NCBI GenBank assembly: GCA_039797295.1
Contig: JBDKID010000003.1
Span: forward strand, 27,502-91,501
Origin: Pseudomonadota bacterium
GTDB taxonomy: Bacteria > Pseudomonadota > Gammaproteobacteria > Thiotrichales > Thiotrichaceae
Reading direction: 5' to 3'
Length of the DNA: 64,000 nt
This document shows positions 1 to 64,000 of this stretch, piece after piece (positions within the stretch are counted from its first letter, which is position 1; each line of letters opens with the position of its first letter). The position numbers and the translations under genes are program-made. A model generated the notes under the pieces. The model saw only the letters and a list, made by a program, of their open reading frames with translations, was not told the DNA's origin and did no database searches.

Positions 1-2
1 TG

Positions 3-146
3 TTTGATATTGGCTGGTCAAAACAAGCAGGGCGTAATTATTTCTATGAAGCAAAAGTGCAATCGCGCCGCCAGACATCCAAGCTGGTTTTGTTTGAAAA
101 CTCGGCGGTGGATGTCACGCTGGGGGTGCGTTGGCAGCTCGATTAG
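3..146 (+). CDS. 3' end of a probable outer-membrane beta-barrel protein (partial, runs off left edge)
   Basis: Open frame FDIGWSKQAGRNYFYEAKVQSRRQTSKLVLFENSAVDVTLGVRWQLD, stop TAG 144-146; alternating amphipathic final strand VTLGVRWQL. Confidence 0.55.
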   Translation, partial: FDIGWSKQAGRNYFYEAKVQSRRQTSKLVLFENSAVDVTLGVRWQLD

Positions 147-173
147 GGCACGCACTAAAGACTCAGATTCAAC

Positions 174-872
174 CTAATCTGCGTCCAATAAACGACGTAA
201 ACCTTGAATATTGGTCAGGTGTAACGTTTTGCCGTCTTTTTTAATCAAACCTTCTTTATCTAACAAGGTTAGGGTACGGGAAATACTTTCGCGTGTTGTA
301 CCTAACAAAATAGCAAGATCGTACTGTGTGGGAATGTTTTTAATGTTGATTACTTGTTGCGGATCAGCATTGGGGGGTACTTGCGCCAATAAGTAAGCTG
401 CTAAACGGTTTGAAATGTTTTGTTGCTGCAATACCATGCGGTGCAAGTTGTTCTTGCGAATAATGCCCGCCATGTTTTGCATAATGCGTTGCGACACTTG
501 GGGTACGGTGTAGATCAGGGTTTCAGCATCTTTCGGGGCAATCGAGAGTACGTCACAACCAGTGGTGGCTTGTACGGCAGCGGAACGTGGGTAGCCATCA
601 ATGACTGCCAGTTCACCAAAGTGCGTCGGGCCATCAATGATTGCTAAGGCGACTTCTTGCCCTTGGCGGTTGGTGGCTAACATGCGGACTTGACCATTCA
701 ACAGGAAGAAGAGGCGGCGGGACGTATCATTTTCTTCAATGATGTAGTCGCCTTTGCTGGCATGTTCAAACCGACACACTTTTGCCAAAGATGCTAAAAA
801 GTTTTCTGGTAAGCCAGTGAGTAAGGGAATTTGCCCCAATAATTTGACATGCACGGCTTTCATTGCATCCAT
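174..872 (-). CDS. Crp/Fnr family transcriptional regulator
   Basis: cNMP-binding domain (FGELA...RSA) and C-terminal HTH (TQYDLAILLGTTRESISRTL). Confidence 0.93.
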   Translation of the reverse strand: MDAMKAVHVKLLGQIPLLTGLPENFLASLAKVCRFEHASKGDYIIEENDTSRRLFFLLNGQVRMLATNRQGQEVALAIIDGPTHFGELAVIDGYPRSAAVQATTGCDVLSIAPKDAETLIYTVPQVSQRIMQNMAGIIRKNNLHRMVLQQQNISNRLAAYLLAQVPPNADPQQVINIKNIPTQYDLAILLGTTRESISRTLTLLDKEGLIKKDGKTLHLTNIQGLRRLLDAD

Positions 873-1083
873 TCTCCTCCGAGGTTAGTCGAAACACACA
901 ACTCTATAGGCATTTAAGCCTAGCATAGCTGACGCACAGTTTGTGTGGGTTTATGCATGTTTTTAGAGCGAAGACCTGTGAAACTGCGTTTGCTAGTATA
1001 CAGGTGTCGTGCGCAATGACCAAAAAGTGTCAGTAATGTGCGTTATCATGTTTAATGTAGGCAAAATCGGAGAACATAATCGG

Positions 1084-2004
1084 ATGAAACGTTGTTTGGC
1101 ACTGCTGGGTTTGTGGCTGGGGAGTCTGTTACCGGTGTATGGTGCTCCGCAGCTTACGATACAAGATTCGGTGGTAATCCCCGCGCAAACGGTACAAGGG
1201 GTCAAACTCAGTGAGTTATCCGGTTTAGCGTGGGATCAAGATGAACAATTGCTGTATGCCCTTTCCGACAAAGGTCGCTTGTTCCATTTTCGCTTGCAGT
1301 TAGCGGGGAATCGCATTGCTGCCGTAACGCCGGTTTATGCCGCTAATCTCATGGACTTGGCGGGCGAACAAATTAAGAAAGGACGGCGCGATTCCGAAGA
1401 TTTAACCATCTTAAATGCAGCGAATGGTAAGCACGGTGACTCGCAATTGGTGATTTCGTTTGAAGGTGAACCGCGCATTATTCGTTTTACCACGCAAGGT
1501 TTAGCGATTAAGAACATTGCCTTGCCGCCTGTGCTGCAAAATCGCCGTGTTTACCGTACCAATAATAAGCAATTGGAATCCGTGACTTTTCACCCACGTT
1601 ACGGCTTTCTGACTGCTCCCGAATTACCGTTGCGTGGTCAGCCATTGGGGGTTCACACGATTTATGCCATGAACGGTCAGCATTGGTCTTTTGCAGCGTA
1701 TCCGGCGGAAAATAGCGGCATTAGTGCTTTGGAAGCGTTACCCGATGGTAACTTATTAATTTTGGAACGTGCATGGTCGGGGTTATTGAGTCCTTTAACC
1801 GTGAGTTTGCGGTATTTGGATTTTCAGCAGTGCGTACCAAATGGGCAATGTCGTGTGCAAGATTTGCAGGTGATTTCCAGCCATATCTTCATTGATAACT
1901 ACGAAGGTTTGACTCATATTAAAGGTAATCAATACCTGATGGTCAGTGACGATGGCGATGAAAGCTTGCTCAATACCACCCTGACCTTATTCACCTTAAA
2001 TTGA
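1084..2004 (+). CDS. Secreted esterase-like activity of phytase family (beta-propeller) protein
   Basis: ORF 1009-2004; probable start ATG 1084 with signal peptide; ELSGLAWD...ALSDKG, DSEDL, ISALEAL, NYEGL...LMVSDD blade motifs. Confidence 0.8.
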   Translation: MKRCLALLGLWLGSLLPVYGAPQLTIQDSVVIPAQTVQGVKLSELSGLAWDQDEQLLYALSDKGRLFHFRLQLAGNRIAAVTPVYAANLMDLAGEQIKKGRRDSEDLTILNAANGKHGDSQLVISFEGEPRIIRFTTQGLAIKNIALPPVLQNRRVYRTNNKQLESVTFHPRYGFLTAPELPLRGQPLGVHTIYAMNGQHWSFAAYPAENSGISALEALPDGNLLILERAWSGLLSPLTVSLRYLDFQQCVPNGQCRVQDLQVISSHIFIDNYEGLTHIKGNQYLMVSDDGDESLLNTTLTLFTLN

Positions 2005-2048
2005 ATGAAATTGAATCTAGCTTGCGTCTTGTGCTTGGAGTATTTGGA

Positions 2049-3161
2049 ATGAGTGCAAACCGAAACCTGAAACTGTGGTTATTGCTCGGCATTTTACTGT
2101 CATTAGGTGCGGTGTGGTTGCCGTGGTCTGCTGATGCGAAAGGTGTTGGTGAGCCGCGAGCCGTGACTAGCCGTGGTGATCTGACCAGCGACGAACAAAG
2201 CACCATTAGTGTGTTTGAACAAAACAGCTCTTCCGTGGTTTATATCACCACTGTTGAAAAAGTCATGGATGTGTGGACACGTAATGTCAGCGAAGTACCG
2301 AGCGGTACGGGTAGTGGTTTCGTGTGGGATGATGAAGAGCATATTGTTACCAATAACCACGTCGTCGAAGGGCATAGAACCGCCAAAGTACGACTTTCGG
2401 ATCAGCGCGTCTTGGATGCCGTTGTGGTGGGAACAAGTCCCCAACACGATCTGGCAGTGCTCAAATTGCAACATACCCAAGACGTACCGCAAGCCGTGCA
2501 AGTGGGGAGCAGTCGTGATCTGAAAGTGGGGCAAAAAGTCCTAGCGATTGGCAACCCGTTTGGTTTGGATCATACCTTGACCTCCGGCATTATTTCCGCG
2601 TTAAACCGCAGCATTGACGGCGAAAATGGCAAAGGCATGGAAGGTTTAATTCAAACCGATGCGGCGATTAACCCCGGCAATTCCGGCGGGCCATTGTTGG
2701 ACAGTGCCGGACGTTTAATCGGCGTGAATGTGGCAATTTACAGTCCATCTGGTGCGTCGGCGGGGATCGGTTTCGCCATTCCGGTGGATACGGTGAATCG
2801 TGTCGTGCCGCGTTTAATCAAAGACGGGCGTTATGCGCGTCCAGTTTTGGGCGTTATGTCGGAAGATTCCGTCAGTAAAAAACTCACCGATAAACTGGAT
2901 ACGTTTGGTTTGCTGGTGCTGAAAGTGTCGCCGGATTCACCTGCCGCGCAAGTCGGAATGCGGGGTACGCAAATCACTTCCGATGGTGAATTGATTATTG
3001 GCGATATTATCCAAGCCATTGATGACAAAGAAGTGCGTTCGATAGACGATTTGTCGCGCGTGTTGGATGGGTATGCACCGAATAGCACGGTGCAGGTACA
3101 CATTCTGCGTGGTGGCAAAACCGAATTGGATTTAACGGTCGAACTCAGCTTGTTGCAGTGA
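2049..3161 (+). CDS. HtrA/DegP-family serine protease with single PDZ domain
   Basis: TNNHVV, HDLAVL, INPGNSGGPL catalytic triad, C-terminal PDZ, N-terminal hydrophobic segment; start 2049 preferred over 2001. Confidence 0.93.
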   Translation: MSANRNLKLWLLLGILLSLGAVWLPWSADAKGVGEPRAVTSRGDLTSDEQSTISVFEQNSSSVVYITTVEKVMDVWTRNVSEVPSGTGSGFVWDDEEHIVTNNHVVEGHRTAKVRLSDQRVLDAVVVGTSPQHDLAVLKLQHTQDVPQAVQVGSSRDLKVGQKVLAIGNPFGLDHTLTSGIISALNRSIDGENGKGMEGLIQTDAAINPGNSGGPLLDSAGRLIGVNVAIYSPSGASAGIGFAIPVDTVNRVVPRLIKDGRYARPVLGVMSEDSVSKKLTDKLDTFGLLVLKVSPDSPAAQVGMRGTQITSDGELIIGDIIQAIDDKEVRSIDDLSRVLDGYAPNSTVQVHILRGGKTELDLTVELSLLQ

Positions 3162-3171
3162 TGTACGAACA

Positions 3172-3200
3172 GACGCTCTCCAGTTAAAGCAGAGAGCGTC
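3172..3200. terminator. Hairpin between convergent protease and thiC genes
   Basis: GACGCTCTC-11 nt-GAGAGCGTC perfect 9-bp stem; no clear U tract. Confidence 0.45.
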
Positions 3201-3232
3201 CGTCTGGTGTCAACGTAAACCTACGCGTAAAT

Positions 3233-5128
<1,896 letters not shown>

Positions 5129-5219
5129 TCACTCAGCTCTACATATTAGCGGTCAACTACTTTAACAGATTCATTAACTCGCAGGTATAAGTCGTCGTTT
5201 CGGTATTGGAATAGCGGGT

Positions 5220-5228
5220 TGCTATACT
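5220..5228 (+). promoter_or_regulatory. Extended -10 element (TGC-TATACT) for small ORF 5272
   Basis: TGCTATACT 44 nt upstream of ATG; GGGAGGA SD follows. Confidence 0.5.
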
Positions 5229-5271
5229 TCAAACGAGACGCTGACACTGGGAATGATGGGAGGATACTCGT

Positions 5272-5499
5272 ATGTTTAAATGGTTATTCACGCGCTTGGT
5301 TGACGTTTTGCTCGTATTTCTGATCGTAACTGGCTTGTTATGGTACGGTGCTGTGCATTATCCGCAGTTTTTCCCAGCGCAGTTTTTCAGTTATTGGCAA
5401 GTGGCTAAGCCCGTATCTGTCACGCCAACTGTCACCAATGCGGTTTCCGGTGTGACAAATGATGTTGTACCGAACGGCACATCTAAGGTGCAACCCTAA
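5272..5499 (+). CDS. Small hypothetical single-pass membrane protein (75 aa)
   Basis: Strong SD (GGGAGGA), N-terminal hydrophobic helix, Thr/Val/Pro-rich tail. Confidence 0.65.
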   Translation: MFKWLFTRLVDVLLVFLIVTGLLWYGAVHYPQFFPAQFFSYWQVAKPVSVTPTVTNAVSGVTNDVVPNGTSKVQP

Positions 5500-5525
5500 A
5501 AGTAATCTGCTATTGTTGCGCCCCT

Positions 5526-5881
<356 letters not shown>

Positions 5882-6053
5882 GTTTTCTTTATTGCCACTT
5901 TAAATTTAAATACATCATTATTTTATTTGAAGTGGAATATCAAATTTTTACTCTACCTTAATGTTTTGAATGAAAATTAATATATTATTCTTATTTTTTA
6001 AACAAACTTTAGGGTAAGTAATTGTAGATTAATGCTACTTCTTCGTGATTTCA

Positions 6054-6082
6054 TTGACAGCTTGTCAATGTCTGCCTATATT
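6054..6082 (+). promoter_or_regulatory. Sigma70 promoter of the dcw cluster
   Basis: TTGACA (6054-6059), 17-bp spacer, TATATT (6077-6082), preceded by a very AT-rich tract. Confidence 0.8.
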
Positions 6083-6091
6083 TCCGTTGCA

Positions 6092-6120
6092 GTAGAAAAA
6101 TGTGGAAAAAAGTGGGAAGA
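6092..6120 (+). promoter_or_regulatory. MraZ-box-like direct repeats
   Basis: GTAGA / GTGGA / GTGGG at 6092, 6102, 6112 (10-bp period) between promoter and mraZ; resembles known TGGG/GTGG operator repeats. Confidence 0.65.
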
Positions 6121-6151
6121 TTTCCCTGATAACTAGCTGGGGATGCACTAC

Positions 6152-6418
6152 GTGTTACGTGGTATTTCAGTGGTTGTTCTGAGATAACAAAGACAGCTTT
6201 GCCATCCCAACGAGAGACCGTGACGTGCTGGCACAAACAGCGGGCAAACAAGTCATTGTCATGGTTGATCACACCGATAAATGCCTTCTGATTTACCCAA
6301 TAAATGGGTAAAAGTGGAAAAAATTCTGATGTCGCTACCCAATATGAATCGACGTGTACGTAACATGCAACGCCTGATCGTAGGGCATACAGCGGAACTC
6401 AATCAGGTTTCCCAGTAA
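6152..6418 (+). pseudogene. mraZ: Degraded mraZ (two frameshifts, second AbrB-like domain missing)
   Basis: Fragments MLRGISVVVL / DNKDSFAIPTRDRDVL...VDHTDKCLLIYP / [32 protein letters not shown] in three frames; stops at 6185 and 6309; final TAA overlaps rsmH ATG. Confidence 0.88.
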
Positions 6419-7356
6419 TGACAATAAGCAATTGGAAACACGATACAGTCTTATTGCAAGAGGCTGTTGAAGCTCTGAATATTCAGTCTTCTGGTATTTA
6501 TGTTGATGGTACATACGGGCGTGGTGGTCACTCAGCGTTGATTTTAGGTCAGTTGGGAACGCAGGGACACCTCGTCGTGACGGATAAAGATCCCACCGCA
6601 ATTGCTCACGCACGGCTACAATATGCCGAAGATGCGCGAGTAGCGGTCTGGCATGGTTCTTTCTGTGAATTTCCTGAAGCATTAACCGTAGCAGGTTTAG
6701 GCAATCGTATTGATGGCTTATTGCTGGATTTGGGTGTGTCTTCACCACAGATTGACGATGCGGAACGTGGCTTTAGCTTTATGCGTGATGGGCCTTTGGA
6801 TATGCGCATGAATACGGCGGCGGGTGATAGTGCCGCCGAATGGTTGGCGCGTGCTCCCGAAGCTGAAATTGCCGACGTATTATGGCGTTATGGCGAAGAA
6901 AAGTTTTCGCGGCACATTGCGCGTAAAATCGTTAGCGTGCGCATACAAACACCTTTAGTGACAACCTTGCAACTGGCGGATTTAATCGCGGATGTTGTGC
7001 GTAAGCGTGAACCGGGTAAGCATCCAGCAACACGCAGTTTCCAAGCCATCCGCATTAAGGTCAACCGTGAATTAGAGGATGTGGAATTGTGCTTACGCCA
7101 AGCGGTGGCGCAATTAGCTCCCGGTGGTCGGTTGGTAGTGATTAGTTTCCATTCCTTGGAAGACCGTATCGTGAAACATTATTTACGTGAGGTTTCCACA
7201 CCACCTGCATTACCTAGAGGTTTGCCTGTGATGCCGCAGCAAGTGCAGCCACCCATGCGGTTGGTGGGAAAAGCAGTCCGCGCGGGTGATGAAGAGGTTG
7301 CTAATAATGTGCGTTCACGGAGTGCGATTATGCGTATTGCGGAGCGGGTGACATGA
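6418..7356 (+). CDS. rsmH: 16S rRNA C1402 N4-methyltransferase RsmH
   Basis: [56 protein letters not shown]. Confidence 0.98.
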
Positions 7357-7625
7357 GTCGGTGGCAGGTACTGGGTGTATTTACTTTGTACTTTGTGGTG
7401 TTGGGATTGGCATTGTTAGTGGTGAATAACCGCCATCATGCACGTCAATTATTCGCGGAAATCCAAGAGTTAGAGAAAGAACGTGATGAAAAAAGTGCAG
7501 ATTGGAGTCGTTTAAAGTTAGAACAAAGTGCGCGTTTAAACCAAATCTTGGTGGAATCGCGGGCTAGACAGGATTTGGGAATGCAGAAACCTTCCGCAGA
7601 TAATATCAAGGTTATACGTGAGTGA
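7353..7625 (+). CDS. ftsL: Cell division protein FtsL
   Basis: TM helix plus coiled coil (WSRLKLEQS...ARQDLGM), canonical position. Confidence 0.9.
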
Positions 7626-9580
7626 AACGTCGGCAGCTTAAATCACCCGTTTTTCAGGGTAGACGCTTATTCTTGATGCTGACTTTGTTGGGGGTGATCG
7701 GCATTTTATTATTGCGTGCAGTATGGTTAGAAGTTTTTCAGCAGCAATGGTTACAACAACAAGCTGATAAACGCCAAATGCGCGTGGTGACGATTCCAGC
7801 CTATCGTGGCATGATTTTGGATCGTAATGGCGACCCAATGGCGATCAGTTCGCCGGTATCCTCGTTATGGTGTAACCCGCAAGACTTACTCAAAGCACGC
7901 GAAGATTTGCGCCACGAAGCTGCCGCATCTGTGCCGGATGCTAAAACCGCTGAGAAATCTGCCACCGATAAAACCAAAGATCGAGACCCCATTGATGCAT
8001 CATTAGAGCATGATCGGGCTGTGAAAAAGTTTGCGCAGTTGGAGGCGGGTTTACAGCACATCGAGGAAGAACTGGGCATGAAGTCGGGCGAATTGGTCGA
8101 AAAGCTCGAAAAAGCCAGTGATAAACAGTTTTTCTATTTGGGTCGGCAGTTGCCATTAGAAGTTGCTGATGAGATTTTGGCACTGGATTTACCGGGCGTT
8201 ACCTCAACGCGCGAATACCGTCGTTATTACCCATTAGCCGAAACCGCAGGGCACGTTGTTGGCATGACCAATATCGATGGCAATGGCATTGAAGGCATTG
8301 AGAAAGCACGCAATGACACGTTAGCGGGTAAAAATGGTAAAACGCGCGTGGTGCGGGATGCGAAAGGCAAATTAGTGGAAAGCGTGGTGCATTTGGATGA
8401 AATGCAACCCGGACAAGACGTGCAGTTAAGCATTGACCGGCGCATTCAGTATTTAGCCTACAAAGAATTAAAAACGCGCGTTTATGAACTGAATGCCAAA
8501 GCGGGTTCGGCGGTGGTATTGGATGCCCACACGGGTGAGATTTTGGCAATGGCGAATGTGCCGTCATTTAACCCCAATAATCGCAAAGACATTGATGCCT
8601 CGTTATACCGTAATCGGGCGGTAACAGATAAATCCGAACCCGGTTCCACACTGAAACCGTTAACCATTTCGGCTGCGTTAGAAGCGCGGGCAATCGGCCC
8701 TGATGTGGAAATTAATACTTCACCGGGGCGGATTAACTTTGGCAAATACGTGGTGAAAGACCCGAAAGATTACGGCTCGATTAGTTTGGCAACCATTTTG
8801 GCGAAATCCAGTAACGTCGGGGCAAGCCGTGTGGCTTTGCTCATGAGTGCACGCGATCAATGGATGTTTTTAAATCGTGTCGGATTCGGACGTGTACCCG
8901 ATGCTGGTTTTTCTGGTGAGTCCTCCGGTCAGTTAACCAGTTACACCACTTGGGGTATGGTGGATCGGGCTTCGCACGGTTATGGTTACGGTTTATCTGC
9001 CAGTTTGTTACAAATTACCCATGCTTATGCCGCATTGGCAGCGAATGGCATGATGGTGCCCGCTACGATTTACAAATTGGATAAACCTGTCGTTGGTCAG
9101 CAAGTAATGAGTGCCGATAATGCTCGTGCGGTTGTACGCCTGATGGAAGCCGTCGTGCAAAAAGGCGGAACGGGCGAGAAAGCCATGATTGAAGGTTATC
9201 GGGTTGCGGGCAAAACGGGGACAGCATACAAATACATCAATAATGCTTATCGCAATGATCGTTACATGACCAGCTTTATTGGGGTTGCACCAGCAAGCCG
9301 TCCGCGTTTGGTGGTTGCCATTCAAATTGATGAACCCAAAGTGGAGGACAGTGGTGGTCGTGCTGCGGCACCTGTGTTTTCCAAAGTGATGGGGGAAGCT
9401 TTGCGTTTGCTTGATATTCCACCTGATAATTTACCTGATGTGAAACCTGTGCAACAACAGCAACAATTAATGACTACACCAACCGCGCCCACTCAAGCGG
9501 TGTCGCCATCCTCAACAGCCGTCGAACCGCCTGTGCCGATGGGGGCAGCGGCAACCAGCAAGGGAGGGACGGTAGAATGA
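7622..9580 (+). CDS. ftsI: Penicillin-binding protein 3 FtsI, with N-terminal insertion and C-terminal tail
   Basis: RGMILDRNG, EPGSTLKP (SxxK), SSNVG (SxN), KTGT motifs. Confidence 0.97.
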   Translation: MKRRQLKSPVFQGRRLFLMLTLLGVIGILLLRAVWLEVFQQQWLQQQADKRQMRVVTIPAYRGMILDRNGDPMAISSPVSSLWCNPQDLLKAREDLRHEAAASVPDAKTAEKSATDKTKDRDPIDASLEHDRAVKKFAQLEAGLQHIEEELGMKSGELVEKLEKASDKQFFYLGRQLPLEVADEILALDLPGVTSTREYRRYYPLAETAGHVVGMTNIDGNGIEGIEKARNDTLAGKNGKTRVVRDAKGKLVESVVHLDEMQPGQDVQLSIDRRIQYLAYKELKTRVYELNAKAGSAVVLDAHTGEILAMANVPSFNPNNRKDIDASLYRNRAVTDKSEPGSTLKPLTISAALEARAIGPDVEINTSPGRINFGKYVVKDPKDYGSISLATILAKSSNVGASRVALLMSARDQWMFLNRVGFGRVPDAGFSGESSGQLTSYTTWGMVDRASHGYGYGLSASLLQITHAYAALAANGMMVPATIYKLDKPVVGQQVMSADNARAVVRLMEAVVQKGGTGEKAMIEGYRVAGKTGTAYKYINNAYRNDRYMTSFIGVAPASRPRLVVAIQIDEPKVEDSGGRAAAPVFSKVMGEALRLLDIPPDNLPDVKPVQQQQQLMTTPTAPTQAVSPSSTAVEPPVPMGAAATSKGGTVE

Positions 9581-11106
9581 TGTCTCTACGCCTTTTATTA
9601 GCCGATGTGGTTGCCGATCTTGCCACTGTGCCCGATGTGGCCGTCACAGGGTTGACCTTGGATAACCGTAAAGTGCAAGCGGGCATGGCATTCGTTGCCC
9701 TGCGTGGTACGCGCCAACACGGTTTGGCTTATGCCACAGCGGCTGTCGAAGCGGGTGCTGTGGTCGTGCTGTATGAGCCAGAAAATGTTTTGCAACAGCC
9801 ACCCTTGTCGGTCGAGTCTGTACCCGTGCCTGCATTACGCGAGCATTTGGGTACACTCGCCGACCGTTTTAACGCCGCGCCGAGTGCCGACTTATTCATG
9901 GTCGGGGTAACGGGTACGGATGGCAAAACGTCTGTCACGCACTTCATTGCTGAAGCTTTAAACGCTAAGTTGGATGCCAACACCGTCACCGCTACCGCAG
10001 GGGTGATTGGTACGTTGGGTTTGGGTTGCCCCGGTCAATTAGCTCCGGCAACGCACACCACGCCAGATGCATTAACCGTACACACTGTCTTAGCCGAATT
10101 ACGGCAGGCTGGATTGCAAAGTGTGGCAATGGAAGTGTCGTCGCACGCTTTGGATCAAGGGCGTGTGAATGGCATTCGTTTTGATGTTGCGGTGCTTACC
10201 AATTTGACGCGCGACCATTTGGATTATCACGGTACGGTCGAGGCGTATGCGGATGCCAAACGTCGTTTGTTCCATTGGCAAGGTTTACGCGCGGTGGTGT
10301 TGAATCTTGATGATGCATTCGGGCAGCAATTGGCGCGTGAAGTCGCTGAATCTACGCCGGGTGTGCAAATCATTGGGTATGGTGTGGGCAATCCTGCTGC
10401 TTATCCCGCTAATACACTGGTGGCAACGGCTGCGGTTTTTGATCACAGCGGTATTCGTGCGCAAGTCACTAGCCCGTGGGGAACGGGAACATTACAAGCT
10501 CCGGTATTGGGGCAATTCAATCTGCATAATTTGTTAGCCGCGCTGGGCGTATTGGTCGCGCAAGGCATTCCCATGAGCGAAGCTTTGCAACGTTTACAGC
10601 ACGTTTGGGTTGTACCGGGACGTATAGAGCGCGTTATTGCTGATCCAGTCGCTGAACGGGATAACGAGCGATTGGTGGTGGTGGATTATGCCCACACCCC
10701 AGCAGCGTTAGCGCAGGTATTAAAAGCAGTGCGCGTGCATACCCGTGGTCGCTTGCTGTGCGTGTTTGGCTGCGGTGGGGATCGGGATCGTGGTAAGCGT
10801 CCGCTCATGGCACAAACCGTGGAAGCGGCGGCGGATGTGGTGATTGTGACCGATGATAATCCGCGCACTGAAAATCCACAGCAAATCATGGCGGATATTC
10901 TGCAAGGCTTCCAGAACCCCGCGCAGGTGTTGGTGGAACATGACCGTGCCGCCGCGATTCGTTTAGCGATTACGCAAGCGCAAGTGGGCGATACGGTGCT
11001 GATTGCAGGCAAAGGGCACGAAACCGTGCAAATTCTCGCGCATGGCACTGTGCCATTCGATGATCGTGTACAAGCTGCTTTGGCATTACAGGAGTGTGGC
11101 GCATGA
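9577..11106 (+). CDS. murE: UDP-MurNAc-Ala-Glu:meso-DAP ligase MurE
   Basis: GVTGTDGKTS, HTTPD, MEVSSHAL, DYAHTP, DDNPR (DAP-type). Confidence 0.97.
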   Translation: MMSLRLLLADVVADLATVPDVAVTGLTLDNRKVQAGMAFVALRGTRQHGLAYATAAVEAGAVVVLYEPENVLQQPPLSVESVPVPALREHLGTLADRFNAAPSADLFMVGVTGTDGKTSVTHFIAEALNAKLDANTVTATAGVIGTLGLGCPGQLAPATHTTPDALTVHTVLAELRQAGLQSVAMEVSSHALDQGRVNGIRFDVAVLTNLTRDHLDYHGTVEAYADAKRRLFHWQGLRAVVLNLDDAFGQQLAREVAESTPGVQIIGYGVGNPAAYPANTLVATAAVFDHSGIRAQVTSPWGTGTLQAPVLGQFNLHNLLAALGVLVAQGIPMSEALQRLQHVWVVPGRIERVIADPVAERDNERLVVVDYAHTPAALAQVLKAVRVHTRGRLLCVFGCGGDRDRGKRPLMAQTVEAAADVVIVTDDNPRTENPQQIMADILQGFQNPAQVLVEHDRAAAIRLAITQAQVGDTVLIAGKGHETVQILAHGTVPFDDRVQAALALQECGA

Positions 11107-12461
11107 GCTGGTTAATGCTTTCACAAATTGCTCAGATGACGGGTGGGACATTGCACGGTGACGATGTGGCGATTGCACGTGTGGAACGCGATTCGCGCAC
11201 CGTACAAAGCGGGGATTTGTTTCTCGCGTTGCAAGGCGAACGCTTTGATGCGCATGACTTCGTGCCACAAGTGGCGGGCAAAGCCAGTGCCGCATTGGTG
11301 GTACGGCGGATTGATGCAGCAATCCCACAAGTCGTGGTCGATGATGTGCGCTTAGCCTTAGGTCGTTTGGCGGCAGCTTGGCGGCAACAATTTCACCAAC
11401 CTGTCATTGGTTTAACGGGTAGTAATGGTAAAACCACGCTGAAAGAAATGCTCACCGCGATTTTATCCCAACAGGGGCAAACCTTAGCCACGATTGGCAA
11501 TTTGAACAATGATTTGGGGATGCCGCTGACCTTATTGCGTTTGCGTAAAGATGATCAATTCGCCGTGATTGAAATGGGTGCGAATCATTTTGGCGAAATT
11601 GCTTACTTAACTGAGATTGCGCAACCGAATATTGCGATTCTGAATAATGCGGGTAATGCGCATTTGGAAGGTTTCGGCGATTTAGCGGGTGTGGCACGCG
11701 CGAAAGGTGAAATCTTTGCGGGATTGCAGGCGGGTGGCATTGCGATTATCAATGCTGATGATGCTTACGCTGCTTATTGGTTAGGGCTGAATACCGAGCG
11801 GCAAGTCTTACGCTTTGGCATGACAAACGCTGCCGATGTGTTTGGCACGGTGGATGCGGCAAATCAGTTTTACATTCATGCCCAAGGCGAACAAGTTGCG
11901 GTTAACCTGCATTTGTTAGGGCGACATAATCAATTGAACGCGCTGGCGGCTGCGGCTGCGGCGTTGGCATTAGGCATTAAGCTGGCAACGATTGCTGAGG
12001 GCTTGGCAACGTTGCAGGCTGTAAAAGGGCGTTTGTGCCCAAAACGGGGCAAACACGGCGGCATGGTGATTGATGACACTTACAATGCTAACCCGACATC
12101 GACTGCCGCTGCGGTGGCGGTGTTAGCCAGCGTACAGGGACGCAAAATCATGGTACTTGGGGACATGGGCGAATTGGGCGATACGGGCGTAGCCCTTCAT
12201 GCAGCGATTGGGCAACAAGCTGCCTCTCAAGGGGTGGATGCGTTGTACACGCTGGGTACATTGAGTACAGCAGCCAGTCAAGCGTTTGGGGAAATGCTTG
12301 GTCATGCACCTTTGCATTTTACGGCACTCGCTGATTTATTGACGGTTCTGGAACAGGATTTGCAGCCGGGAACGACGGTGCTGGTTAAGGGATCTCGTTC
12401 TGCGCGAATGGAGCGCGTTGTAGATGCTTTGACAATGGGAATAATGCAGGAGGCTGCTTAA
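11103..12461 (+). CDS. murF: UDP-MurNAc-tripeptide:D-Ala-D-Ala ligase MurF
   Basis: [38 protein letters not shown]. Confidence 0.97.
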
Positions 12462-12462
12462 C

Positions 12463-13545
12463 ATGTTGGTATGGTTATTTGAGTTTCTCAGTCAGTTTTA
12501 CAGCGGGTTTAATGTTTTCCAATATTTGACCTTGCGTGGGATTTTAGGCTTATTGACGGCATTATTTATCGCGCTCTGGACGGGGCCGATGATGATTCGC
12601 GCCTTGACAAGATTAAAAATTGGTCAGTATATTCGCGAAGATGGTCCGCAACACCAAATGAAGGCGGGTACGCCAACGATGGGTGGGATCATGATTATTT
12701 TAGCCATTACTATTTCAACCTTGTTATGGGGCGATTTACGCAACCGTTATGTGTGGTTGGTGTTATTGGTAACGCTGGGGTTCGGTTTAGTTGGTGGTTT
12801 AGACGACTACATTAAACTCAAAATGCGCCGGAATCTCGGTTTGACTGCGCGGCAAAAAACCGTGGGTTTAACCATCGTGGGTTTTGCGGCGGCATTTTTC
12901 TTATTTTTCACGGCACAAAGCGCGACAGAAACCACCTTATACTTCCCCATTTTTAAAGATGTTTATTGGAATATGGGCTGGCTATTTATTCCGTGGGTTT
13001 ATTTCGTGCTAATTGGTTCGAGTAATGCGGTTAACCTCACGGATGGTTTGGATGGCTTAGCCATTATGCCCACCATTATGGTGGCGGGTGGTTTGGCGAT
13101 TTTCTGTTATGTCAGTGGTCACGCCACGATTTCGCATTATTTGGCCATGCCACATTTGCCCCACGTTGGTGAAGTCATGGTGTTCTGTGCGGCGATTTTT
13201 GGCGCAGGCTTGGGTTTCTTGTGGTTTAACGCTTACCCTGCGCAAGTTTTTATGGGCGATGTGGGCGCGTTGGCTTTAGGTGCGGCCTTGGGTAGCGTGG
13301 CGATTGTGGTTCGTCAAGAAATCGTCTTAGCCATTATGGGCGGGGTGTTTGTGTTGGAAACACTGTCCGTTATTTTACAAGTGGGTTATTTTAAAATGAC
13401 TGGCGGCAAACGGATTTTCCGTATGGCACCGTTGCATCACCACTATGAAAAAGTGGGTTGGCCTGAGCCAAAAGTCATTGTGCGTTTTTGGATCATTACC
13501 GTCATTTTGGTCATGGTTGGTCTATCAACGCTGAAAATCCGTTAA
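12463..13545 (+). CDS. mraY: Phospho-MurNAc-pentapeptide transferase MraY
   Basis: [40 protein letters not shown]. Confidence 0.98.
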
Positions 13546-13569
13546 TTCCTGAACGTTACTGAGGTGAGC

Positions 13570-14922
13570 ATGGCACAGTTAGATCAAACGATGACATGGA
13601 CAACACTGGTTGTTGGTTTAGGTCAAACGGGTTTGTCGGTTGCACGGTATTTGCGTGGTCAAGGGGTTCGTTTTGCGGTGGTGGATAGCCGAGTGAGTCC
13701 ACCGGGTAAAGATGAATTCCATGCACAATACCCCGATGTGCCTGCTCATTTCGGTGCGTTTGCGCACGTACCTGAATTTTTTGCGCACGCGCAAAGCTTG
13801 GTGGTTAGCCCCGGTATTGCGATTGCTACGCCCGAAATCAAAGCGGCGGGCGAACGTGGGGCGGAATTAATTGGCGACATCGAACTGTTTGTCCGAGCCG
13901 CACAAGCCCCGATCATTGCCATTACGGGTTCTAACGGTAAAAGTACCGTGACAACCTTGGTGGAAGTCATGGCGCAAACCGCAGGCATGACCGCTTACGC
14001 AGGCGGTAATCTGGGTTTCAGCGCGTTGGATTTATTGGAACAGCCCACGCCCGATTTGTACGTCATGGAATTGTCCAGTTTCCAATTGGAAACCACGCAT
14101 TCCTTGCAAGCGGTTGCGGCGGTGGTGCTGAATGTCAGTGAAGATCATTTAGATCGTTATGACTCTTACGCGCATTATGCTGCGTCTAAACAAGTGATTT
14201 ATCAGCATTGCGCTTGTGCTGTGTTGAATCGTGATGATCCGCTGGTGATGGCAATGCCGACGGATACGGCACAATCCGTGGTGAGTTTCGGTTTGGATAC
14301 ACCCGCCGCAGGGCAATACGGGGTGCGTGAACATGCGGGTAAACGTTGGTTAGCCAAAGGCGAGCAATTATTGTTGGCAACCGCTGCAATGAAACTCCCC
14401 GGTGAACATAACGTTGCCAATGCCTTGGCGTGTTTGGCGTTGGGTGAAGCGGCGGGGATTTCCTTGGTGGGAATGCTAGACGCATTACAAACCTTTGGCG
14501 GGCTTGCGCACCGCACACAATGGGTACGCGAACGTTACGGCGTGAATTGGTATAACGATTCCAAAGGCACGAATGTCGGTGCGACTTTAGCCGCATTGGC
14601 GGGTTTGCCCAATAAAACCGTGTTGATTGCGGGTGGTCAAGGGAAAGGGGCGGATTTTTCCCCATTACGGGAAGTTGCTGCCAGTAAAGCCCGCGCCTTG
14701 GTGTTGATCGGCGAAGACCGCGCGAAAATTGCCGCTGTGGTTGAAGGTTATGCGCCGTATGTCTTTGCCGATAGCATGGACGAAGCGGTGGCATTAGCCG
14801 CTGATTTGGCACAAGCAGGGGATAATGTATTGCTGTCACCAGCCTGTGCGAGTTTCGATATGTTCAAAGGTTATGCTCATCGCGGTGATGTGTTCAGTGC
14901 TGCGGTGAAGGAGTTGGCATGA
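13570..14922 (+). CDS. murD: UDP-MurNAc-Ala:D-Glu ligase MurD
   Basis: VVSPGI, ITGSNGKSTV, ELSSFQL, NDSKGTN, LLSPACASFD. Confidence 0.97.
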   Translation: MAQLDQTMTWTTLVVGLGQTGLSVARYLRGQGVRFAVVDSRVSPPGKDEFHAQYPDVPAHFGAFAHVPEFFAHAQSLVVSPGIAIATPEIKAAGERGAELIGDIELFVRAAQAPIIAITGSNGKSTVTTLVEVMAQTAGMTAYAGGNLGFSALDLLEQPTPDLYVMELSSFQLETTHSLQAVAAVVLNVSEDHLDRYDSYAHYAASKQVIYQHCACAVLNRDDPLVMAMPTDTAQSVVSFGLDTPAAGQYGVREHAGKRWLAKGEQLLLATAAMKLPGEHNVANALACLALGEAAGISLVGMLDALQTFGGLAHRTQWVRERYGVNWYNDSKGTNVGATLAALAGLPNKTVLIAGGQGKGADFSPLREVAASKARALVLIGEDRAKIAAVVEGYAPYVFADSMDEAVALAADLAQAGDNVLLSPACASFDMFKGYAHRGDVFSAAVKELA

Positions 14923-16166
14923 CCCCCCCTAACGCTCCGTTACCACTACCCGCCAATCGGTGGGCACGCTACGTGGATCGCGACCTTGTGATTGCATTAC
15001 TAGCATTGATTGGTATTGGTGTGGTGATGCTGGCTTCAGCCTCATTATGGGTGGCAGAAAAACAGTATCAAGATGCTTATTTTTATGTGGATCGGCAATT
15101 GACATTCCTCGGTATCGGGTTGTGTTTAGGTTTGATCATGTACCAAATTCGGCTGGCGTTTTGGGAACAATTGGGTGTGCGTCTGCTGCCTTTTGTGATG
15201 CTCTTGCTGATTCTGGTGTTAATTCCCGGTTTGGGTAGAGAAGTCAATGGCAGTCGGCGTTGGCTAAATCTGATTATCATGCCGGTGCAAGTGTCCGAGC
15301 TTGCTAAGCTCATTATGCTCATGTATTTATCCGGCTATTTAATTCGACACGGTAAAAATTTAGCTGCGTCGCCCTCTTATCAACCATTGTTGATACCACT
15401 GTTAGTTTTAGGTTTAACCGGCGGTTTATTAATGCTAGAACCGGATTTCGGTTCAACTGTGGTAATTATTTCCACGGGCTTAGCCTTGTTATTCCTCGGC
15501 GGTGTGCCATTAAAACGCCTAGGCGTTTTATTAGGTGGTGCGATTTTTATTATGCTGCCTTTAGCTTTTATGGGTTATCGGGGGCGGCGTTTACAGGCAT
15601 TTTGGAATCCGTGGGATTACCAGTCTGACATCGGTTATCAAGTCGTCAATGCGCAAATGGCAATCGGTGATGGTGGTTGGTTTGGTGTTGGTTTGGGTGG
15701 TGGTGTACAAAAACTGTTTTACTTGCCCGAAGCACACAACGATTTCATCTTTTCGGTGATTGCTGAAGAATTTGGTTTTATTGGCATGTTAATCGTCCTG
15801 TGTTTATACGGTTGGTTGGTTGCGCGTGCGTTTGTGATTGGCTTTCAGGCGGATAAAAATGGTCAGCATTATGGGGCTTATTTAGCCTATGGCATTGGCT
15901 TTTGGATCGGATTACAAGTCATTCTGCACATTGGGGTGAATTTGGCGATTGTGCCAAATAAAGGTCTTACTCTCCCTCTAATGAGTTATGGCGGTAGTAG
16001 TTTGATGATGACCTTAATAGCTATGGCACTATTAATGCGTGTGTACCGTGAAACCCAAACCACCCAATTTGGCGTATCAGAACGCAAGGCAACGACCATG
16101 CGTAGTACGCAACAAGCTTTGACAAAACGTACAACAACCATAAGGAGAACTGTGCGTGGTACATGA
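14919..16166 (+). CDS. ftsW: SEDS peptidoglycan glycosyltransferase FtsW
   Basis: NGSRRW, QVSELAK, EPDFG, LPEAHNDFIF, KGLTLPLMSYGGSS. Confidence 0.97.
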   Translation: MTPPNAPLPLPANRWARYVDRDLVIALLALIGIGVVMLASASLWVAEKQYQDAYFYVDRQLTFLGIGLCLGLIMYQIRLAFWEQLGVRLLPFVMLLLILVLIPGLGREVNGSRRWLNLIIMPVQVSELAKLIMLMYLSGYLIRHGKNLAASPSYQPLLIPLLVLGLTGGLLMLEPDFGSTVVIISTGLALLFLGGVPLKRLGVLLGGAIFIMLPLAFMGYRGRRLQAFWNPWDYQSDIGYQVVNAQMAIGDGGWFGVGLGGGVQKLFYLPEAHNDFIFSVIAEEFGFIGMLIVLCLYGWLVARAFVIGFQADKNGQHYGAYLAYGIGFWIGLQVILHIGVNLAIVPNKGLTLPLMSYGGSSLMMTLIAMALLMRVYRETQTTQFGVSERKATTMRSTQQALTKRTTTIRRTVRGT

Positions 16167-17316
16167 TTCCCGTTCCCCCGCAACCGCTGCTACGAATGCA
16201 ACGTTGCAACGCCCAATTATGATTACCGCTGGTGGTACGGGTGGGCATGTTTACCCCGGCTTGGCAGTCGCGCGTGCCTTAATTGCCCAAGGTATTCCCG
16301 TGGTGTGGATGGGAACGCCTAAAGGTTTAGAAGCGCGTGTCATTCCCGAAGCTGGCATTGAAATGGCGTGGTTGGAAGTCAATGGCTTACGCGGTAAAGG
16401 CGTGATGACCACCTTACTCGCGCCGGTGAATTTGCTACGTGCGTTATGGCAATCCGTGCGGATTATGCGGCGTTACCAACCCGCCGCGATTTTAGGTATG
16501 GGTGGGTTTGTTGCGGGTCCCGGTGGTTTGGTTGCCGCCTTAATGGGTAAACCTGTGGTGATTCATGAGCAAAATGCTGTGGCGGGTTTAACCAATAAGC
16601 TGCTGTCGAAAGTGTGTCGGCGCGTGTTGGAAGGTTTCCCCCATACGTTTCCGCCCAGCCCAAAAGTCATGGCAACGGGGAATCCAGTGCGTTTAGACAT
16701 TGCGAATCTCCCTGAACCTGCTGAACGTGCCGCCAGTCGTGCGCAAGAGCCGGTACACGTTTTAGTGGTCGGTGGCAGTTTAGGGGCGCAAGCTTTAAAC
16801 CAGATGGTGCCGCAAGCTTTAGCACAATTGCCGCTTGCACAACGTCCTAGCGTGCGTCATCAAGCGGGTGTGAAAAACATTGACGATGCACGTCAACAAT
16901 ACGCAGCCGCAGGTGTTGAAGCTGAAGTCATGCCGTTTATTGAAGACATGGCGGCGGCGTATGCGTGGGCTGATTTAGTGATTTGCCGTTCAGGGGCGTT
17001 AACCATTGCGGAATTGGCAGCCGCAGGCGTTGCCGCGATTTTAGTGCCATTCCCTCATGCGGTGGATGATCATCAAACCGCGAATGGTGCGTATTTAGCC
17101 GATAATGGTGCTGCATTACTCATGCAGCAGCGCGATTTAACGCCAGAAAAATTGGCGACAGTATTAAGTGATTTGTGTTCCAACCGTGCAAAACTGCAAC
17201 AAATGGGCACGACAGCGCGGCAATTGGCAAAACCTTATGCCACCGCGCAAGTTGCCGCCATTTGTGCAGCGTATGCGGGTTATGACTTTGACAACAAGAC
17301 GGGAAAGCAACAATGA
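16156..17316 (+). CDS. murG: Lipid II GlcNAc transferase MurG
   Basis: [31 protein letters not shown]. Confidence 0.97.
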
Positions 17317-18740
17317 AAATAGGGAGTGACCAACTGGCACGTAAACGCATCAACCGCTTGCATTTTATTGGCATCGGTGGTGCGGGTATGGGCGGTATTG
17401 CCGAAGTGGTTGCCAATTTAGGCTACACAGTATCCGGTTCAGATTTAGCCGAAAACACCATGACGCGGCGTTTACAGTCATTGGGTGTGACGATCTACAA
17501 AGGTCACGCCACGGAAAATGTCATGGGTGCGGATGTGGTCGTGGTGTCGACGGCGATTGACAATGCCAATCCTGAAATCATGCAAGCCCGCGAATTGCGC
17601 CTGCCGATTGTACGTCGTGCGGAAATGCTCGCGGAGTTAATGCGCTTCCGTCACGGTATTGCTGTTGCGGGTACGCACGGTAAAACCACGACCACCAGTT
17701 TAACCACCAGCTTGTTGGTGGAAGGTGGTTTAGACCCGACTTATGTTATTGGTGGCAAGCTCAATAGTTCAGCAAGTAATTCCAAACTTGGTGCGGGCGA
17801 ATACTTGGTGGCAGAAGCCGATGAAAGCGATGCCTCTTTCCTGCATTTGCAGCCGATGATTGCCGTGGTGACGAATATCGACGCGGATCACATGGATACT
17901 TACGGCGGCGATTTTGAACGTTTGAAGCAAACATTTGTCGAATTCTTACACCACCTGCCGTTTTATGGCTTGGCGGTGTTGTGTGTCGATGATGAACATG
18001 TGCGTGAAATCCTGCCGGAAGTGAATCGTCCGATCATTACTTATGGCATTGATCAAGAAGCCGATGTGCGTGCCACCAATGTGCGTTATGTGGGGACACA
18101 AAGTTTGTTTACCGTCGAATGTGCGCGTAGTGGACGCAAACTCGACGTGGTATTGAACTTGCCCGGTCGCCATAATGTGCTGAATTCCTTGGCTTCCTTG
18201 GCAATCGCAGCGGAATTGGATGTGTCTGACGATGCGATTTTAGCGGGTTTACGCAAGTTCGATGGTGTCGGTCGCCGTTTCCAAATGTACGGTGACATTG
18301 ATTTCGGCAAAGGCAAAGCAACGTTAGTGGACGACTACGGACATCACCCGCGTGAAATGCAAGCGACCCTCAATGCGGTGCGTAATGCATGGCCTGAACG
18401 CCGTTTAGTATTGGTATTCCAGCCGCATCGCTACACGCGCACCCGTGATTTGTTTGAAGATTTCGCGCAAGTATTGTCTGAAACCGACGTTTTGGTGTTG
18501 ATGGATGTGTATGCCGCTAGCGAAAAACCGATTCCGGGGGCCGATGGTCGTGCCTTAGCGCGTGCGATTCGCATTCGTGGGCGTGTTGACCCAATTTTTG
18601 CGGCGGATGTGGAAGATGTGCCCGGTATCTTGAAACACATTCTGCAAGACGGCGATGTCATCCTGACCCAAGGTGCGGGAAGCGTGGGGGCATTAGCCAT
18701 GAGTTTGCCAGAAGCATTGACGGTTAAATTGGAAGGCTGA
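17313..18740 (+). CDS. murC: UDP-MurNAc:L-Ala ligase MurC
   Basis: [40 protein letters not shown]. Confidence 0.98.
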
Positions 18741-18752
18741 GGGAGAGCGTGC

Positions 18753-19673
18753 ATGAGTGTTGACGTAAAACAATTCGGTAAAGTCGCGGTTTTGTACGGT
18801 GGTTGGTCAGCCGAGCGTCCGGTTTCTTTAAAAAGCGGTGCGGCGGTTTTAAAAGCCTTGCAAGAAAGCGGGGTGGATGCTCACGGCATTGATGTGGATC
18901 GTCACATTATTCAAACCCTGCAAGCAGGGCAGTTTGAGCGCGTGTTTAATATTTTGCACGGTGCGGGTGGGGAAGATGGCGTTATTCAAGGTGCGCTGGA
19001 AATCCTCGGTTTACCGTACACTGGCTGTGGCGTGATGGCCTCCGCGATTAGCATGGATAAGCTCATGACGAAACGGGTGTGGTTGGGGGCGGGTTTACCG
19101 ACTCCGGCTTATCGCGTGTTAACAGCCGATACGGATTTTAATGCCGTTATTGCGGAGCTGGGGCTGCCATTAATGATTAAACCTTCAACAGAAGGTTCGA
19201 GTATTGGATTAAGTAAGGTTAAATCTGCGGAAGATTTGCCCCAAGCCTATGCCAAAGCCGCACAATGCAGTAAAACTGTCATTGCAGAACAATGGGTTGT
19301 CGGCAGTGAGTACACGGCGGGTATTGTTGCAGGTGAATCTTTGCCTCTAATTCGGCTCGAAGTATCCGGTGAGTTTTATGATTATGAGGCAAAATACCTG
19401 CGTGATGACACGCGTTACCATTGTCCCTGTGGTTTAGCCCCAACCGATGAACAAGCCATGCAAATGCTTGCCCAACAAGCCTTTGACGCGGTGGGTGGAC
19501 GTGGTTGGGGGCGTGTCGATATGATGCGCGATGCTGCTGGTAAGGCTTGGCTGATTGAAGTGAATACAAACCCCGGTATGACCGATCACAGCTTAGTGCC
19601 AATGGGTGCGCGCGCCCTAGGTTTAGATTTTAACGCACTGGTATTACGTATTCTGGAGACTACGTTGTCATGA
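18753..19673 (+). CDS. ddl: D-Ala-D-Ala ligase
   Basis: [35 protein letters not shown]. Confidence 0.96.
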
Positions 19674-20476
19674 CTCCGCGTCGTCGACCCACATCGCAAA
19701 AACGCCCACAACAGCCGTGGCAGATACCGGAATTGACTCCGGCAATGTTGCGCCTTGCGACCGTAGGGGCGTTGTGTTTGGTGGTGCTCGGCGGGTTCAT
19801 GTTTGGACGTGCCATGTTAAATAATCCCGAAAACATGCGCATTAGTCAGATTGATATACAAGGTAGTCTACAATACGTCAAAGATACGGAGTTAAGAAAG
19901 GTCATTGAAAAATATACCCAAACTAATCTGTATTTATTGGATGACAATGCACTGGAAGCAGATTTGGAATTACAGCCGTGGGTACGTTCCATTAGTTTGC
20001 GTAAGTTATGGCCTACGCGCTTGGTAGTGGAAGTGGAAGAACAGTATCCCATTGCTTTTTGGGGTACTGATCGTTTGATGAATCAATACGGTGAGTTGTT
20101 TCAAGCCGATCTCCCAACCAAACGTGGTATCTTTCCTCTGCTGTATAGCCCTGAAGATAAGGGGCATGAAATGGGGGAGCGTTACTTAAAAGTTCGGGAC
20201 TGGTTAAAAGGATTGCCGCTCGAAATTGCTGAGTTGACGGAAGACGAAAGCAATTCGTGGCGTGTCAAGATTAAAAACGGCCCCGAAATTTTGGTTGGCA
20301 ATGATGATCAGGAACGCCGCATCCAGCGGTTTAAGGTTGGGTTTCAGCAAGAACTGGCCAGTAAGTTTAGCAATATTCGGCGAATTGATTTGCGTTATAC
20401 CAATGGTTTTGCCGTTGAATGGAAGCAATCGTCAGTTAGCCAGCAAGGTATTGTGAGCGAAAGCCGCAGGAGTTAA
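19670..20476 (+). CDS. ftsQ: Cell division protein FtsQ
   Basis: TM, POTRA (LELQPWV...RKLWP), [11 protein letters not shown]. Confidence 0.93.
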
Positions 20477-20478
20477 CG

Positions 20479-21726
20479 ATGTCAAAGAAAACGGATCATA
20501 ATGTCATTGTTGCACTGGATTTAGGCACATCCAAAGTGGTGGCTTTAGTCGGTGAGATCAATGATAGTGGACGTCTGGAAATCATCGGGTTGGGTTCATA
20601 CCCGTCAAGAGGTATGAAAAAAGGTGTTGTTGTGAATATTGAATCCACGATTCAATCGATTCAACGCGCCGTCGAAGAAGCCGAGTTAATGGCGGGATCA
20701 CAAATTCGTTCCGTTTACGTGGGCATTGCTGGCAGTCATGTGCGTAGTTTGAATTCCCACGGGATTGTGGCAATTAAAGACAAAGAAGTAACGGATAATG
20801 ACGTTGAGCGGGTCATGGATGCGGCGCGGGCGGTGGCAATTCCGGCCGACCAGCGCATTTTGCACGTTTTGCCACAAGAATACGTGATTGACCAACAAGA
20901 AGGGATTCGCGAGCCAGTTGGAATGTCCGGGGTACGTTTAGAAGCGCGGGTGCATTTAGTCACCGCTGCTCACAGTGCCGCACAAAATCTGGTGAAGTGC
21001 GTTGAACGTTGCGGTTTAAATGTTGAAGATATTATCCTAGAGCAAGTTGCATCCAGTTATGCAGTATTAGAAGAAGATGAAAAGGAATTGGGTGTATGCT
21101 TAGTGGATATCGGTGGTGGCACAAGTGATATTGCTATCTTCATTAATGGCTCTATTCATCACACTGCCGTGATTCCGATTGCAGGTGATCAGGTGACAAA
21201 TGACATTGCGGTTGCGGTCAGAACCCCGACTCAACACGCAGAAGAGATCAAAATCAAATACGGAAAGGCATTACGCCAGTTGGTGGTTGAGGATGATCTC
21301 ATTGAAGTTCCGGGTGTTGGTGAGCGTGAGCCACGTAGTTTGTCCGTGCAAACATTGGCATCCGTTATCGAACCCCGTTATGAAGAGCTGTTTTCACTGG
21401 TATTGCAAGAGTTACGCCGCAGCGGTTACGAGGAACGTATCGGTGCGGGCATTGTATTAACAGGTGGTTCTTCCAAAATGAAAGGTGTGCGCGAGTTGGC
21501 TGAAGAAGTGTTCCATATGCCGGTACGCATTGGTATGCCCCGGAATATTGGCGGTTTGCGCGGCGAAGTTGAAAACCCTATCCATTCCACTGGGGTAGGG
21601 CTGCTGCTGTATGGGATTGCACAGCAGGCTTACGGGGCCAGGCGCACTTATTATACCACGACCCCCAATGATGCGTCCGAAGGGTGGTGGGCGCAGTTGA
21701 AGTCCTGGTTTAACGGTAATTTTTGA
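20479..21726 (+). CDS. ftsA: Cell division protein FtsA
   Basis: [24 protein letters not shown]-terminal amphipathic WWAQLKSWF. Confidence 0.97.
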
Positions 21727-21743
21727 CAGTTGGAGAGACGGGC

Positions 21744-22946
21744 ATGTTTGAATTAATGGACAGTGCAGCCAAAGGGGCTGTCATCAAGGTCATCGGTGTC
21801 GGTGGCGGTGGCGGTAATGCCGTCAAAAATATGTTGGAATCTGGCATTGAAGGTGTTGAATACATCTGTGCCAATACGGATGCGCAAGCTTTGCAGGGTA
21901 TGGGTGTCAGAACCATGCTGCAATTGGGCAGCTCTCTCACTAAAGGTTTGGGTGCTGGCGCAAACCCAGAAATTGGGCGTGAGGCTGCTTTAGAAGACCG
22001 CGAGCGTATTAAAGAATTGGTTAGTGGTACTGACATGTTGTTCATTACTGCGGGCATGGGGGGCGGTACAGGGACAGGTGCAGCACCCGTGGTTGCAGAA
22101 ATTGCAAGGGACATGGGGATTTTGACTGTCGCTGTTGTGACTAAGCCTTTCCCTTTTGAAGGCCCTAAACGCATGAAAGCGGCGGATACTGGTATTGCTG
22201 AGTTGAGCAAATACGTGGATTCCCTGATTACCATCCCTAACCAAAAGCTGCTGACTTCGTTGGGTAAAAACGTGTCATTACTGGATGCTTTCAAAGCAGC
22301 CAATAATGTGTTGCTGAATGCGGTACAGGGCATTGCTGAACTCATTACTCGCCCCGGTTTGATCAACGTTGACTTCGCTGACGTGCGCACGGTTATGTCT
22401 GGCATGGGTGTTGCAATGATGGGGATGGGCAAAGCGCAAGGTGAAGACCGTGCTGCCAAAGCTGCTCAAGCAGCGATTTCCAGCCCTTTGTTGGAAGACA
22501 TTTGTTTGGATGGGGCGAAAGGGATTCTGGTTAATATCACCGCCGGTTTAGACATGGGTATCCATGAGTTTGAGGAAGTGGGTGAAGTGGTACGCCAGTT
22601 CGCATCGCCGGATGCAACGGTTGTGGTTGGTACGGTTATTGACCCAGAAATGCGCGATGAAATTCGTGTCACCTTGGTTGCAACCGGTCTGGAAGAAATG
22701 GGCATGGTGAGTTCTGCCCCGCCTACTGCACCACTGCGTGCGGTTGAGCCGGTGCAATCCAAAGCATCTCGTGAAAAAGAGCGGGTTCGTCAGCTTCAGC
22801 CGGTACAATTGGAACCAATGCCAAAAGTATCGGTCGGAAAGGGTAGTCGCTACGAAAATGTGTTGGATGTGCCACCGATTTACCGTCAGGGGGTAGCAGA
22901 AGGTAACTTGGATATTCCAGCATTTTTGCGTAAACAGGCGGATTAG
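21744..22946 (+). CDS. ftsZ: Cell division protein FtsZ
   Basis: [27 protein letters not shown]-terminal [12 protein letters not shown]; SD GGAGAG before ATG 21744. Confidence 0.98.
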
Positions 22947-23178
22947 CTTCAACTTATTGTATTTGTTCGTTATGCCCGTCTAGCGGTTAAAGTTTAATCT
23001 TTGGCCGCTATAAAATTCGCCTATTTCGCATAATTAAATGAAAGTCAATTGCCATAAATAGATTTTCAAGTGATTTTTCGTGGCTGGACTAAAGTTTTAT
23101 TCAGATTCTAATTAGCAAAATCCATTAGAATTTGCCCACTGTAAAAAAGTGATAAGCCAGAACGAAAAGGGGGACACC

Positions 23179-24096
23179 TTGTTAAGGCAACGAACACTCA
23201 AAGCAACCGTATCCACTGTAGGTATCGGTTTGCATTCGGGTAAAAAGGTAGCAATGACCTTGCGCCCAGCACCATCTAATACCGGTATTGTTTTTCGCCG
23301 CGTAGACATGTCACCACCTGCTTTACTGGAATTGCACCCAGAACGTGTTGGGGATACTTTGTTGTGCACGGCTTTAATCGATGGCAATACGAAGGTTGCC
23401 ACGGTTGAGCATCTGTTGTCGGCTTTGGCAGGTTTAGGTATCGATAACCTGTACATTGACCTTGATGCACCAGAAATCCCTATTATGGATGGGAGTGCTG
23501 CACCATTCTTGTACCTATTGCTGTCAACGGGTATTGAGGAACTGAAAGCACCTAAGCGTTTCATTCGTATCAAAAAGCCCATTGAAGCTCGCAAAGGTGA
23601 AGGGTGGGCGCGGTTATTACCTTATGACGGTTTTAAGGCGAGTTTTGAGATTGCCTTTAATCATCCGGCGGTGAACGCCACCATGCAGACCATTGAGATC
23701 GATTTTTCGCGTCAAGCGTATGCCAGCGAAATTGCCCGTGCGCGTACTTTCGGCTTTATGCGAGATGTGGAACTACTGCGTTCACGTAACCTTGGATTAG
23801 GCGGTAGTTTGGAAAACGCCATTGTGTTGGATGAATACCGTGTGTTGAACCAAGAAGGTTTGCGCTATAACGATGAATTTATCCGCCATAAAATTTTAGA
23901 TGCTATCGGCGACTTATACACATTAGGACACGGTATTATTGGCGCATTTCATGGCTACAAAGCAGGTCATGCGATTAATAATTTATTGGTACGTGAATTA
24001 TTGCAACAACGCGAAGCATGGGAAATGGTGACATTGGATGACGATCAGCGCGAGCAAGTCATCTTTATCGATAATTATGCGTTTGTTGGTCTCTAA
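23179..24096 (+). CDS. lpxC: UDP-3-O-acyl-GlcNAc deacetylase LpxC
   Basis: [39 protein letters not shown]; TTG start 23179. Confidence 0.97.
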
Positions 24097-24099
24097 GGT

Positions 24100-24525
24100 T
24101 TAAGCTAATCGCGAAGGTTGGGAGGCGGTTTGTGCTAATTGTACGACTGCCTCGCGCAGTTCAGGGTCATCAATGCTCTGGGCGATGCTACACATCACAT
24201 TAGCGGCATCATGAGAAAAACTAAAGCCGCTTGTTTTTTGCTCGAACCTTGCCAACGGTAGGCTAATCACTTTAATATCAACAGCGCGGATTTTTACATC
24301 TAAGTGTTTGTTTATGTATCTACATAACGTGATGTGCTGAAAGCGTAAGTGTGTTGCAAGGTGCGCATCGTCGGTCAGGAGTGTCAGGCGTTGGTTTTTT
24401 AGTGTGAGCCAAAGCCGGTTTTCGAGAGGGATATTTAAAAATTGCTCAATCAATGTTATCACAGCGTCTGTGCGTTGCAGCCTATCCGTCAGATCACGCT
24501 GAATCAAGCGGTTAATTTTTTTCAT
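24100..24525 (-). CDS. DciA/DUF721-like protein
   Basis: Antisense between lpxC and the M23 gene, the usual DUF721 position; LTLLTDDAHLATHLRFQ and SIDDPELREAVVQLA resemble the family; divergent. Confidence 0.65.
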   Translation of the reverse strand: MKKINRLIQRDLTDRLQRTDAVITLIEQFLNIPLENRLWLTLKNQRLTLLTDDAHLATHLRFQHITLCRYINKHLDVKIRAVDIKVISLPLARFEQKTSGFSFSHDAANVMCSIAQSIDDPELREAVVQLAQTASQPSRLA

Positions 24526-24609
24526 GCCCGTGTTAATCCTTTCGATGTCAGCGCAGGCTTTGCCCGTCATGCGCGTTGAGTCGGAACAGAACCCCCAGGA
24601 ATTCGTACC

Positions 24610-25563
24610 ATGAAGGTCATATGTCTGAGCGACGATGGTTCACGTCGCGCGTCGTTTAATCTCCATCCGTGGAAGCATCTCATTATTCCCGCCAGTTTGA
24701 TTGCCTTGTTGCTGGTTGGTTTATCCATTAACCAAATGCTTGGTTTATACCAATTGGATGCGACACCACAACAGAATACCGCTTTATCCGAAGCTGAGGC
24801 GGGTAAAATTATCTCAGCTATCGACCAGCAAATTTCCACGGTCGATCAAATCAAGAAAGCCTATGCCAATTACACGGTGGATGTCGATACCCTTTCGACT
24901 CGTTTGGGCACACTAGAAGCCGAAATCGCTCGTCTGAATGCCTTGGCAAAACGTGTTGCTAATAAAGCTAAGCTTGACCCGAATGAATTTTCGCTGGATG
25001 AAAAGCCAGCGCGTGGTGGGGTTGATCCTGAAGTGTTGCATGAACAACCGTCATCAACAGCTTTACTGTCTGCATTTCAATCCGCTGAAGATCATGTTGA
25101 ACGCCAAAAAGGTGCGTTAGCAACCCTAGAAAAAATTCTGGAAGGCATTACTTTACAAGAAGAAGTTTTGCCGTCTGCGCGTCCAGTACATGCAGGCTAT
25201 GTTTCCTCTGAATTCGGGTTTCGGCGAGACCCTTTCAATGGCAGCGTGCGTATGCACAAAGGCATTGATTTTGCCGCACCGATTGGCACAGAAATCTATG
25301 CCGTTGGCGGTGGTGTGGTGTCTTTTGCTGGCGAGAAATCTGGTTATGGCACTGCGGTTGAAGTTGATCACGGCGATGGCTTAGTTAGCCGCTATGGTCA
25401 CTTAAGTGCCGCAAAAGCGACGGAGGGGCAAGTCGTGAAAAAAGGTGATTTAGTCGCATTAGTGGGAAATACGGGACGTTCTACCGGACCGCATTTGCAC
25501 CTAGAGGTATTGAAAAATGGGGAACAACTTGACCCACGCGAGTACCTCGGCTACGCAGAATAA
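24610..25563 (+). CDS. M23 family metallopeptidase
   Basis: TM plus coiled coil; HKGID, YGH, STGPHLH. Confidence 0.93.
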   Translation: MKVICLSDDGSRRASFNLHPWKHLIIPASLIALLLVGLSINQMLGLYQLDATPQQNTALSEAEAGKIISAIDQQISTVDQIKKAYANYTVDVDTLSTRLGTLEAEIARLNALAKRVANKAKLDPNEFSLDEKPARGGVDPEVLHEQPSSTALLSAFQSAEDHVERQKGALATLEKILEGITLQEEVLPSARPVHAGYVSSEFGFRRDPFNGSVRMHKGIDFAAPIGTEIYAVGGGVVSFAGEKSGYGTAVEVDHGDGLVSRYGHLSAAKATEGQVVKKGDLVALVGNTGRSTGPHLHLEVLKNGEQLDPREYLGYAE

Positions 25564-25717
25564 TGAAAAAATGGTAATGGTGGCGTTTTCTAAAAATTCA
25601 CCGTACAGCCAGTTATTCCATATATAATACAATCGCATCGTCCGGTGTCGTGATAGGGTAGCCTATTATTACAGCCGGATTTTTTCTGTTTGGAATGGAT
25701 ACAAGAGAGAAAAACAT

Positions 25718-28420
25718 ATGTTGGGTTCCGTAGCCAGAAAGATTTTCGGCAGCCGTAATGATCGTCTGGTCAAGTCTTACTCTAAGGTTGTCAAAAGAAT
25801 CAATGCTTTGGAAGAAAAGTGTCAGGCTTTGTCGGATACCCAGCTTACCGCAAAGACGGGCGAGTTTCGTGAGCGTTTAGCCAAAGGTGAAACCACTGAA
25901 GCCCTGTTACCCGAAGCCTTTGCTGTGGTGCGTGAGGCTGCGCGTCGCGTTTTGGGTTTGCGCCATTACGATGTGCAGATGATCGGCGGTATGGTGCTGA
26001 ATGATGGCAAGATTGCAGAAATGCGTACCGGTGAAGGTAAAACCTTGGTCGCTACGGCCTCCGCTTATCTGAATGCTTTACCCGGACATGGCGTGCACGT
26101 CATTACGGTGAACGATTACTTAGCACAACGTGATGCCAATATGATGGCGCGGGTGTACGGTTTCTTGGGGTTAAGCACGGGTGTCATCATCAATAGCTTA
26201 AACCAAGACCAACGTCGTGCCGCTTATGCTTCGGACATTACCTACGGTACTAATAACGAATTTGGCTTCGATTACTTGCGCGATAACATGGCGTTTCGTA
26301 GAGAAGATCGTGTGCAACGTCCGTTAAATTACGCGATTGTCGATGAGGTGGACTCCATCCTGATTGACGAAGCGCGGACTCCGCTGATTATTTCTGGCCC
26401 TAGCCATGATGCTTCTCAGTTGTATGTCGCCATTGACCAATTAATTCCGCATCTAGTACGTCAGCAAGAAGAAGAAAGTTCTGGCGATTATTTAGTGGAT
26501 GAAAAAGCACGTCAGGTCTATTTATCGGAGGCAGGCCAAGTCCGTGCCGAAGAATTATTGTGGGCAGCGGGTACATTGCCACAAGGGCAAGGTTTGTACG
26601 ACACCGTGAGCATTAGTATTCTGCACCATTTGAATGCTGCATTGCGGGCGCACGTATTGTTCCAACGCAATGTGGATTACATTGTGCGCGATGGCAAAAT
26701 CGTCATTGTCGACGAATTCACAGGGCGTACCATGCCGGGTCGTCGTTGGTCAGAAGGTTTACACCAAGCGATTGAAGCCAAAGAACAAGTCGAAATTCAG
26801 GCTGAAAACCAAACGCTGGCTTCCATTACCTTCCAAAATTACTTCCGTTTGTATAACAAACTGTCAGGTATGACGGGTACAGCGGATACCGAAGCCTTTG
26901 AATTACAACAAATCTACGGTTTGGAAGTGGTGGTGATTCCAACGCATCGCCCGATGGTGCGTAAAGATGCGAATGATTTGGTGTATTTGACTGCTGAAGA
27001 AAAATACGAAGCGATTATTAGCGAAATCCAAAGCGAAGTGAGCAAAGGCCGCCCGATTTTGGTGGGTACAGCATCGATTGAAACGTCGGAATTGGTATCA
27101 GAAAAACTCAAAGCCTTGCGCATTCCGCACGAAGTTTTGAATGCGAAACAGCATGAGCGTGAAGCACACATTATCGCTAATGCGGGTCGTCCGGGTGCTG
27201 TCACCATCGCGACTAACATGGCAGGGCGTGGTACGGACATTATGCTCGGCGGCTCATTAGAAGAAGAAGTGCGCCAACTCGGTGAGAATGAAACACCTGA
27301 AGCCGTCGAAAAAATCAAAGCCCTGTGGCAAAAACGCCATGATGCGGTGGTAGCCTCTGGTGGTTTGCATATTTTGGGTACAGAGCGTCACGAATCACGC
27401 CGTATCGATAACCAGTTGCGTGGTCGTGCAGGTCGTCAAGGCGACCCCGGTTCTTCACGGTTCTTCCTGTCATTGGAAGATAACTTGATGCGTATTTTCG
27501 CTTCTGATCGTGTTAAAAGCATGATGCAACGCTTGGGTATGGAACGTGGTCAAGCGATTGAAGCGGGTTTGGTTTCCAAATCCATTGAGAATGCACAGCG
27601 TAAGGTGGAAGCGCACAACTACGACATTCGTAAGCATTTGCTGGAATACGATGACGTTGCCAATGATCAGCGTAAAGTGATTTATTCACAACGTAATGAA
27701 TTGTTGGAAGCGGATGACATTAAAGACATGATTGATTCCATCCGTGAAGATGTGGTGGATAGCATGATCAGTGCGCACGTACCACCGGGTAGCGTGGATG
27801 AGCAGTGGAATATTGATGGGTTGTACAAACAGCTTTACACCGATTTTGGCTTGGATTTACCACTCAAAGATTGGTTAAAAGAGAAAAACTTCTACGAAGA
27901 AACCTTGCGTGAGCGGGTTCAAGCCCAAGTGGCAGCCGTGCTGACGCAAAAAGAAGAGTTGATTAGTGCGCCGAATATGCGTCGTTTAGAACGCGATGTC
28001 ATGCTGCATGTTTTGGATACGGAGTGGAAAGATCACCTCGCAGCGATGGATTACTTGCGTCAAAGCGTGGGTTTGCGTGGTTATGCGCAGAAAAATCCGA
28101 AGCAAGAATACAAGCGTGAAGCGTTTGAGATGTTCGAGCAATTGTTAGAACGCATTAAACACGATGTGATTGCATTCTTAATGCGTATTCAATTGGCTGA
28201 ACCCCAGCAAGCAATGGCAGAATTGGAAGAGCACCCCGCTCAGCCAATGGAATTCTCACACCCTGATGCTGGTAGCGCATTTGTCGAGGAAGAAGCGGAG
28301 GCTGAAACGGCGGATGCCAGTGACACTTATCAGCGTGAAGCGGATAAAGTGGGGCGTAATGACCCATGCCCATGCGGTTCTGGCAAAAAATACAAGCATT
28401 GCCACGGCAAGCTCAGCTAA
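25718..28420 (+). CDS. secA: Preprotein translocase ATPase SecA
   Basis: [56 protein letters not shown]. Confidence 0.99.
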
Positions 28421-28469
28421 TTTTTGGTAATTATTGGTTAAGTAAACGCGCTCAGTAGGAGTAGGTAAC

Positions 28470-29678
28470 ATGGCAGTCAACTTACAAGCACCCGAAGTTT
28501 TATTACCGGTGGCGGGCGTGCGCTTAGCATCCGTGAATGCAGGTATCCGTTACAAAAATCGTCATGATTTATTATTGATTGAGCTAGAAAATGGCAGTCA
28601 CACCGCTGCGGTTTTTACCCGCAATGCGTTTTGCGCCGCGCCAGTACACATTTGTCGCCACCATTTGCAGCATTCTAGCCCGCGTTATTTGCTGGTGAAT
28701 GCTGGGAATGCAAACGCTGGAACGGGTGAACAAGGGATGCGTACTGCGCGTGAAAGTTGTGAGCAAGTGGCAGAACAGGCGTCTTGTTGGGCAGAAGAAG
28801 TGCTGCCGTTTTCCACGGGCGTGATTGGGATGCAGTTACCCGTGGAAAAAATCACGGCTGCTTTGCCAGAAGCGTTTGCCAAATTGAGCACGGACGGTTG
28901 GTTAGAAGCTTCACGCACCATTATGACCACGGATACAGTGGCAAAAGCCATTAGTAAACAGGTCGAAATCTTTGGCGAGACCATCACCATTACGGGTATT
29001 GCCAAAGGTGCGGGTATGATTCACCCCAATATGGCGACCATGTTGGCGTATGTGGCAACCGATGCCCTGATTGAAAAAGACAAACTGCAAGATGTGCTTA
29101 AGGCGGTGACAGAGGAAACGTTTAACTGCATTACCGTCGACGGCGATACCTCAACCAACGATTCACTCGTGGTGGTGGCAACGGGTAGTTCGGGGATTTA
29201 TGTTGGTGGTGACGCGCTGCCTTTGTTCCAAGCCGCTTTGCAAGAAATCTGCATGTACCTTGCGCAAGCCATTGTGCGTGACGGTGAAGGTGCGACGAAG
29301 TTCATCAGCATTGAGGTGCAAGGTGCAACGACCCGCGCGGAAGCCCGGATTGTTGGTAATACCGTGGCTTTATCGCCGTTGGTGAAGACCGCATTATTTG
29401 CGAGTGACCCGAATTGGGGACGTATTTTGGCAGCCGTGGGGCGTAGTTCCATTGACCATTTAGATGTCGGTCGTGTCACCATTTGGTTGGGCGAAACCTT
29501 GCTGATTGAAGACGGTGAACCTGCGCCCACTTATCACGAAGCATTGGGTGCAGCGGAAATGAAACAGGAAGAAATCCTGATTCGTATTGACTTAGGGCGC
29601 GGTGACGCCAATGCGACGACTTGGACATGCGATTTCTCTTACGACTATGTGAAAATCAATGCCGAATACCGTAGCTAA
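28470..29678 (+). CDS. argJ: Bifunctional ornithine acetyltransferase ArgJ
   Basis: IMTTDT, KGAGMIHPNMATML, DGDTSTND, RDGEGATK, DPNWGR. Confidence 0.97.
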   Translation: MAVNLQAPEVLLPVAGVRLASVNAGIRYKNRHDLLLIELENGSHTAAVFTRNAFCAAPVHICRHHLQHSSPRYLLVNAGNANAGTGEQGMRTARESCEQVAEQASCWAEEVLPFSTGVIGMQLPVEKITAALPEAFAKLSTDGWLEASRTIMTTDTVAKAISKQVEIFGETITITGIAKGAGMIHPNMATMLAYVATDALIEKDKLQDVLKAVTEETFNCITVDGDTSTNDSLVVVATGSSGIYVGGDALPLFQAALQEICMYLAQAIVRDGEGATKFISIEVQGATTRAEARIVGNTVALSPLVKTALFASDPNWGRILAAVGRSSIDHLDVGRVTIWLGETLLIEDGEPAPTYHEALGAAEMKQEEILIRIDLGRGDANATTWTCDFSYDYVKINAEYRS

Positions 29679-30627
29679 CGCGCCGCAAGCTTTGCATGTC
29701 GTGGCGGCGGTGATTCGTGGTCACGGTGAGCAACAAGGCAAAGTGTTCCTTGCCAAGCGGCCTGCGCACATTTCACAAGGTGGGAAGTGGGAGTTTCCCG
29801 GCGGTAAAGTTGAAGCTGGGGAAACCCGTGAAGCTGCCTTAGCGCGTGAGTTGCAGGAGGAAATCGGCATTACGGTTCTGACAGCGCGTCCATTAATTGA
29901 AGTGTGTCATCGTTATGTCGAGCGTCTCGTACACTTGGATGTGTGGGAAGTAACGCATTTCAGTGGCGAACCACATGGCAAAGAAGGGCAAGAAACCGCG
30001 TGGTTTGATGAAACTGCAATGGCTCATTTAACATTCCCAGCCGCAAACTTGCCGATTATCATGGCAGCACAATTGCCTGATACCTGTTTAATTACCCCTG
30101 AACCACAAGACACAACAGCGTTTTTGCAGCAATTAGCGCGTGTACTGCAAACCGGCGTGCGGTTGGTGCAATTCCGTGCGAAATCCTTAACTGCCGAAGC
30201 TTATACCACATTGGCACGGCAAGTGATTAGTTTAGCGCATGAAGCAGGTGCGAAAGTTTTGTTGAATGCACCGCCAGTATGGTTGGCAGAAGCTGATGGC
30301 TTGCATCTGACCAGTGCGCAATTAATGGCATTCAGTGCTCGCGCTGATGAACTTGCTGAAAAGTGGTTGTCTGCTGCTTGCCACAGTGCGCAGGAATTAC
30401 AGCAAGCGAGTGCTGTTGGTGTCGATTTTGCGTTTTTATCGCCTGTGCTACCCACGCTGTCACATCCTGATGCCTCAACATTAGGTTGGGACAATTTTGC
30501 GGAGATGGTTGCCTCGGTGAATTTGCCTGTGTTTGCGCTAGGTGGGTTAAGCCCCTCCACCATTGAGATTGCGCGTGCTCACGGTGGACAAGGTATTGCC
30601 GCAATACATGGCTTGTGGAGCAATTAA
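29659..30627 (+). CDS. mutT: Nudix (MutT) hydrolase fused to thiamine-phosphate-synthase-like domain
   Basis: Nudix box GGKVEAGETREAALARELQEEIG; TIM-barrel tail (ACHS, SPVLPTLSHP, ALGG). Confidence 0.9.
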   Translation: MPNTVANAPQALHVVAAVIRGHGEQQGKVFLAKRPAHISQGGKWEFPGGKVEAGETREAALARELQEEIGITVLTARPLIEVCHRYVERLVHLDVWEVTHFSGEPHGKEGQETAWFDETAMAHLTFPAANLPIIMAAQLPDTCLITPEPQDTTAFLQQLARVLQTGVRLVQFRAKSLTAEAYTTLARQVISLAHEAGAKVLLNAPPVWLAEADGLHLTSAQLMAFSARADELAEKWLSAACHSAQELQQASAVGVDFAFLSPVLPTLSHPDASTLGWDNFAEMVASVNLPVFALGGLSPSTIEIARAHGGQGIAAIHGLWSN

Positions 30628-30827
30628 GCATTCAAGTCGGGAATCAGTTGGCTGCGTAAGCGGGCAATCATGTCTTTGATCAATAATTTGCGCTTCTTCA
30701 TGCGCGAAACCATGAATTCATCACAATGATTTTGGGTGTGTAAGGCATCAATCTGCTTATCCAAGTCGCGGTGTTCTTGGATAAGCAGAGCAAGTTTCTG
30801 GTGTAGAGCTTCCGTGTCAGTTGTCAT
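30624..30827 (-). CDS. YdcH/DUF465 family protein
   Basis: EHRDLD...RMKKRKLLIKDMI pattern, 67 aa. Confidence 0.85.
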   Translation of the reverse strand: MTTDTEALHQKLALLIQEHRDLDKQIDALHTQNHCDEFMVSRMKKRKLLIKDMIARLRSQLIPDLNA

Positions 30828-30833
30828 GCGTTA

Positions 30834-32474
30834 CTATTTGGTTAGAATACGACGCTTTTCTTTGTACCGGATCACAACCTTTTTGTCACCTTGTGGTTTC
30901 TCAGCGGGTGTTGCGGACTGATAATCCTGTTTCTTTTCCCAGCCACCAATTTCATAAGAGCCACCGCCATCACGCCGCGTATTCGGGTTGGCAGGAGCAT
31001 AACCCCCACTGCTGCCATTACCATATTTGCGTTGTGCGCCACCGTTTAAGCGTCCGTAAGGGCCTTTGCGTTGGCGATCAGCATTGTTTTTATCGTCTTG
31101 CCAGTTAGCATCGCCGCTACGGTTCGGATTTTGATTGCCCGGTGTTGCGTTATGGATACTGTTATGACCAGGGTTATTACTCGGTTGCGTACGTGGTGGA
31201 CGATTTTGTGTGGCGTTGTAGCCACCTTGACCACCATGATTTCGCCCCCCATTGTTGGGGCGTTCGCTACGGTCGCGGTCTTTGCCGCCGCCTTTACGTG
31301 TTCCACCGCCATTGCTATTGGCACGTGGGGAGCGCACGGCTGGGGTAAACCCGGAGGTGTGATGCAGTGGGGCTAAGCCCGGTAACGTGCATTGTTCGAT
31401 GGAATCGCCAAGGAAATCTTCAACTTTCTTGAGATTTTCGCGTTCACGTGGCAGAACAATCGCGATAACGGCTTCTTCGCGCGTTTCGGTTGGAATGCCT
31501 TGTAAACGGGTTTCGTAATCTTCAACTTTGGCTGGAAGCTCAAAGTTAATGATGTGTTCTTCGCCACCAAAATACGGGTTTATACCGTCTTGATCCGCAT
31601 AAATTAAGATGGAACAAGTATCATAATTGCGTTCGGATTCATCTAACTCACTTGCTAGTTCAGCAATGTGTCCGTGATTCGCAAGACTTTCGGCAAGGGC
31701 TTTGGCGGTTTTGTTACTAACAGTGAAAATGCACGTCGGTTCACCAGAAAACTCATCTAACAGGTGATCCATGAGTGCGATTTTGTGTGTGTAGTCATCC
31801 GCTAAATGCACAACCTGTGGGATTTGCAGCAATGGATTACGATCATCTTCGATTTCGAGTTCTTCAGCACCGGCGAAAATAGCACGGGCGTAAGCCGCGA
31901 TGTCATCTTCTTGACGCACAAACGTGACTACTGGGCAAGCGGTGGAACGTTCGGCGAGAATTTTATTCACCAGTCCGTGCAAACCCTTGTGATAAATGGC
32001 ACTGAGGTCGTCAATAATCAGCATTTCCAATTTGGAAAAATCGGCTTTATTGTTATCGACTAAATCGTTTAAACGCCCCGGTGTGGCAATCATTAAATCC
32101 AATGGACGGCGTAACAGGCGCATTTGCGGCTGATAAGGACGACCACTCACAATAAAACCGGAACGGATTTGTTGTTCATCGCCAAGTAAGCGTTTAATAG
32201 TGTAGTTAATCTGATTAACGCGATCACGGCGCGAAGTCAGGATTAAGATACGCGCATGGCGGTGTTCTTCAAGCGGATTACTCAGGATATAGTTAATCGC
32301 AGGTATCAGAAATGCACCTGTTTTACCGGACGCGGATTGAGTCCAAACAATTACGCTTTTGTTGTGCGTCATTAATGGAATCAACTGCTTTTGCAGTTCG
32401 GTTGGATTTTCATACCCTGCGGCCTGAATTTTTGCCGCGAATTCTGGATTTAAGCCTAATTCTGAGAAAGACAA
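30834..32474 (-). CDS. DEAD-box-like protein with degenerate catalytic motifs and long disordered tail
   Basis: FSELGL, Q motif, SGKT and ATPGRL retained; DEAD reads DDLS; motifs III, V and VI not recognisable; N/G/R-rich C-terminus. Confidence 0.85.
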   Translation of the reverse strand: MSFSELGLNPEFAAKIQAAGYENPTELQKQLIPLMTHNKSVIVWTQSASGKTGAFLIPAINYILSNPLEEHRHARILILTSRRDRVNQINYTIKRLLGDEQQIRSGFIVSGRPYQPQMRLLRRPLDLMIATPGRLNDLVDNNKADFSKLEMLIIDDLSAIYHKGLHGLVNKILAERSTACPVVTFVRQEDDIAAYARAIFAGAEELEIEDDRNPLLQIPQVVHLADDYTHKIALMDHLLDEFSGEPTCIFTVSNKTAKALAESLANHGHIAELASELDESERNYDTCSILIYADQDGINPYFGGEEHIINFELPAKVEDYETRLQGIPTETREEAVIAIVLPRERENLKKVEDFLGDSIEQCTLPGLAPLHHTSGFTPAVRSPRANSNGGGTRKGGGKDRDRSERPNNGGRNHGGQGGYNATQNRPPRTQPSNNPGHNSIHNATPGNQNPNRSGDANWQDDKNNADRQRKGPYGRLNGGAQRKYGNGSSGGYAPANPNTRRDGGGSYEIGGWEKKQDYQSATPAEKPQGDKKVVIRYKEKRRILTK

Positions 32475-32669
32475 GACACATACTCCCCGTCGTATATTGG
32501 GTGAGAGTCATTAAAAAAAATGTCGAACTGGAGAGGGGATGCCAGCAATAACGAACCCTCGACGCTGCCCGGAAACCGTATTTATAACGTAAATTGCGTC
32601 TCGAACTAGTCGATAAAATTATTATATCCGTTGTACGGAGTCAACAATTATACGTCAAATGTGGTTATT

Positions 32670-34031
32670 TTACATCATCATTTCAATCGCCTTTTCCAAT
32701 CGTGCAACGGCAACCACTTTCATCCCCTCTATCGGATGGCGCGGTTTGTTACCTTTTGGAACAATGGCCTGCTTGAAACCATGCTTTGCTGCCTCACGTA
32801 ATCGTTCCTCACCGTTTGGGACAGGGCGAATCTCGCCTGCCAGCCCAACCTCCCCAAAAACCACCAAGTCGGCAGGTAAAGGACGATTCCGAAAACTAGA
32901 GAGTGCTGCAAGTAGCAATGGTAAATCAGCAGCGGTTTCTGAAATCTTAACACCACCCACAACATTTATGAATACGTCCTGATCAAACATCGACACCCCA
33001 CCATGACGATGCAGAACGGCTAATAACATAGCTAAGCGGTTTTGTTCAAGCCCTAATGTAACACGACGGGGTGCTGAGCCGTGACTGTTATCGACGAGAG
33101 CTTGCACTTCGACCATTAAGGGACGTGTACCTTCGCGCGTCACCATAATGACACTGCCAGAAACGGGTTCTTCGTGACGGGAGAGGAAAATGGCTGAAGG
33201 ATTACTCACGCCTTTGAGTCCCTGCTCGGTCATCGCGAACACACCGAGTTCATTGACCGCCCCGAAACGATTCTTTACCGCCCGCAAAATGCGATAGCGT
33301 CCGCCGGGGTCGCCTTCAAAGTACAATACTGTGTCGACCATGTGTTCCAACACGCGCGGCCCCGCCAACGTGCCTTCCTTGGTAACGTGCCCAACGATGA
33401 ATAACGCGGTTTGGGTTTGCTTGGCAAAACGCACCAACTTTGCGGCTGATTCACGAATTTGGCTAACAGAGCCGGGGGCAGATTGCAGTTGTTCGGTAAA
33501 AATGGTTTGAATCGAGTCGATGACCATCAAGCTAGGGTTTTCTTGTGCCGCCAGCGTGATGATGTTTTCTACACACGTTTCGGTGAGTAAACGCAAATGC
33601 TGCGTGGGTAAACCCAAGCGTTTGGCGCGTAAGCCGACTTGTTGCAGTGACTCTTCCCCTGTGACGTACAAACTTTTCAGGCTTTCCAGTTCGGTCAAGG
33701 TTTGCAACAGAATCGTCGACTTACCAATGCCGGGGTCGCCGCCAATTAACACCACTGAACCGTTAACCAAACCACCACCGAGTACGCGATCCAATTCTGC
33801 TTGTTGCGTGAGAATGCGTGGGTTGTCACTGAGGCTGACTTCGTGTAGGGAACGAATCGCAACTTGTTCCCCAGCGTAGCCGCCGCTCCGTGGAGCGGAT
33901 GCTTTGCTGGTGGGTAAGCTAATGCTTTCTTCGAGGGTATTCCATGCCCCGCAATCACCGCATTGTCCGCCCCATTTGCTGTGTACGCTGCCACATGCGG
34001 TGCAATAGTATTGCAGTTTGGCTTTACTCAT
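32670..34031 (-). CDS. radA: DNA repair protein RadA/Sms
   Basis: CTACG...CGDCGAW zinc finger, GGDPGIGKST, KNRFG, GEVGLAGE. Confidence 0.98.
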   Translation of the reverse strand: MSKAKLQYYCTACGSVHSKWGGQCGDCGAWNTLEESISLPTSKASAPRSGGYAGEQVAIRSLHEVSLSDNPRILTQQAELDRVLGGGLVNGSVVLIGGDPGIGKSTILLQTLTELESLKSLYVTGEESLQQVGLRAKRLGLPTQHLRLLTETCVENIITLAAQENPSLMVIDSIQTIFTEQLQSAPGSVSQIRESAAKLVRFAKQTQTALFIVGHVTKEGTLAGPRVLEHMVDTVLYFEGDPGGRYRILRAVKNRFGAVNELGVFAMTEQGLKGVSNPSAIFLSRHEEPVSGSVIMVTREGTRPLMVEVQALVDNSHGSAPRRVTLGLEQNRLAMLLAVLHRHGGVSMFDQDVFINVVGGVKISETAADLPLLLAALSSFRNRPLPADLVVFGEVGLAGEIRPVPNGEERLREAAKHGFKQAIVPKGNKPRHPIEGMKVVAVARLEKAIEMMM

Positions 34032-35322
34032 CAGTCTCCGCGCGTTGGCGTTGAATACGTGGATGGATAATCAAGGTTTTCACCGCATTATTGCGGGTTT
34101 TACGGATTTCCATTGGGTAGTTATCCATCAATACTGTCATGCCGGGAACGGGCATGGATTCTAAGTATTCTAAGATTAAACCATTGATGGTATTGGCTTC
34201 TTCGGATGCAAAGTTACTGCCCATTTCGCGGTTGACTTCGCGAATCGGCACAGCACCGTCGACCCAATAACTACCATCGTCTAATTTTTTGATTTCGCGG
34301 GTTTGCTGGGTCGGAACGGTGGAAAACTCACCGACGATTTCTTCCAGAATGTCTTCGAGGGTGATTAAGCCGAGGATTTCACCATACTCATCCACAACCA
34401 AGGCAACGCGGCGCATTTCTTCTTGGAAGTTCAGCAATTGTTGTGTCAGTGTCGTGGTTTCAGGGGTGAAATAGGCTGGCCGCACACTGGCTTCAAAGCG
34501 TTCACGATCCAAGTGCCCATCGCGGAATAAAGGCAATAGTTTGCGTAAATGCACGAAGCCCAGCACGTTATCAATGTTATCGCGGTAGACCAAAAGACGA
34601 GTGAAGTTGCTGTTGACGATTTGTGTTTCTAACTCGTTCCAGTCGTCATTTAAATCTAAACCAATCACTTGGTTACGCGGAATCATGATGTCGCTAACGG
34701 TGCTGGTTTCTAAGTCCATCACTCGTAGCAGCATATCGAGGTGATTTTGTGGAATGTGCGTGCTGGCTGTACTCACCACGGTGCGCAATTCATCATGACT
34801 CAGTGCAATGCGGCTGGATTCACCGTGATGGTGAGCAGGGGCACGTAATAGGAAGAGAAAGAATTTCACTAACGTATTCAGTAGCCACACCAGAGGCCAT
34901 AAGACTTTCAGCAAGATATTAAAAATCGGTGCAGCAAAGAATGAGATGGGTTCGGGGTGTGTTGCGCCTAGGGTTTTCGGTAGAATCTCACCAAAAATCA
35001 ATAGGACTAATGTTAATACACCAGTGGCAATGGCAATGCCAGCTTGCCCAGCAAGACGGTAGCCCAATATGGCGGCAATTTCAGTAATGAGAATAATAAC
35101 GAGATTATTACCAATGAGAATAATCGTAATGAGGCGATCAGGATTATGCAGTAGTTTTTGTGCTAGTTTGGCACTGGCATGACCTTTGTCGGCACGATGC
35201 CGTAATTTATAGCGATTCAGAGCCATTAAGGCGGTTTCAGAACCAGAAAAAAATGCTGATAAAATAATTAACACCAGCAAAACACTCAGCATAATGCTGA
35301 CGGGTATCGACTCAATACTCAC
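34024..35322 (-). CDS. CNNM/CBS/CorC-domain membrane protein (HlyC/CorC family)
   Basis: SAFFSGSETA, FGEILPK, VSDIMIPR, VVDEYG...LEDILEEIVGE. Confidence 0.93.
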   Translation of the reverse strand: MSIESIPVSIMLSVLLVLIILSAFFSGSETALMALNRYKLRHRADKGHASAKLAQKLLHNPDRLITIILIGNNLVIILITEIAAILGYRLAGQAGIAIATGVLTLVLLIFGEILPKTLGATHPEPISFFAAPIFNILLKVLWPLVWLLNTLVKFFLFLLRAPAHHHGESSRIALSHDELRTVVSTASTHIPQNHLDMLLRVMDLETSTVSDIMIPRNQVIGLDLNDDWNELETQIVNSNFTRLLVYRDNIDNVLGFVHLRKLLPLFRDGHLDRERFEASVRPAYFTPETTTLTQQLLNFQEEMRRVALVVDEYGEILGLITLEDILEEIVGEFSTVPTQQTREIKKLDDGSYWVDGAVPIREVNREMGSNFASEEANTINGLILEYLESMPVPGMTVLMDNYPMEIRKTRNNAVKTLIIHPRIQRQRAETDE

Positions 35323-36206
35323 GGTGATTTCACCAAAAATTCTAAAACAAATTTACTACCAAAAAAGGCTAACATGAGCAGAAAAAAGCCACTCAATGTC
35401 CAACGTATGGCGATGCGTCCACGCCAGCCATATTGCCAATGTCCGAATAACAATGCACTAAATACACACCAAGCAATAATGGAAAGCACTGTTTTGTGGA
35501 CTAAATGCTGACTGAAAAGGTTATCCACGTACAGTGCGCCGCTGACCAAACCACCCGATAATAAGATAATGCCGAGTAACAGCAGCTTAAATAATAGGGC
35601 TTCCATGTCTTGCAAGGGGGGAAGGGTACGGATTAAACCGCCCGGATGGTGGTTATGCAAGTGTTTATTTTGTAAGGCTAAGAGTAAGGCTTGCAAGGCG
35701 GCTAACGTCAGTATGCTGTAGGCTAATAACGAGGTAAAGATATGAATCCCTAATCCGGTATTGAGGTTTAACAATGCGCCGTGTTTGGCTTCTAATAAAG
35801 GTAACAGCATTGCGCCGAGGGTAAACGGTACGACAAATATCCCTAGCGTTTCGAGTGGGCGGTGCAACATCGTCGCAAATAATAGCCCATTACACAGCCA
35901 CATGACGATGGAGCTTGCCGCCGCAAAGTTGATCACAATGTCGGGTGTTTGTAGGATGGCGACGAGAATCGTTCCGCCGTGCAGTAGGAGCGCGATAAGC
36001 CAAACCACTACCATCCCATGCCTGTACGGTGGGGTGTTGCCTTGGAGGCGATCACGCAAGCGCGTGCCGATGAGCAGCCATGTTGCCAGCCATGCGATTG
36101 CTGCAAACAGGTTGAGCATTATTGTCATTGTCAAACAGATTCTGTACGTCGGTTTTAAAGTCAGTTTTAAAAGTTTGGATGGGCGTGCCTTGTTCGTGGA
36201 ACGCAT
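35319..36206 (-). CDS. Cytochrome c assembly (CcsA/YpjD-like) inner membrane protein
   Basis: HIFTSLLAYS, LPPLQDME, HKTVLS, GWRGR; real start probably near 36128. Confidence 0.88.
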   Translation of the reverse strand: MRSTNKARPSKLLKLTLKPTYRICLTMTIMLNLFAAIAWLATWLLIGTRLRDRLQGNTPPYRHGMVVVWLIALLLHGGTILVAILQTPDIVINFAAASSIVMWLCNGLLFATMLHRPLETLGIFVVPFTLGAMLLPLLEAKHGALLNLNTGLGIHIFTSLLAYSILTLAALQALLLALQNKHLHNHHPGGLIRTLPPLQDMEALLFKLLLLGIILLSGGLVSGALYVDNLFSQHLVHKTVLSIIAWCVFSALLFGHWQYGWRGRIAIRWTLSGFFLLMLAFFGSKFVLEFLVKSP

Positions 36207-36221
36207 TCGTTTTTACTTTAA

Positions 36222-36234
36222 TGCTATGATAGCA
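36222..36234. promoter_or_regulatory. Palindromic bidirectional extended -10 between ccsA-like gene and ffh
   Basis: TGCTAT-G-ATAGCA reads TGC-TATGAT on + and TGC-TATCAT on -. Confidence 0.5.
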
Positions 36235-36269
36235 ACTTGTGCCGCAACGGGACTAGAAAGAAGTCAAAC

Positions 36270-37655
36270 ATGTTCGAGAATTTAAGTGAACGTCTTTCGC
36301 AGACGGTAAAAAAGCTACGCGGTCAAGCACGTTTGACCGACGACAATATTAAAGACGCGCTGCGTGATGTGCGAATGGCTCTGCTCGAAGCCGATGTGGC
36401 TTTGCCGGTAGTGCGCGAGTTCACCAACCGTGTGCGTGAGCGAGCCATTGGTCATGAGGTGTTAGAAAGCCTCACACCGGGGCAAGCATTTATCAAGGTC
36501 GTCAATGACGAGTTAGTCACCATTATGGGTAAGGCTAATGAAAATTTGTCATTGAATGCGCAACCGCCCGCCGTGATCTTAATGGCAGGTTTGCAAGGTG
36601 CGGGTAAAACCACCACGGTGGGCAAGTTAACCCGTTTCTTGAAAGAACGTCAGAATAAATCCGTCATGGTTGCCAGTTGTGACGTGTACCGTCCGGCGGC
36701 GATTAAACAGTTAGAAACCATTGCGGGACAAACGGGCGCGGTATTTTTCTCCAGCGAAGCCACACAAAAACCGGTCGACATTGCCAATGCTGCGGTAGCC
36801 GAAGCCAAGCGCAAGTACATGGATGTGCTGATTATCGACACGGCGGGGCGTTTGCACATTGACGCGCTCATGATGCAAGAAATTCAAGCCATCCATGCCG
36901 CAATTAACCCGATTGAAACGCTGTTCGTCGTTGACAGTATGACGGGGCAAGATGCGGCGAACACGGCGAAAGCTTTTGGTGATGCATTGCCTTTGACTGG
37001 TGTCGTACTGACGAAAGCGGATGGTGATGCACGCGGTGGTGCGGCATTGTCGGTGCGTCAGATTACGGGTAAGCCGATTAAATTCATTGGTGTCGGCGAA
37101 AAATTAGATGCTTTAGAACCTTTCCACCCAGACCGTATGGCCTCGCGGATTTTGGGCATGGGCGATGTGTTGAGCTTGATTGAAGAAGCGCAACGCAAAG
37201 TCGACCATAAAAAAGCGCAAGAACTCGCGAAAAAGTTGAATAAAGGGAAGGGATTCGACTTTGAAGATTTGCGTGATCAGATGCAGCAAATGCTCAAAAT
37301 GGGTGGCATGAGTGCATTGATGGATAAATTACCGGGAATGGGTAATGTGCCATCACATTTGAAAGAACAAGCGAATGATAAAGAAGTTCGCCGCATGATT
37401 GCGATTATTAATTCCATGACATTGGAAGAGCGGCGTAATCCCGATGTTATCAAGGCTTCGCGTAAACGGCGGATTGCGGCAGGTTGTGGTTTGCAAGTGC
37501 AAGATGTGAATCGTTTGTTGAAACAGCATCAGCAAATGAGTCGCGTGATGAAGCAGTTCTCTAAAGGTGGTGCATTACGCAAACTGATGGGGAAAATGGG
37601 TAATAAAATGCCACCAGGGGGCGGTTTTCCACCGATGGGCGGTTTCCCAGGTTAA
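36270..37655 (+). CDS. ffh: Signal recognition particle protein Ffh
   Basis: MFENLSERL, GLQGAGKTT, DTAGR, DGDARGG, Met-rich M domain. Confidence 0.99.
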   Translation: MFENLSERLSQTVKKLRGQARLTDDNIKDALRDVRMALLEADVALPVVREFTNRVRERAIGHEVLESLTPGQAFIKVVNDELVTIMGKANENLSLNAQPPAVILMAGLQGAGKTTTVGKLTRFLKERQNKSVMVASCDVYRPAAIKQLETIAGQTGAVFFSSEATQKPVDIANAAVAEAKRKYMDVLIIDTAGRLHIDALMMQEIQAIHAAINPIETLFVVDSMTGQDAANTAKAFGDALPLTGVVLTKADGDARGGAALSVRQITGKPIKFIGVGEKLDALEPFHPDRMASRILGMGDVLSLIEEAQRKVDHKKAQELAKKLNKGKGFDFEDLRDQMQQMLKMGGMSALMDKLPGMGNVPSHLKEQANDKEVRRMIAIINSMTLEERRNPDVIKASRKRRIAAGCGLQVQDVNRLLKQHQQMSRVMKQFSKGGALRKLMGKMGNKMPPGGGFPPMGGFPG

Positions 37656-37870
37656 TTTAATTGATTTTTGAAGCATTTAATGGGCTATCTTCGATTATTT
37701 GTGATAATCGGGGTTTGCCTGTTCTTTTATCTAGTTGTATGATGCGCATCGTCCAGAGATTTCCGTGAGTCATACGAACGGGGTCGATGCATTCAATCTC
37801 TTGGATGTTAGTGCATTGTTTGTGCTAATGTGGCTTTTCCCTTTCCTTATATCGTGAGAGAGTTTGAACT

Positions 37871-38170
37871 ATGAAAATGAAATCGCAATTTGCTATCGCT
37901 GGCTTGCTGTTCGCTGGTCTGTTGGCAACTGGTTGCAGCCAACAACAAGCTGCTGGTAGCCAACAACAAGCTGCTGGTAGCCAACAACAAGCTGCTACTC
38001 CAGCTCCTGCTGCTCCTGCTGCTCCTGCTGCTCCAGCACACGCTGCTCCAGCTCCACGTCCAGCTGCTCCAGCTCCAGTAGTTCCTCATGTTAAAGCTAA
38101 AGGCAACTACAAAGGTCCAGTCGCAATTGCGCCAGCTTCTAAAGCTGCACTGAAACAATACCAAAAGTAA
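37871..38170 (+). CDS. Small lipoprotein paralog 1 (99 aa; SQQQAAG repeats, Pro/Ala spacer, VKAKGNYKG module, ends QYQK)
   Basis: Lipobox LATG-C22, SD GAGAG, narrow codon choice (GCT, CCA/CCT, CAA, AAA), own terminator. Confidence 0.9.
   Translation: MKMKSQFAIAGLLFAGLLATGCSQQQAAGSQQQAAGSQQQAATPAPAAPAAPAAPAHAAPAPRPAAPAPVVPHVKAKGNYKGPVAIAPASKAALKQYQK
37937..37996 (+). repeat. 21-bp tandem repeat (2 full + 18 bp) encoding SQQQAAG
   Basis: AGCCAACAACAAGCTGCTGGT at 37937 and 37958, partial at 37979. Confidence 0.95.
38003..38029 (+). repeat. 9-bp tandem repeat x3 encoding APA
   Basis: GCTCCTGCT at 38003, 38012, 38021. Confidence 0.9.
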
Positions 38171-38212
38171 TTGTTTCGTGGACACGGCAACCTTTTAGGA
38201 TGCAGTAGCCAG

Positions 38213-38244
38213 AAAGCCTCTTGAACTCAAGAGGCTTTTTTTTT
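38213..38244 (+). terminator. Intrinsic terminator after lipoprotein 1
   Basis: AAAGCCTCTTG-AACT-CAAGAGGCTTT followed by T tract. Confidence 0.92.
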
Positions 38245-38393
38245 GCCTTGAAGTATGGAATCTGTACACCATTGGTCGGCGTTTAAGTGCGTTTTGTGCT
38301 ACATATTGGTGTGTAGCAATTAAGGAAATGACGCTTAAACGCTACACTGTATAAACTTACTGACTTTTTAGGCAATAAATTGAGGCTAAAGCC

Positions 38394-38714
38394 ATGGAAA
38401 TGAAGTCCAAATTGACTCTTGCGGCGTTATTGTGTATCGGTTTGCTGGCGACTGGTTGTAGTCAACAACAAGCTGCTATGGGTAGCCAACAAATGACACA
38501 ACAGCAAGCTTGTGACTGCAATAAAGAAAAACCAGTTACACCACCACCTGCTGTGCCTGTGAAACCACATTTACCACCGCCGGTAAAACGTCCACCACCA
38601 CCAGTGCAACCTGTTACCCCTGTCGTTCCTAAAGTGAAAGCCAAAGGTAACTACAAAGGTGCAGTGGCGATGGATCCATCTTCCAAAGCCGTGATGCAGC
38701 AATATCAGCATTAA
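38394..38714 (+). CDS. Small lipoprotein paralog 2 (106 aa; CDC, polyproline spacer, VKAKGNYKG module, ends QYQH)
   Basis: Lipobox LATG-C22, SD GAGG, clear paralog of 37871 gene. Confidence 0.9.
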   Translation: MEMKSKLTLAALLCIGLLATGCSQQQAAMGSQQMTQQQACDCNKEKPVTPPPAVPVKPHLPPPVKRPPPPVQPVTPVVPKVKAKGNYKGAVAMDPSSKAVMQQYQH

Positions 38715-38730
38715 TCGCTAGGTATTGCAT

Positions 38731-38763
38731 AAAACCCTTGCCGTTAACGACAAGGGTTTTTTT
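38731..38763 (+). terminator. Intrinsic terminator after lipoprotein 2
   Basis: AAAACCCTTG-10 nt-CAAGGGTTTT plus further Ts. Confidence 0.92.
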
Positions 38764-38981
38764 GTTTGAATTTTTACGAAAATCCATGCAACCTATTGCA
38801 TGGCATGACTTTGCACCGCATGGACGTTTATGCCGTGAATTAATGAGTGGTGTCGCTTAACGGCTTTTCACAAGGATTTGTGCTAAATTTGACCATTGTG
38901 TCCTATGAAGTCAATGTGACTTCTTTGCTACACTTTAATTGGCCGAGTGCTATCCCTTTAACAATGAAAGAGACCAAGACG

Positions 38982-39371
38982 ATGAAAATCAAATCTCACC
39001 TCACGCTTGCAACCCTGATCGTAGCTGGCATGTTCGCTACTGGCTGCCAACAATTAAGCCAACAAACGGCTGGTGCAGGTCAACAACAAACTGCTGCTCC
39101 AACTGAAACGAAGAAAGATGATGTGAAGCAACCTGTTGCTACTGGTAATGCACATACTCACCCAGCAGTTCCAGCTTGCACGAACTCCATTACACATAGC
39201 CATCCGTTCACTGATCCAAACCATACTCATCACTATAGCTGCAAACCGGGCGTAGCTCACAAAGGTGCAGGTCCTGCTGTTCCTCATGTTAAAGCGAAAG
39301 GCAACTACAAAGGTCCAGTCGCGATGGATAAAGCTTCTCAATCTGCATTGAAACAATATCAACAAAAATAA
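38982..39371 (+). CDS. Small lipoprotein paralog 3 (129 aa; His/Cys module, VKAKGNYKG module, ends QYQQK)
   Basis: Start reassigned from 38847 to 38982 so the lipobox FATG-C again falls at Cys22. Confidence 0.9.
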   Translation: MKIKSHLTLATLIVAGMFATGCQQLSQQTAGAGQQQTAAPTETKKDDVKQPVATGNAHTHPAVPACTNSITHSHPFTDPNHTHHYSCKPGVAHKGAGPAVPHVKAKGNYKGPVAMDKASQSALKQYQQK

Positions 39372-39432
39372 TCTTGTTGGTACGCGCAGTACATTGTTAA
39401 TCTTGTGAAAAGTTGACAATAAGTTTTGCATG

Positions 39433-39466
39433 AATGCCCAACCGCGATGAGGTTGGGCATTTTTTT
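39433..39466 (+). terminator. Intrinsic terminator after lipoprotein 3
   Basis: AATGCCCAACC-7 nt-GGTTGGGCATT plus T tract. Confidence 0.92.
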
Positions 39467-39614
39467 GGTTGAAATTCAAGATAAGGCAAATTACGCTAGG
39501 CATCTTTGGGAACTTATGGGCATGTTCTCAAGTCAGGGCTGTTATAAGCGTGAACCTGGCAGGTCTTCACCTATCGAGTGTTCTTCTGGTTTAACTACAT
39601 CAAGTGCAAGTTTC

Positions 39615-40868
39615 ATGAAAAAGTTTTTTAGCCTAGTGCTTTTGCTTACTGCCTCTATGTTGATGCCTTCGTTGGCATCTGCCGAGGTTTGGCCTAATGA
39701 GAATACGTGGGATGATTCCTGGGAAGCTCGTTACCGTGATTGGGTGCGTACCAGTTGGAAAGATGACATTTTCATGGATTCATCTAAGCCCATTTATTAC
39801 AAGTTCGAGAACGATTGTGCTGACGCTGTTTACATGATGCGTTTAATCTTCTCTTACGAGAACCGCTTACCATTTGCGATTAACAACCGTGATAAAGCGG
39901 GCAAGTTGATCAACAATAGCCTGAACAGTTGGGACAGCCTCGCGCCACCACAGCGGGTTCGCCAGTTCATGAATTATGTTGCTGACATGACCAGCAGTGC
40001 TTCTTTACCGAGTGATACTTACCCGGTTGCACTGAATGACATTAAGCCCGGTGATATTTATGTAGCACCCGGTGTGCATTCTTATCAAATCGTAGAAGTC
40101 ACGGATGCTGGGATTGCTGAGGTCATGGCTTCGACGACACCTAAACAAGCACGTTATTTGCTGCGCACCCCATCATTCCCGTTCTATATTCCTGAAGATA
40201 AACATTTAGGTGATGGTTATCGTCGTTTCAAAGCACCGCAGAACATAATGAAACCTGCGAATGCGCAACCGGGTTATAGCGAAGAGCAGTTCCAATTGGC
40301 GGCAGAGTTGAATGGTGATTACGTTGCATTTACTGACATCATTTCTAAAAAATTAGGACATCGTGAAGAACGTCCTGATGAGAAAACCCAACGCTTATTG
40401 TTAGCATTGTGCATGTACGCGAATGATCGCAGTGTGTATGTCTATGACGCTTTGTTCTATCTGCAAAAGATTCGTAATGAAGGCCGCCATTGCATGAATG
40501 CGAAAGAATACGACGATCATTCCACCCCAGGGCGTGATAAGCGCTTGAAAATGTTCTTCGATTCCATTCGTCGTCATTTAGATCGAGTTGGACGTTTTGA
40601 TCCACGCTCACAACCTGCACGTTGGGCAAAAGCGGTATTCTCTAATGATCAACCACCACCACAAGAAATGCAGAATTTGAATAATTTCTGTCAGGTGCAA
40701 ATGACGTTGGTCGATGAAGATGCACATGAGCCTAACTATTTCATGTCATTGCGTGAATTACGGCAAAATGTTGATGCGGGTACATTGAGTTCCGATCCAC
40801 ATGCGTCATTAGAATATCGTTGGGGTATTGTGAAAGAACCGTTTGTCGCGGACTGTCCAACTTACTAA
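39615..40868 (+). CDS. Secreted hypothetical protein (417 aa) with putative papain-like Cys/His pair
   Basis: Signal peptide MKKFFSLVLLLTASMLMPSLASA from ATG 39615; DCADAVY, IKPGDIYV and GVHSYQIV motifs; function inferred. Confidence 0.75.
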   Translation: MKKFFSLVLLLTASMLMPSLASAEVWPNENTWDDSWEARYRDWVRTSWKDDIFMDSSKPIYYKFENDCADAVYMMRLIFSYENRLPFAINNRDKAGKLINNSLNSWDSLAPPQRVRQFMNYVADMTSSASLPSDTYPVALNDIKPGDIYVAPGVHSYQIVEVTDAGIAEVMASTTPKQARYLLRTPSFPFYIPEDKHLGDGYRRFKAPQNIMKPANAQPGYSEEQFQLAAELNGDYVAFTDIISKKLGHREERPDEKTQRLLLALCMYANDRSVYVYDALFYLQKIRNEGRHCMNAKEYDDHSTPGRDKRLKMFFDSIRRHLDRVGRFDPRSQPARWAKAVFSNDQPPPQEMQNLNNFCQVQMTLVDEDAHEPNYFMSLRELRQNVDAGTLSSDPHASLEYRWGIVKEPFVADCPTY

Positions 40869-40884
40869 ACGGTATTAAGCCTAG

Positions 40885-40915
40885 GTTTCTCCCAGTTCTT
40901 TATGCTGGGAGAAAC
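40885..40915. other. Perfect 11-bp hairpin downstream of the 39615 gene
   Basis: GTTTCTCCCAG-9 nt-CTGGGAGAAAC, no U tract. Confidence 0.6.
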
Positions 40916-41012
40916 AACCAAGTCTTAATAACGATAACGATAGATTTAGTAATGGTTGAGCGGGCTTTTGGTGCATTTGTGATGTTCTGTTGTTAAAACA
41001 GGAGTGGGGTAA

Positions 41013-41723
41013 ATGAGTAGTTTCTTAAAAATCTCAGCCTATCTGGTATTCGGGCTGGGTCTTGGTATCGTCAGTGGCTGTTCCAGTCAAAATCAGAAAA
41101 CTGAACAAGCTGTTGCAACACCGATGCAACGTTCTAGTCCAGCTCGGACGAGTGTAGCAACACCAGAACGCTTGTCTTATGCCGCATTGGATCGTCTACG
41201 GCATCGTGTGGTTTACAATGGCACGTACATGCCGATTGCTTATCCAAATGGTGATGTGCCGGGCAATATTGGTGTTTGTACGGATACGGTGATTCGTTCG
41301 TATCGTAAGTTAGGTGTGGACTTACAGCGTTTGGTGCATGAAGACATGGAACGCAATTTCTACGCTTATCCTAACTTGCCAAAATGGGGATTGAATGCGC
41401 CCGACTCGAATATTGATCACCGCCGAGTACATAATTTGAAGGCTTACTTCACACGTCATGGGGGGCGACTGCCTGTGACAGGTGAGCCTAGCGATTACCG
41501 CCCCGGCGACTTAGTAACGTGGAGTCTGGGTGGCGACCAAGAACACATCGGGATTGTGGTGGATCGTAAATCATCAGCCGATCCTGACCGTTACTTGATT
41601 GTGCACAACATCGGTGAGGGTGAAAAAATGGAAGATGTGCTGTTCCAGATGCCAATTTCGGGGCATTACCGTTACTTCCCCGGCTACGTACCTTCCGCTG
41701 CGCAATACGCTGCTGCTAATTAA
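41013..41723 (+). CDS. DUF1287 (YijF-like) lipoprotein, NlpC/P60-like Cys/His motifs
   Basis: Lipobox VSG-C23; YPNGDVP...GVCTDTVIRSYR, DSNIDHRRV, PGDLVTW, HIGIV, VHNIG. Confidence 0.88.
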   Translation: MSSFLKISAYLVFGLGLGIVSGCSSQNQKTEQAVATPMQRSSPARTSVATPERLSYAALDRLRHRVVYNGTYMPIAYPNGDVPGNIGVCTDTVIRSYRKLGVDLQRLVHEDMERNFYAYPNLPKWGLNAPDSNIDHRRVHNLKAYFTRHGGRLPVTGEPSDYRPGDLVTWSLGGDQEHIGIVVDRKSSADPDRYLIVHNIGEGEKMEDVLFQMPISGHYRYFPGYVPSAAQYAAAN

Positions 41724-41760
41724 TTCACTGCTCATTATTTCTAGCACAGAATGCTATCAG

Positions 41761-41790
41761 AAAGCCTCCGCTGCGTCGGGGGCTTTTTGT
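41761..41790 (+). terminator. Intrinsic terminator after DUF1287 gene
   Basis: AAAGCCTCCG-6 nt-CGGGGGCTTT-TTGT. Confidence 0.8.
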
Positions 41791-41905
41791 TGCAGTGCTG
41801 TGTAATCAATACTTCACTTTTTCTGAAATTAACGTACAATCTCGCGTTTACTTCGGGGTGGGGTAGTCTGCCCTCTGTTTACTAGATTTATTTTAAGGTT
41901 TTTCT

Positions 41906-42160
41906 ATGGTCAACATCCGTCTGGCTAGAGGTGGCGCGAAAAAGCGTCCATTTTATCACATCGTTGTCAGTGATAAACGCAAACCACGTGACAGTGGTTA
42001 TATCGAACGTATTGGTTATTTCAACCCGGTAGCGCGTGGTCAAGAAGTGCGTCTGCACATCGAACAAGACCGTGCAAGCTATTGGTTACAATGTGGCGCA
42101 CAGCCAACTGAACGCGTCGCGAAGCTGCTGAAAGAAACAGCAGAAAGCGCGGCAGTGTAA
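41906..42160 (+). CDS. rpsP: 30S ribosomal protein S16
   Basis: [21 protein letters not shown]...ERIGYFNP. Confidence 0.99.
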
Positions 42161-42186
42161 GTTAAGGCAACGGCTGTTTTTGACTC

Positions 42187-42705
42187 ATGCCTCAGTCTAG
42201 TACCCAAGCTGATATGATTACACTAGGAAAAATTTCTGGTGTGTTCGGTGTTAAAGGCTGGGTTAAAGTGTTTTCGCATACCGAGCAACGTGAATCCATC
42301 TTGGCGTATAGCCCGTGGTTTTTGCAGATCGCTGGTGAGTGGAAACCGTATGAAGTCAAAACCGGTCAAGTGCAAGGCAAAGGCATTGTTGCTCAGTTGC
42401 AGACTGTCGACGACCGTGACCAAGCGCAAACTTTGGTTGGTTGTAGCATCGCGATTCCACGCGAGCGTCTCCGATCATTAAGACAAGATGAGTACTACTG
42501 GGCTGATTTGATCGGCATGGAAGTGGTCAATCTTGCTGGGTTTGCGTTTGGGAAAGTCGATTCCCTGTTTGAGACGGGTTCTAATGATGTATTAGTCGTG
42601 CGTAGTGATGTGGAGCGTTTAGTTCCGTGGATTATGCATGAAGTCATTAAATCTGTCGCATTGGATGAACGTCGCATCGTGGTGGACTGGGATCCGGATT
42701 TTTAG
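42187..42705 (+). CDS. rimM: Ribosome maturation factor RimM
   Basis: [41 protein letters not shown]. Confidence 0.98.
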
Positions 42706-43457
42706 TGATGCGCTTTGATGTCGTGACGCTGTTCCCAGAACTGGTGGATGCTGTCATTCAAAGTGGTGTTACAGGACGTGCCGTTAAACGCGGCATTATT
42801 CAGTTGCAACACTGGAATCCGCGTGATTATGCGCAAGATGTTCACCGTACTGTGGATGACCGTCCTTATGGTGGTGGACCGGGAATGGTAATGAAAGCGG
42901 AAACGCTATTACCTGCCATTCGCGCTGCGCGACAGCACAATTCGGGCAAAGTCGTTTATCTCAGCCCACAAGGTGTACCACTAACGCAGGCTTTGGTGAC
43001 AGAACTTGCGGCAGAAGACGGTTTAATTCTGCTGTGTGGGCGTTATGAGGGTATTGACGAGCGTATTATTACGTTAGAAGTCGATCTGGAGTGTTCTATC
43101 GGCGACTATGTACTCAGTGGTGGTGAATTGGGTGCAATGGTGCTAATTGATGCAGTCACGCGCTTATTGCCGGGTGCATTAGGACACAACGAGTCAGCGG
43201 CGCAAGATTCTTTTTGTGCAGGATTGCTCGACTGCCCACACTATACCCGACCGGAAGTGTTAGAAGGTCTGAGTATTCCCGCCGTGTTAAAAAGCGGCAA
43301 TCATGCAGACATTGCTCGCTGGCGCAATAAGCAAGCACTTGGCAGAACATGGCAGCGCAGGCCAGAACTATTGCAGGCAAAACACCTGACGGCTACCGAA
43401 CGTGTATTGCTAGCTGAATACATAAACGAGTTTGACAGAAGTAGTAAACTTCAGTAG
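42705..43457 (+). CDS. trmD: tRNA (guanine-N1)-methyltransferase TrmD
   Basis: [38 protein letters not shown]. Confidence 0.98.
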
Positions 43458-43466
43458 AGGATTATC

Positions 43467-43811
43467 ATGAACGCGATTATTCAACAGCTTGAACAAGAAC
43501 AAATGACGAAAACCATCCCTGATTTCAACCCAGGCGATACCGTTATTGTTCAAGTACGTGTTAAAGAAGGTGACAAAGAACGTCAACAGGCTTACGAAGG
43601 CGTGGTTATCGCCAAGAAAAATCGTGGTCTGAACTCTGCTTTCACTGTACGTAAAATGTCTTACGGTGAAGGCGTAGAGCGCGTATTCCAAACTTACAGC
43701 AATAGCATTGCAAGTATTGAAGTGAAACGTGCGGGTGATGTGCGTCGTGCGAAACTGTACTACCTGCGTGGTCGTACTGGTAAATCTGCACGTATCAAAG
43801 AAAAAGTTTAA
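43467..43811 (+). CDS. rplS: 50S ribosomal protein L19
   Basis: [27 protein letters not shown]. Confidence 0.99.
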
Positions 43812-44066
43812 TTTTCTTGCATACACCTTCAAACTCGGTAAGCGTGTTCAGCGTTTATCGAGTTTGTCGTTTTTAGCACTTAGCTTTTTAGTTATTTCAC
43901 TGTTTGGTGAAGTGGCGGCTCTTTGTCTTAACTTTAGACAGTTCTGCATTTTAGTTGCTGTACTCGACCGTTACTCTTTGAAAACTGTACAGTGGGTTAT
44001 GCAATGCATATGATTAGCACCGTGACAGCTTACTCAATAAAAATACCAATAGGTTTGAGGGCTTAA

Positions 44067-45917
44067 GTGGGTAACTTTTTCGATTTTTCTTCACATAGCT
44101 CATTACCGTTATATTACTTCTTAGCGGGTATTTTGCTGTTGATGTTGTTCGGTAGTGTGTTTGCACGACGGACACGTTACACAGCACGCGGTCAAGTGCA
44201 CCTCGCGCAGCAGAATATGTTAGTGTCAGCCTTAGCTGATGTACAAGAATTGGCAATGTTGGTTGATGATAAAGGAATTGTTAGTTTTATTAACCCTGCG
44301 TCCGAGCGTTTGCTAAAAACCAAAATGCGCACGGCTCGCGGTAAGCATTTTTCTCAGCTTTTTAGCTTATTAGATTCACAAACTCGTATTCCACTCACTT
44401 GGTTTGAAAGAGTCAAAGCCAACACCAATGAACGTTTAGATATTCCTCAAGCCTTATTAAGTGCGGGTGGATTAAGTGATTTGCGTGTCAGTTGTTCGGT
44501 GCAAATGTTGCAATACGAAGACCATGATGCGATTTATTTCATGTTATTAATGCGTAATCAGACCGAATTACAAGAATTACAAGTGCGCATGGAATACATT
44601 GGTTTACACGATTCCCACACCAGTTTATTAAACCGTAAAGGTTTTGAAATTCGCCTGAAAATTGCAATTGATCAAGTGCGGCAACACGGTGTTAAACACT
44701 CATTTTGTTTAATTTCAATGGATCAGTTCAAACTGATTAATGACAGCATGGGGCATTCGGGTGGCGATGAGTTAATTAAACGTGTTGCACAGTTACTAAA
44801 AGAATCGATTGATGCCAAACGCGATACTTTAGCGCGTTTAGGCGGGGATGAATTTGGCATTTTGTTACAAGAAGTTGAACCTGCCGTTGCCATTCAAGTT
44901 GTAGAACGCATTTATAAACAGCTTTCGCAATACAACTTTGATTGGAATGACATGCATCAACAAATCACTGCTAGTATTGCCTTTGTTCCACTTTATAAAG
45001 CTTTAGTGACGGCTAATAATCGTAATGCATCGGTGAATCGTATTTTATCGGTAGCGGATAATGCTTGTCGGGTAGCGAAATCCAAAGGTGGCAACCGTGT
45101 GCATATTTACCGTCCGAATGACCAAGAAATCAATAAACAACGCGGTAACATGGTGTGGTTGGGTAGGTTAAAGAAAGCCTTTGAAGCTGGTAATTTCCGT
45201 CTCGTTGCACAACCCATTCATTCCCTCGATCCTAAAGAATTCAAAAAACCTTTTCATCATTATGAAGTATTAATTCGTTTGTATGATGAAAAAGAAAATC
45301 CCATTCCGCCCGATGAATTCATTCCTGCCGCTGAATATTATTCGATGATGCCGCGTTTGGATCGCTGGGTTGTACGTAAGTTATTACAATCCTTGCGCGA
45401 TATTACCCAGCGTGTGCCATGTCCTATTTTCGCAGTGAATTTATCAGGACAAAGTTTGGATGAGCCTGACTTTTTGCAGTTTGTATTGGAAGAAATTCGG
45501 ATTGCAGGCGTTAGTCCCGGTATGGTGTGTTTTGAAATTACCGAGCGGGTTGCCATTCATAATATTGAATTAGCGCAGAAGTTCATTGAAACATTGAAAA
45601 GCTTAGGTTGCAGTTTTTCATTGGATGATTTTGGTACAGGTGTGAGTTCTTTTGCGTATTTAAAATCATTACCTGTCGATTATTTAAAAATTGATGGTTC
45701 TTTTATTAAAGACATTGCGAATGATGAAGTGGCAGAAGCAATGGTGCGTTCGGTTAATCAAGTCGGGCATTTGATGGGCGTTAAAGTGATTGCCGAATAC
45801 GTTGAGAACGATCAGGTGATGCAAATTATTCGTGAGATTGGTGTAGACTACGGGCAAGGCTACGGCATTTCTAAACCCATCCCGCTGGAAGATGTTATCA
45901 AACGTCACGTCTTATAG
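44067..45917 (+). CDS. PAS-GGDEF-EAL c-di-GMP signalling protein
   Basis: N-terminal TM, PAS (INPASERLL), RLGGDEF, YEVLIRL, LDDFGTG, KIDGSF, AEYVE. Confidence 0.93.
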   Translation: MGNFFDFSSHSSLPLYYFLAGILLLMLFGSVFARRTRYTARGQVHLAQQNMLVSALADVQELAMLVDDKGIVSFINPASERLLKTKMRTARGKHFSQLFSLLDSQTRIPLTWFERVKANTNERLDIPQALLSAGGLSDLRVSCSVQMLQYEDHDAIYFMLLMRNQTELQELQVRMEYIGLHDSHTSLLNRKGFEIRLKIAIDQVRQHGVKHSFCLISMDQFKLINDSMGHSGGDELIKRVAQLLKESIDAKRDTLARLGGDEFGILLQEVEPAVAIQVVERIYKQLSQYNFDWNDMHQQITASIAFVPLYKALVTANNRNASVNRILSVADNACRVAKSKGGNRVHIYRPNDQEINKQRGNMVWLGRLKKAFEAGNFRLVAQPIHSLDPKEFKKPFHHYEVLIRLYDEKENPIPPDEFIPAAEYYSMMPRLDRWVVRKLLQSLRDITQRVPCPIFAVNLSGQSLDEPDFLQFVLEEIRIAGVSPGMVCFEITERVAIHNIELAQKFIETLKSLGCSFSLDDFGTGVSSFAYLKSLPVDYLKIDGSFIKDIANDEVAEAMVRSVNQVGHLMGVKVIAEYVENDQVMQIIREIGVDYGQGYGISKPIPLEDVIKRHVL

Positions 45918-45949
45918 CGTTCTATTGGACAAAGGTTAAATTCACACGC

Positions 45950-47302
45950 ATGAAAATTCATATTTTGGGTATTTGCGGTACTTTTATGGGCGGTATCGCA
46001 TTACTAGCACGCGCAAAAGGGCATCAAGTTACGGGTTCTGACACCAATGTTTACCCACCGATGAGCACCATGCTCGCAGAACAAGGTGTGGACATTACAC
46101 AAGGTTACGCGCCGCAAGATTTACCCACTGACACCGATGCGTTCGTGGTGGGGAATGTGATGAAACGCGGTTTGGATGTGGTCGAACACGTGTTGGATCG
46201 TAATTTGCCGTACATTTCAGGGCCACAATGGTTGTATGAAAATATTCTGCGCGATTGCTGGGTATTGGCGGTGGCGGGGACGCACGGTAAAACCACGACA
46301 TCCAGCATGTTGGCGTGGATTTTGGAATACGCAGGTTTAAAACCGGGCTTTTTGATTGGCGGCGTGCCGGAAAACTTTGGCGTGTCGGCGCGTTTGGGCG
46401 AATCGCCATTTTTCGTGGTAGAAGCCGACGAATACGACACCGCGTTTTTCGACAAGCGTTCTAAATTTGTGCATTACCACCCGCGCACCGTGATTTTGAA
46501 CAACCTCGAATACGATCACGCGGATATTTTCCCCGATGTGCAAGCGATTAAAACCCAGTTCCATCACCTAATGCGTACTGTGCCGCGTGCGGGTTTAGCG
46601 GTGGTGAATGGTACAGATGCTCATTTACGCGATACCTTAAACATGGGCTGTTGGACGCCGGTGGAAACCTTCGCGCAAGGCGATTGGCAGGCGGAATACT
46701 TACAAGCCGATGGCAGTGCGTTTCGCGTGCTGTTCAAGGGCGAAGCACAAGGCGTGGTCGAATGGGATTTGCTTGGTGAACACAACGTCAATAATGCTTT
46801 AGCCGCGCTTGCCGCCGCGCGTCATGTTGGTGTACCCGTGGCACACGCGATGGCGGGTTTGGCGGAGTTCAAGGGCGTAAAGCGCCGGATGCAAGTGCGC
46901 GGTACGGTGCGTGATGTTACGGTTTACGACGATTTTGCGCATCATCCCACTGCAATTACCACCACGTTAGCCGGATTACGCGCCAAAGTCGGTAACGCAC
47001 GGATTATTGCCTTGCTTGAACCGCGTTCCAACACCATGCGCATGGGTACGCACAAAGCCTTGCTGGCTGAATCGTTACAAGCCGCCGATACGGTGTTCTT
47101 GTACCAACCACCGAATTTAGGTTGGGATTTGAGCGATGTCATTGCTCAAGTTGGGGCGAAGGGGCAATTAGTGCAAGATATTGAGCAACTCGCTGCCTTA
47201 GTCGCACAGCAAGCGCAAGCGGGAGACCATGTATTAGTTATGAGTAATGGTGGTTTCGGTGGCATTCATGACAAGCTGTTAGCTGCGTTAGCGAAACAGT
47301 AA
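45950..47302 (+). CDS. mpl: Murein peptide ligase Mpl
   Basis: [43 protein letters not shown]. Confidence 0.97.
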   Translation: MKIHILGICGTFMGGIALLARAKGHQVTGSDTNVYPPMSTMLAEQGVDITQGYAPQDLPTDTDAFVVGNVMKRGLDVVEHVLDRNLPYISGPQWLYENILRDCWVLAVAGTHGKTTTSSMLAWILEYAGLKPGFLIGGVPENFGVSARLGESPFFVVEADEYDTAFFDKRSKFVHYHPRTVILNNLEYDHADIFPDVQAIKTQFHHLMRTVPRAGLAVVNGTDAHLRDTLNMGCWTPVETFAQGDWQAEYLQADGSAFRVLFKGEAQGVVEWDLLGEHNVNNALAALAAARHVGVPVAHAMAGLAEFKGVKRRMQVRGTVRDVTVYDDFAHHPTAITTTLAGLRAKVGNARIIALLEPRSNTMRMGTHKALLAESLQAADTVFLYQPPNLGWDLSDVIAQVGAKGQLVQDIEQLAALVAQQAQAGDHVLVMSNGGFGGIHDKLLAALAKQ

Positions 47303-47314
47303 AAGGATGAATGC

Positions 47315-47935
47315 GTGAAAACCATTACGCTGATTATGACGGGCGCGTCCGGTGCGCAATACGGTTTGCGTTTGCTGGAATGCTTGCTGCAAAGCGGGTG
47401 TCGGGTGTATCTGCTGCTGTCACGTCCCGCGCAAGTGGTGGTGAACATGGAAACCGAGCATCGTTTACCGGGGCGTGCCAGCGAAATTCAAACGTATTTC
47501 AGCGAGCTTTACGGCGCGAAAGCAGGGCAGTTACAAGTCTTCGAGCGCGAACAATGGATAGCACCGATTGCCAGCGGCAGTGGTGTGGCGGATGCGACGG
47601 TGGTTTGCCCCTGCACGACGGGAACACTTTCCGCAATTGCTTGTGGCAGCAGTCGTAATTTGATCGAACGTGCCGCTGATGTGGCGTTGAAAGAGCGCAA
47701 AAAGCTGATATTGGTGGTACGTGAAACGCCTTTTTCTGAGATACATCTGGAAAATATGCTGAAACTGGCACGCATGGGCGTTATGATCATGCCCGCCAAT
47801 CCGGGGTTCTACCAACGTCCACAAACTGTGCAGGAACTCGTGGACTTTATGGTGGCGCGAGTCTTGGATCACCTCGATATTCCGCAAACACTCATGCCAC
47901 GCTGGGGTAGCCCCCCTTTATCAGATGAAGCATAG
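47315..47935 (+). CDS. ubiX: Flavin prenyltransferase UbiX
   Basis: TGASGAQYG, IASGS, ERAADVALKE, RETP, PANPGFY. Confidence 0.95.
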   Translation: MKTITLIMTGASGAQYGLRLLECLLQSGCRVYLLLSRPAQVVVNMETEHRLPGRASEIQTYFSELYGAKAGQLQVFEREQWIAPIASGSGVADATVVCPCTTGTLSAIACGSSRNLIERAADVALKERKKLILVVRETPFSEIHLENMLKLARMGVMIMPANPGFYQRPQTVQELVDFMVARVLDHLDIPQTLMPRWGSPPLSDEA

Positions 47936-48004
47936 ACAAATAACGGGCAACCTCTCGTTATCGTTGTCCACTTGATTTACAACCGAGAACTACAGGAGTT
48001 TGCC

Positions 48005-48376
48005 GTGGCAACTGAAGACATTACAGCACAAAATTTTGAAGAAACCATTACCACCAATGACATCGTGATTGTGGATTTCTGGGCACCTTGGTGTGGCCCT
48101 TGCCGTTCTTTCGCGCCGATTTATGACAAAGTATCCGACAATCACCCTGACATCGTGTTTGCGAAAGTGAATACCGAAGAAGAGCAAGATTTGGCAGGGC
48201 ACTTCCAAATTCGCTCAATTCCAACGTTGATGGTGTTCCGTGAACAGGTCGTGTTATTTGCGCAACCGGGTATGCTCAGCGAAGGTCAACTGGAACAAGT
48301 CATTGAGCAAGTGCGTAGCATTGACATGGCAAAAGTCCACGCTGACATTGCTGAGCAAGAACAACAGCAGCCATAA
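48005..48376 (+). CDS. Thioredoxin
   Basis: DFWAPWCGPC, IRSIPTL; GTG start 48005 after AGGAG. Confidence 0.95.
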   Translation: MATEDITAQNFEETITTNDIVIVDFWAPWCGPCRSFAPIYDKVSDNHPDIVFAKVNTEEEQDLAGHFQIRSIPTLMVFREQVVLFAQPGMLSEGQLEQVIEQVRSIDMAKVHADIAEQEQQQP

Positions 48377-48431
48377 GCCGCGCCTTTAAGGTGCGTTAAA
48401 TAAAGCCAGTCCTTGTTGACTGGCTTAGTTT

Positions 48432-49055
48432 TCAGATCAGCCATAGGGCAAAGCAACTCAGTAGCCCAATCAACACAATGCTGTACAGTTCTGTGCTTTG
48501 ACCTTTGCCCATCAAGCGTAAGGGTTGATCGCTAGCATCGTGCCTTGTCCCTGTGCCCGCATTGGGTAATTTAACCCCATCCAAATCATCCAGTAGTAAA
48601 TGCAGCAAGTAACCCACGCCCGATGCCATAAAGGCTGGCACAATGGCACTGGCATCTGCGGTTAAATACGCCACCCATGCCACGCCAAGCGATAAGCAAA
48701 CTGCCGCTAAGACAGAATGTGTTTGCCCACCACGTTGCATGATTTGTCGAAAAACAGCCCAGAATTGTGTCACTAAAAACCACGCTAAGAAAATCGCCAA
48801 AATCAAATCCGTTGGACGGTAAAAGAATTGAATAGACGGCACAATTAATGCTGCAAGGTGTGTTAAGCGGCGAATAACGCGGTAACTATTGGATTGTTCG
48901 TCGTCAATTTCCGGTAGCAAAGCCCCCACATAACCGCTTAAGGTTGTTACAGCGATTGCTGTCATGGAAATGCTCGGCACGAACGCGGAAACCATCGCTC
49001 CAGCTCCAATACCCGTTGCCAACGCTGCCAGATGATACGTTTTGTAATCTGCCAT
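48432..49055 (-). CDS. Membrane-bound metal-dependent hydrolase (YdjM/DUF457-like)
   Basis: GALLPEID, THS, GYLLHLLLD within hydrophobic helices; motifs partly divergent. Confidence 0.75.
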   Translation of the reverse strand: MADYKTYHLAALATGIGAGAMVSAFVPSISMTAIAVTTLSGYVGALLPEIDDEQSNSYRVIRRLTHLAALIVPSIQFFYRPTDLILAIFLAWFLVTQFWAVFRQIMQRGGQTHSVLAAVCLSLGVAWVAYLTADASAIVPAFMASGVGYLLHLLLDDLDGVKLPNAGTGTRHDASDQPLRLMGKGQSTELYSIVLIGLLSCFALWLI

Positions 49056-49080
49056 AAGCCCAAGTCCCCATTGTCTTTTT

Positions 49081-49099
49081 TTGTTACGTATTGTTACGT
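49081..49099 (-). promoter_or_regulatory. Direct-repeat box with 10-bp period upstream of the hydrolase gene
   Basis: TTGTTACGT at 49081 and 49091 (GTAAC-N5-GTAAC on minus strand). Confidence 0.5.
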
Positions 49100-49251
49100 T
49101 TTAGCTTTTTATTTAGTAAAGGAATCGGCCGAATAAGTTCCGGCCTATTCCACCCCTGTTTTAAATTTACTCATTCCACTGGGGAGTGAAATGGTGTTCT
49201 TTTCCTAGCAGTTTTTTTGAAATGCTTGCCAGTCTGTTGCTGACTAACGCT

Positions 49252-49280
49252 AAAAAAAAGAGGGAACGGGCATCCCTCTT
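49252..49280 (-). terminator. Intrinsic terminator on minus strand
   Basis: AAGAGGGA-TGCCCGT-TCCCTCTT then T tract when read on minus. Confidence 0.8.
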
Positions 49281-49331
49281 ATCGGGCTTTTGCGTCTATT
49301 CATTATCAACAGTTATTTTTATGATGGCAGT
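49252..49331 (-). ncRNA. Candidate ~80-nt small RNA or terminated leader
   Basis: Minus-strand TTGAAC (49365-49360), 17 bp, TAGAAT (49342-49337); intrinsic terminator 49280-49252; no convincing ORF. Confidence 0.45.
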
Positions 49332-49408
49332 AATGGATTCTATAGGACTATCAAGCTCTGTTCAATAACTAATCATGAAGCAAACTACTGCTAAGGTTTT
49401 TGAATTAC

Positions 49409-49417
49409 TGCTACAAT
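49409..49417 (+). promoter_or_regulatory. Extended -10 for aroC (leaderless geometry)
   Basis: TGC-TACAAT ends 7 nt before ATG 49425; no SD. Confidence 0.6.
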
Positions 49418-49424
49418 CCGCGCT

Positions 49425-50522
49425 ATGTCAGGAAATAGCTTTGGAAAACTTTTTACCGTGACCTCCTTCGGTGAGAGTCATGGACCCGCAATCGGCTGCA
49501 TCGTGGATGGCTGCCCGCCCGGACTCGCCCTCACGGAAGCTGATCTTCAAATTGACCTTGATCGGCGCAAGCCGGGGCAAAGCCGCCACACTACGCAGCG
49601 GCGCGAACCCGATGAAGTGCAGATTCTTTCCGGTGTCTTCGAGGGTAAAACCACGGGTACGCCGATTGCGTTGATCATTCACAACACAGATCAACGCTCG
49701 AAAGATTACGGCGACATTTTGGATCGTTTCCGCCCCGGACATGCGGATTACACCTACTACAAAAAGTACGGTTTCCGCGATTACCGTGGCGGCGGGCGTT
49801 CGTCAGCACGGGAAACCGCGATGCGCGTGGCGGCTGGGGCGATTGCCAAAAAGTGGTTGCACGAACGTTACGGCGTGGTGATTCGTGGTTATCTGTCGCA
49901 ATTAGGGCCAATCGTGGCGGAAAATTTGGATTGGGATGAAATTCCGAACAATCCATTCTTCTGCCCCGATGCCGCGAAAGTCGCAGAAATGGAAGCCTAC
50001 ATGGACGCACTGCGCAAAGAAGGCAATTCCGTCGGTGCGAAAATCACCACCGTTGCCAGCCACGTTCCCGTGGGTTGGGGTGAACCGATTTTTGACCGTT
50101 TGGATGCCGACATTGCCCACGCGATGATGTCGATTAATGCCGCTAAAGGGGTCGAAATCGGTGCGGGTTTCGCTTGTGTCGCCCAAAAAGGCACAGAACA
50201 CCGTGACGAAATCACCATGCAGGGCTTCTTAAGCAATCACGCTGGCGGCATTCTTGGTGGCATTTCATCGGGGCAAGAAATCGTGGTGCATACCGCCTTC
50301 AAACCCACGTCGAGTATGCGCATTCCGGGGCAAAGCGTGAATTTGTCCGGCGAAGCGGTAGAAGTGATTACCAAAGGTCGTCATGACCCGTGCGTTGGGA
50401 TTCGCGCCACACCGATTTGCGAGGCAATGTTAGCCATTACGCTGATGGATCACGCCTTACGTCACCGTGCACAAAACGCCGATGTCGTTACCACTTTGCC
50501 CGATATTCCCGCCTCTGTTTAA
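49425..50522 (+). CDS. aroC: Chorismate synthase
   Basis: [28 protein letters not shown]. Confidence 0.98.
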
Positions 50523-50524
50523 TC

Positions 50525-50610
50525 AACCCTTCTAATCTCCCTTTATCAGAGAACAGGAAATCACGGTACTTTTAAGCCCCTCCCCTGACAAGGGGAGGCT
50601 GGGTGGGGTT
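50525..50610. repeat. REP/MITE-like palindromic intergenic element
   Basis: Hairpin CCTCCCCT-GACA-AGGGGAGG (50579-50598); left arm AACCCTTCTAATCTCCCTTTATCAG is a degenerate reverse complement of the right arm. Confidence 0.55.
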
Positions 50611-50671
50611 TCTTGGTAGCAACGGAAATTCCCCCGCGCTGTGGTAGTATGCGGGGCTTTCCATTACCGCG

Positions 50672-51874
50672 TTGTCGTTTCACGTCATGACATCATTAGC
50701 TTCAACACCTGCACCCACCAAGCCGCCATATGTGCGGCTTTCGACGTTTTATTTTGTCTATTTTCTGGCATTGGGCGTATTTGTGCCGTATTGGACGCTG
50801 TACCTGCAACAAGTCGCGCATTTTTCCCCCGCGCAAATTGGCGAGTTAATGGCGGTGTTCATGGCCACCAAAATCATTGCGCCGTTTATTTGGGGTTGGT
50901 TGGCGGATCACACGGGGCAACGTTTGCGCATTATTCGGCTGGCGAGCGGGGCGGCTTTCGTGTGTTTTGCGGGGATGTATTGGCAGCAAACTTACGCGTG
51001 GGTGTTATTGGTAATGGCGGGGTTTGGGTTTTTTTGGAATGCATCCTTGCCGCAGTTTGAAGCATTGACGCTGGCGCATTTGGGGACAGAAGTACGGCGT
51101 TATAGCGGGATTCGTTTGTGGGGTTCGATTGGCTTCATTGTGATGGTGCTGTATTTGCCAACGTGGTTGGAACAGCATCGGATTGCGCAAATGTTGGATG
51201 TAATGCTGGTGTGTTTTGCGGGGATTTGGTTGAGCACTTGGTTGGTGCGCGATAAACCGTTGCAACTGACGCACGCCGACCCCGCGAAATTACGCGAAGT
51301 TTTGCGTCATCCGGGAATTGGTTTGTTGCTGGTGGCGTGTGCTTTGCAACAAGCGAGTCACGGGGCGTATTACACATTTTTCAGCATTTACTTGGAAGAT
51401 CACCACTATTCGCTGAGTTTCGTGCGTTGGATGTGGGCATTGGGCGTGATTGCCGAAGTGGTGTTATTCCTGTTCATGCACCGTTTGATTCCACGGTTTG
51501 GTGCAAGCCGTTTGTTCATTCTGGCGTTATTTTTAACCGGCGTGCGTTGGATTTTGTTGGCGAAAGGTGTGGATTACTTACCCGTGTTATTATTGGCGCA
51601 GCTATTACACGCGGCAACTTATGGCTTATTCCATGCGTCGGCGATTCATTTGATACACCATGTGTTTCCGGGGCGTTTGCAAGGGCGTGGGCAAGCGTTA
51701 TATTCCGGCGTAAGCTACGGGCTGGGTGGCGCGGCTGGCAGTTTGCTTAGCGGCTATAGCTGGGAATTATTCGGGGCAGAACAAACGTTTTACGCCGCAA
51801 CCATTGTGGTGAACATCGGTTTGTTTTTAAGCCTCAAAGCAATGCTCAACATGGGGAGGTCTTATGCCAATTGA
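50672..51874 (+). CDS. MFS transporter (HcaT/MFS_1-like)
   Basis: About 12 hydrophobic segments; WGWLAD, YSGIRLWGSIGF, QLLHAATYG, GQALYS. Confidence 0.88.
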   Translation: MSFHVMTSLASTPAPTKPPYVRLSTFYFVYFLALGVFVPYWTLYLQQVAHFSPAQIGELMAVFMATKIIAPFIWGWLADHTGQRLRIIRLASGAAFVCFAGMYWQQTYAWVLLVMAGFGFFWNASLPQFEALTLAHLGTEVRRYSGIRLWGSIGFIVMVLYLPTWLEQHRIAQMLDVMLVCFAGIWLSTWLVRDKPLQLTHADPAKLREVLRHPGIGLLLVACALQQASHGAYYTFFSIYLEDHHYSLSFVRWMWALGVIAEVVLFLFMHRLIPRFGASRLFILALFLTGVRWILLAKGVDYLPVLLLAQLLHAATYGLFHASAIHLIHHVFPGRLQGRGQALYSGVSYGLGGAAGSLLSGYSWELFGAEQTFYAATIVVNIGLFLSLKAMLNMGRSYAN

Positions 51875-52646
51875 TGCACTGGACGCGGCAAGCGTACAGG
51901 CGGAACTGTTACCGAATGTGCGCCAAGCACTGGCGGCAATTCACGTTTTCCCTGAATTAGCGTCGACTAATGCTTGGGTATTGCAACACGCCCAATGCGC
52001 CGAAGTGTGTTTAGCAGAACAACAATCGGCAGGACGCGGACGGCGCGGACGGCAATGGCAATCCCCCGCTGGTGTGAATGTTTACCTGTCATTACGCTGG
52101 TGTTTTCCCAGTGTGCCGCAACAATTACCATTATTGAGTTTGGTCACGGGCATTGCCGTGGCGGAAGCATTAGCCATGTGCGGTGTGCAAGGGCATGGTT
52201 TAAAATGGCCGAATGACATTTACCACCACCATCACAAACTCGGTGGCATTTTGTTAGAGGCGGTCGGTTCATTACAGCAAGTGGTGATCGGCATTGGTTT
52301 GAATGTGAACATGCTGCCCGATCACACCACTGCTAACATTGATCAGCCGTGGACGAGTTTGCGGGCGATTCAAGGTAAACCCGTGGCACGCAATACTTTG
52401 GTGGCGGCATTACTCAATCGTTTGGTGGAACATTTGCAAGCGTTCCCGCAATTGGAGAGTTCGACCCTGCAACAAACTTGGCAAGATTGGGATGTGTTAG
52501 CCCAACGTGCGGTTAGGGTGATTGCGGGTCAAACGGTATGGGAAGGGCTTGCCGATGGAGTCGATAGTCAGGGACAATTACGACTGCAATTAAGCAATGG
52601 ATTATTAAAAGTATTTTCTTCAGCGGACGTATCGGTGCGGATGTGA
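51864..52646 (+). CDS. birA: Biotin-[acetyl-CoA carboxylase] ligase without N-terminal HTH
   Basis: AEQQSAGRGRRGRQW, KWPND, KLGGIL, IGIGLN. Confidence 0.95.
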   Translation: MPIDALDAASVQAELLPNVRQALAAIHVFPELASTNAWVLQHAQCAEVCLAEQQSAGRGRRGRQWQSPAGVNVYLSLRWCFPSVPQQLPLLSLVTGIAVAEALAMCGVQGHGLKWPNDIYHHHHKLGGILLEAVGSLQQVVIGIGLNVNMLPDHTTANIDQPWTSLRAIQGKPVARNTLVAALLNRLVEHLQAFPQLESSTLQQTWQDWDVLAQRAVRVIAGQTVWEGLADGVDSQGQLRLQLSNGLLKVFSSADVSVRM

Positions 52647-53404
52647 CAATTTTGTTGGTAGATGCAGGCAATTCACGCCTGAAATGGTCGGAGCTTGATG
52701 CTGCGGGGAATACATCTGCCCAACAGGCGCGAGCCTATAGTGGTCAGCCGCCGTTAGCGAGTTTCCTTGCCTTATTGGATGATTACGCGGATTTGCGCCA
52801 CATTACCTTGGTGCATGTGTTAACGCCGTTCTTTGCCGAAAGTGTGGAACATTTGTGCCAAGAACGTGGCATTCGGTTATGCATTGCTCGCTCGGTGGAA
52901 CACGCTTACGGCATTACGTCGGGGTATCAGCAACCGCATACCTTGGGGGCAGATCGTTTTGTCGGGTTAGTCGCCGCGCGGCAATTAGCCCAACAAGCGG
53001 CGAGTATTGTGATTGATTGCGGGACAGCGGTGACGATTGATGCGATTGATGCTGCTGGGCGGCATTTGGGCGGAACGATTTTGCCGGGTTTGCAATTGTC
53101 CGCCGATGCTTTGATCGCGCGGGCGCAAGGTAAACTCAGCGTCTCGTTTGATCAGCCCAGTATCTTTGCCGATGGTACGAGTCGCGCCGTTAGTGGCGGT
53201 TGTTTGTTCGGCTTGATTGGTGCAATCGAAGGCATTTGTGCGCGTATCCAGCAAACGATGGCTGTGCCATTAGTGCGCATTATTACGGGTGGTGATGCCG
53301 AAAGGTTACGCCCGTTATTGCAAGGGGATTATGTGTTACAACCGGATTTGCTCATGCAAGGCTTGCGTTATATGACGGAACAGGAAGCATGTACCCACTG
53401 CTGA
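52643..53404 (+). CDS. coaX: Type III pantothenate kinase
   Basis: DAGNSRLKW, LGADR, IDCGTAVTID, GGTILPG, TGGDA. Confidence 0.95.
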   Translation: MTILLVDAGNSRLKWSELDAAGNTSAQQARAYSGQPPLASFLALLDDYADLRHITLVHVLTPFFAESVEHLCQERGIRLCIARSVEHAYGITSGYQQPHTLGADRFVGLVAARQLAQQAASIVIDCGTAVTIDAIDAAGRHLGGTILPGLQLSADALIARAQGKLSVSFDQPSIFADGTSRAVSGGCLFGLIGAIEGICARIQQTMAVPLVRIITGGDAERLRPLLQGDYVLQPDLLMQGLRYMTEQEACTHC

Positions 53405-54033
53405 TTACCCTTATGCTGTTGAATGTTTCGGTGTTAGCGTGGAATGTGGTGTTGTCACCAGATGCCGCTTATGCACGTCCGGCGTTGACTGAGCAGCACA
53501 TTCCGTCATTGGAATTGCGCCAAGATGTTTCGGAAGCGGCGTATCAGAGTACGAACGGCAATACGCAAAGCAGTTGTTACACCTTAGGGCCGTATAACAG
53601 CGAACGTGCTGCGCAATTGGTGGCGGGGAAAATTCGCGGCTTTGGTTTGGCGGTGGCGATTCGGTCAATGCAGAGCATGGAAACCCTGAACTTTTTGGTT
53701 TACATCCCACCGCAGGACAATTACGTCGCCGCCGAAAAAATCGCTAATGACATTGCCAAAGCCGATGTGCAAGATGTGGTGATTATCAATGATGGCCCTT
53801 ATCAAAATGCCATTTCTTTAGGCTTTTTCAATAACCTCAATAAAGCCAAGCGTCATGCGGAATACATTCGTTATTTAGGCTATGACGCGCAGTACACCGA
53901 ACAACAAGCCCCGCGCGAAGTGTTTTGGTTGGATTACGACGAACCATTTAGCAGCAATGCGCCCGTGCAAACGTGGAGTGCGGCGATTGATGCGACTTCT
54001 GAAGTGCAACGCATTCCGCGTGCCTGTGGTTAA
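53389..54033 (+). CDS. SPOR-domain protein
   Basis: N-terminal TM, CYTLGPY, NAISLGFFN; usual gene after coaX. Confidence 0.75.
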   Translation: MYPLLITLMLLNVSVLAWNVVLSPDAAYARPALTEQHIPSLELRQDVSEAAYQSTNGNTQSSCYTLGPYNSERAAQLVAGKIRGFGLAVAIRSMQSMETLNFLVYIPPQDNYVAAEKIANDIAKADVQDVVIINDGPYQNAISLGFFNNLNKAKRHAEYIRYLGYDAQYTEQQAPREVFWLDYDEPFSSNAPVQTWSAAIDATSEVQRIPRACG

Positions 54034-54048
54034 GCAAGGAAACCTTCA

Positions 54049-54492
54049 ATGCAAGCTTTACTGATTATTGCGCATGGTAGCCGCCGTGCGGAATCCAACG
54101 CGGAAATTCGCGTGCTGGCACAGCGTGTGGCGCAACTCACGGGTGATGCGTATGGCTTTATCGGTAGTGCGTTTTTGGAATTAGCCGCACCGTCGATTGC
54201 GGATGGGATTCAGCAATGCATGGATGCTGGAGCGCAAGGCATTACCATTATGCCGTTTTTCTTATCCGCAGGACGGCATGTGGTCACGGATGTGCCACAG
54301 CAAGTACACGATAAGCTAAAGGCTTTCCCACAGATTGCGGTGAAGTTCGCACCGTATTTGGGCGTGTCGGATTTAATGCCGAGTTTGATTATGCAGGCAG
54401 CACAAGCAGCGTGTCAGTGTCAGCGAGGGGAATGCCGTTATCCAATGTGTTTGCAGGATTCAGCGGGGATTGATGTCGTTAGCGATGGCTAA
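54049..54492 (+). CDS. Short CbiX/SirB-type sirohydrochlorin chelatase with Cys-rich tail
   Basis: IIAHGSRR, AFLELAAPS, PFFLSAGRHV. Confidence 0.88.
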   Translation: MQALLIIAHGSRRAESNAEIRVLAQRVAQLTGDAYGFIGSAFLELAAPSIADGIQQCMDAGAQGITIMPFFLSAGRHVVTDVPQQVHDKLKAFPQIAVKFAPYLGVSDLMPSLIMQAAQAACQCQRGECRYPMCLQDSAGIDVVSDG

Positions 54493-54511
54493 TGGGGTGA
54501 GAAAAGAAAGA

Positions 54512-54697
54512 GGGACACGCTCCAAAACGTCGTGGAAGACTTCGACCTTGAACCAATGGTTCAAGTGGGTGCGGTGAGTGTATATCAGGCTTACCGTCTT
54601 GCGGTCATGCACACCAAGACACTACGACCACTCCCGGGGCAAAAAATTAGGCTCAAGGATAATACCCATCTCCTCACGATAACCCCAGAGGTGTCCT
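54512..54697 (-). ncRNA. ssrS: 6S RNA
   Basis: About 186 nt just downstream of zapA; termini pair (GGACAC / GTGTCC); contains CTTGAGCC and CTTGAACCATTGGTTCAAG hairpin. Confidence 0.88.
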
Positions 54698-54747
54698 TGA
54701 ACCCATACTATTACATTTATGTGTCGGGGGGAAGAATTGACAAGTGC

Positions 54748-55056
54748 TTAGGCTTTGTGCTTCTCCAAGGTAAAGTCGACCCGACGCTGTAATTTTTCTA
54801 ATTGTTCGAGTATTTCAGCCGACGGTGCGGTATTCGTCAGGCTGGTATGCATGAGTTCGTGAGCAAGGTTCAGCGCGACCATCACCGCAATACGGTCTGT
54901 GCCTAACACTTTGCCAGTTTCACGCACTCGCCGCATTTCACGATCCACACGCTTGGCAGAGGCGGTAAGGGCAACTTGTTCACCTTCAGGGCAAGCCACG
55001 ACATAATCCTTATCAAGGATGCGCACCGTGACAGGTTTGATGATTGTTTTTTCCAT
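54748..55056 (-). CDS. zapA: Cell division protein ZapA
   Basis: VTVRILDKDY.VACP, DRIAVMVALNLAHE. Confidence 0.95.
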   Translation of the reverse strand: MEKTIIKPVTVRILDKDYVVACPEGEQVALTASAKRVDREMRRVRETGKVLGTDRIAVMVALNLAHELMHTSLTNTAPSAEILEQLEKLQRRVDFTLEKHKA

Positions 55057-55076
55057 GTTTTAGGTATTGTCAGGGG

Positions 55077-55310
55077 TTAAGAAGTCTGAATGGTGTTTTT
55101 TAGGCGATTTATCGTCGCTTCAAGTTGTGCTAGTGCTTTATCGTGACGACCGCGCAACACGTTATATTCCTCTTGTAAGATGATTTCACGTTGTTTCAGG
55201 TCGCTATTTTCCGCTGACAAATTTTCCACAAGTTCCAGCAGACGCGTAATGCGTCCCTCAAGGGCGTTTAGGTGATTTTTCAGTGTAATGTCCGGGGCTT
55301 GTGCATTCAT
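55077..55310 (-). CDS. TIGR02449-like (ZapB-like) coiled-coil protein
   Basis: 77-aa coiled coil upstream of zapA (LEGRITRLL...LEATINRLK). Confidence 0.8.
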   Translation of the reverse strand: MNAQAPDITLKNHLNALEGRITRLLELVENLSAENSDLKQREIILQEEYNVLRGRHDKALAQLEATINRLKNTIQTS

Positions 55311-55384
55311 GCGATAATGTTAGTAAAGACTGCGGAAGGTGGTCAATCATCTCATAATACGGATTTGTAACGGAGAAGAAAGTT

Positions 55385-55951
55385 TTGCAAGACGCATTAC
55401 CTCAACAGCCCCCTGCTTATTCACGCTTAGAGCAAGCTCTGACGCGCATAGACTGTGATTATTCACCTGCTGAAGCTCAGGGTATTGCCTGTGGTTTGCT
55501 GGTGATAAATCAGAGTATTGATCCGACGAACTGGCTTAAATTGCTTGTTACCGGCGACCCTAAAGATTTTTACGTGCAAGAAGCGCGGCAATTATTGCGC
55601 GAATTATTCGCCACGACTCGTCAGCAAATGAATGGTGTGGATTTGGATTTCGCGCTATTTTTGCCCGAAGATACCGAATTAGCCTTACAAGTGGATGCCA
55701 TGCAAGCGTGGTGTCAGGGATTTGGCTTAGGGTTAGCCAGTGCGGGTATTAAAGATTTCAAAAAATTACCCACCGATTCGCGCGAATGGGTGGAAGATGT
55801 GGTGAATATCGGTGCTTCGGGCGAAATGGATTTGGATAATGAAGACGAATCCGAAGATGCTTTGGCGGAAATCATCGAATACCTGCGCGTTGGCGTGTTA
55901 ATGATGAACGAAGAAATGCAGCCGATGAAAGCTGCACCACAGGTACATTGA
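55385..55951 (+). CDS. ygfB: UPF0149 (YgfB) family protein
   Basis: SPAEAQGIACG, WCQGFGLG, EIIEYLRV; upstream of pepP. Confidence 0.9.
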   Translation: MQDALPQQPPAYSRLEQALTRIDCDYSPAEAQGIACGLLVINQSIDPTNWLKLLVTGDPKDFYVQEARQLLRELFATTRQQMNGVDLDFALFLPEDTELALQVDAMQAWCQGFGLGLASAGIKDFKKLPTDSREWVEDVVNIGASGEMDLDNEDESEDALAEIIEYLRVGVLMMNEEMQPMKAAPQVH

Positions 55952-55953
55952 TT

Positions 55954-57303
55954 ATGCAAAAAGTCACGATTCCCCCAACAGAATACGCTGCACGTCGCCG
56001 CCGTTTACTCGATAAGCTGGGTCAGAATGCCATTGCGGTCGTGCCGTCGGGCAGTTTGAAAGTGCGCAATCGCGATGCCGAATACCCCTTTCGCCAAGAC
56101 AGCGACTTTCACTATTTAACCGGATTTAACGAGCCGGAAGCCGTCGCGGTTTTCGCGCCGGGGTGTGAAGGTGGTGAGTATGTGCTGTTTTGCCGTGAAA
56201 AAAATCCGGCAATGGAACGTTGGACGGGCTTGCGTGCAGGGATCGAAGGGGCACAAGACGTACACGGTGCAGATATTGCTTACTCGATTGATGACTTGGC
56301 GCATCGTTTGCCACGGTTGCTGATTGGTCGTGATCAGGTGCATTACGATTTGGGGGCGAATGCGGAATTTGATCAGCAGATGATTGGCTGGATTAACCAG
56401 CTTCGTGCCAAAGCGCGGGCAGGTATTCGTGCCCCACACGCGATTGTAATGTTGGATCGAATGCTGCACGAAATGCGCTTGTTCAAGTCTGAGGCAGAAA
56501 TCGCGGTGATGCGTTACGCTGCGCAAGTTTCCGCCCAAGCCCATACCCGTGCCATGCAAGTGTGCAAAGCGGGGATGTATGAGTATGAAATCGAAGCTGA
56601 ATTTCTGCACATCTTTCGCAAACACCGCATGGATTGCGCCTATACCACGATTGTTGGCGGCGGCAAAAATGCCTGCATTCTGCATTACATCGAAAATAAT
56701 GAAGCCTTACGCGATGGCGATTTATTGCTGATTGATGCGGGGGCGGAACACGATAATTACGCAGCGGACATTACCCGTACTTTCCCTGTGAACGGCAAGT
56801 TTAGCCCTGAACAACGCGCTTTGTACCAATTGGTGTTAGATGCGCAAAAAGCTGCCATAGATCAAGCTGTCGCGGGCAAAACGTGGGATGATCCGCATCA
56901 AGCAGCGGTTAAAGTTTTAGCACAAGGCTTGCTGGATTTGGGCATTTTAAGCGGTACGTTGGAAGATGCCTTAAACCCACCACCCGTAGCTGCTGGTGAG
57001 TTGCCACCAGAAGCCCCGTATCGGCAGTTTTACATGCACAAAACCGGACACTGGTTGGGCATGGATGTACACGATGTCGGTGATTACAAAATCGGCGATG
57101 TGTGGCGCACCTTGGAAGCCGGAATGGTGCTAACCGTCGAGCCGGGTTTGTACATTTCCCCAGCGGATAATGTCGACCCGAAATGGTGGAATATCGGCAT
57201 TCGTATTGAAGACGACGTGCTGATTACTGCTGACGGTAATGAAATTTTGACCCGCGACGTGGTGAAAACAATAGACGAAATTGAGGCGTTGATGCATGTT
57301 TGA
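55954..57303 (+). CDS. pepP: Xaa-Pro aminopeptidase
   Basis: FRQDSDF, LIDAGAE, ADITRTFP, GHWLGMDVHD, TVEPG, GIRIEDD. Confidence 0.97.
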   Translation: MQKVTIPPTEYAARRRRLLDKLGQNAIAVVPSGSLKVRNRDAEYPFRQDSDFHYLTGFNEPEAVAVFAPGCEGGEYVLFCREKNPAMERWTGLRAGIEGAQDVHGADIAYSIDDLAHRLPRLLIGRDQVHYDLGANAEFDQQMIGWINQLRAKARAGIRAPHAIVMLDRMLHEMRLFKSEAEIAVMRYAAQVSAQAHTRAMQVCKAGMYEYEIEAEFLHIFRKHRMDCAYTTIVGGGKNACILHYIENNEALRDGDLLLIDAGAEHDNYAADITRTFPVNGKFSPEQRALYQLVLDAQKAAIDQAVAGKTWDDPHQAAVKVLAQGLLDLGILSGTLEDALNPPPVAAGELPPEAPYRQFYMHKTGHWLGMDVHDVGDYKIGDVWRTLEAGMVLTVEPGLYISPADNVDPKWWNIGIRIEDDVLITADGNEILTRDVVKTIDEIEALMHV

Positions 57304-58507
57304 TGTCCTGATTGTCGGTGGTGGTATGGTCGGCGCGAGTCTCGCCGTCGCGCTCAAGCCCTTAAAGCTGAAAGTTGGTTTGATTGAGGCGTTTAACTTC
57401 GGTGTGGCGGAACAGCCGAGTTACGACGACCGTTCGATTGCATTGTCGTATGGTTCGAGCCGCATTTATCAGGGCATGGGGCTGTGGGGCAAGCTGCGTG
57501 AAGGTGTGGAAAGTATTCAACACATCCACGTTTCGGATCGTGGGCATTTTGGTGCGACGCGCATGGCGGCGGTGGAAGAAAACGTACCAGCTTTGGGTTA
57601 CGTGGTGGAAAGCCGTGTGCTCGGTAAACTGCTCTACGACGAGTTAACAAACGGTGAAGTGGAACTGATTGTTCCGGCAAAAGTGTATGGGATGGAACAA
57701 AGTGCTGAGCACGTAACGGTACACATTGAGCGCAATGGTGTGGCAGATGTACTGGAAACGCGCTTGTTAGTGGTTTCGGATGGGCGTGATTCTGGCGTGC
57801 GTGACATGCTAGGCATTGAGGCAACTCGCAGCGAATACCATCAAACCGCTTTGATTGCCAATGTCACGACTGAAAAGCCTCATGCGAATATGGCTTACGA
57901 ACGTTTTACCAGTAGTGGTCCTTTAGCATTACTGCCGTTGACGCAAGGGCGTTATTCTTTGGTGTGGACGCATCGTGATGAAGATGTTGCTGCCACTATG
58001 CAATTGGATGATGCGGGTTTTTTGCGTAAATTACAGGCCGAGTTCGGCTTCCGCCAAGGGCTATTCACCAAAGTGGGGCAGCGGGCGACTTACCCCTTAG
58101 TTCTGGTGAAAGCGGTTAAAGAGGTTGCAGGACGAGCCGTGGTGATTGGTAATGCTTCACATGCTTTGCACCCTGTGACTGGGCAAGGTTTGAATCTGGG
58201 CTTGCGGGATGTGGCGCAATTGGCTGATTTGCTGGCAGAAGTCGCGCAAGTCGCTGGTGATCCCGGTGCTGCGGATTTACTGGCACGTTATCAAGCACTG
58301 CGTGAACCGGATCAGCAAGCCGTTGTGCGTTACACCGATACGCTGGTGCGCGTGTTTTCCAATGATTTTGCCCCACTAGCTCATGCGCGAGCGGTGGGTC
58401 TCATGGCTGTTGACCGTATTGCACCCTTACGACGTTGGAATGCGCGACAAGGAATGGGTGTGCGGCAGCGACAAACGCGTTTGGCACGTGGATTGGGGTT
58501 AAAGTGA
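57296..58507 (+). CDS. ubiH: 2-octaprenyl-6-methoxyphenol hydroxylase UbiH
   Basis: IVGGGMVG, DDRSIAL, AYERFT, GNASHALHPVTGQGLNLGLRD; follows pepP. Confidence 0.92.
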   Translation: MFDVLIVGGGMVGASLAVALKPLKLKVGLIEAFNFGVAEQPSYDDRSIALSYGSSRIYQGMGLWGKLREGVESIQHIHVSDRGHFGATRMAAVEENVPALGYVVESRVLGKLLYDELTNGEVELIVPAKVYGMEQSAEHVTVHIERNGVADVLETRLLVVSDGRDSGVRDMLGIEATRSEYHQTALIANVTTEKPHANMAYERFTSSGPLALLPLTQGRYSLVWTHRDEDVAATMQLDDAGFLRKLQAEFGFRQGLFTKVGQRATYPLVLVKAVKEVAGRAVVIGNASHALHPVTGQGLNLGLRDVAQLADLLAEVAQVAGDPGAADLLARYQALREPDQQAVVRYTDTLVRVFSNDFAPLAHARAVGLMAVDRIAPLRRWNARQGMGVRQRQTRLARGLGLK

Positions 58508-59139
58508 TGAATGCGTTAGCACGTCAGACGACTGATCTGGAGATGATTATCGATCAGTTGGTTGAAGAGGGGTGGGTGGTTCTGCCGGATTTTTTCCCGT
58601 TGGAACAAATGCGTGAACTGCGTGAACAAGCGCAAGCACAGTGGGATGCGGGTGATTTCCATGCGGCTGGTATTGGGCGTGGGCAAGAATTGAATGTCAA
58701 TGAGTCGATTCGTAATGATCATGTGCAATGGTTGGAACGCACGGATTGCGGCGCATTAGGGGATTACCAAGCATTTATTGAAGACCTTCGCCAAAGCTTA
58801 AATCGTGCTTTATATTTGGGGCTATTTGAATTTGAAGCGCATTTCGCTATGTACCCACCGGGTGCATTTTATCGACGGCATTTGGATAACTTTCAAGGTA
58901 CGACAGCCCGTAAGGTGACAGCCATCCTGTATTTGAATGAAGACTGGCATGAAGGTGATTGTGGGCAGTTGCGTCTGTATACCGACCACGGTAAACCCAA
59001 TGATTATGTCGACATATTTCCCCATGCTGGACAGTTAGTGTTATTCATGAGCAGCCGTTTCTGGCACGAAGTATTACCAGCACGTTGTGAGCGTTTCAGT
59101 CTAACGGGGTGGTTGCGCACGCGCGATGATAAGTTCTAA
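58507..59139 (+). CDS. 2OG-Fe(II) oxygenase (prolyl-4-hydroxylase-like)
   Basis: YPPGAFYRRHLD, ILYLN, FWHEV, RFSLTGW; ATG overlaps ubiH stop. Confidence 0.92.
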   Translation: MNALARQTTDLEMIIDQLVEEGWVVLPDFFPLEQMRELREQAQAQWDAGDFHAAGIGRGQELNVNESIRNDHVQWLERTDCGALGDYQAFIEDLRQSLNRALYLGLFEFEAHFAMYPPGAFYRRHLDNFQGTTARKVTAILYLNEDWHEGDCGQLRLYTDHGKPNDYVDIFPHAGQLVLFMSSRFWHEVLPARCERFSLTGWLRTRDDKF

Positions 59140-59248
59140 TGATACTTAACCTTGGTTATCATGAGAAATTTTAATGATTGATTTATAAGGCATGTTGTTT
59201 ATAATTTGTCCTTCATTTGTAACCGTAGCTGTTAGACAGTATTGCTTC

Positions 59249-59503
59249 ATGACGGGCGAAAAATTAACAATCGACATGCTAGAAAGCCTCGCAGAAGACA
59301 TTGCGACTTTGCTACGCAGCCATCTCGACCTACCAGAACGTGGCGTGGAAATTCGAGTAGAAACAGTCACTTTAGCGCAAAAAGCCTGTGTCAGGATTTT
59401 TGCCTATACCGTTGATAAAGCGGAATTGTTTACGGTGAGTGTGGAACTAAAAGACCCACCCCCACCCGGTAATTTGAGTTTAAAAAGTGTGTTTTATAAG
59501 TAA
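59249..59503 (+). CDS. Small hypothetical protein (84 aa)
   Basis: Open frame with upstream TTGATT (59178)-16 bp-TATAAT (59200); no recognised domain. Confidence 0.55.
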   Translation: MTGEKLTIDMLESLAEDIATLLRSHLDLPERGVEIRVETVTLAQKACVRIFAYTVDKAELFTVSVELKDPPPPGNLSLKSVFYK

Positions 59504-59519
59504 GCGCGAGGCTTAAAGC

Positions 59520-61061
59520 TTAAACATCCATCATATCGCTGGGATTATTTTCCATCGTGGCGGCGGGTTTCGCGCTGCGTTTGGGATACGGGTAAAGCTG
59601 ATCCAAGGGAATGATTTTGCCATTGGGTTGCACAATGCGGCAGTGTTGACGGCGTAATTCACGCGGCTCATGCACGCCACACGAATGCGCAATGGTTTCC
59701 ACTTCATGCACCAGATTGTGATGATAATTCGCTACCCGTGTGGCTTTATCTTCCACCACTAAACCTTTTTGCAAGCGCGGATTGTGCGTGGTAATCCCCG
59801 TTGGGCAGGTATTCTTATTGCACTGCATGGCTTGAATACAGCCCAGCGAGAACATAAAACCGCGTGCGTTATTCACGAAATCTGCCCCTGCACACAACGC
59901 CCATGCCACTTGTGACGGGTTGAGTAATTTTCCCGCCGCAATAATGCGAATGCGATCACGCAAGCCGAACTTGTACAGCATGTCGACCACGTTCGGCAGC
60001 GTTTCTTGAATCGGCAAACCGACGTAATCCATCAAACTCATGGGGGCTGCACCCGTACCGCCATCGGAACTGTCCAAGGTAATGAAGTCTGGTGCGCTTT
60101 CAATGCCACGGCGTTGCACTTCGCGGAACAGCTTTTCCAACCAACGATAACCACCGACCACTGCTTTAAAGCCCACCGGTTTGCCCGTGACCTCGCGGAT
60201 ATGGTTCAGCATATCGAGTAAATCTTGTTCGTTATTAATTTCAGGGTGGCGATTCGGGCTAATCGACGCTTGCCCGACGGGAATGCCGCGAATGTGCGCG
60301 ATTTCGGCAGTAACTTTTTCGGCAGGTAAAATCCCGCCTTTCCCCGGTTTCGCACCTTGGCTGAGTTTTAATTCAAACATTTTGATTTGCGGAATGGCAG
60401 CGACTTCGCGCAATTTCTCATCGCTGAGATTGCCGTGTAAATCGCGTACCCCGTATTTCGCCGTGCCGATTTGGAATACCACATCACAGCCGCCTTCTAA
60501 ATGCGCTTGCGCTAAACCGCCTTCACCCGTATTCATCCAGCAACCTGCTTGCGCTGCACCGCGTGACAGGGCGCGAATCGCAGGTGTGGATAACGCGCCG
60601 TAACTCATGCCGGAAATATTGAAAAATGAACGTGCTTCATAAGGTTCGCGGCAATATTGCCCAATAATGCGCGGTTTCATGGGCGCAAGATCGGTTTCTA
60701 ACACTGGATAAGCGCAGTTAGTAAACAATGCTGTACCGGGAGTGCTGAGATTCGTGGTCGAACCAAACGCCACGGTATTGTCGAGATTTTTTGCCGCACG
60801 GTACACCCATGAACGTTGCGCACGGTTAAACGGCATTTCCTCGCGATCCATTGCAAAAAAATACTGGCGCAAAAATTCGCCTAAATGCTCCAACCAATAA
60901 CGAAAATGCCCAACCACCGGGTAATTGCGCAAAATCGCGCTTTTGGTTTGGTGGGTGTCGTGGATGTACAACGCCACACCTATCAATGCCAATGCACCCA
61001 CCACCGCGACAAACAGTGCTGCCATAAACTCCAGTAGATGCAAAAAGAAACTACCTTCCAT
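59520..61061 (-). CDS. FMN-binding glutamate synthase family protein
   Basis: MSYGALS, NTGEGG, KLSQGAKPGKGG, DGGTGAAP, CIQAMQCNKNTCPTG. Confidence 0.95.
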   Translation of the reverse strand: MEGSFFLHLLEFMAALFVAVVGALALIGVALYIHDTHQTKSAILRNYPVVGHFRYWLEHLGEFLRQYFFAMDREEMPFNRAQRSWVYRAAKNLDNTVAFGSTTNLSTPGTALFTNCAYPVLETDLAPMKPRIIGQYCREPYEARSFFNISGMSYGALSTPAIRALSRGAAQAGCWMNTGEGGLAQAHLEGGCDVVFQIGTAKYGVRDLHGNLSDEKLREVAAIPQIKMFELKLSQGAKPGKGGILPAEKVTAEIAHIRGIPVGQASISPNRHPEINNEQDLLDMLNHIREVTGKPVGFKAVVGGYRWLEKLFREVQRRGIESAPDFITLDSSDGGTGAAPMSLMDYVGLPIQETLPNVVDMLYKFGLRDRIRIIAAGKLLNPSQVAWALCAGADFVNNARGFMFSLGCIQAMQCNKNTCPTGITTHNPRLQKGLVVEDKATRVANYHHNLVHEVETIAHSCGVHEPRELRRQHCRIVQPNGKIIPLDQLYPYPKRSAKPAATMENNPSDMMDV

Positions 61062-61221
61062 CCTCGTCCTCCATTGTTGTTAGTTAATTGCTTGCGGTAT
61101 TTTGCTGCAAGAAGCCCATAACCTTAGCAGCAAATACGCAGGTACGGCGTATAATTTCGATGTGCTGCGCTGGATACTGATGGCACAATACTTCCGGCTC
61201 GTTAAGTTAAGGATCAATAGC

Positions 61222-62055
61222 GTGGATAAACTCAAAGAACTGCTGACTCAAGGTGAAAATGCGCAAGTCGAGTTTAAATCAAGTGATGTTAGACCCGATG
61301 CTATTGCGCGTGAAATCACTGCATTTGCCAATACTACACCTGTTGCGGATACGGGCATTGAAGGGATTGATTTGCGTTCAGTTGATGCTTATTACCGTGC
61401 TTACTATGAAACGGATTTTCTAGATTTACCCGCTGATGAGCAACAGAGTCTCTTGCAAAATGCTGATATTTTAACGGAATTGGAAGGTAAACAAGTTGCA
61501 ACCGTTGGCGGTTTATTAATGTTTGGCAAACAACCACAACGGCGTTTACCACACAGTTCTATTATGTTTGCGGTATTTAATGGTAATGATATTACTGATG
61601 ATTTGCTTGATAAAAAAGAAATCATCGGTACTCTACCAGAATTAATTGATAAAGTGGTTGTATTGTTGCAATTGTTTTTACCAAATCCTTCAACAATAGA
61701 GGGAACGCGCCGTAGTGAAACGACTTTAATTCCGTTAAAGGTTTTACGCGAGTCTATTGTGAATGCTGTAGTGCATCGGGATTACTCACTCAGTCAGCGT
61801 AAAATACAAGTACATGTTTTTCGAGATCGTATTGAAATAACATCGCCTGGTAAATTGGCTAATACGTTGACATTATCCAAAATCCGTTATGGTAATTCTG
61901 CACCGCGTAATATTTTTCTCGTTAAATTTCTCGATAATCTACGCTATTTTGATGGTTTAGGTCGTGGTATTCCCATGATGATTAAACTCATGCAAGAGCG
62001 TATTCAATTTGAAGAAATCGGTGAGTTGTTCCGCGTGACTCTTCGATTTCATTAG
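61222..62055 (+). pseudogene. AlbA_2 (Schlafen-like) plus HATPase_c_4 protein with in-frame deletion of most of the AlbA_2 domain
   Basis: GTG 61222 after AAGGA; GENAQVEFKS...REITAFANT joins directly to TPVADTG; LRESIVNAVVHRDYS, IEITSPG, GRGI. Confidence 0.7.
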
Positions 62056-62075
62056 TAGTTATGGGAAAGTAAAGA

Positions 62076-62918
62076 ATGGATTATATTTGGCAGTTAGAGC
62101 TAAGGTCTTGGTTGGAAAAGTATAAGGCATTTCCAGTGGAGTTTCAGGATAGTGCAATTGCTTTTTTTGAGAAGGCGTTTGCTTTGATTAATAAGCCGGA
62201 TAAAGCATGGTTTGGACTGCATTCTAGTCGTGCAAGTCTGGTTGTCGGTCAGCTTTATGTGATTGCTATTCATAAATCCGCAGGTAATGATCAAGGTATT
62301 TGGTTGTTAGTTGATGAAACTGCTCCTTTAATTAATGGTTTGCACTATGTCCCCGTAAAATCAACCACTAAGTCGTTATTTCCTTTGCAATGGGGATTAG
62401 TAAGTTCTTATGCTTTACTGCCTAAGTTATTAGAAAATCGGTTGTTATGGGAATCATTTTATTCTGCTTCAGTAAAAGTTAATTGTGTTCCTAGTGGGGT
62501 AGATCGGGATACGGTGCAATTGAAGTGGGGGAAAAAGCGATTAACAGAAATTTTTAATCAAGACTACTCCACGCTAGTGAGAAATGAAATGATTTTTGCC
62601 GAGAGAGTTAAGCGAGCAAGTAACGAACGACCAGAAAGGCGTAGAATGAAGTTAGCTTTAGCCAATAAACAGCCTAGGAAAATAAAATTAGATACATGGT
62701 CTTTTCAACGCAATCCTGATGTTGTTGCAGAAGTTTTGTATCGTGCAAATGGAATCTGTGAAAGCTGCCATCAACCTGCTCCATTTTTAAAACGTTCTGA
62801 TAATGCTCCATATCTTGAAGTTCACCATTGTAAGCCATTGGCAGAAGGTGGCGATGATTCTATCGAAAATGCTGTTGCATTATGTCCTAACTGCCACCGT
62901 AAAGCCCATTATGGCTAA
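62076..62918 (+). CDS. HNH endonuclease, McrA-like C-terminal domain with unrecognised N-terminal domain
   Basis: RNPDVVAEVL...CESC..APF...YLEVHH.KPLAEGG.D..ENAVALCPNCHRKAH. Confidence 0.9.
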   Translation: MDYIWQLELRSWLEKYKAFPVEFQDSAIAFFEKAFALINKPDKAWFGLHSSRASLVVGQLYVIAIHKSAGNDQGIWLLVDETAPLINGLHYVPVKSTTKSLFPLQWGLVSSYALLPKLLENRLLWESFYSASVKVNCVPSGVDRDTVQLKWGKKRLTEIFNQDYSTLVRNEMIFAERVKRASNERPERRRMKLALANKQPRKIKLDTWSFQRNPDVVAEVLYRANGICESCHQPAPFLKRSDNAPYLEVHHCKPLAEGGDDSIENAVALCPNCHRKAHYG

Positions 62919-62947
62919 TTTGATTATGTGGGAAAGTTTAATTATTC

Positions 62948-64000
62948 ATGACTAGTTTAATTGGTTTAGATCGCCAATACGTTTGGCATCCGTTTACACA
63001 AGCGCAGACCGCGCCTGATCCGATTCCGATTGTGTCCGCGCGGGGGATTCGTTTGGTTGCGCAGGATGGGCGTGAGTTTTTGGATATGGTGTCGTCGTGG
63101 TGGGTGAATATTCACGGGCACGCGCATCCGACGATTGCGGCGGCGATTGCGCAACAGGCACAAACCTTGGAACAGGTGATTTTCGCGGGGTTTACGCATC
63201 AGCCTGCGGTGCAGTTGGCGCGGGAGTTGGTGCAGCGTTTGCCGGAGGGTTTGACGCGGGTTTTTTTCAGCGATAATGGTTCGACGGCGGTGGAAGTGGC
63301 GTTGAAAATGGCGTTGCAATACTGGCACAACCAAGGCGAGACGCAGCGCACGCGCTTTTTGGCGTTTGAGGGCGGTTATCACGGTGATACGGTTGGGGCG
63401 ATGTCGGCGGGGAAAGGTTGCGGTTTTTTTGATACTTACGGCAGTTTGTTGTTTGAGGTGGGTTTGCTGCCTTTTCCGGCAACGTGGGACGCTGATACCG
63501 AGGTCGCGGCGCGTGAACAGGCGGCGTTAGCGCGGTTGGATGCGTTCATCGCGGAACACGGCGCGACGATTGCGGGTGTGATTGTCGAGCCATTGATTCA
63601 GGGTTCGGCGGGTATGCGCATGTGCCGCCCTGCGTTTTTGCAGGCTTTGGCAAAACGTTTGCGTGAGGCAAATATCTTATTGATTTTCGATGAAGTCATG
63701 ACGGGTTTTGGGCGCACGGGTGCGTTATTTGCGAGTTTGAAAGCGCAAGTCACGCCGGACATTATTTGTTTGTCGAAAGGTTTAACCGCTGGCTTTTTAC
63801 CCATGTCGGTAACGGTGGCGACGGAAGCGGTGTACGCGGCATTTTTGGGCGAAACCTTTGACCGTTCGTTGGTGCATGGGCATTCGTTTACCGCGAATCC
63901 GTTGGGTTGTGCGGCGGCGTTGGCTTCGTTGCAGGTGTTTGAAGACGAGCAAACCTTAAGCAAGTTGCCGCAAATTGAGGCGTGGCATCGCCAGCATTTG
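62948..64000 (+). CDS. bioA: Adenosylmethionine-8-amino-7-oxononanoate aminotransferase (partial, runs off right edge; absent from ORF track)
   Basis: VWHPFTQ, SSWWVNIHGH, SDNGSTAVEVALK, YHGDT, FDEVMTGFGRTG, LSKGLTAG, HGHSFTANP. Confidence 0.97.
   Translation, partial: MTSLIGLDRQYVWHPFTQAQTAPDPIPIVSARGIRLVAQDGREFLDMVSSWWVNIHGHAHPTIAAAIAQQAQTLEQVIFAGFTHQPAVQLARELVQRLPEGLTRVFFSDNGSTAVEVALKMALQYWHNQGETQRTRFLAFEGGYHGDTVGAMSAGKGCGFFDTYGSLLFEVGLLPFPATWDADTEVAAREQAALARLDAFIAEHGATIAGVIVEPLIQGSAGMRMCRPAFLQALAKRLREANILLIFDEVMTGFGRTGALFASLKAQVTPDIICLSKGLTAGFLPMSVTVATEAVYAAFLGETFDRSLVHGHSFTANPLGCAAALASLQVFEDEQTLSKLPQIEAWHRQHL

Follow-up and report, generated by a model that had tools for sequence, protein, structure and literature searches.

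How the outer membrane is attached to the wall in diderms without Braun's lipoprotein is an active question, and three small lipoprotein genes arranged in tandem in a Thiothrix genome raise it in a particular form. They lie in a stretch of 64,000 nucleotides of contig JBDKID010000003.1 (hereafter, the window), start at positions 37871, 38394, and 38982, and encode proteins that we call W1, W2, and W3. A literature search found nothing on these lipoproteins, and an Rfam scan of the region gave no RNA family. Could they hold the outer membrane to the wall, and where does the tail that they share come from? The genes are the following:

37871 to 38170, forward strand: gene 1 (W1), lipoprotein precursor of 99 aa with a signal peptide, Cys22, a Gln/Ala/Pro spacer, and the tail
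38394 to 38714, forward strand: gene 2 (W2), lipoprotein precursor of 106 aa in which a CDC motif and a polyproline spacer precede the tail
38982 to 39371, forward strand: gene 3 (W3), lipoprotein precursor of 129 aa counted from the ATG, with a His/Cys motif and the tail

The initial annotation had described three tandem genes with a 21-residue signal peptide, a Cys at position 22, and a residue other than Asp at +2, and both the open reading frames and the lipobox rule agree with this description. The signal peptide has the same length in the three proteins, whose lipoboxes end in ...LLATGC (W1 and W2) or ...MFATGC (W3). W1, W2, and W3 have S, S, and Q at +2 and mature lengths of 78, 85, and 108 aa, respectively. 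A longer frame for W3, starting at GTG 38847, is unlikely and the ATG at 38982 is preferred. The PROSITE-type rule that we used (positively charged n-region, hydrophobic h-region, and [LIVMFWSTAG]2-[LIVMFYSTAGCQ]-[AGS]-C, the six residues before being uncharged) matches W1, W2, and W3, as well as 128 of the 134 proteins that carry the same tail module. The lipobox of OprI is presumably of the same LATGC type. The avoidance of Asp at +2 for sorting to the outer membrane is an enterobacterial rule, and the host here is Thiothrix. W1-W3 are probably lipidated at Cys22 and probably located in the outer membrane.

The signals around the genes and their codon usage are informative on expression. The elements identified outside the coding sequences are:

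37715 to 37743, forward strand: promoter-like site before gene 1 in a consensus scan (TTGCCT, 17 nt spacer, TATGAT), of putative function
38211 to 38248, forward strand: intrinsic terminator of gene 1, a 13-bp stem followed by a T-run (dG -20.2 kcal/mol, z -3.0)
38731 to 38766, forward strand: intrinsic terminator of gene 2 (-15.6 kcal/mol, z -3.2), followed by a U-run
38881 to 38888, forward strand: TGCTAAAT, an extended -10-like element preceding gene 3, of putative function
39432 to 39469, forward strand: intrinsic terminator of gene 3, a 12-bp stem followed by a T-run (dG -20.2 kcal/mol, z -3.7)

Each gene has its own terminator, as initially proposed, since a stem-loop and a U-run follow W1, W2, and W3 alike; that of gene 2 was missed by the pattern scan, its loop exceeding 8 nt, and was found by folding. 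In 12 genomes of the genus, the gene-1 orthologues are preceded by the conserved block GGGTTTGCCT...GTTGTATGATGCGC; the gene-3 orthologues, again in 12 genomes, are preceded by TGCTAAAT and the conserved blocks that flank it. We computed the codon adaptation index (CAI) with 27 ribosomal-protein genes as the reference and expressed it as percentiles among 1,458 long ORFs. The values for W1, W2, and W3 are 0.894, 0.754, and 0.804 (100th, 98.3rd, and 99.9th percentile), to be compared with medians of 0.60 for the genome and 0.74 for ribosomal-protein genes, keeping in mind that CAI is noisy for short genes of skewed composition. The value of W1 exceeds those of all long ORFs and of all ribosomal-protein genes. 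Judging from this codon-usage proxy, W1-W3 are probably very highly expressed, and the proteins would be abundant. The abundance asserted in the initial annotation is in this sense supported indirectly, through CAI values in the top 0-2% of the genome and conserved promoter-like blocks.

Between the lipid anchor and the tail, the three proteins differ. Two features stand out:

37937 to 37996, forward strand: perfect 21-bp tandem repeat in gene 1, 2.9 copies, encoding SQQQAAG (Tandem Repeats Finder)
39153 to 39242, forward strand: part of gene 3 that encodes the His/Cys motif (aa 58-87, HTHPAVPACTNSITHSHPFTDPNHTHHYSC), a candidate site for metal binding

The middles had been taken for unrelated low-complexity spacers, which is correct for gene 1, where the repeat has 100% matches and a score of 120 in Tandem Repeats Finder, but not for the other two. 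The CDC of gene 2 is one instance of a pattern, C-x(1,2)-C, which its orthologues retain. Gene 3 encodes a conserved motif of pattern H-x-H-x3-P-x-C-x5-H-x-H-x4-P-x-H-x-H-x-Y-x-C. In 62 homologues, residues H58, H60, H72, H74, H83, and Y85 of this motif are invariant, and six other positions, among them P64, C66, P79, H81, and C87, are nearly so. The motif also occurs one to three times in other lipoproteins, with or without the tail, and has no match in Pfam, NCBIfam, or the PDB. It is probably a periplasmic metal site hitherto undescribed. The AlphaFold2 (AF2) models of W1 and W3 show a disordered middle, a terminal helix (residues 88-98 in W1 and 117-128 in W3), and no globular domain, with a pLDDT of about 70-77 over the His/Cys motif of W3. 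This fits well the proposed architecture of a lipid anchor, a flexible spacer, and a conserved tip.

The conserved tip is at the very end of the three proteins:

38078 to 38167, forward strand: W1 tail (aa 70-99, VVPHVKAKGNYKGPVAIAPASKAALKQYQK), scoring 62.4 bits against the module profile
38622 to 38711, forward strand: W2 tail (aa 77-106), scoring 68 bits against the module profile
39279 to 39368, forward strand: W3 tail (aa 100-129), scoring 66.4 bits against the module profile

The conservation of the last 30 residues or so, already noted in the initial annotation, is borne out by the three-way alignment of W1, W2, and W3, which has 38 invariant columns, and the core VKAKGNYKG is common to the three tails. 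Among the 27 codons compared between the tails of W1 and W2, eight differ only synonymously. Three of these (GTT/GTG, GCT/GCC, and GGC/GGT) are within the core, where the amino acids are identical. Silent-only differences in an identical core indicate purifying selection on VKAKGNYKG rather than recent copying. At positions 6, 8, and 12 of the module, the lysine (K6, K8, K12) is invariant or almost invariant, and the module is at the extreme C-terminus in every carrier. It is present in the 16 genomes of the genus, out of 16, and in g3 and g5, in 2-4 copies per genome on different scaffolds. Elsewhere we found at most weak matches, below 30 bits. As far as the searched sequences go, the only genera with this family are Thiothrix, Thiolinea, and Thiofilum. 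In a set of 1.84 billion representative proteins, it makes up only about 30 clusters.

Direct searches did not reveal the origin of the tail. In Pfam and NCBIfam scans, W1, W2, and W3 have no tail family at E<=10, only noise, and PF01471 (PG_binding_1, with a threshold of 23 bits) gives zero matches even at this E-value. The module profile matches only designed DPBB proteins in the PDB, spuriously and over 12 residues, and hhalign gives a probability of 0.9% between the module and six PG_binding_1 domains of the same genome, even if the register is right. The link becomes clear only because of positional orthologues. W3 lies directly upstream of a conserved gene encoding a 416-aa protein, in the ffh-rpsP interval, and so do its orthologues in other genera. 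In g2, g4, g6, and g7, the gene directly upstream of the 416-aa gene in this interval encodes a lipoprotein starting with ...ATGCSQQ, which retains the His/Cys motif and has the tail 'VDVxALQxKLKAKGYYKGPIDGVVGxGTRSALQxFMxR' (the ending of the lipoprotein at this locus in five sister genera, all within the same family, being 'LQxKLKAKGYYKGPIDGVVGxGTRSALQxF'). W3 is, by its position, the orthologue of this PG_binding_1-tailed lipoprotein. Six tails from sister genera score 29.8-39.5 bits on PF01471, above the threshold, and three further tails of this type from metagenomes score 30.8-36.8 bits. The matches of the sister tails cover positions 2/4 to 37/41 of the 57 of the family, and stop there.

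We built a profile from nine PG_binding_1-type tails only and used 2,100 shuffles as a control. Searched against the PDB, the profile of sister-type tails finds SleB (6tci, E 4.7e-10), followed by 4fet, SltB3 (5ao8), and 7qvd. On the tails of the window it gives 22.9-32.0 bits, in a single register and with a 2-residue gap, the maximum for the shuffles being 8.3; the scores are 27.9 for W1, 24.5 for W2, and 32.0 for W3 (30.2 for the latter in the genome search). The reverse search gives 12.8-17.6 bits. In a MAFFT alignment the module and the sister-type tails align column for column, and there are intermediates, such as KGSISGVMDADTKAALQAYQ. The PG_binding_1-type tail (75-88 bits) is found only in g2, g4, g6, g7, and g8, so that the distributions of the two kinds of tail across genera are complementary. 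Taken together, the PF01471-positive positional orthologues, the profile scores, and the complementary distribution lead us to conclude that the module is, on these sequence comparisons, a shortened descendant of PG_binding_1. The earlier statement that the tip matches no named domain is therefore right for direct searches and wrong for its ancestry, and the former choice between tethers and adaptors is narrowed to a tail directed at peptidoglycan. Pfam's own name for PG_binding_1 includes the word 'putative'.

The shortening was substantial. The module keeps the end of helix 1, the loop, and helix 2, i.e. about 30 of the 57 positions. It lost the first half of helix 1, where a proline-rich linker now stands, the whole helix 3, and the DG-hh-G-x-x-T motif. 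It aligns to the segment ...L-x-x-x-G-Y-x-G-x-(loop)-T-x-x-A-L-x-x-F/Y-Q of the family. A motif D-G-(Pho)2-G-K/N-G/N-T was reported for experimentally confirmed binding domains (PMC3352856). In its columns, the sister tails have DGVVGPAT or DGIVGPGT, and the modules of the window have VA--MDKAS, VA--IAPAS, and VA--MDPSS, i.e. the motif is deleted, with a loss of two residues, or replaced. PG_binding_1 folds as a bundle of three helices and spans about 57 residues; the module has about 30, with a single helix in the AF2 models. With just one helix of the three kept, the canonical fold is impossible and the hydrophobic face of the helix would be exposed. Domains that we take as examples of PG_binding_1, such as the N-terminal domain of SleB (6tci, 4fet), SltB3 (5ao8), and the binding domain of endolysin KZ144, are on wall hydrolases, whereas the module is at the C-terminus of lipoproteins. 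The ancestral and the derived state of the tail occupy the same locus in sister genera and are thus directly comparable.

Our leading reading, which we judge about equally likely to be right or wrong, is that W1-W3 are abundant tethers or spacers between the outer membrane and peptidoglycan that bind the wall non-covalently. The precursors would be exported with a Sec/SPII signal peptide, lipidated at Cys22, and then sorted, probably to the inner leaflet of the outer membrane. A disordered Gln/Ala/Pro-rich spacer, whose length varies with the protein, would extend from this anchor into the periplasm, bearing in gene 3 the conserved and probably metal-binding His/Cys motif. At the far end, the basic 30-residue tail would consist of an extended VKAKGNYKGPV segment and one amphipathic helix, and would most likely contact the peptidoglycan layer without a covalent bond. 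That the cut-down tail retained peptidoglycan binding is the chief inference of this model, and the most likely fate of the tail. Proteins of differing reach could in this way serve as tethers or spacers where the Braun/OprI lipoprotein is absent, and a search of the genome for Lpp/OprI indeed found none above the cut-off (best 17 bits vs 43).

The likeness between W1-W3 and Lpp/OprI is in their design and not in their sequence. Both are small, monocistronic, with top-class codon bias or abundance and a strong terminator; both would link the outer membrane to the wall; and many members of the module family end in Y-x-K. There is no homology between them, scans of W1, W2, and W3 with the Lpp/OprI family (NF040598) gave no match, and the alanine-zipper coiled coil of Lpp/OprI contrasts with the disordered Pro/Ala/Gln spacer of the Thiothrix proteins, whose C-terminal Lys varies. 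The logic of non-covalent tethering proposed for the module is that of Pal, of OmpA_C-type anchors, and of the PA1041/Bordetella-OmpA family, even if OmpA_C is a domain of ~100 residues and the module a 30-residue relic of an unrelated fold. A member of the latter family (L009:1853-2449) has a signal peptide, a small 2-Cys domain, and a Pro-rich linker as in the fourth module carrier of the genome (G000:C27, L009:1240-1593). This fourth carrier is 68% identical to its neighbouring gene across the first 60 residues and differs from it at the C-terminus, where it has the module and the neighbour has an OmpA_C peptidoglycan-binding domain (68.9 bits). The swap of one for the other supports a role in tethering. 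Since the genome already has 10 OmpA_C-type domains, the need for an extra tether is not obvious.

If W1-W3 are such tethers, they would add a lineage-specific family, which codon usage ranks with the most highly expressed genes of the genome, with a different design made of a disordered proline-rich spacer and a minimal relic of a binding domain. Were the 30-mer to bind peptidoglycan, the larger part of the PG_binding_1 fold would prove dispensable, and a very small tag for wall targeting would be at hand. A bolder version, which we put forward tentatively and regard as somewhat doubtful, is that the single-helix leftover of ~28 residues suffices on its own for holding the wall, and that the proteins form a graded set replacing Lpp, are the most abundant proteins of the envelope, and set the distance between outer membrane and wall, with one member parking a His/Cys metal site at the wall. 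Were this true, the leftover would be the smallest natural wall-binding tag. As the family is narrow, with few clusters, the impact of these results is conceptual rather than broad.

The extent of the losses leaves room for a second reading, which we find unlikely: the tail was repurposed and has ceased to bind peptidoglycan, serving now, in the manner of a short linear motif or an amphipathic helix, for self-association or for docking onto a protein partner. With the same low likelihood, the lipoproteins would in this case be adaptors or a protein layer instead of wall tethers. The disappearance of the canonical motif and of two of the three helices is in line with this, as is the lineage specificity of the KAKGxYKG core, which is not conserved in ordinary PG_binding_1 domains. 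Furthermore, a strongly constrained module multiplied to several copies per genome is often what portable binding tags look like. However, the PF01471-positive sister tails already carry the KAKGYYKG core, the pair of paralogues exchanging module and OmpA_C points to a wall target, and no partner was identified. The 416-aa secreted protein is excluded as a module-specific partner or attaching enzyme, because it occurs in each of the 8 genera, even where the module is missing; it has a weak match to DUF4846, a Cys/His pattern, and no relative in the PDB. A 30-mer that does not bind would make a clean case of a repurposed domain fragment.

The composition of the C-terminus brings up covalent attachment, which we consider quite improbable. 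Here, the tail would be a substrate of L,D-transpeptidases, its C-terminal Lys or an invariant internal lysine being joined to meso-DAP, and W1-W3 would, just as improbably, be true functional replacements of Braun's lipoprotein. The genome encodes three YkuD-type L,D-transpeptidases and no Lpp. A precedent comes from Dickeya, where a C-terminal 'Lpp box' of 6 residues, with a final Lys and a loose consensus (S/RYTK, RTTK), is enough for covalent attachment (PMC12274547). Candidate acceptor residues are present, since K6, K8, and K12 are so constant, W1 ends in ...YQK, W3 in ...YQQK, and the fourth copy in ...YKK, and ...YQK is also the ending of 11 out of the 12 gene-3 orthologues that we read in the genus. 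Yet, the final residue varies across the 134 carriers (K 80, R 24, Q 22, Y 4, E 2, H 1, N 1), which speaks against a strict Lpp-like C-terminal Lys as a feature of the family: W2 itself ends in His, and the tails of sister genera end in ...FMKR, ...YQAAH, or ...YQSKN. For W1 and W3, attachment through the last Lys is retained as a minor alternative. In addition, YkuD enzymes are widespread and have other roles, and an origin from a non-covalent binding domain requires no covalent step.

The His/Cys motif opens a third alternative, to which we attach very little probability, that periplasmic metal handling is the primary function. Gene 3 and its orthologues would in that case encode lipoproteins that bind metal through His and Cys and are kept at the wall by their tail, and genes 1 and 2 would, on the same slender chance, be degenerate duplicates with little function of their own. 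The motif is the best-conserved part of the gene-3 family and recurs as 1-3 repeats in tail-less lipoproteins. The sister orthologues also resemble HxsA (TIGR03979) in their architecture, a His-rich region followed by a C-terminal PG_binding_1, but they score 24-43 bits, far below the cut-off of 121.65 bits; the motif of gene 3 is no His-Xaa-Ser repeat, and a scan of W3 with this family gave no match. Gene 1 is not a decaying duplicate, since it has the highest CAI of the genome, occurs in all the genomes of the genus that were examined, and has a tail under purifying selection. Metal handling also leaves the tail unexplained, and a metal site is compatible with gene 3 encoding a tether.

Other candidates were discarded. 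A PEP-CTERM, GlyGly-CTERM, or sortase-type sorting signal is excluded by the tail being hydrophilic and without a transmembrane segment, and transglutaminase-type cross-linking between Gln of the Gln-rich N-terminal region and Lys of the Lys-rich tail was rejected, co-location being all that spoke for it. LpoB, the name given by JGI to some homologues, was set aside as there is no LpoB family in the Pfam and NCBIfam scans, and such names are probably low-complexity artefacts. The genes neighbouring the locus include DUF1287 and Cys/His genes.

The tandem lipoprotein array is a real and well-defined feature. Since ffh lies upstream and rpsP downstream, it occupies the classic ffh-rpsP interval, whose elements are the following.

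36237-37655: ffh, upstream of the array
37715-37743: promoter-like block upstream of gene 1, TTGCCT-17-TATGAT
37871-38170: gene 1 (W1), same strand as W2 and W3, 99 aa (78 mature)
37937-37996: perfect 21-bp tandem repeat, 2.9 copies (SQQQAAG), just past the gene 1 lipobox
38394-38714: gene 2 (W2), same strand as W1 and W3, 106 aa (85 mature)
38881-38888: promoter-like block upstream of gene 3, TGCTAAAT
38982-39371: gene 3 (W3), same strand as W1 and W2, 129 aa (108 mature)
39153-39242: His/Cys unit of gene 3
39618-40868: 416-aa secreted protein, directly downstream of the array, weak DUF4846 match only
41013-41723: DUF1287 lipoprotein (lipobox VSGC), between the 416-aa gene and rpsP

The N-termini of the three proteins run from M-K/E-x-K-S through a hydrophobic stretch to L-A-T-G-C or F-A-T-G-C. 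The PROSITE-type lipobox rule matches all three at Cys22, with S, S, and Q at position +2, and a stem-loop with a U-run lies 3' of each gene (dG -20.2, -15.6, and -20.2 kcal/mol; z -3.0 to -3.7). The last 30 residues, a tail with the VKAKGNYKG core (hereafter the module), are near-identical in the alignment. The initial annotation, which described three lipoprotein genes with a terminator each and a conserved C-terminus of about 30 residues, is borne out except for the middles of the proteins. Of the 27 tail codons compared between W1 and W2, 8 show purely synonymous differences, and the VKAKGNYKG core has three such changes (GTT/GTG, GCT/GCC, GGC/GGT) with the same amino acids. Therefore, the conservation of the tail reflects selection on the protein.

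The relatives recovered by word-indexed searches (55 in one, 90 in another) all come, where named, from Thiothrix species or unclassified gammaproteobacterial MAGs. With HMMER, a 30-position tail profile (A2) retrieved only 30 clusters at E<=1e-3 from 1.84 billion representative proteins, and when one genome was scanned for each species, the module turned up only in Thiothrix, Thiolinea, Thiofilum flexile, 'Thiothrix' eikelboomii, and unclassified Thiotrichaceae or Pseudomonadota MAGs. Among eight genera of the family (g1-g8), the window's genus has it in 16 of 16 genomes, with 2-4 copies each, usually in tandem; g3 and g5 have 2-4 copies, and the remaining genera weak matches at most. This protein design is limited to three Thiotrichaceae genera. 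Genes 1 and 3 are in tandem in most Thiothrix genomes, with gene 2 between them in some, including this one. The module is the protein end in all 134 collected carriers (22-29 residues past the V of VKAKG), and 128 of them have a lipobox. The automatic JGI names 'PBP1b-binding outer membrane lipoprotein LpoB' and 'outer membrane murein-binding lipoprotein Lpp' (P0006, P0007, P0024, P0061) are backed by no family model and are probably low-complexity artefacts.

Direct family scans of W1-W3 found no family for the tail, in line with the initial failure to recognise a named domain, but positional orthologues trace its origin to PG_binding_1. Three distant homologues (P0051, P0053, P0054) share the N-terminus and the His/Cys motif with the family, and their C-terminus '...LQAKLKAKGYYKGPIDG..T..AL..F' is above the Pfam PG_binding_1 threshold, at profile positions 4-37/41 of 57. 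In genera without the module, we retrieved the sequence that immediately precedes the 416-aa gene. Each such locus encodes a lipoprotein that starts with the same ...ATGCSQQ, has repeats containing Gln and one or two His/Cys motifs, and ends in a sister tail of the form 'VDVxALQxKLKAKGYYKGPIDGVVGxGTRSALQxFMxR'. Six sister-genus tails score 29.8-39.5 bits on PF01471 (cut-off 23). The sister-tail profile (A6) matches solved peptidoglycan-binding domains (SleB 6tci, E 4.7e-10; SleB 4fet; SltB3 5ao8; lytic transglycosylase 7qvd; L,D-transpeptidase 4lpq). A profile made from nine sister tails alone aligns with the four modules of the window's genome in a single register, leaving a 2-residue gap, at 22.9-32.0 bits; 2,100 composition-matched shuffles reach 8.3 bits at most. 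The reverse search gives 12.8-17.6 bits, and gene 3 obtained 30.2 bits in a separate genome-search pipeline. Tails at 75-88 bits are present in g2, g4, g6, g7, and g8 but absent from g1, g3, and g5; the module has the opposite pattern, i.e., the two tail types are vicariant across genera. Intermediate tails exist, e.g., KGSISGVMDADTKAALQAYQ versus KGPVA--MDPASKAALKQYQ. From positional orthology, profile scores, vicariance, and intermediates, we conclude that the module is orthologous to, and a shortened form of, a PG_binding_1 domain already truncated, without helix 3.

In the module, a proline-rich linker stands in place of the N-terminal half of helix 1. Also missing, with a 2-residue deletion, is the D-G-(Pho)2-G-K/N-G/N-T motif that is described for binding domains confirmed by experiment (PMC3352856); sister tails keep it as DGVVGPAT or DGIVGPGT. 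AlphaFold2, run with family alignments on W1 and W3, predicted no globular domain. The tail is predicted as an extended stretch with one helix (W3 117-128, W1 88-98; pLDDT ~70), and the spacers are disordered, which agrees, as a prediction, with the flexible spacer proposed initially. By HMM score, fold, and motif, the module is no longer a PF01471 member; it is one by descent.

A fourth module carrier is encoded outside the window, on another contig of the same genome (C27).

L009:1240-1593: fourth module carrier
L009:1796-2452: OmpA_C paralogue, adjoining the fourth carrier

In the fourth carrier, an SPI-type signal peptide and a small 2-Cys domain precede a Pro-rich linker that leads into the module. 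Its first 60 residues are 68% identical to those of the next gene (E 2e-22), which has an OmpA_C domain after the linker (PF00691, 68.9 bits; Bordetella-type OmpA, 119 bits). The paralogues differ by module versus OmpA_C, and thus the module takes the place of a classical peptidoglycan-binding domain, an independent hint at its function. The pair resembles a natural C-terminal domain swap.

Relative to 27 ribosomal-protein genes of the same genome, the codon adaptation index (CAI) of gene 1 is 0.894, higher than for any of the 1,458 long ORFs or any ribosomal-protein gene. Genes 2 and 3 reach 0.754 and 0.804 and the fourth copy 0.766, with ffh and the genome median both at 0.60. The two promoter-like blocks are conserved upstream of the gene 1 and gene 3 orthologues in 12 genomes. 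The lipoproteins are probably very highly expressed, CAI and promoter-like blocks being proxies and not measurements. The 5' leaders of genes 1 and 3 (37656-37870 and 38767-38981; ~100-120 nt) contain blocks conserved in 12 genomes of the genus, such as TTCCCTTTCC...AGAGAGTTTTACTACTATG and TTTGCTACAC...TTTCCCTTAAACAATGAAAGAGACCAAGACGATG. They have no match in Rfam and may be 5' UTRs with a regulatory or mRNA-stabilising role. The N-terminal extensions that some gene callers derive from them by translation (P0016, P0032, P0056) are spurious.

In the reading with the best support, the three proteins would be abundant lipoproteins anchored in the outer membrane, and their flexible spacers would display the basic remnant of a wall-binding domain to peptidoglycan, tethering or spacing membrane and wall non-covalently. 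We give this reading an even chance; its weak step is the putative wall binding by the relic tail. The genome has no Lpp/OprI above cut-off and has 10 OmpA_C domains. Compared with known outer-membrane-to-wall tethers, these proteins combine a lipid anchor, a disordered spacer, a 30-residue relic tail, and multiplied copies: the design is a variant of that class, with a tip whose origin is identifiable in a known domain. A tail repurposed as a protein-binding or self-associating tip is a clearly less probable alternative. Covalent attachment to the wall by a YkuD L,D-transpeptidase, which could use the Lys at the C-terminus of W1, W3, and the fourth copy, seems unlikely: these three do end in Lys, the genome encodes three YkuD L,D-transpeptidases, and a loose 'Lpp box' ending in Lys is sufficient for attachment in Dickeya (PMC12274547), but the last residue varies across the family. 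The importance of the family would rise if so minimal a tail were shown to bind, or to be cross-linked to, peptidoglycan.

The middles of the proteins, initially regarded as low-complexity spacers, fit that description only in gene 1, whose spacer is truly of low complexity, includes the 21-bp repeat that encodes SQQQAAG, and differs in length between species. In the corresponding position, sister-genus orthologues have other repeats with Gln (GGSQV, SSQNVD, AGGQQV); therefore, a Gln-rich repeat past the lipid anchor is conserved and its sequence is not. The CDC of gene 2 belongs to a C-x(1,2)-C motif, which its orthologues also have and which is seen as DCSKC in related genera. The His/Cys stretch of gene 3 is a conserved 30-residue motif, H-x-H-P-x3-C-T-x-S-x-T-H-x-H-P-x(4,5)-H-x-H-x-Y-x-C (also in P0118, P0120, and P0122-P0126), with 6 invariant and 6 nearly invariant positions in 62 sequences. 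Module carriers have one or two copies of it, and module-free lipoproteins or SH3-domain (SH3_3) proteins have three; across tail-free lipoproteins and SH3_3-domain proteins, the unit is present 1-3 times. It has no Pfam, NCBIfam, or PDB relative and is a candidate undescribed periplasmic metal-binding repeat, a metal site being the obvious inference. That gene 3 is mainly metal-related and genes 1 and 2 are by-products is, we believe, very improbable.

Beyond the DUF1287 lipoprotein, the gene order is rpsP-rimM-trmD-rplS. A related genus has the same layout, with four module-bearing lipoprotein genes interleaved with the 416-aa gene, then the DUF1287 gene and rpsP. The 416-aa protein, for which no PDB relative was found, is kept in all eight genera at 41-83% identity, often in two copies, and the patterns ENDCADAVYMM and GVHSYQIVEV in it are suggestive of a Cys/His enzyme. 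In a related genus, the DUF1287 homologue scores 215 bits on PF06940 and has a weak CHAP match; an NlpC/P60-like fold is indicated for the DUF1287 lipoprotein, which may act on the wall.

Follow-up and report, generated by a model that had tools for sequence, protein, structure and literature searches.

A Thiotrichaceae lipoprotein family with a truncated PG_binding_1-like tail and a possible role in linking outer membrane and cell wall

The window analyzed here is a 64,000-nucleotide stretch of a Thiotrichaceae genome (assembly GCA_039797295.1, contig JBDKID010000003.1, positions 27,502 to 91,501 of the forward strand). Its open reading frames and translations agree with a sequence-only reading of this DNA in placing three tandem lipoprotein genes on the + strand, whose products end in KQYQK (P1), QQYQH (P2), and KQYQQK (P3). 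P1 (37871-38170, +) encodes 99 aa, in which a signal peptide leads to the lipobox LLATG-C22 and then to C-S-Q-Q-Q, followed by a Gln/Ala/Pro-rich spacer containing a 21-bp repeat (GSQQQAA x3). Its C-terminal module (38075-38167, +) runs from P69 to K99 (PVVPHVKAKGNYKGPVAIAPASKAALKQYQK); in alignments A1 and A2, residues K75, K77, G78, and G82 of this module are invariant across the family and the terminal K99 is variable. Position 38081, which the sequence-only reading gave as the start of its Tyr-Gln-Lys feature, is Val71 of P1 and falls within this module. Homologues of P1 at 55-75% identity were found only in Thiothrix-type genomes. An intrinsic terminator with a 13-bp stem and a T run follows the gene (38211-38250, +).

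P2 (38394-38714, +; 106 aa) has a Pro-rich spacer (PPxV) that contains CDC, and a C-terminal module from P76 to H106 (38619-38711, +; alignment A2); its orthologues in other genomes end in QQYQR. Downstream lies a hairpin, AACCCTTG...CAAGGGTT, with a T run behind it (38731-38766, +), which we read by eye from the DNA because its loop exceeds the length limit of the scan tool. P3 (38982-39371, +; alternative start 38964; 129 aa) is built of a lipobox, MFATG-C22, a His/Cys-rich module (39153-39242, +; HTHPAVPACTNSITHSHPFTDPNHTHHYSC; alignment A1), and a C-terminal module from P98 to K129 (39273-39368, +; alignment A2), and is followed by an intrinsic terminator at 39432-39472 (+). The His/Cys module, for which the P3 sequence gave no Pfam or NCBIfam match, occurs once in P3 and twice in relatives from other genera.

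All three proteins have a signal peptide, with a basic N-region before the hydrophobic core, that ends in a lipobox of the pattern [LVI][ASTVI][GAS]-C. The lipobox reads L-L-A-T-G-C22 in both P1 and P2, whereas P3 has M-F-A-T-G-C22, and in alignment A1 at least 90% of the sequences keep G21 and C22. Judged by the E. coli +2 sorting rule alone, the three proteins are predicted to be located in the outer membrane, since none has Asp at position +2. The AlphaFold2 model of P1 contains helices at residues 5-21 (the signal) and 88-98 and is coil elsewhere, with no long helix or coiled coil.

P1-P3 are members of an uncharacterized lipoprotein family confined to Thiotrichaceae and found in every genome of that family sampled. 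The shared plan is a lipidated Cys with a conserved S-Q-Q-Q, a variable, disordered spacer rich in Gln, Ala, and Pro, and a 30-residue C-terminal module with the consensus P-x-V-K-A-K-G-x-Y-K-G-x-V ... M-x-Q-Y-Q-x; some copies carry one or two His/Cys modules besides. Among 1.84 billion representatives, a profile search matched only 101 proteins, the lower part of the list including tails that resemble ordinary PG_binding_1. Annotation searches gave several matches that we set aside: the Pfam and NCBIfam matches of P1-P3 (Anophelin, BamI, YidC N-terminus) are low-complexity noise, and the sole match of the family profile in the PDB (5cyb, E 0.011) is to a Q/P-rich lipoprotein N-terminus and is uninformative. 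Low complexity probably also accounts for the name 'LpoB' that a JGI pipeline gave to some homologues, with no LpoB domain present and the name found on 3 of 55 matches.

Profile comparison indicates that the tail of these proteins is a degenerate, truncated PG_binding_1 domain (PF01471) and not an Lpp box. The tail is in register with helix 1, loop, and helix 2 of PG_binding_1, sharing G-Y-x-G followed by S/T-x-x-A-hydrophobic-x-x-[FY]-Q. It differs in that helix 3 is missing in all family members, while the core forms have Pro-rich sequence in place of helix 1 and, through a 2-residue deletion, have lost the Asp-Gly of the DGxxGxxT hallmark loop; the rest of the loop and helix 2 are kept. 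The 'Tyr-Gln' near the end of the tail corresponds to the conserved F/Y-Q at the end of helix 2, so its likeness to the Tyr-Arg of Lpp would be due to descent from that helix.

The connection to PG_binding_1 is transitive and runs through intermediate forms, because the direct comparison by hhalign of the core tails (alignment A2) with genuine PG_binding_1 domains of unrelated proteins (A3) is weak (10.9%, E 0.0028), although in register on helix 2. Core tails align with intermediate tails (A4) at 97.7% (E 2.3e-12), and the intermediate tails in turn align with A3 at 98.0% (E 2.8e-13). Three distant members of the family score on PF01471 (4.5e-9) and PF08823, and P3 matches P0051, a member scoring on PG_binding_1, over its full length (BLASTP E 5e-27). 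P1-P3 themselves had no match to the Pfam PG_binding_1 model at E <= 10, nor were they matched in a six-frame scan of the genome with a PG_binding_1 model at E <= 1. A three-helix bundle with two DGxxGxxT-type loops was not seen in any member: all stop after helix 2, and the AlphaFold2 model has a single helix in this region. A loop and one helix are unlikely to fold as a three-helix bundle, and retained affinity of the tail for peptidoglycan is therefore an assumption. The strongest conservation in the family falls on KAKGxYKG and C-S-Q-Q-Q, which are family-specific and not typical of PG_binding_1, and this suggests that the family may do something in addition to, or instead of, simply binding the wall.

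A fourth copy with this tail lies elsewhere in the same genome. Contig C27 of genome G000 encodes a 117-aa copy with the same tail (KAKGNYKG) at the place where a neighboring paralogue has an OmpA domain (PF00691, 5e-19). The two proteins are 68% identical over a 60-aa N-terminal part comprising the signal peptide and an N-terminal module (E 2e-22), and pairs of this type are also present in two other genomes. The neighbor matches the Bordetella OmpA model NF045787 over its full length (1.7e-34, below the cut-off), and the genome has 10 OmpA-domain matches. The C27 copy and its neighbor share an N-terminal Cys-containing module and a Pro-rich hinge, but the C27 copy ends in the KAKGNYKG tail instead of an OmpA_C domain. 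The layout of the pair may be comparable to that of Neisseria RmpM.

Downstream of the array lies sec417 (39615-40868, +), which encodes a secreted Cys/His protein of 417 aa and is by synteny the conserved partner of the array. It stands beside the lipoprotein genes in 12 of 12 loci from five genera, and in the sister genus of the window's own genus it lies inside the array. The gene occurs in 79 of 81 Thiotrichaceae genomes and in none of the 149 further families that were sampled. Cys68 (in DCADA), a PGD motif, His155, and Glu169 are invariant, and the AlphaFold2 model (pLDDT 78.7) places Cys68 at the N-terminus of a helix and His155 at the start of a strand, such that the catalytic-like residues and the secondary structure follow the order of papain. 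The fold of sec417 is probably papain/NlpC-P60-like, with a helical domain at the C-terminus. All 20 members examined match DUF4846, in each case below the gathering score; a Foldseek search of the PDB returned nothing significant (best E 0.67), and a sequence search of the PDB gave nothing usable. The next gene (41013-41723, +) encodes a DUF1287 lipoprotein of the NlpC/P60-type Cys-His-His family (PF06940, E 2.9e-64), whose hhalign comparison with sec417 was not significant and aligned only the PGD motif. The DUF1287 gene adjoins the array in the window's own genus (g1), in g3, and in the sister genus (g5), and is absent from the flanks of about 6 kb in g2 and g4. DUF1287 has been classed as NlpC/P60-type, an enzyme group that includes the transglutaminase Tgl (PMC10318531).

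The reading that we favor, at a probability of roughly 0.5, is that P1-P3 are connectors, flexible and probably anchored in the outer membrane, that make non-covalent contact with the wall and work together with sec417. The lipid would serve as the anchor in the outer membrane, the extended spacer would cross the periplasm, and the basic C-terminal module would touch peptidoglycan non-covalently, dock the co-inherited sec417, or do both, so that P1-P3 would act, like Pal or RmpM, as connectors or adaptors between membrane and wall. The part of the sequence-only reading that proposed a tether with a disordered spacer is consistent with the PG-domain-derived tail, the exchange with an OmpA domain, and the coil in the AlphaFold2 model; its Lpp-like covalent link is not borne out at the family level. 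Pal has the same arrangement in that a lipobox leads through a disordered linker to a C-terminal wall-binding element, and the binding proposed here is likewise non-covalent. Pal differs in that its OmpA_C domain is folded and about 100 aa long, where P1-P3 have a 30-residue PG_binding_1 remnant, and P1-P3 have neither a PF00691 match nor a Tol context.

An alternative that we consider unlikely is that the tail is a docking peptide only, binding sec417 or another periplasmic enzyme and no longer peptidoglycan. In that case the lipoproteins, anchored in the outer membrane, would activate, inhibit, or localize a wall-modifying enzyme and would extend through the wall on a long linker, much as LpoA, LpoB, or NlpI do. 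The strict synteny and co-distribution with sec417 fit this arrangement, as does the loss of the PG_binding_1 hallmark loop, and a disordered linker ending in a short helix is typical of such regulators; the JGI name 'LpoB' would point the same way were it not so doubtful. The resemblance to LpoA, LpoB, and NlpI extends to the predicted lipid anchor in the outer membrane, the length and disorder of the linker, and a partner enzyme that would act on peptidoglycan, but those proteins have folded effector domains, whereas P1-P3 have a short tail only and no homology to them. Several observations speak against docking as the sole function. The tail of the C27 copy stands in for an OmpA-type PG-binding domain in a pair that is not adjacent to sec417, a regulator with three to six paralogues for one single-copy enzyme would be unusual, and the intermediate forms retain a PG_binding_1 segment that still scores.

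Co-inheritance with sec417 would also be explained if that protein were a dedicated ligase or transpeptidase that couples the lipoproteins covalently, a reading that we hold to be improbable. The lipoproteins and sec417 would in that case form a dedicated envelope-coupling system needing neither L,D-transpeptidases nor a terminal lysine. In one form, sec417 would act like a transglutaminase and join the invariant lysines of KAKGxYKG to peptidoglycan or to the invariant N-terminal Gln residues of other copies; in another, it would act like a sortase and read the C-terminal module as a sorting signal. More specifically, an NlpC/P60- or transglutaminase-like enzyme would use the KAKGxYKG lysines, and possibly the Gln residues after the lipid anchor, and would thereby tie the outer membrane to peptidoglycan or build a cross-linked mesh of lipoproteins. 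Such coupling is consistent with the shared narrow distribution and constant adjacency of the two partners (with sec417 inside the array in the sister genus), with the papain order of the invariant Cys68, His155, and Glu169, with the inclusion of Tgl in the NlpC/P60-type group (PMC10318531), and with the nature of the family-specific invariants, which are Lys (K75, K77, and K81) and Gln (Q24 and Q26). Internal lysines linked to meso-DAP also have precedents in Lys21 of LimB27 and in the tail of Lpg1810. Against it, the fold assignment is weak, given the sub-gathering DUF4846 scores and the lack of significance in the Foldseek search of the PDB and the hhalign comparison with DUF1287, and adjacency fits an enzyme-regulator or enzyme-anchor pair equally well. 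If correct, this reading would amount to a new tethering chemistry.

The sequence-only reading had drawn on the C-terminal lysines, proposing that P1 and P3 are joined to peptidoglycan through them, as Lpp is, and that P2 is unbound. P1-P3 resemble E. coli Lpp (PF04728) in being small and separately transcribed with their own terminators, in that two of the three end in Tyr-(basic/Gln)-Lys, and in that this genome has meso-DAP peptidoglycan and YkuD enzymes. The MurE it had noted (9580-11106) does have DNPR, and its scores on models of meso-DAP ligases exceed the cut-off. Its statement that the window holds no L,D-transpeptidase also stands, as no YkuD gene was found there; a genome-wide search located three, all outside the window. 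Unlike Lpp, P1-P3 have no PF04728 match, the P1 model (an AlphaFold2 monomer-level model with a Pro/Ala/Gln-rich spacer) shows coil and an 11-residue helix with no coiled coil, the tail is homologous to PG_binding_1, and the terminal lysine is not conserved across the family. Lpp (PF04728) is absent from the whole genome in a search that detected the E. coli control, and the OprI-type model PF11839 matched neither this genome nor the control genomes and is uninformative.

Within the window's own genus, terminal lysines are frequent: 26 of 39 copies end in Lys, 15 of 16 genomes have at least one such copy, and among P3-type copies the count is 14 of 15, against a base rate of 7.3% in long ORFs and 13% in lipobox ORFs. 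This genome has 8,676 stop-to-stop ORFs of 90 aa or more, of which only three end in Y-[QRK]1-2-K, all of them family members; these are paralogues and thus not independent events. In the sister genus, none of 29 copies ends in Lys, and in six other genera the terminal residue is mostly R, H, Q, or E and Lys is rare. K, R, and Q interchange at the end of orthologues even within the window's genus, and over the whole family the terminal residue may be K, R, Q, H, Y, E, or N, while the invariant residues are internal, within VKAKGxYKG. Conservation of the terminal lysine in homologues had been chosen beforehand as the test of the Lpp-like link, and at the family level it is lacking, so that an Lpp-like link through that residue, with P2 unbound, is not supported for the family. 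The terminal lysine would be dispensable for the function common to the family. Since Lys is the last residue of more than 20% of the periplasmic proteins and lipoproteins of E. coli (PMC12274547), a terminal lysine alone predicts little.

A covalent link could still exist within the window's genus alone, with copies ending in R, H, or Q left free. Besides the lysine counts, the meso-DAP-type MurE, and the absence of Lpp, this version has in its favor that in Dickeya one C-terminal Lys is both required and sufficient, and that the Lpp box tolerates substitutions (PMC12274547). OutB of Dickeya, LimB27 of Coxiella, and Lpg1810 of Legionella are, like P1-P3, gammaproteobacterial envelope proteins with Lys-bearing tails, and together they show that a covalent link through Lys requires neither an Lpp fold nor a terminal position of the lysine. 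YkuD genes number two to five per genome in the window's genus and mostly one in other genera, a suggestive difference that we do not count as support, given its weakness and its confounding by phylogeny. Two of the YkuD proteins of this genome are strong matches with signal peptides and an SHGCIRM active site, but they come closest to the ElsL model (152 and 133 bits), and their scores on the models of E. coli L,D-transpeptidases, at 22-35 bits, are far below the cut-offs. Coxiella and Legionella have ten or more L,D-transpeptidases each, compared with three here, and the genomes known for protein tethering are not those with few of these enzymes (PMC12729407). With the invariant residues internal and Lys-ended copies missing from the sister genus, a genus-limited link through the terminal lysine is the least probable of the readings considered. 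A terminal Tyr-x-Lys on a lipoprotein is no evidence of Braun-type anchoring unless the lysine is conserved in homologues.

How the outer membrane is attached to the wall in bacteria without Lpp is only partly known, and lineage-specific solutions keep emerging in recent work. If P1-P3 are indeed non-covalent membrane-to-wall connectors, the Thiotrichaceae family would add one more such solution, in which contact with the wall would be made by a 30-residue PG_binding_1 remnant carried on a long Pro-rich spacer.

The three tandem lipoprotein paralogues P1 (37871-38170, 99 aa), P2 (38394-38714, 106 aa) and P3 (38982-39371, with an alternative start at 38964, 129 aa) are encoded on the forward strand, bounded on one side by ffh (36237-37655) and on the other by the gene for sec417, a secreted 417-aa Cys/His protein (39615-40868, forward strand). 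Their translations confirm the endings KQYQK, QQYQH and KQYQQK given by the sequence-only reading. Each protein opens with a basic/hydrophobic signal peptide that closes in a lipobox, either LLATG-C or MFATG-C; after this come a stretch rich in Gln, Ala and Pro and a C-terminal block common to all three. Strong hairpin-plus-T-run terminators lie downstream of P1 and P3, and one was read directly from the sequence downstream of P2. P1 contains three head-to-tail copies of a 21-bp unit, AGCCAACAACAAGCTGCTGGT (encoding S-Q-Q-Q-A-A-G), at 37938-38000, a repeat that could make spacer length variable. P3 contains a His/Cys-rich mini-module, HxHPxxPxCTxSxTHxH-x6-HxHxYxC (39153-39242), which matched no Pfam or NCBIfam model and has the look of an insert that binds metal or is stapled by disulfides. 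It also occurs at loci L024-L031 and L042-L048; P3-type proteins carry one copy and larger relatives in other genera carry two. An AlphaFold2 model of P1 built with the family alignment (mean pLDDT 63) shows just two helices, the signal helix and one spanning residues 88-98, with coil everywhere else and no coiled coil.

No Pfam or NCBIfam model matched P1, P2 or P3. Searching 5.8 billion proteins by word index found 55 relatives, the named ones all from Thiothrix, and only 101 proteins were returned when 1.84 billion cluster representatives were searched exhaustively with a profile. Among the 55, all labels are hypothetical except for three annotated by JGI as "PBP1b-binding outer membrane lipoprotein LpoB" (homologues P0006, P0007 and P0024), a probably mistaken annotation that appears to stem from similarity between low-complexity linkers. 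By six-frame search, the protein family is present in all 81 sampled genomes of the taxonomic family, covering 8/8 genera, usually as 2-6 tandem copies per genome. The alignment is invariant at K75, K77, G78 and G82 (P1 numbering; V-K-A-K-G-N-Y-K-G) and at least 90% conserved at the lipobox Gly and Cys, Q24, Q26, A76, Y80 and K81, among others; the last residue is not conserved.

The origin of the roughly 30-residue C-terminal tail was traced through distant members. P0051, P0053 and P0054 are built like P3, with a lipobox, Gln-rich start, His/Cys module and terminal tail (the full length of P3 aligns with P0051, E 5e-27), and they match Pfam PG_binding_1, at best with E 4.5e-9, as well as PG_binding_2. 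Their tails read ...L-Q-x-K-L-K-A-K-G-Y-Y-K-G-P-I-D-G-x-x-x-x-x-T-R-x-A-L-Q-R-F-M-x-R, and more PG_binding_1-like forms of the P0051 type occur in five other genera. Using hhalign, we compared three alignments: 24 core tails, none scoring on Pfam; 12 intermediate tails; and 11 genuine PG_binding_1 domains that belong to unrelated proteins encoded in Thiothrix genomes. The intermediates matched both the core tails (probability 97.7%, E 2.3e-12) and the genuine domains (98.0%, E 2.8e-13), and the direct match of core tails to genuine domains was weak (10.9%, E 0.0028) and in register on helix 2. By these matches the tail is a cut-down derivative of PG_binding_1. Unlike that domain, every family member lacks helix 3, and the core forms, including P1-P3, have proline-rich sequence in place of helix 1 and a deletion of the Asp-Gly of the hallmark loop. 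The family Tyr-Gln corresponds to the F/Y-Q closing helix 2 of PG_binding_1, and only looked like the Tyr-Arg of Lpp.

A fourth copy in the same genome, on contig C27 (L036:603-956, 117 aa), has an ordinary signal peptide and no lipobox; its N-module contains Cys and is joined by a Pro-rich hinge to the tail ...VVPKVKAKGNYKGPVALDPASSAAMQPYKK. Its first 60 residues are 68% identical (E 2e-22) to those of an adjoining paralogue (L036:1213-1815) that ends differently, in an OmpA-type peptidoglycan-binding domain (PF00691, 5e-19). Along its entire length this paralogue matches a Bordetella OmpA model, and we also take it to resemble periplasmic anchors of the RmpM type. At least two further genomes of the genus have the pair as well. 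The tail thus stands where the paralogue has a known peptidoglycan-binding domain, which supports wall contact and is neutral between covalent and non-covalent attachment.

A sec417 orthologue (54-80% identity) adjoins the array in 12/12 loci from five genera, also at loci that lack a nearby ffh, and in the sister genus (g5) its gene sits within the array; coordinates place the two side by side in many further genomes spanning all eight genera. Of the 81 Thiotrichaceae genomes, 79 encode sec417 (62/62 of good quality), as do 0/149 other families sampled in the class, a distribution restricted to Thiotrichaceae. Array, sec417 and the next gene, a DUF1287 lipoprotein (41013-41723, forward strand, E 2.9e-64), are inserted between ffh and rimM-trmD-rplS (36237-43811), an arrangement conserved in the window's own genus (g1), g3 and g5; in g2 and g4 the module lies elsewhere. 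The DUF1287 gene adjoins in three of five genera examined, and DUF1287 is a Cys-His-His family of NlpC/P60 type (PMC10318531). Invariant in sec417 are Cys68 (in D-C-A-D-A), P-G-D, His155 and Glu169; four more invariant Cys lie in its helical C-terminal domain. In an AlphaFold2 model (pLDDT 78.7, pTM 0.74), Cys68 opens a helix, His155 opens a strand and the strand after that carries Glu169, which is the order of papain and NlpC/P60 enzymes. DUF4846, proposed as an NlpC/P60-like wall-modifying domain (PMC10318531), matched 20/20 aligned members, all below threshold. With no significant match of the model to the PDB (Foldseek) or of sec417 to the DUF1287 protein (hhalign), we treat a papain/NlpC-P60-like fold as provisional. 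The constant adjacency could mean that the tail is solely a docking peptide for sec417, which seems unlikely beside the support for wall contact from the domain swap. Somewhat less probable again is that sec417, with its invariant Cys and His, couples the invariant Lys/Gln residues of the lipoproteins covalently; the swap is silent on this point.

The sequence-only reading had proposed an Lpp-like covalent link through the terminal Lys of P1 and P3. We tallied the last residue of every copy in 44 genomes from 8 genera. In g1, 26/39 copies end in Lys (the rest being 10 R, 2 Q and 1 H), with at least one such copy in 15 of 16 genomes, the exception being a truncated locus; by type, Lys ends 14/15 P3-type, 9/16 P1-type (5 R, 2 Q) and 0/5 P2-type copies. 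None of 29 copies from 11 g5 genomes does (endings QQYQQ, QQYQY, KQYRQ), and in the six remaining genera only 2/16 do, the others ending in R, H, Q or E. Conservation extends through ...[ML]-x-x-Y-[QKR], after which come one to four variable residues. Terminal Lys thus characterizes the genus and not the family, and at family level the proposal fails its own test of conservation. Lpp is linked through the Lys epsilon-amino group, which neither Arg nor Gln has, and orthologues within g1 swap Lys for these residues. In the window's genome, Y-[QRK]1-2-K endings occur in 3 of 8,676 ORFs that are 90 aa or longer, all three family members, against background rates of terminal Lys of 7.3% overall and 13% for lipobox ORFs. 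Internal Lys can also be used for such links, as in LimB27 and Lpg1810. In Dickeya a terminal Lys can suffice, and Lys is the last residue of over 20% of the periplasmic proteins and lipoproteins in E. coli (PMC12274547).

The surrounding claims of that reading held: MurE is DAP-type (ORF 9580-11106 of the dcw cluster, with DNPR, above cut-off on meso-DAP-adding models), and the window has no YkuD gene. The genome (3.58 Mb, 59 contigs, with the window at C3:27502-91501) lacks Lpp and has three YkuD genes, all outside the window. Two encode periplasmic proteins whose active site reads SHGCIRM; their nearest model is ElsL, though they fall below its cut-off, and on E. coli L,D-transpeptidase models they reach only 22-35 bits. 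The third gene gives a weak match. L003:1243-2040 on contig C2 codes for a divergent, weakly YkuD-like protein whose active-site motif is TSGCTAM and whose N-terminus has a segment resembling a membrane helix or lipobox; it matches no NCBIfam model. An Lpp-like link limited to the genus is the least likely alternative. The g1 genomes have more YkuD genes per genome (2-5) than other genera (mostly one), as it predicts, but this difference is confounded by phylogeny.

We favor, at a probability of about 0.5, the reading that these lipoproteins are flexible connectors or adaptors that touch peptidoglycan non-covalently and act with the neighboring Cys/His enzyme. P1-P3 would be lipid-anchored, probably in the outer membrane, and the proline-rich spacer would let the basic, PG_binding_1-derived tail reach peptidoglycan, which even so reduced a module may bind, in a functional partnership with sec417.
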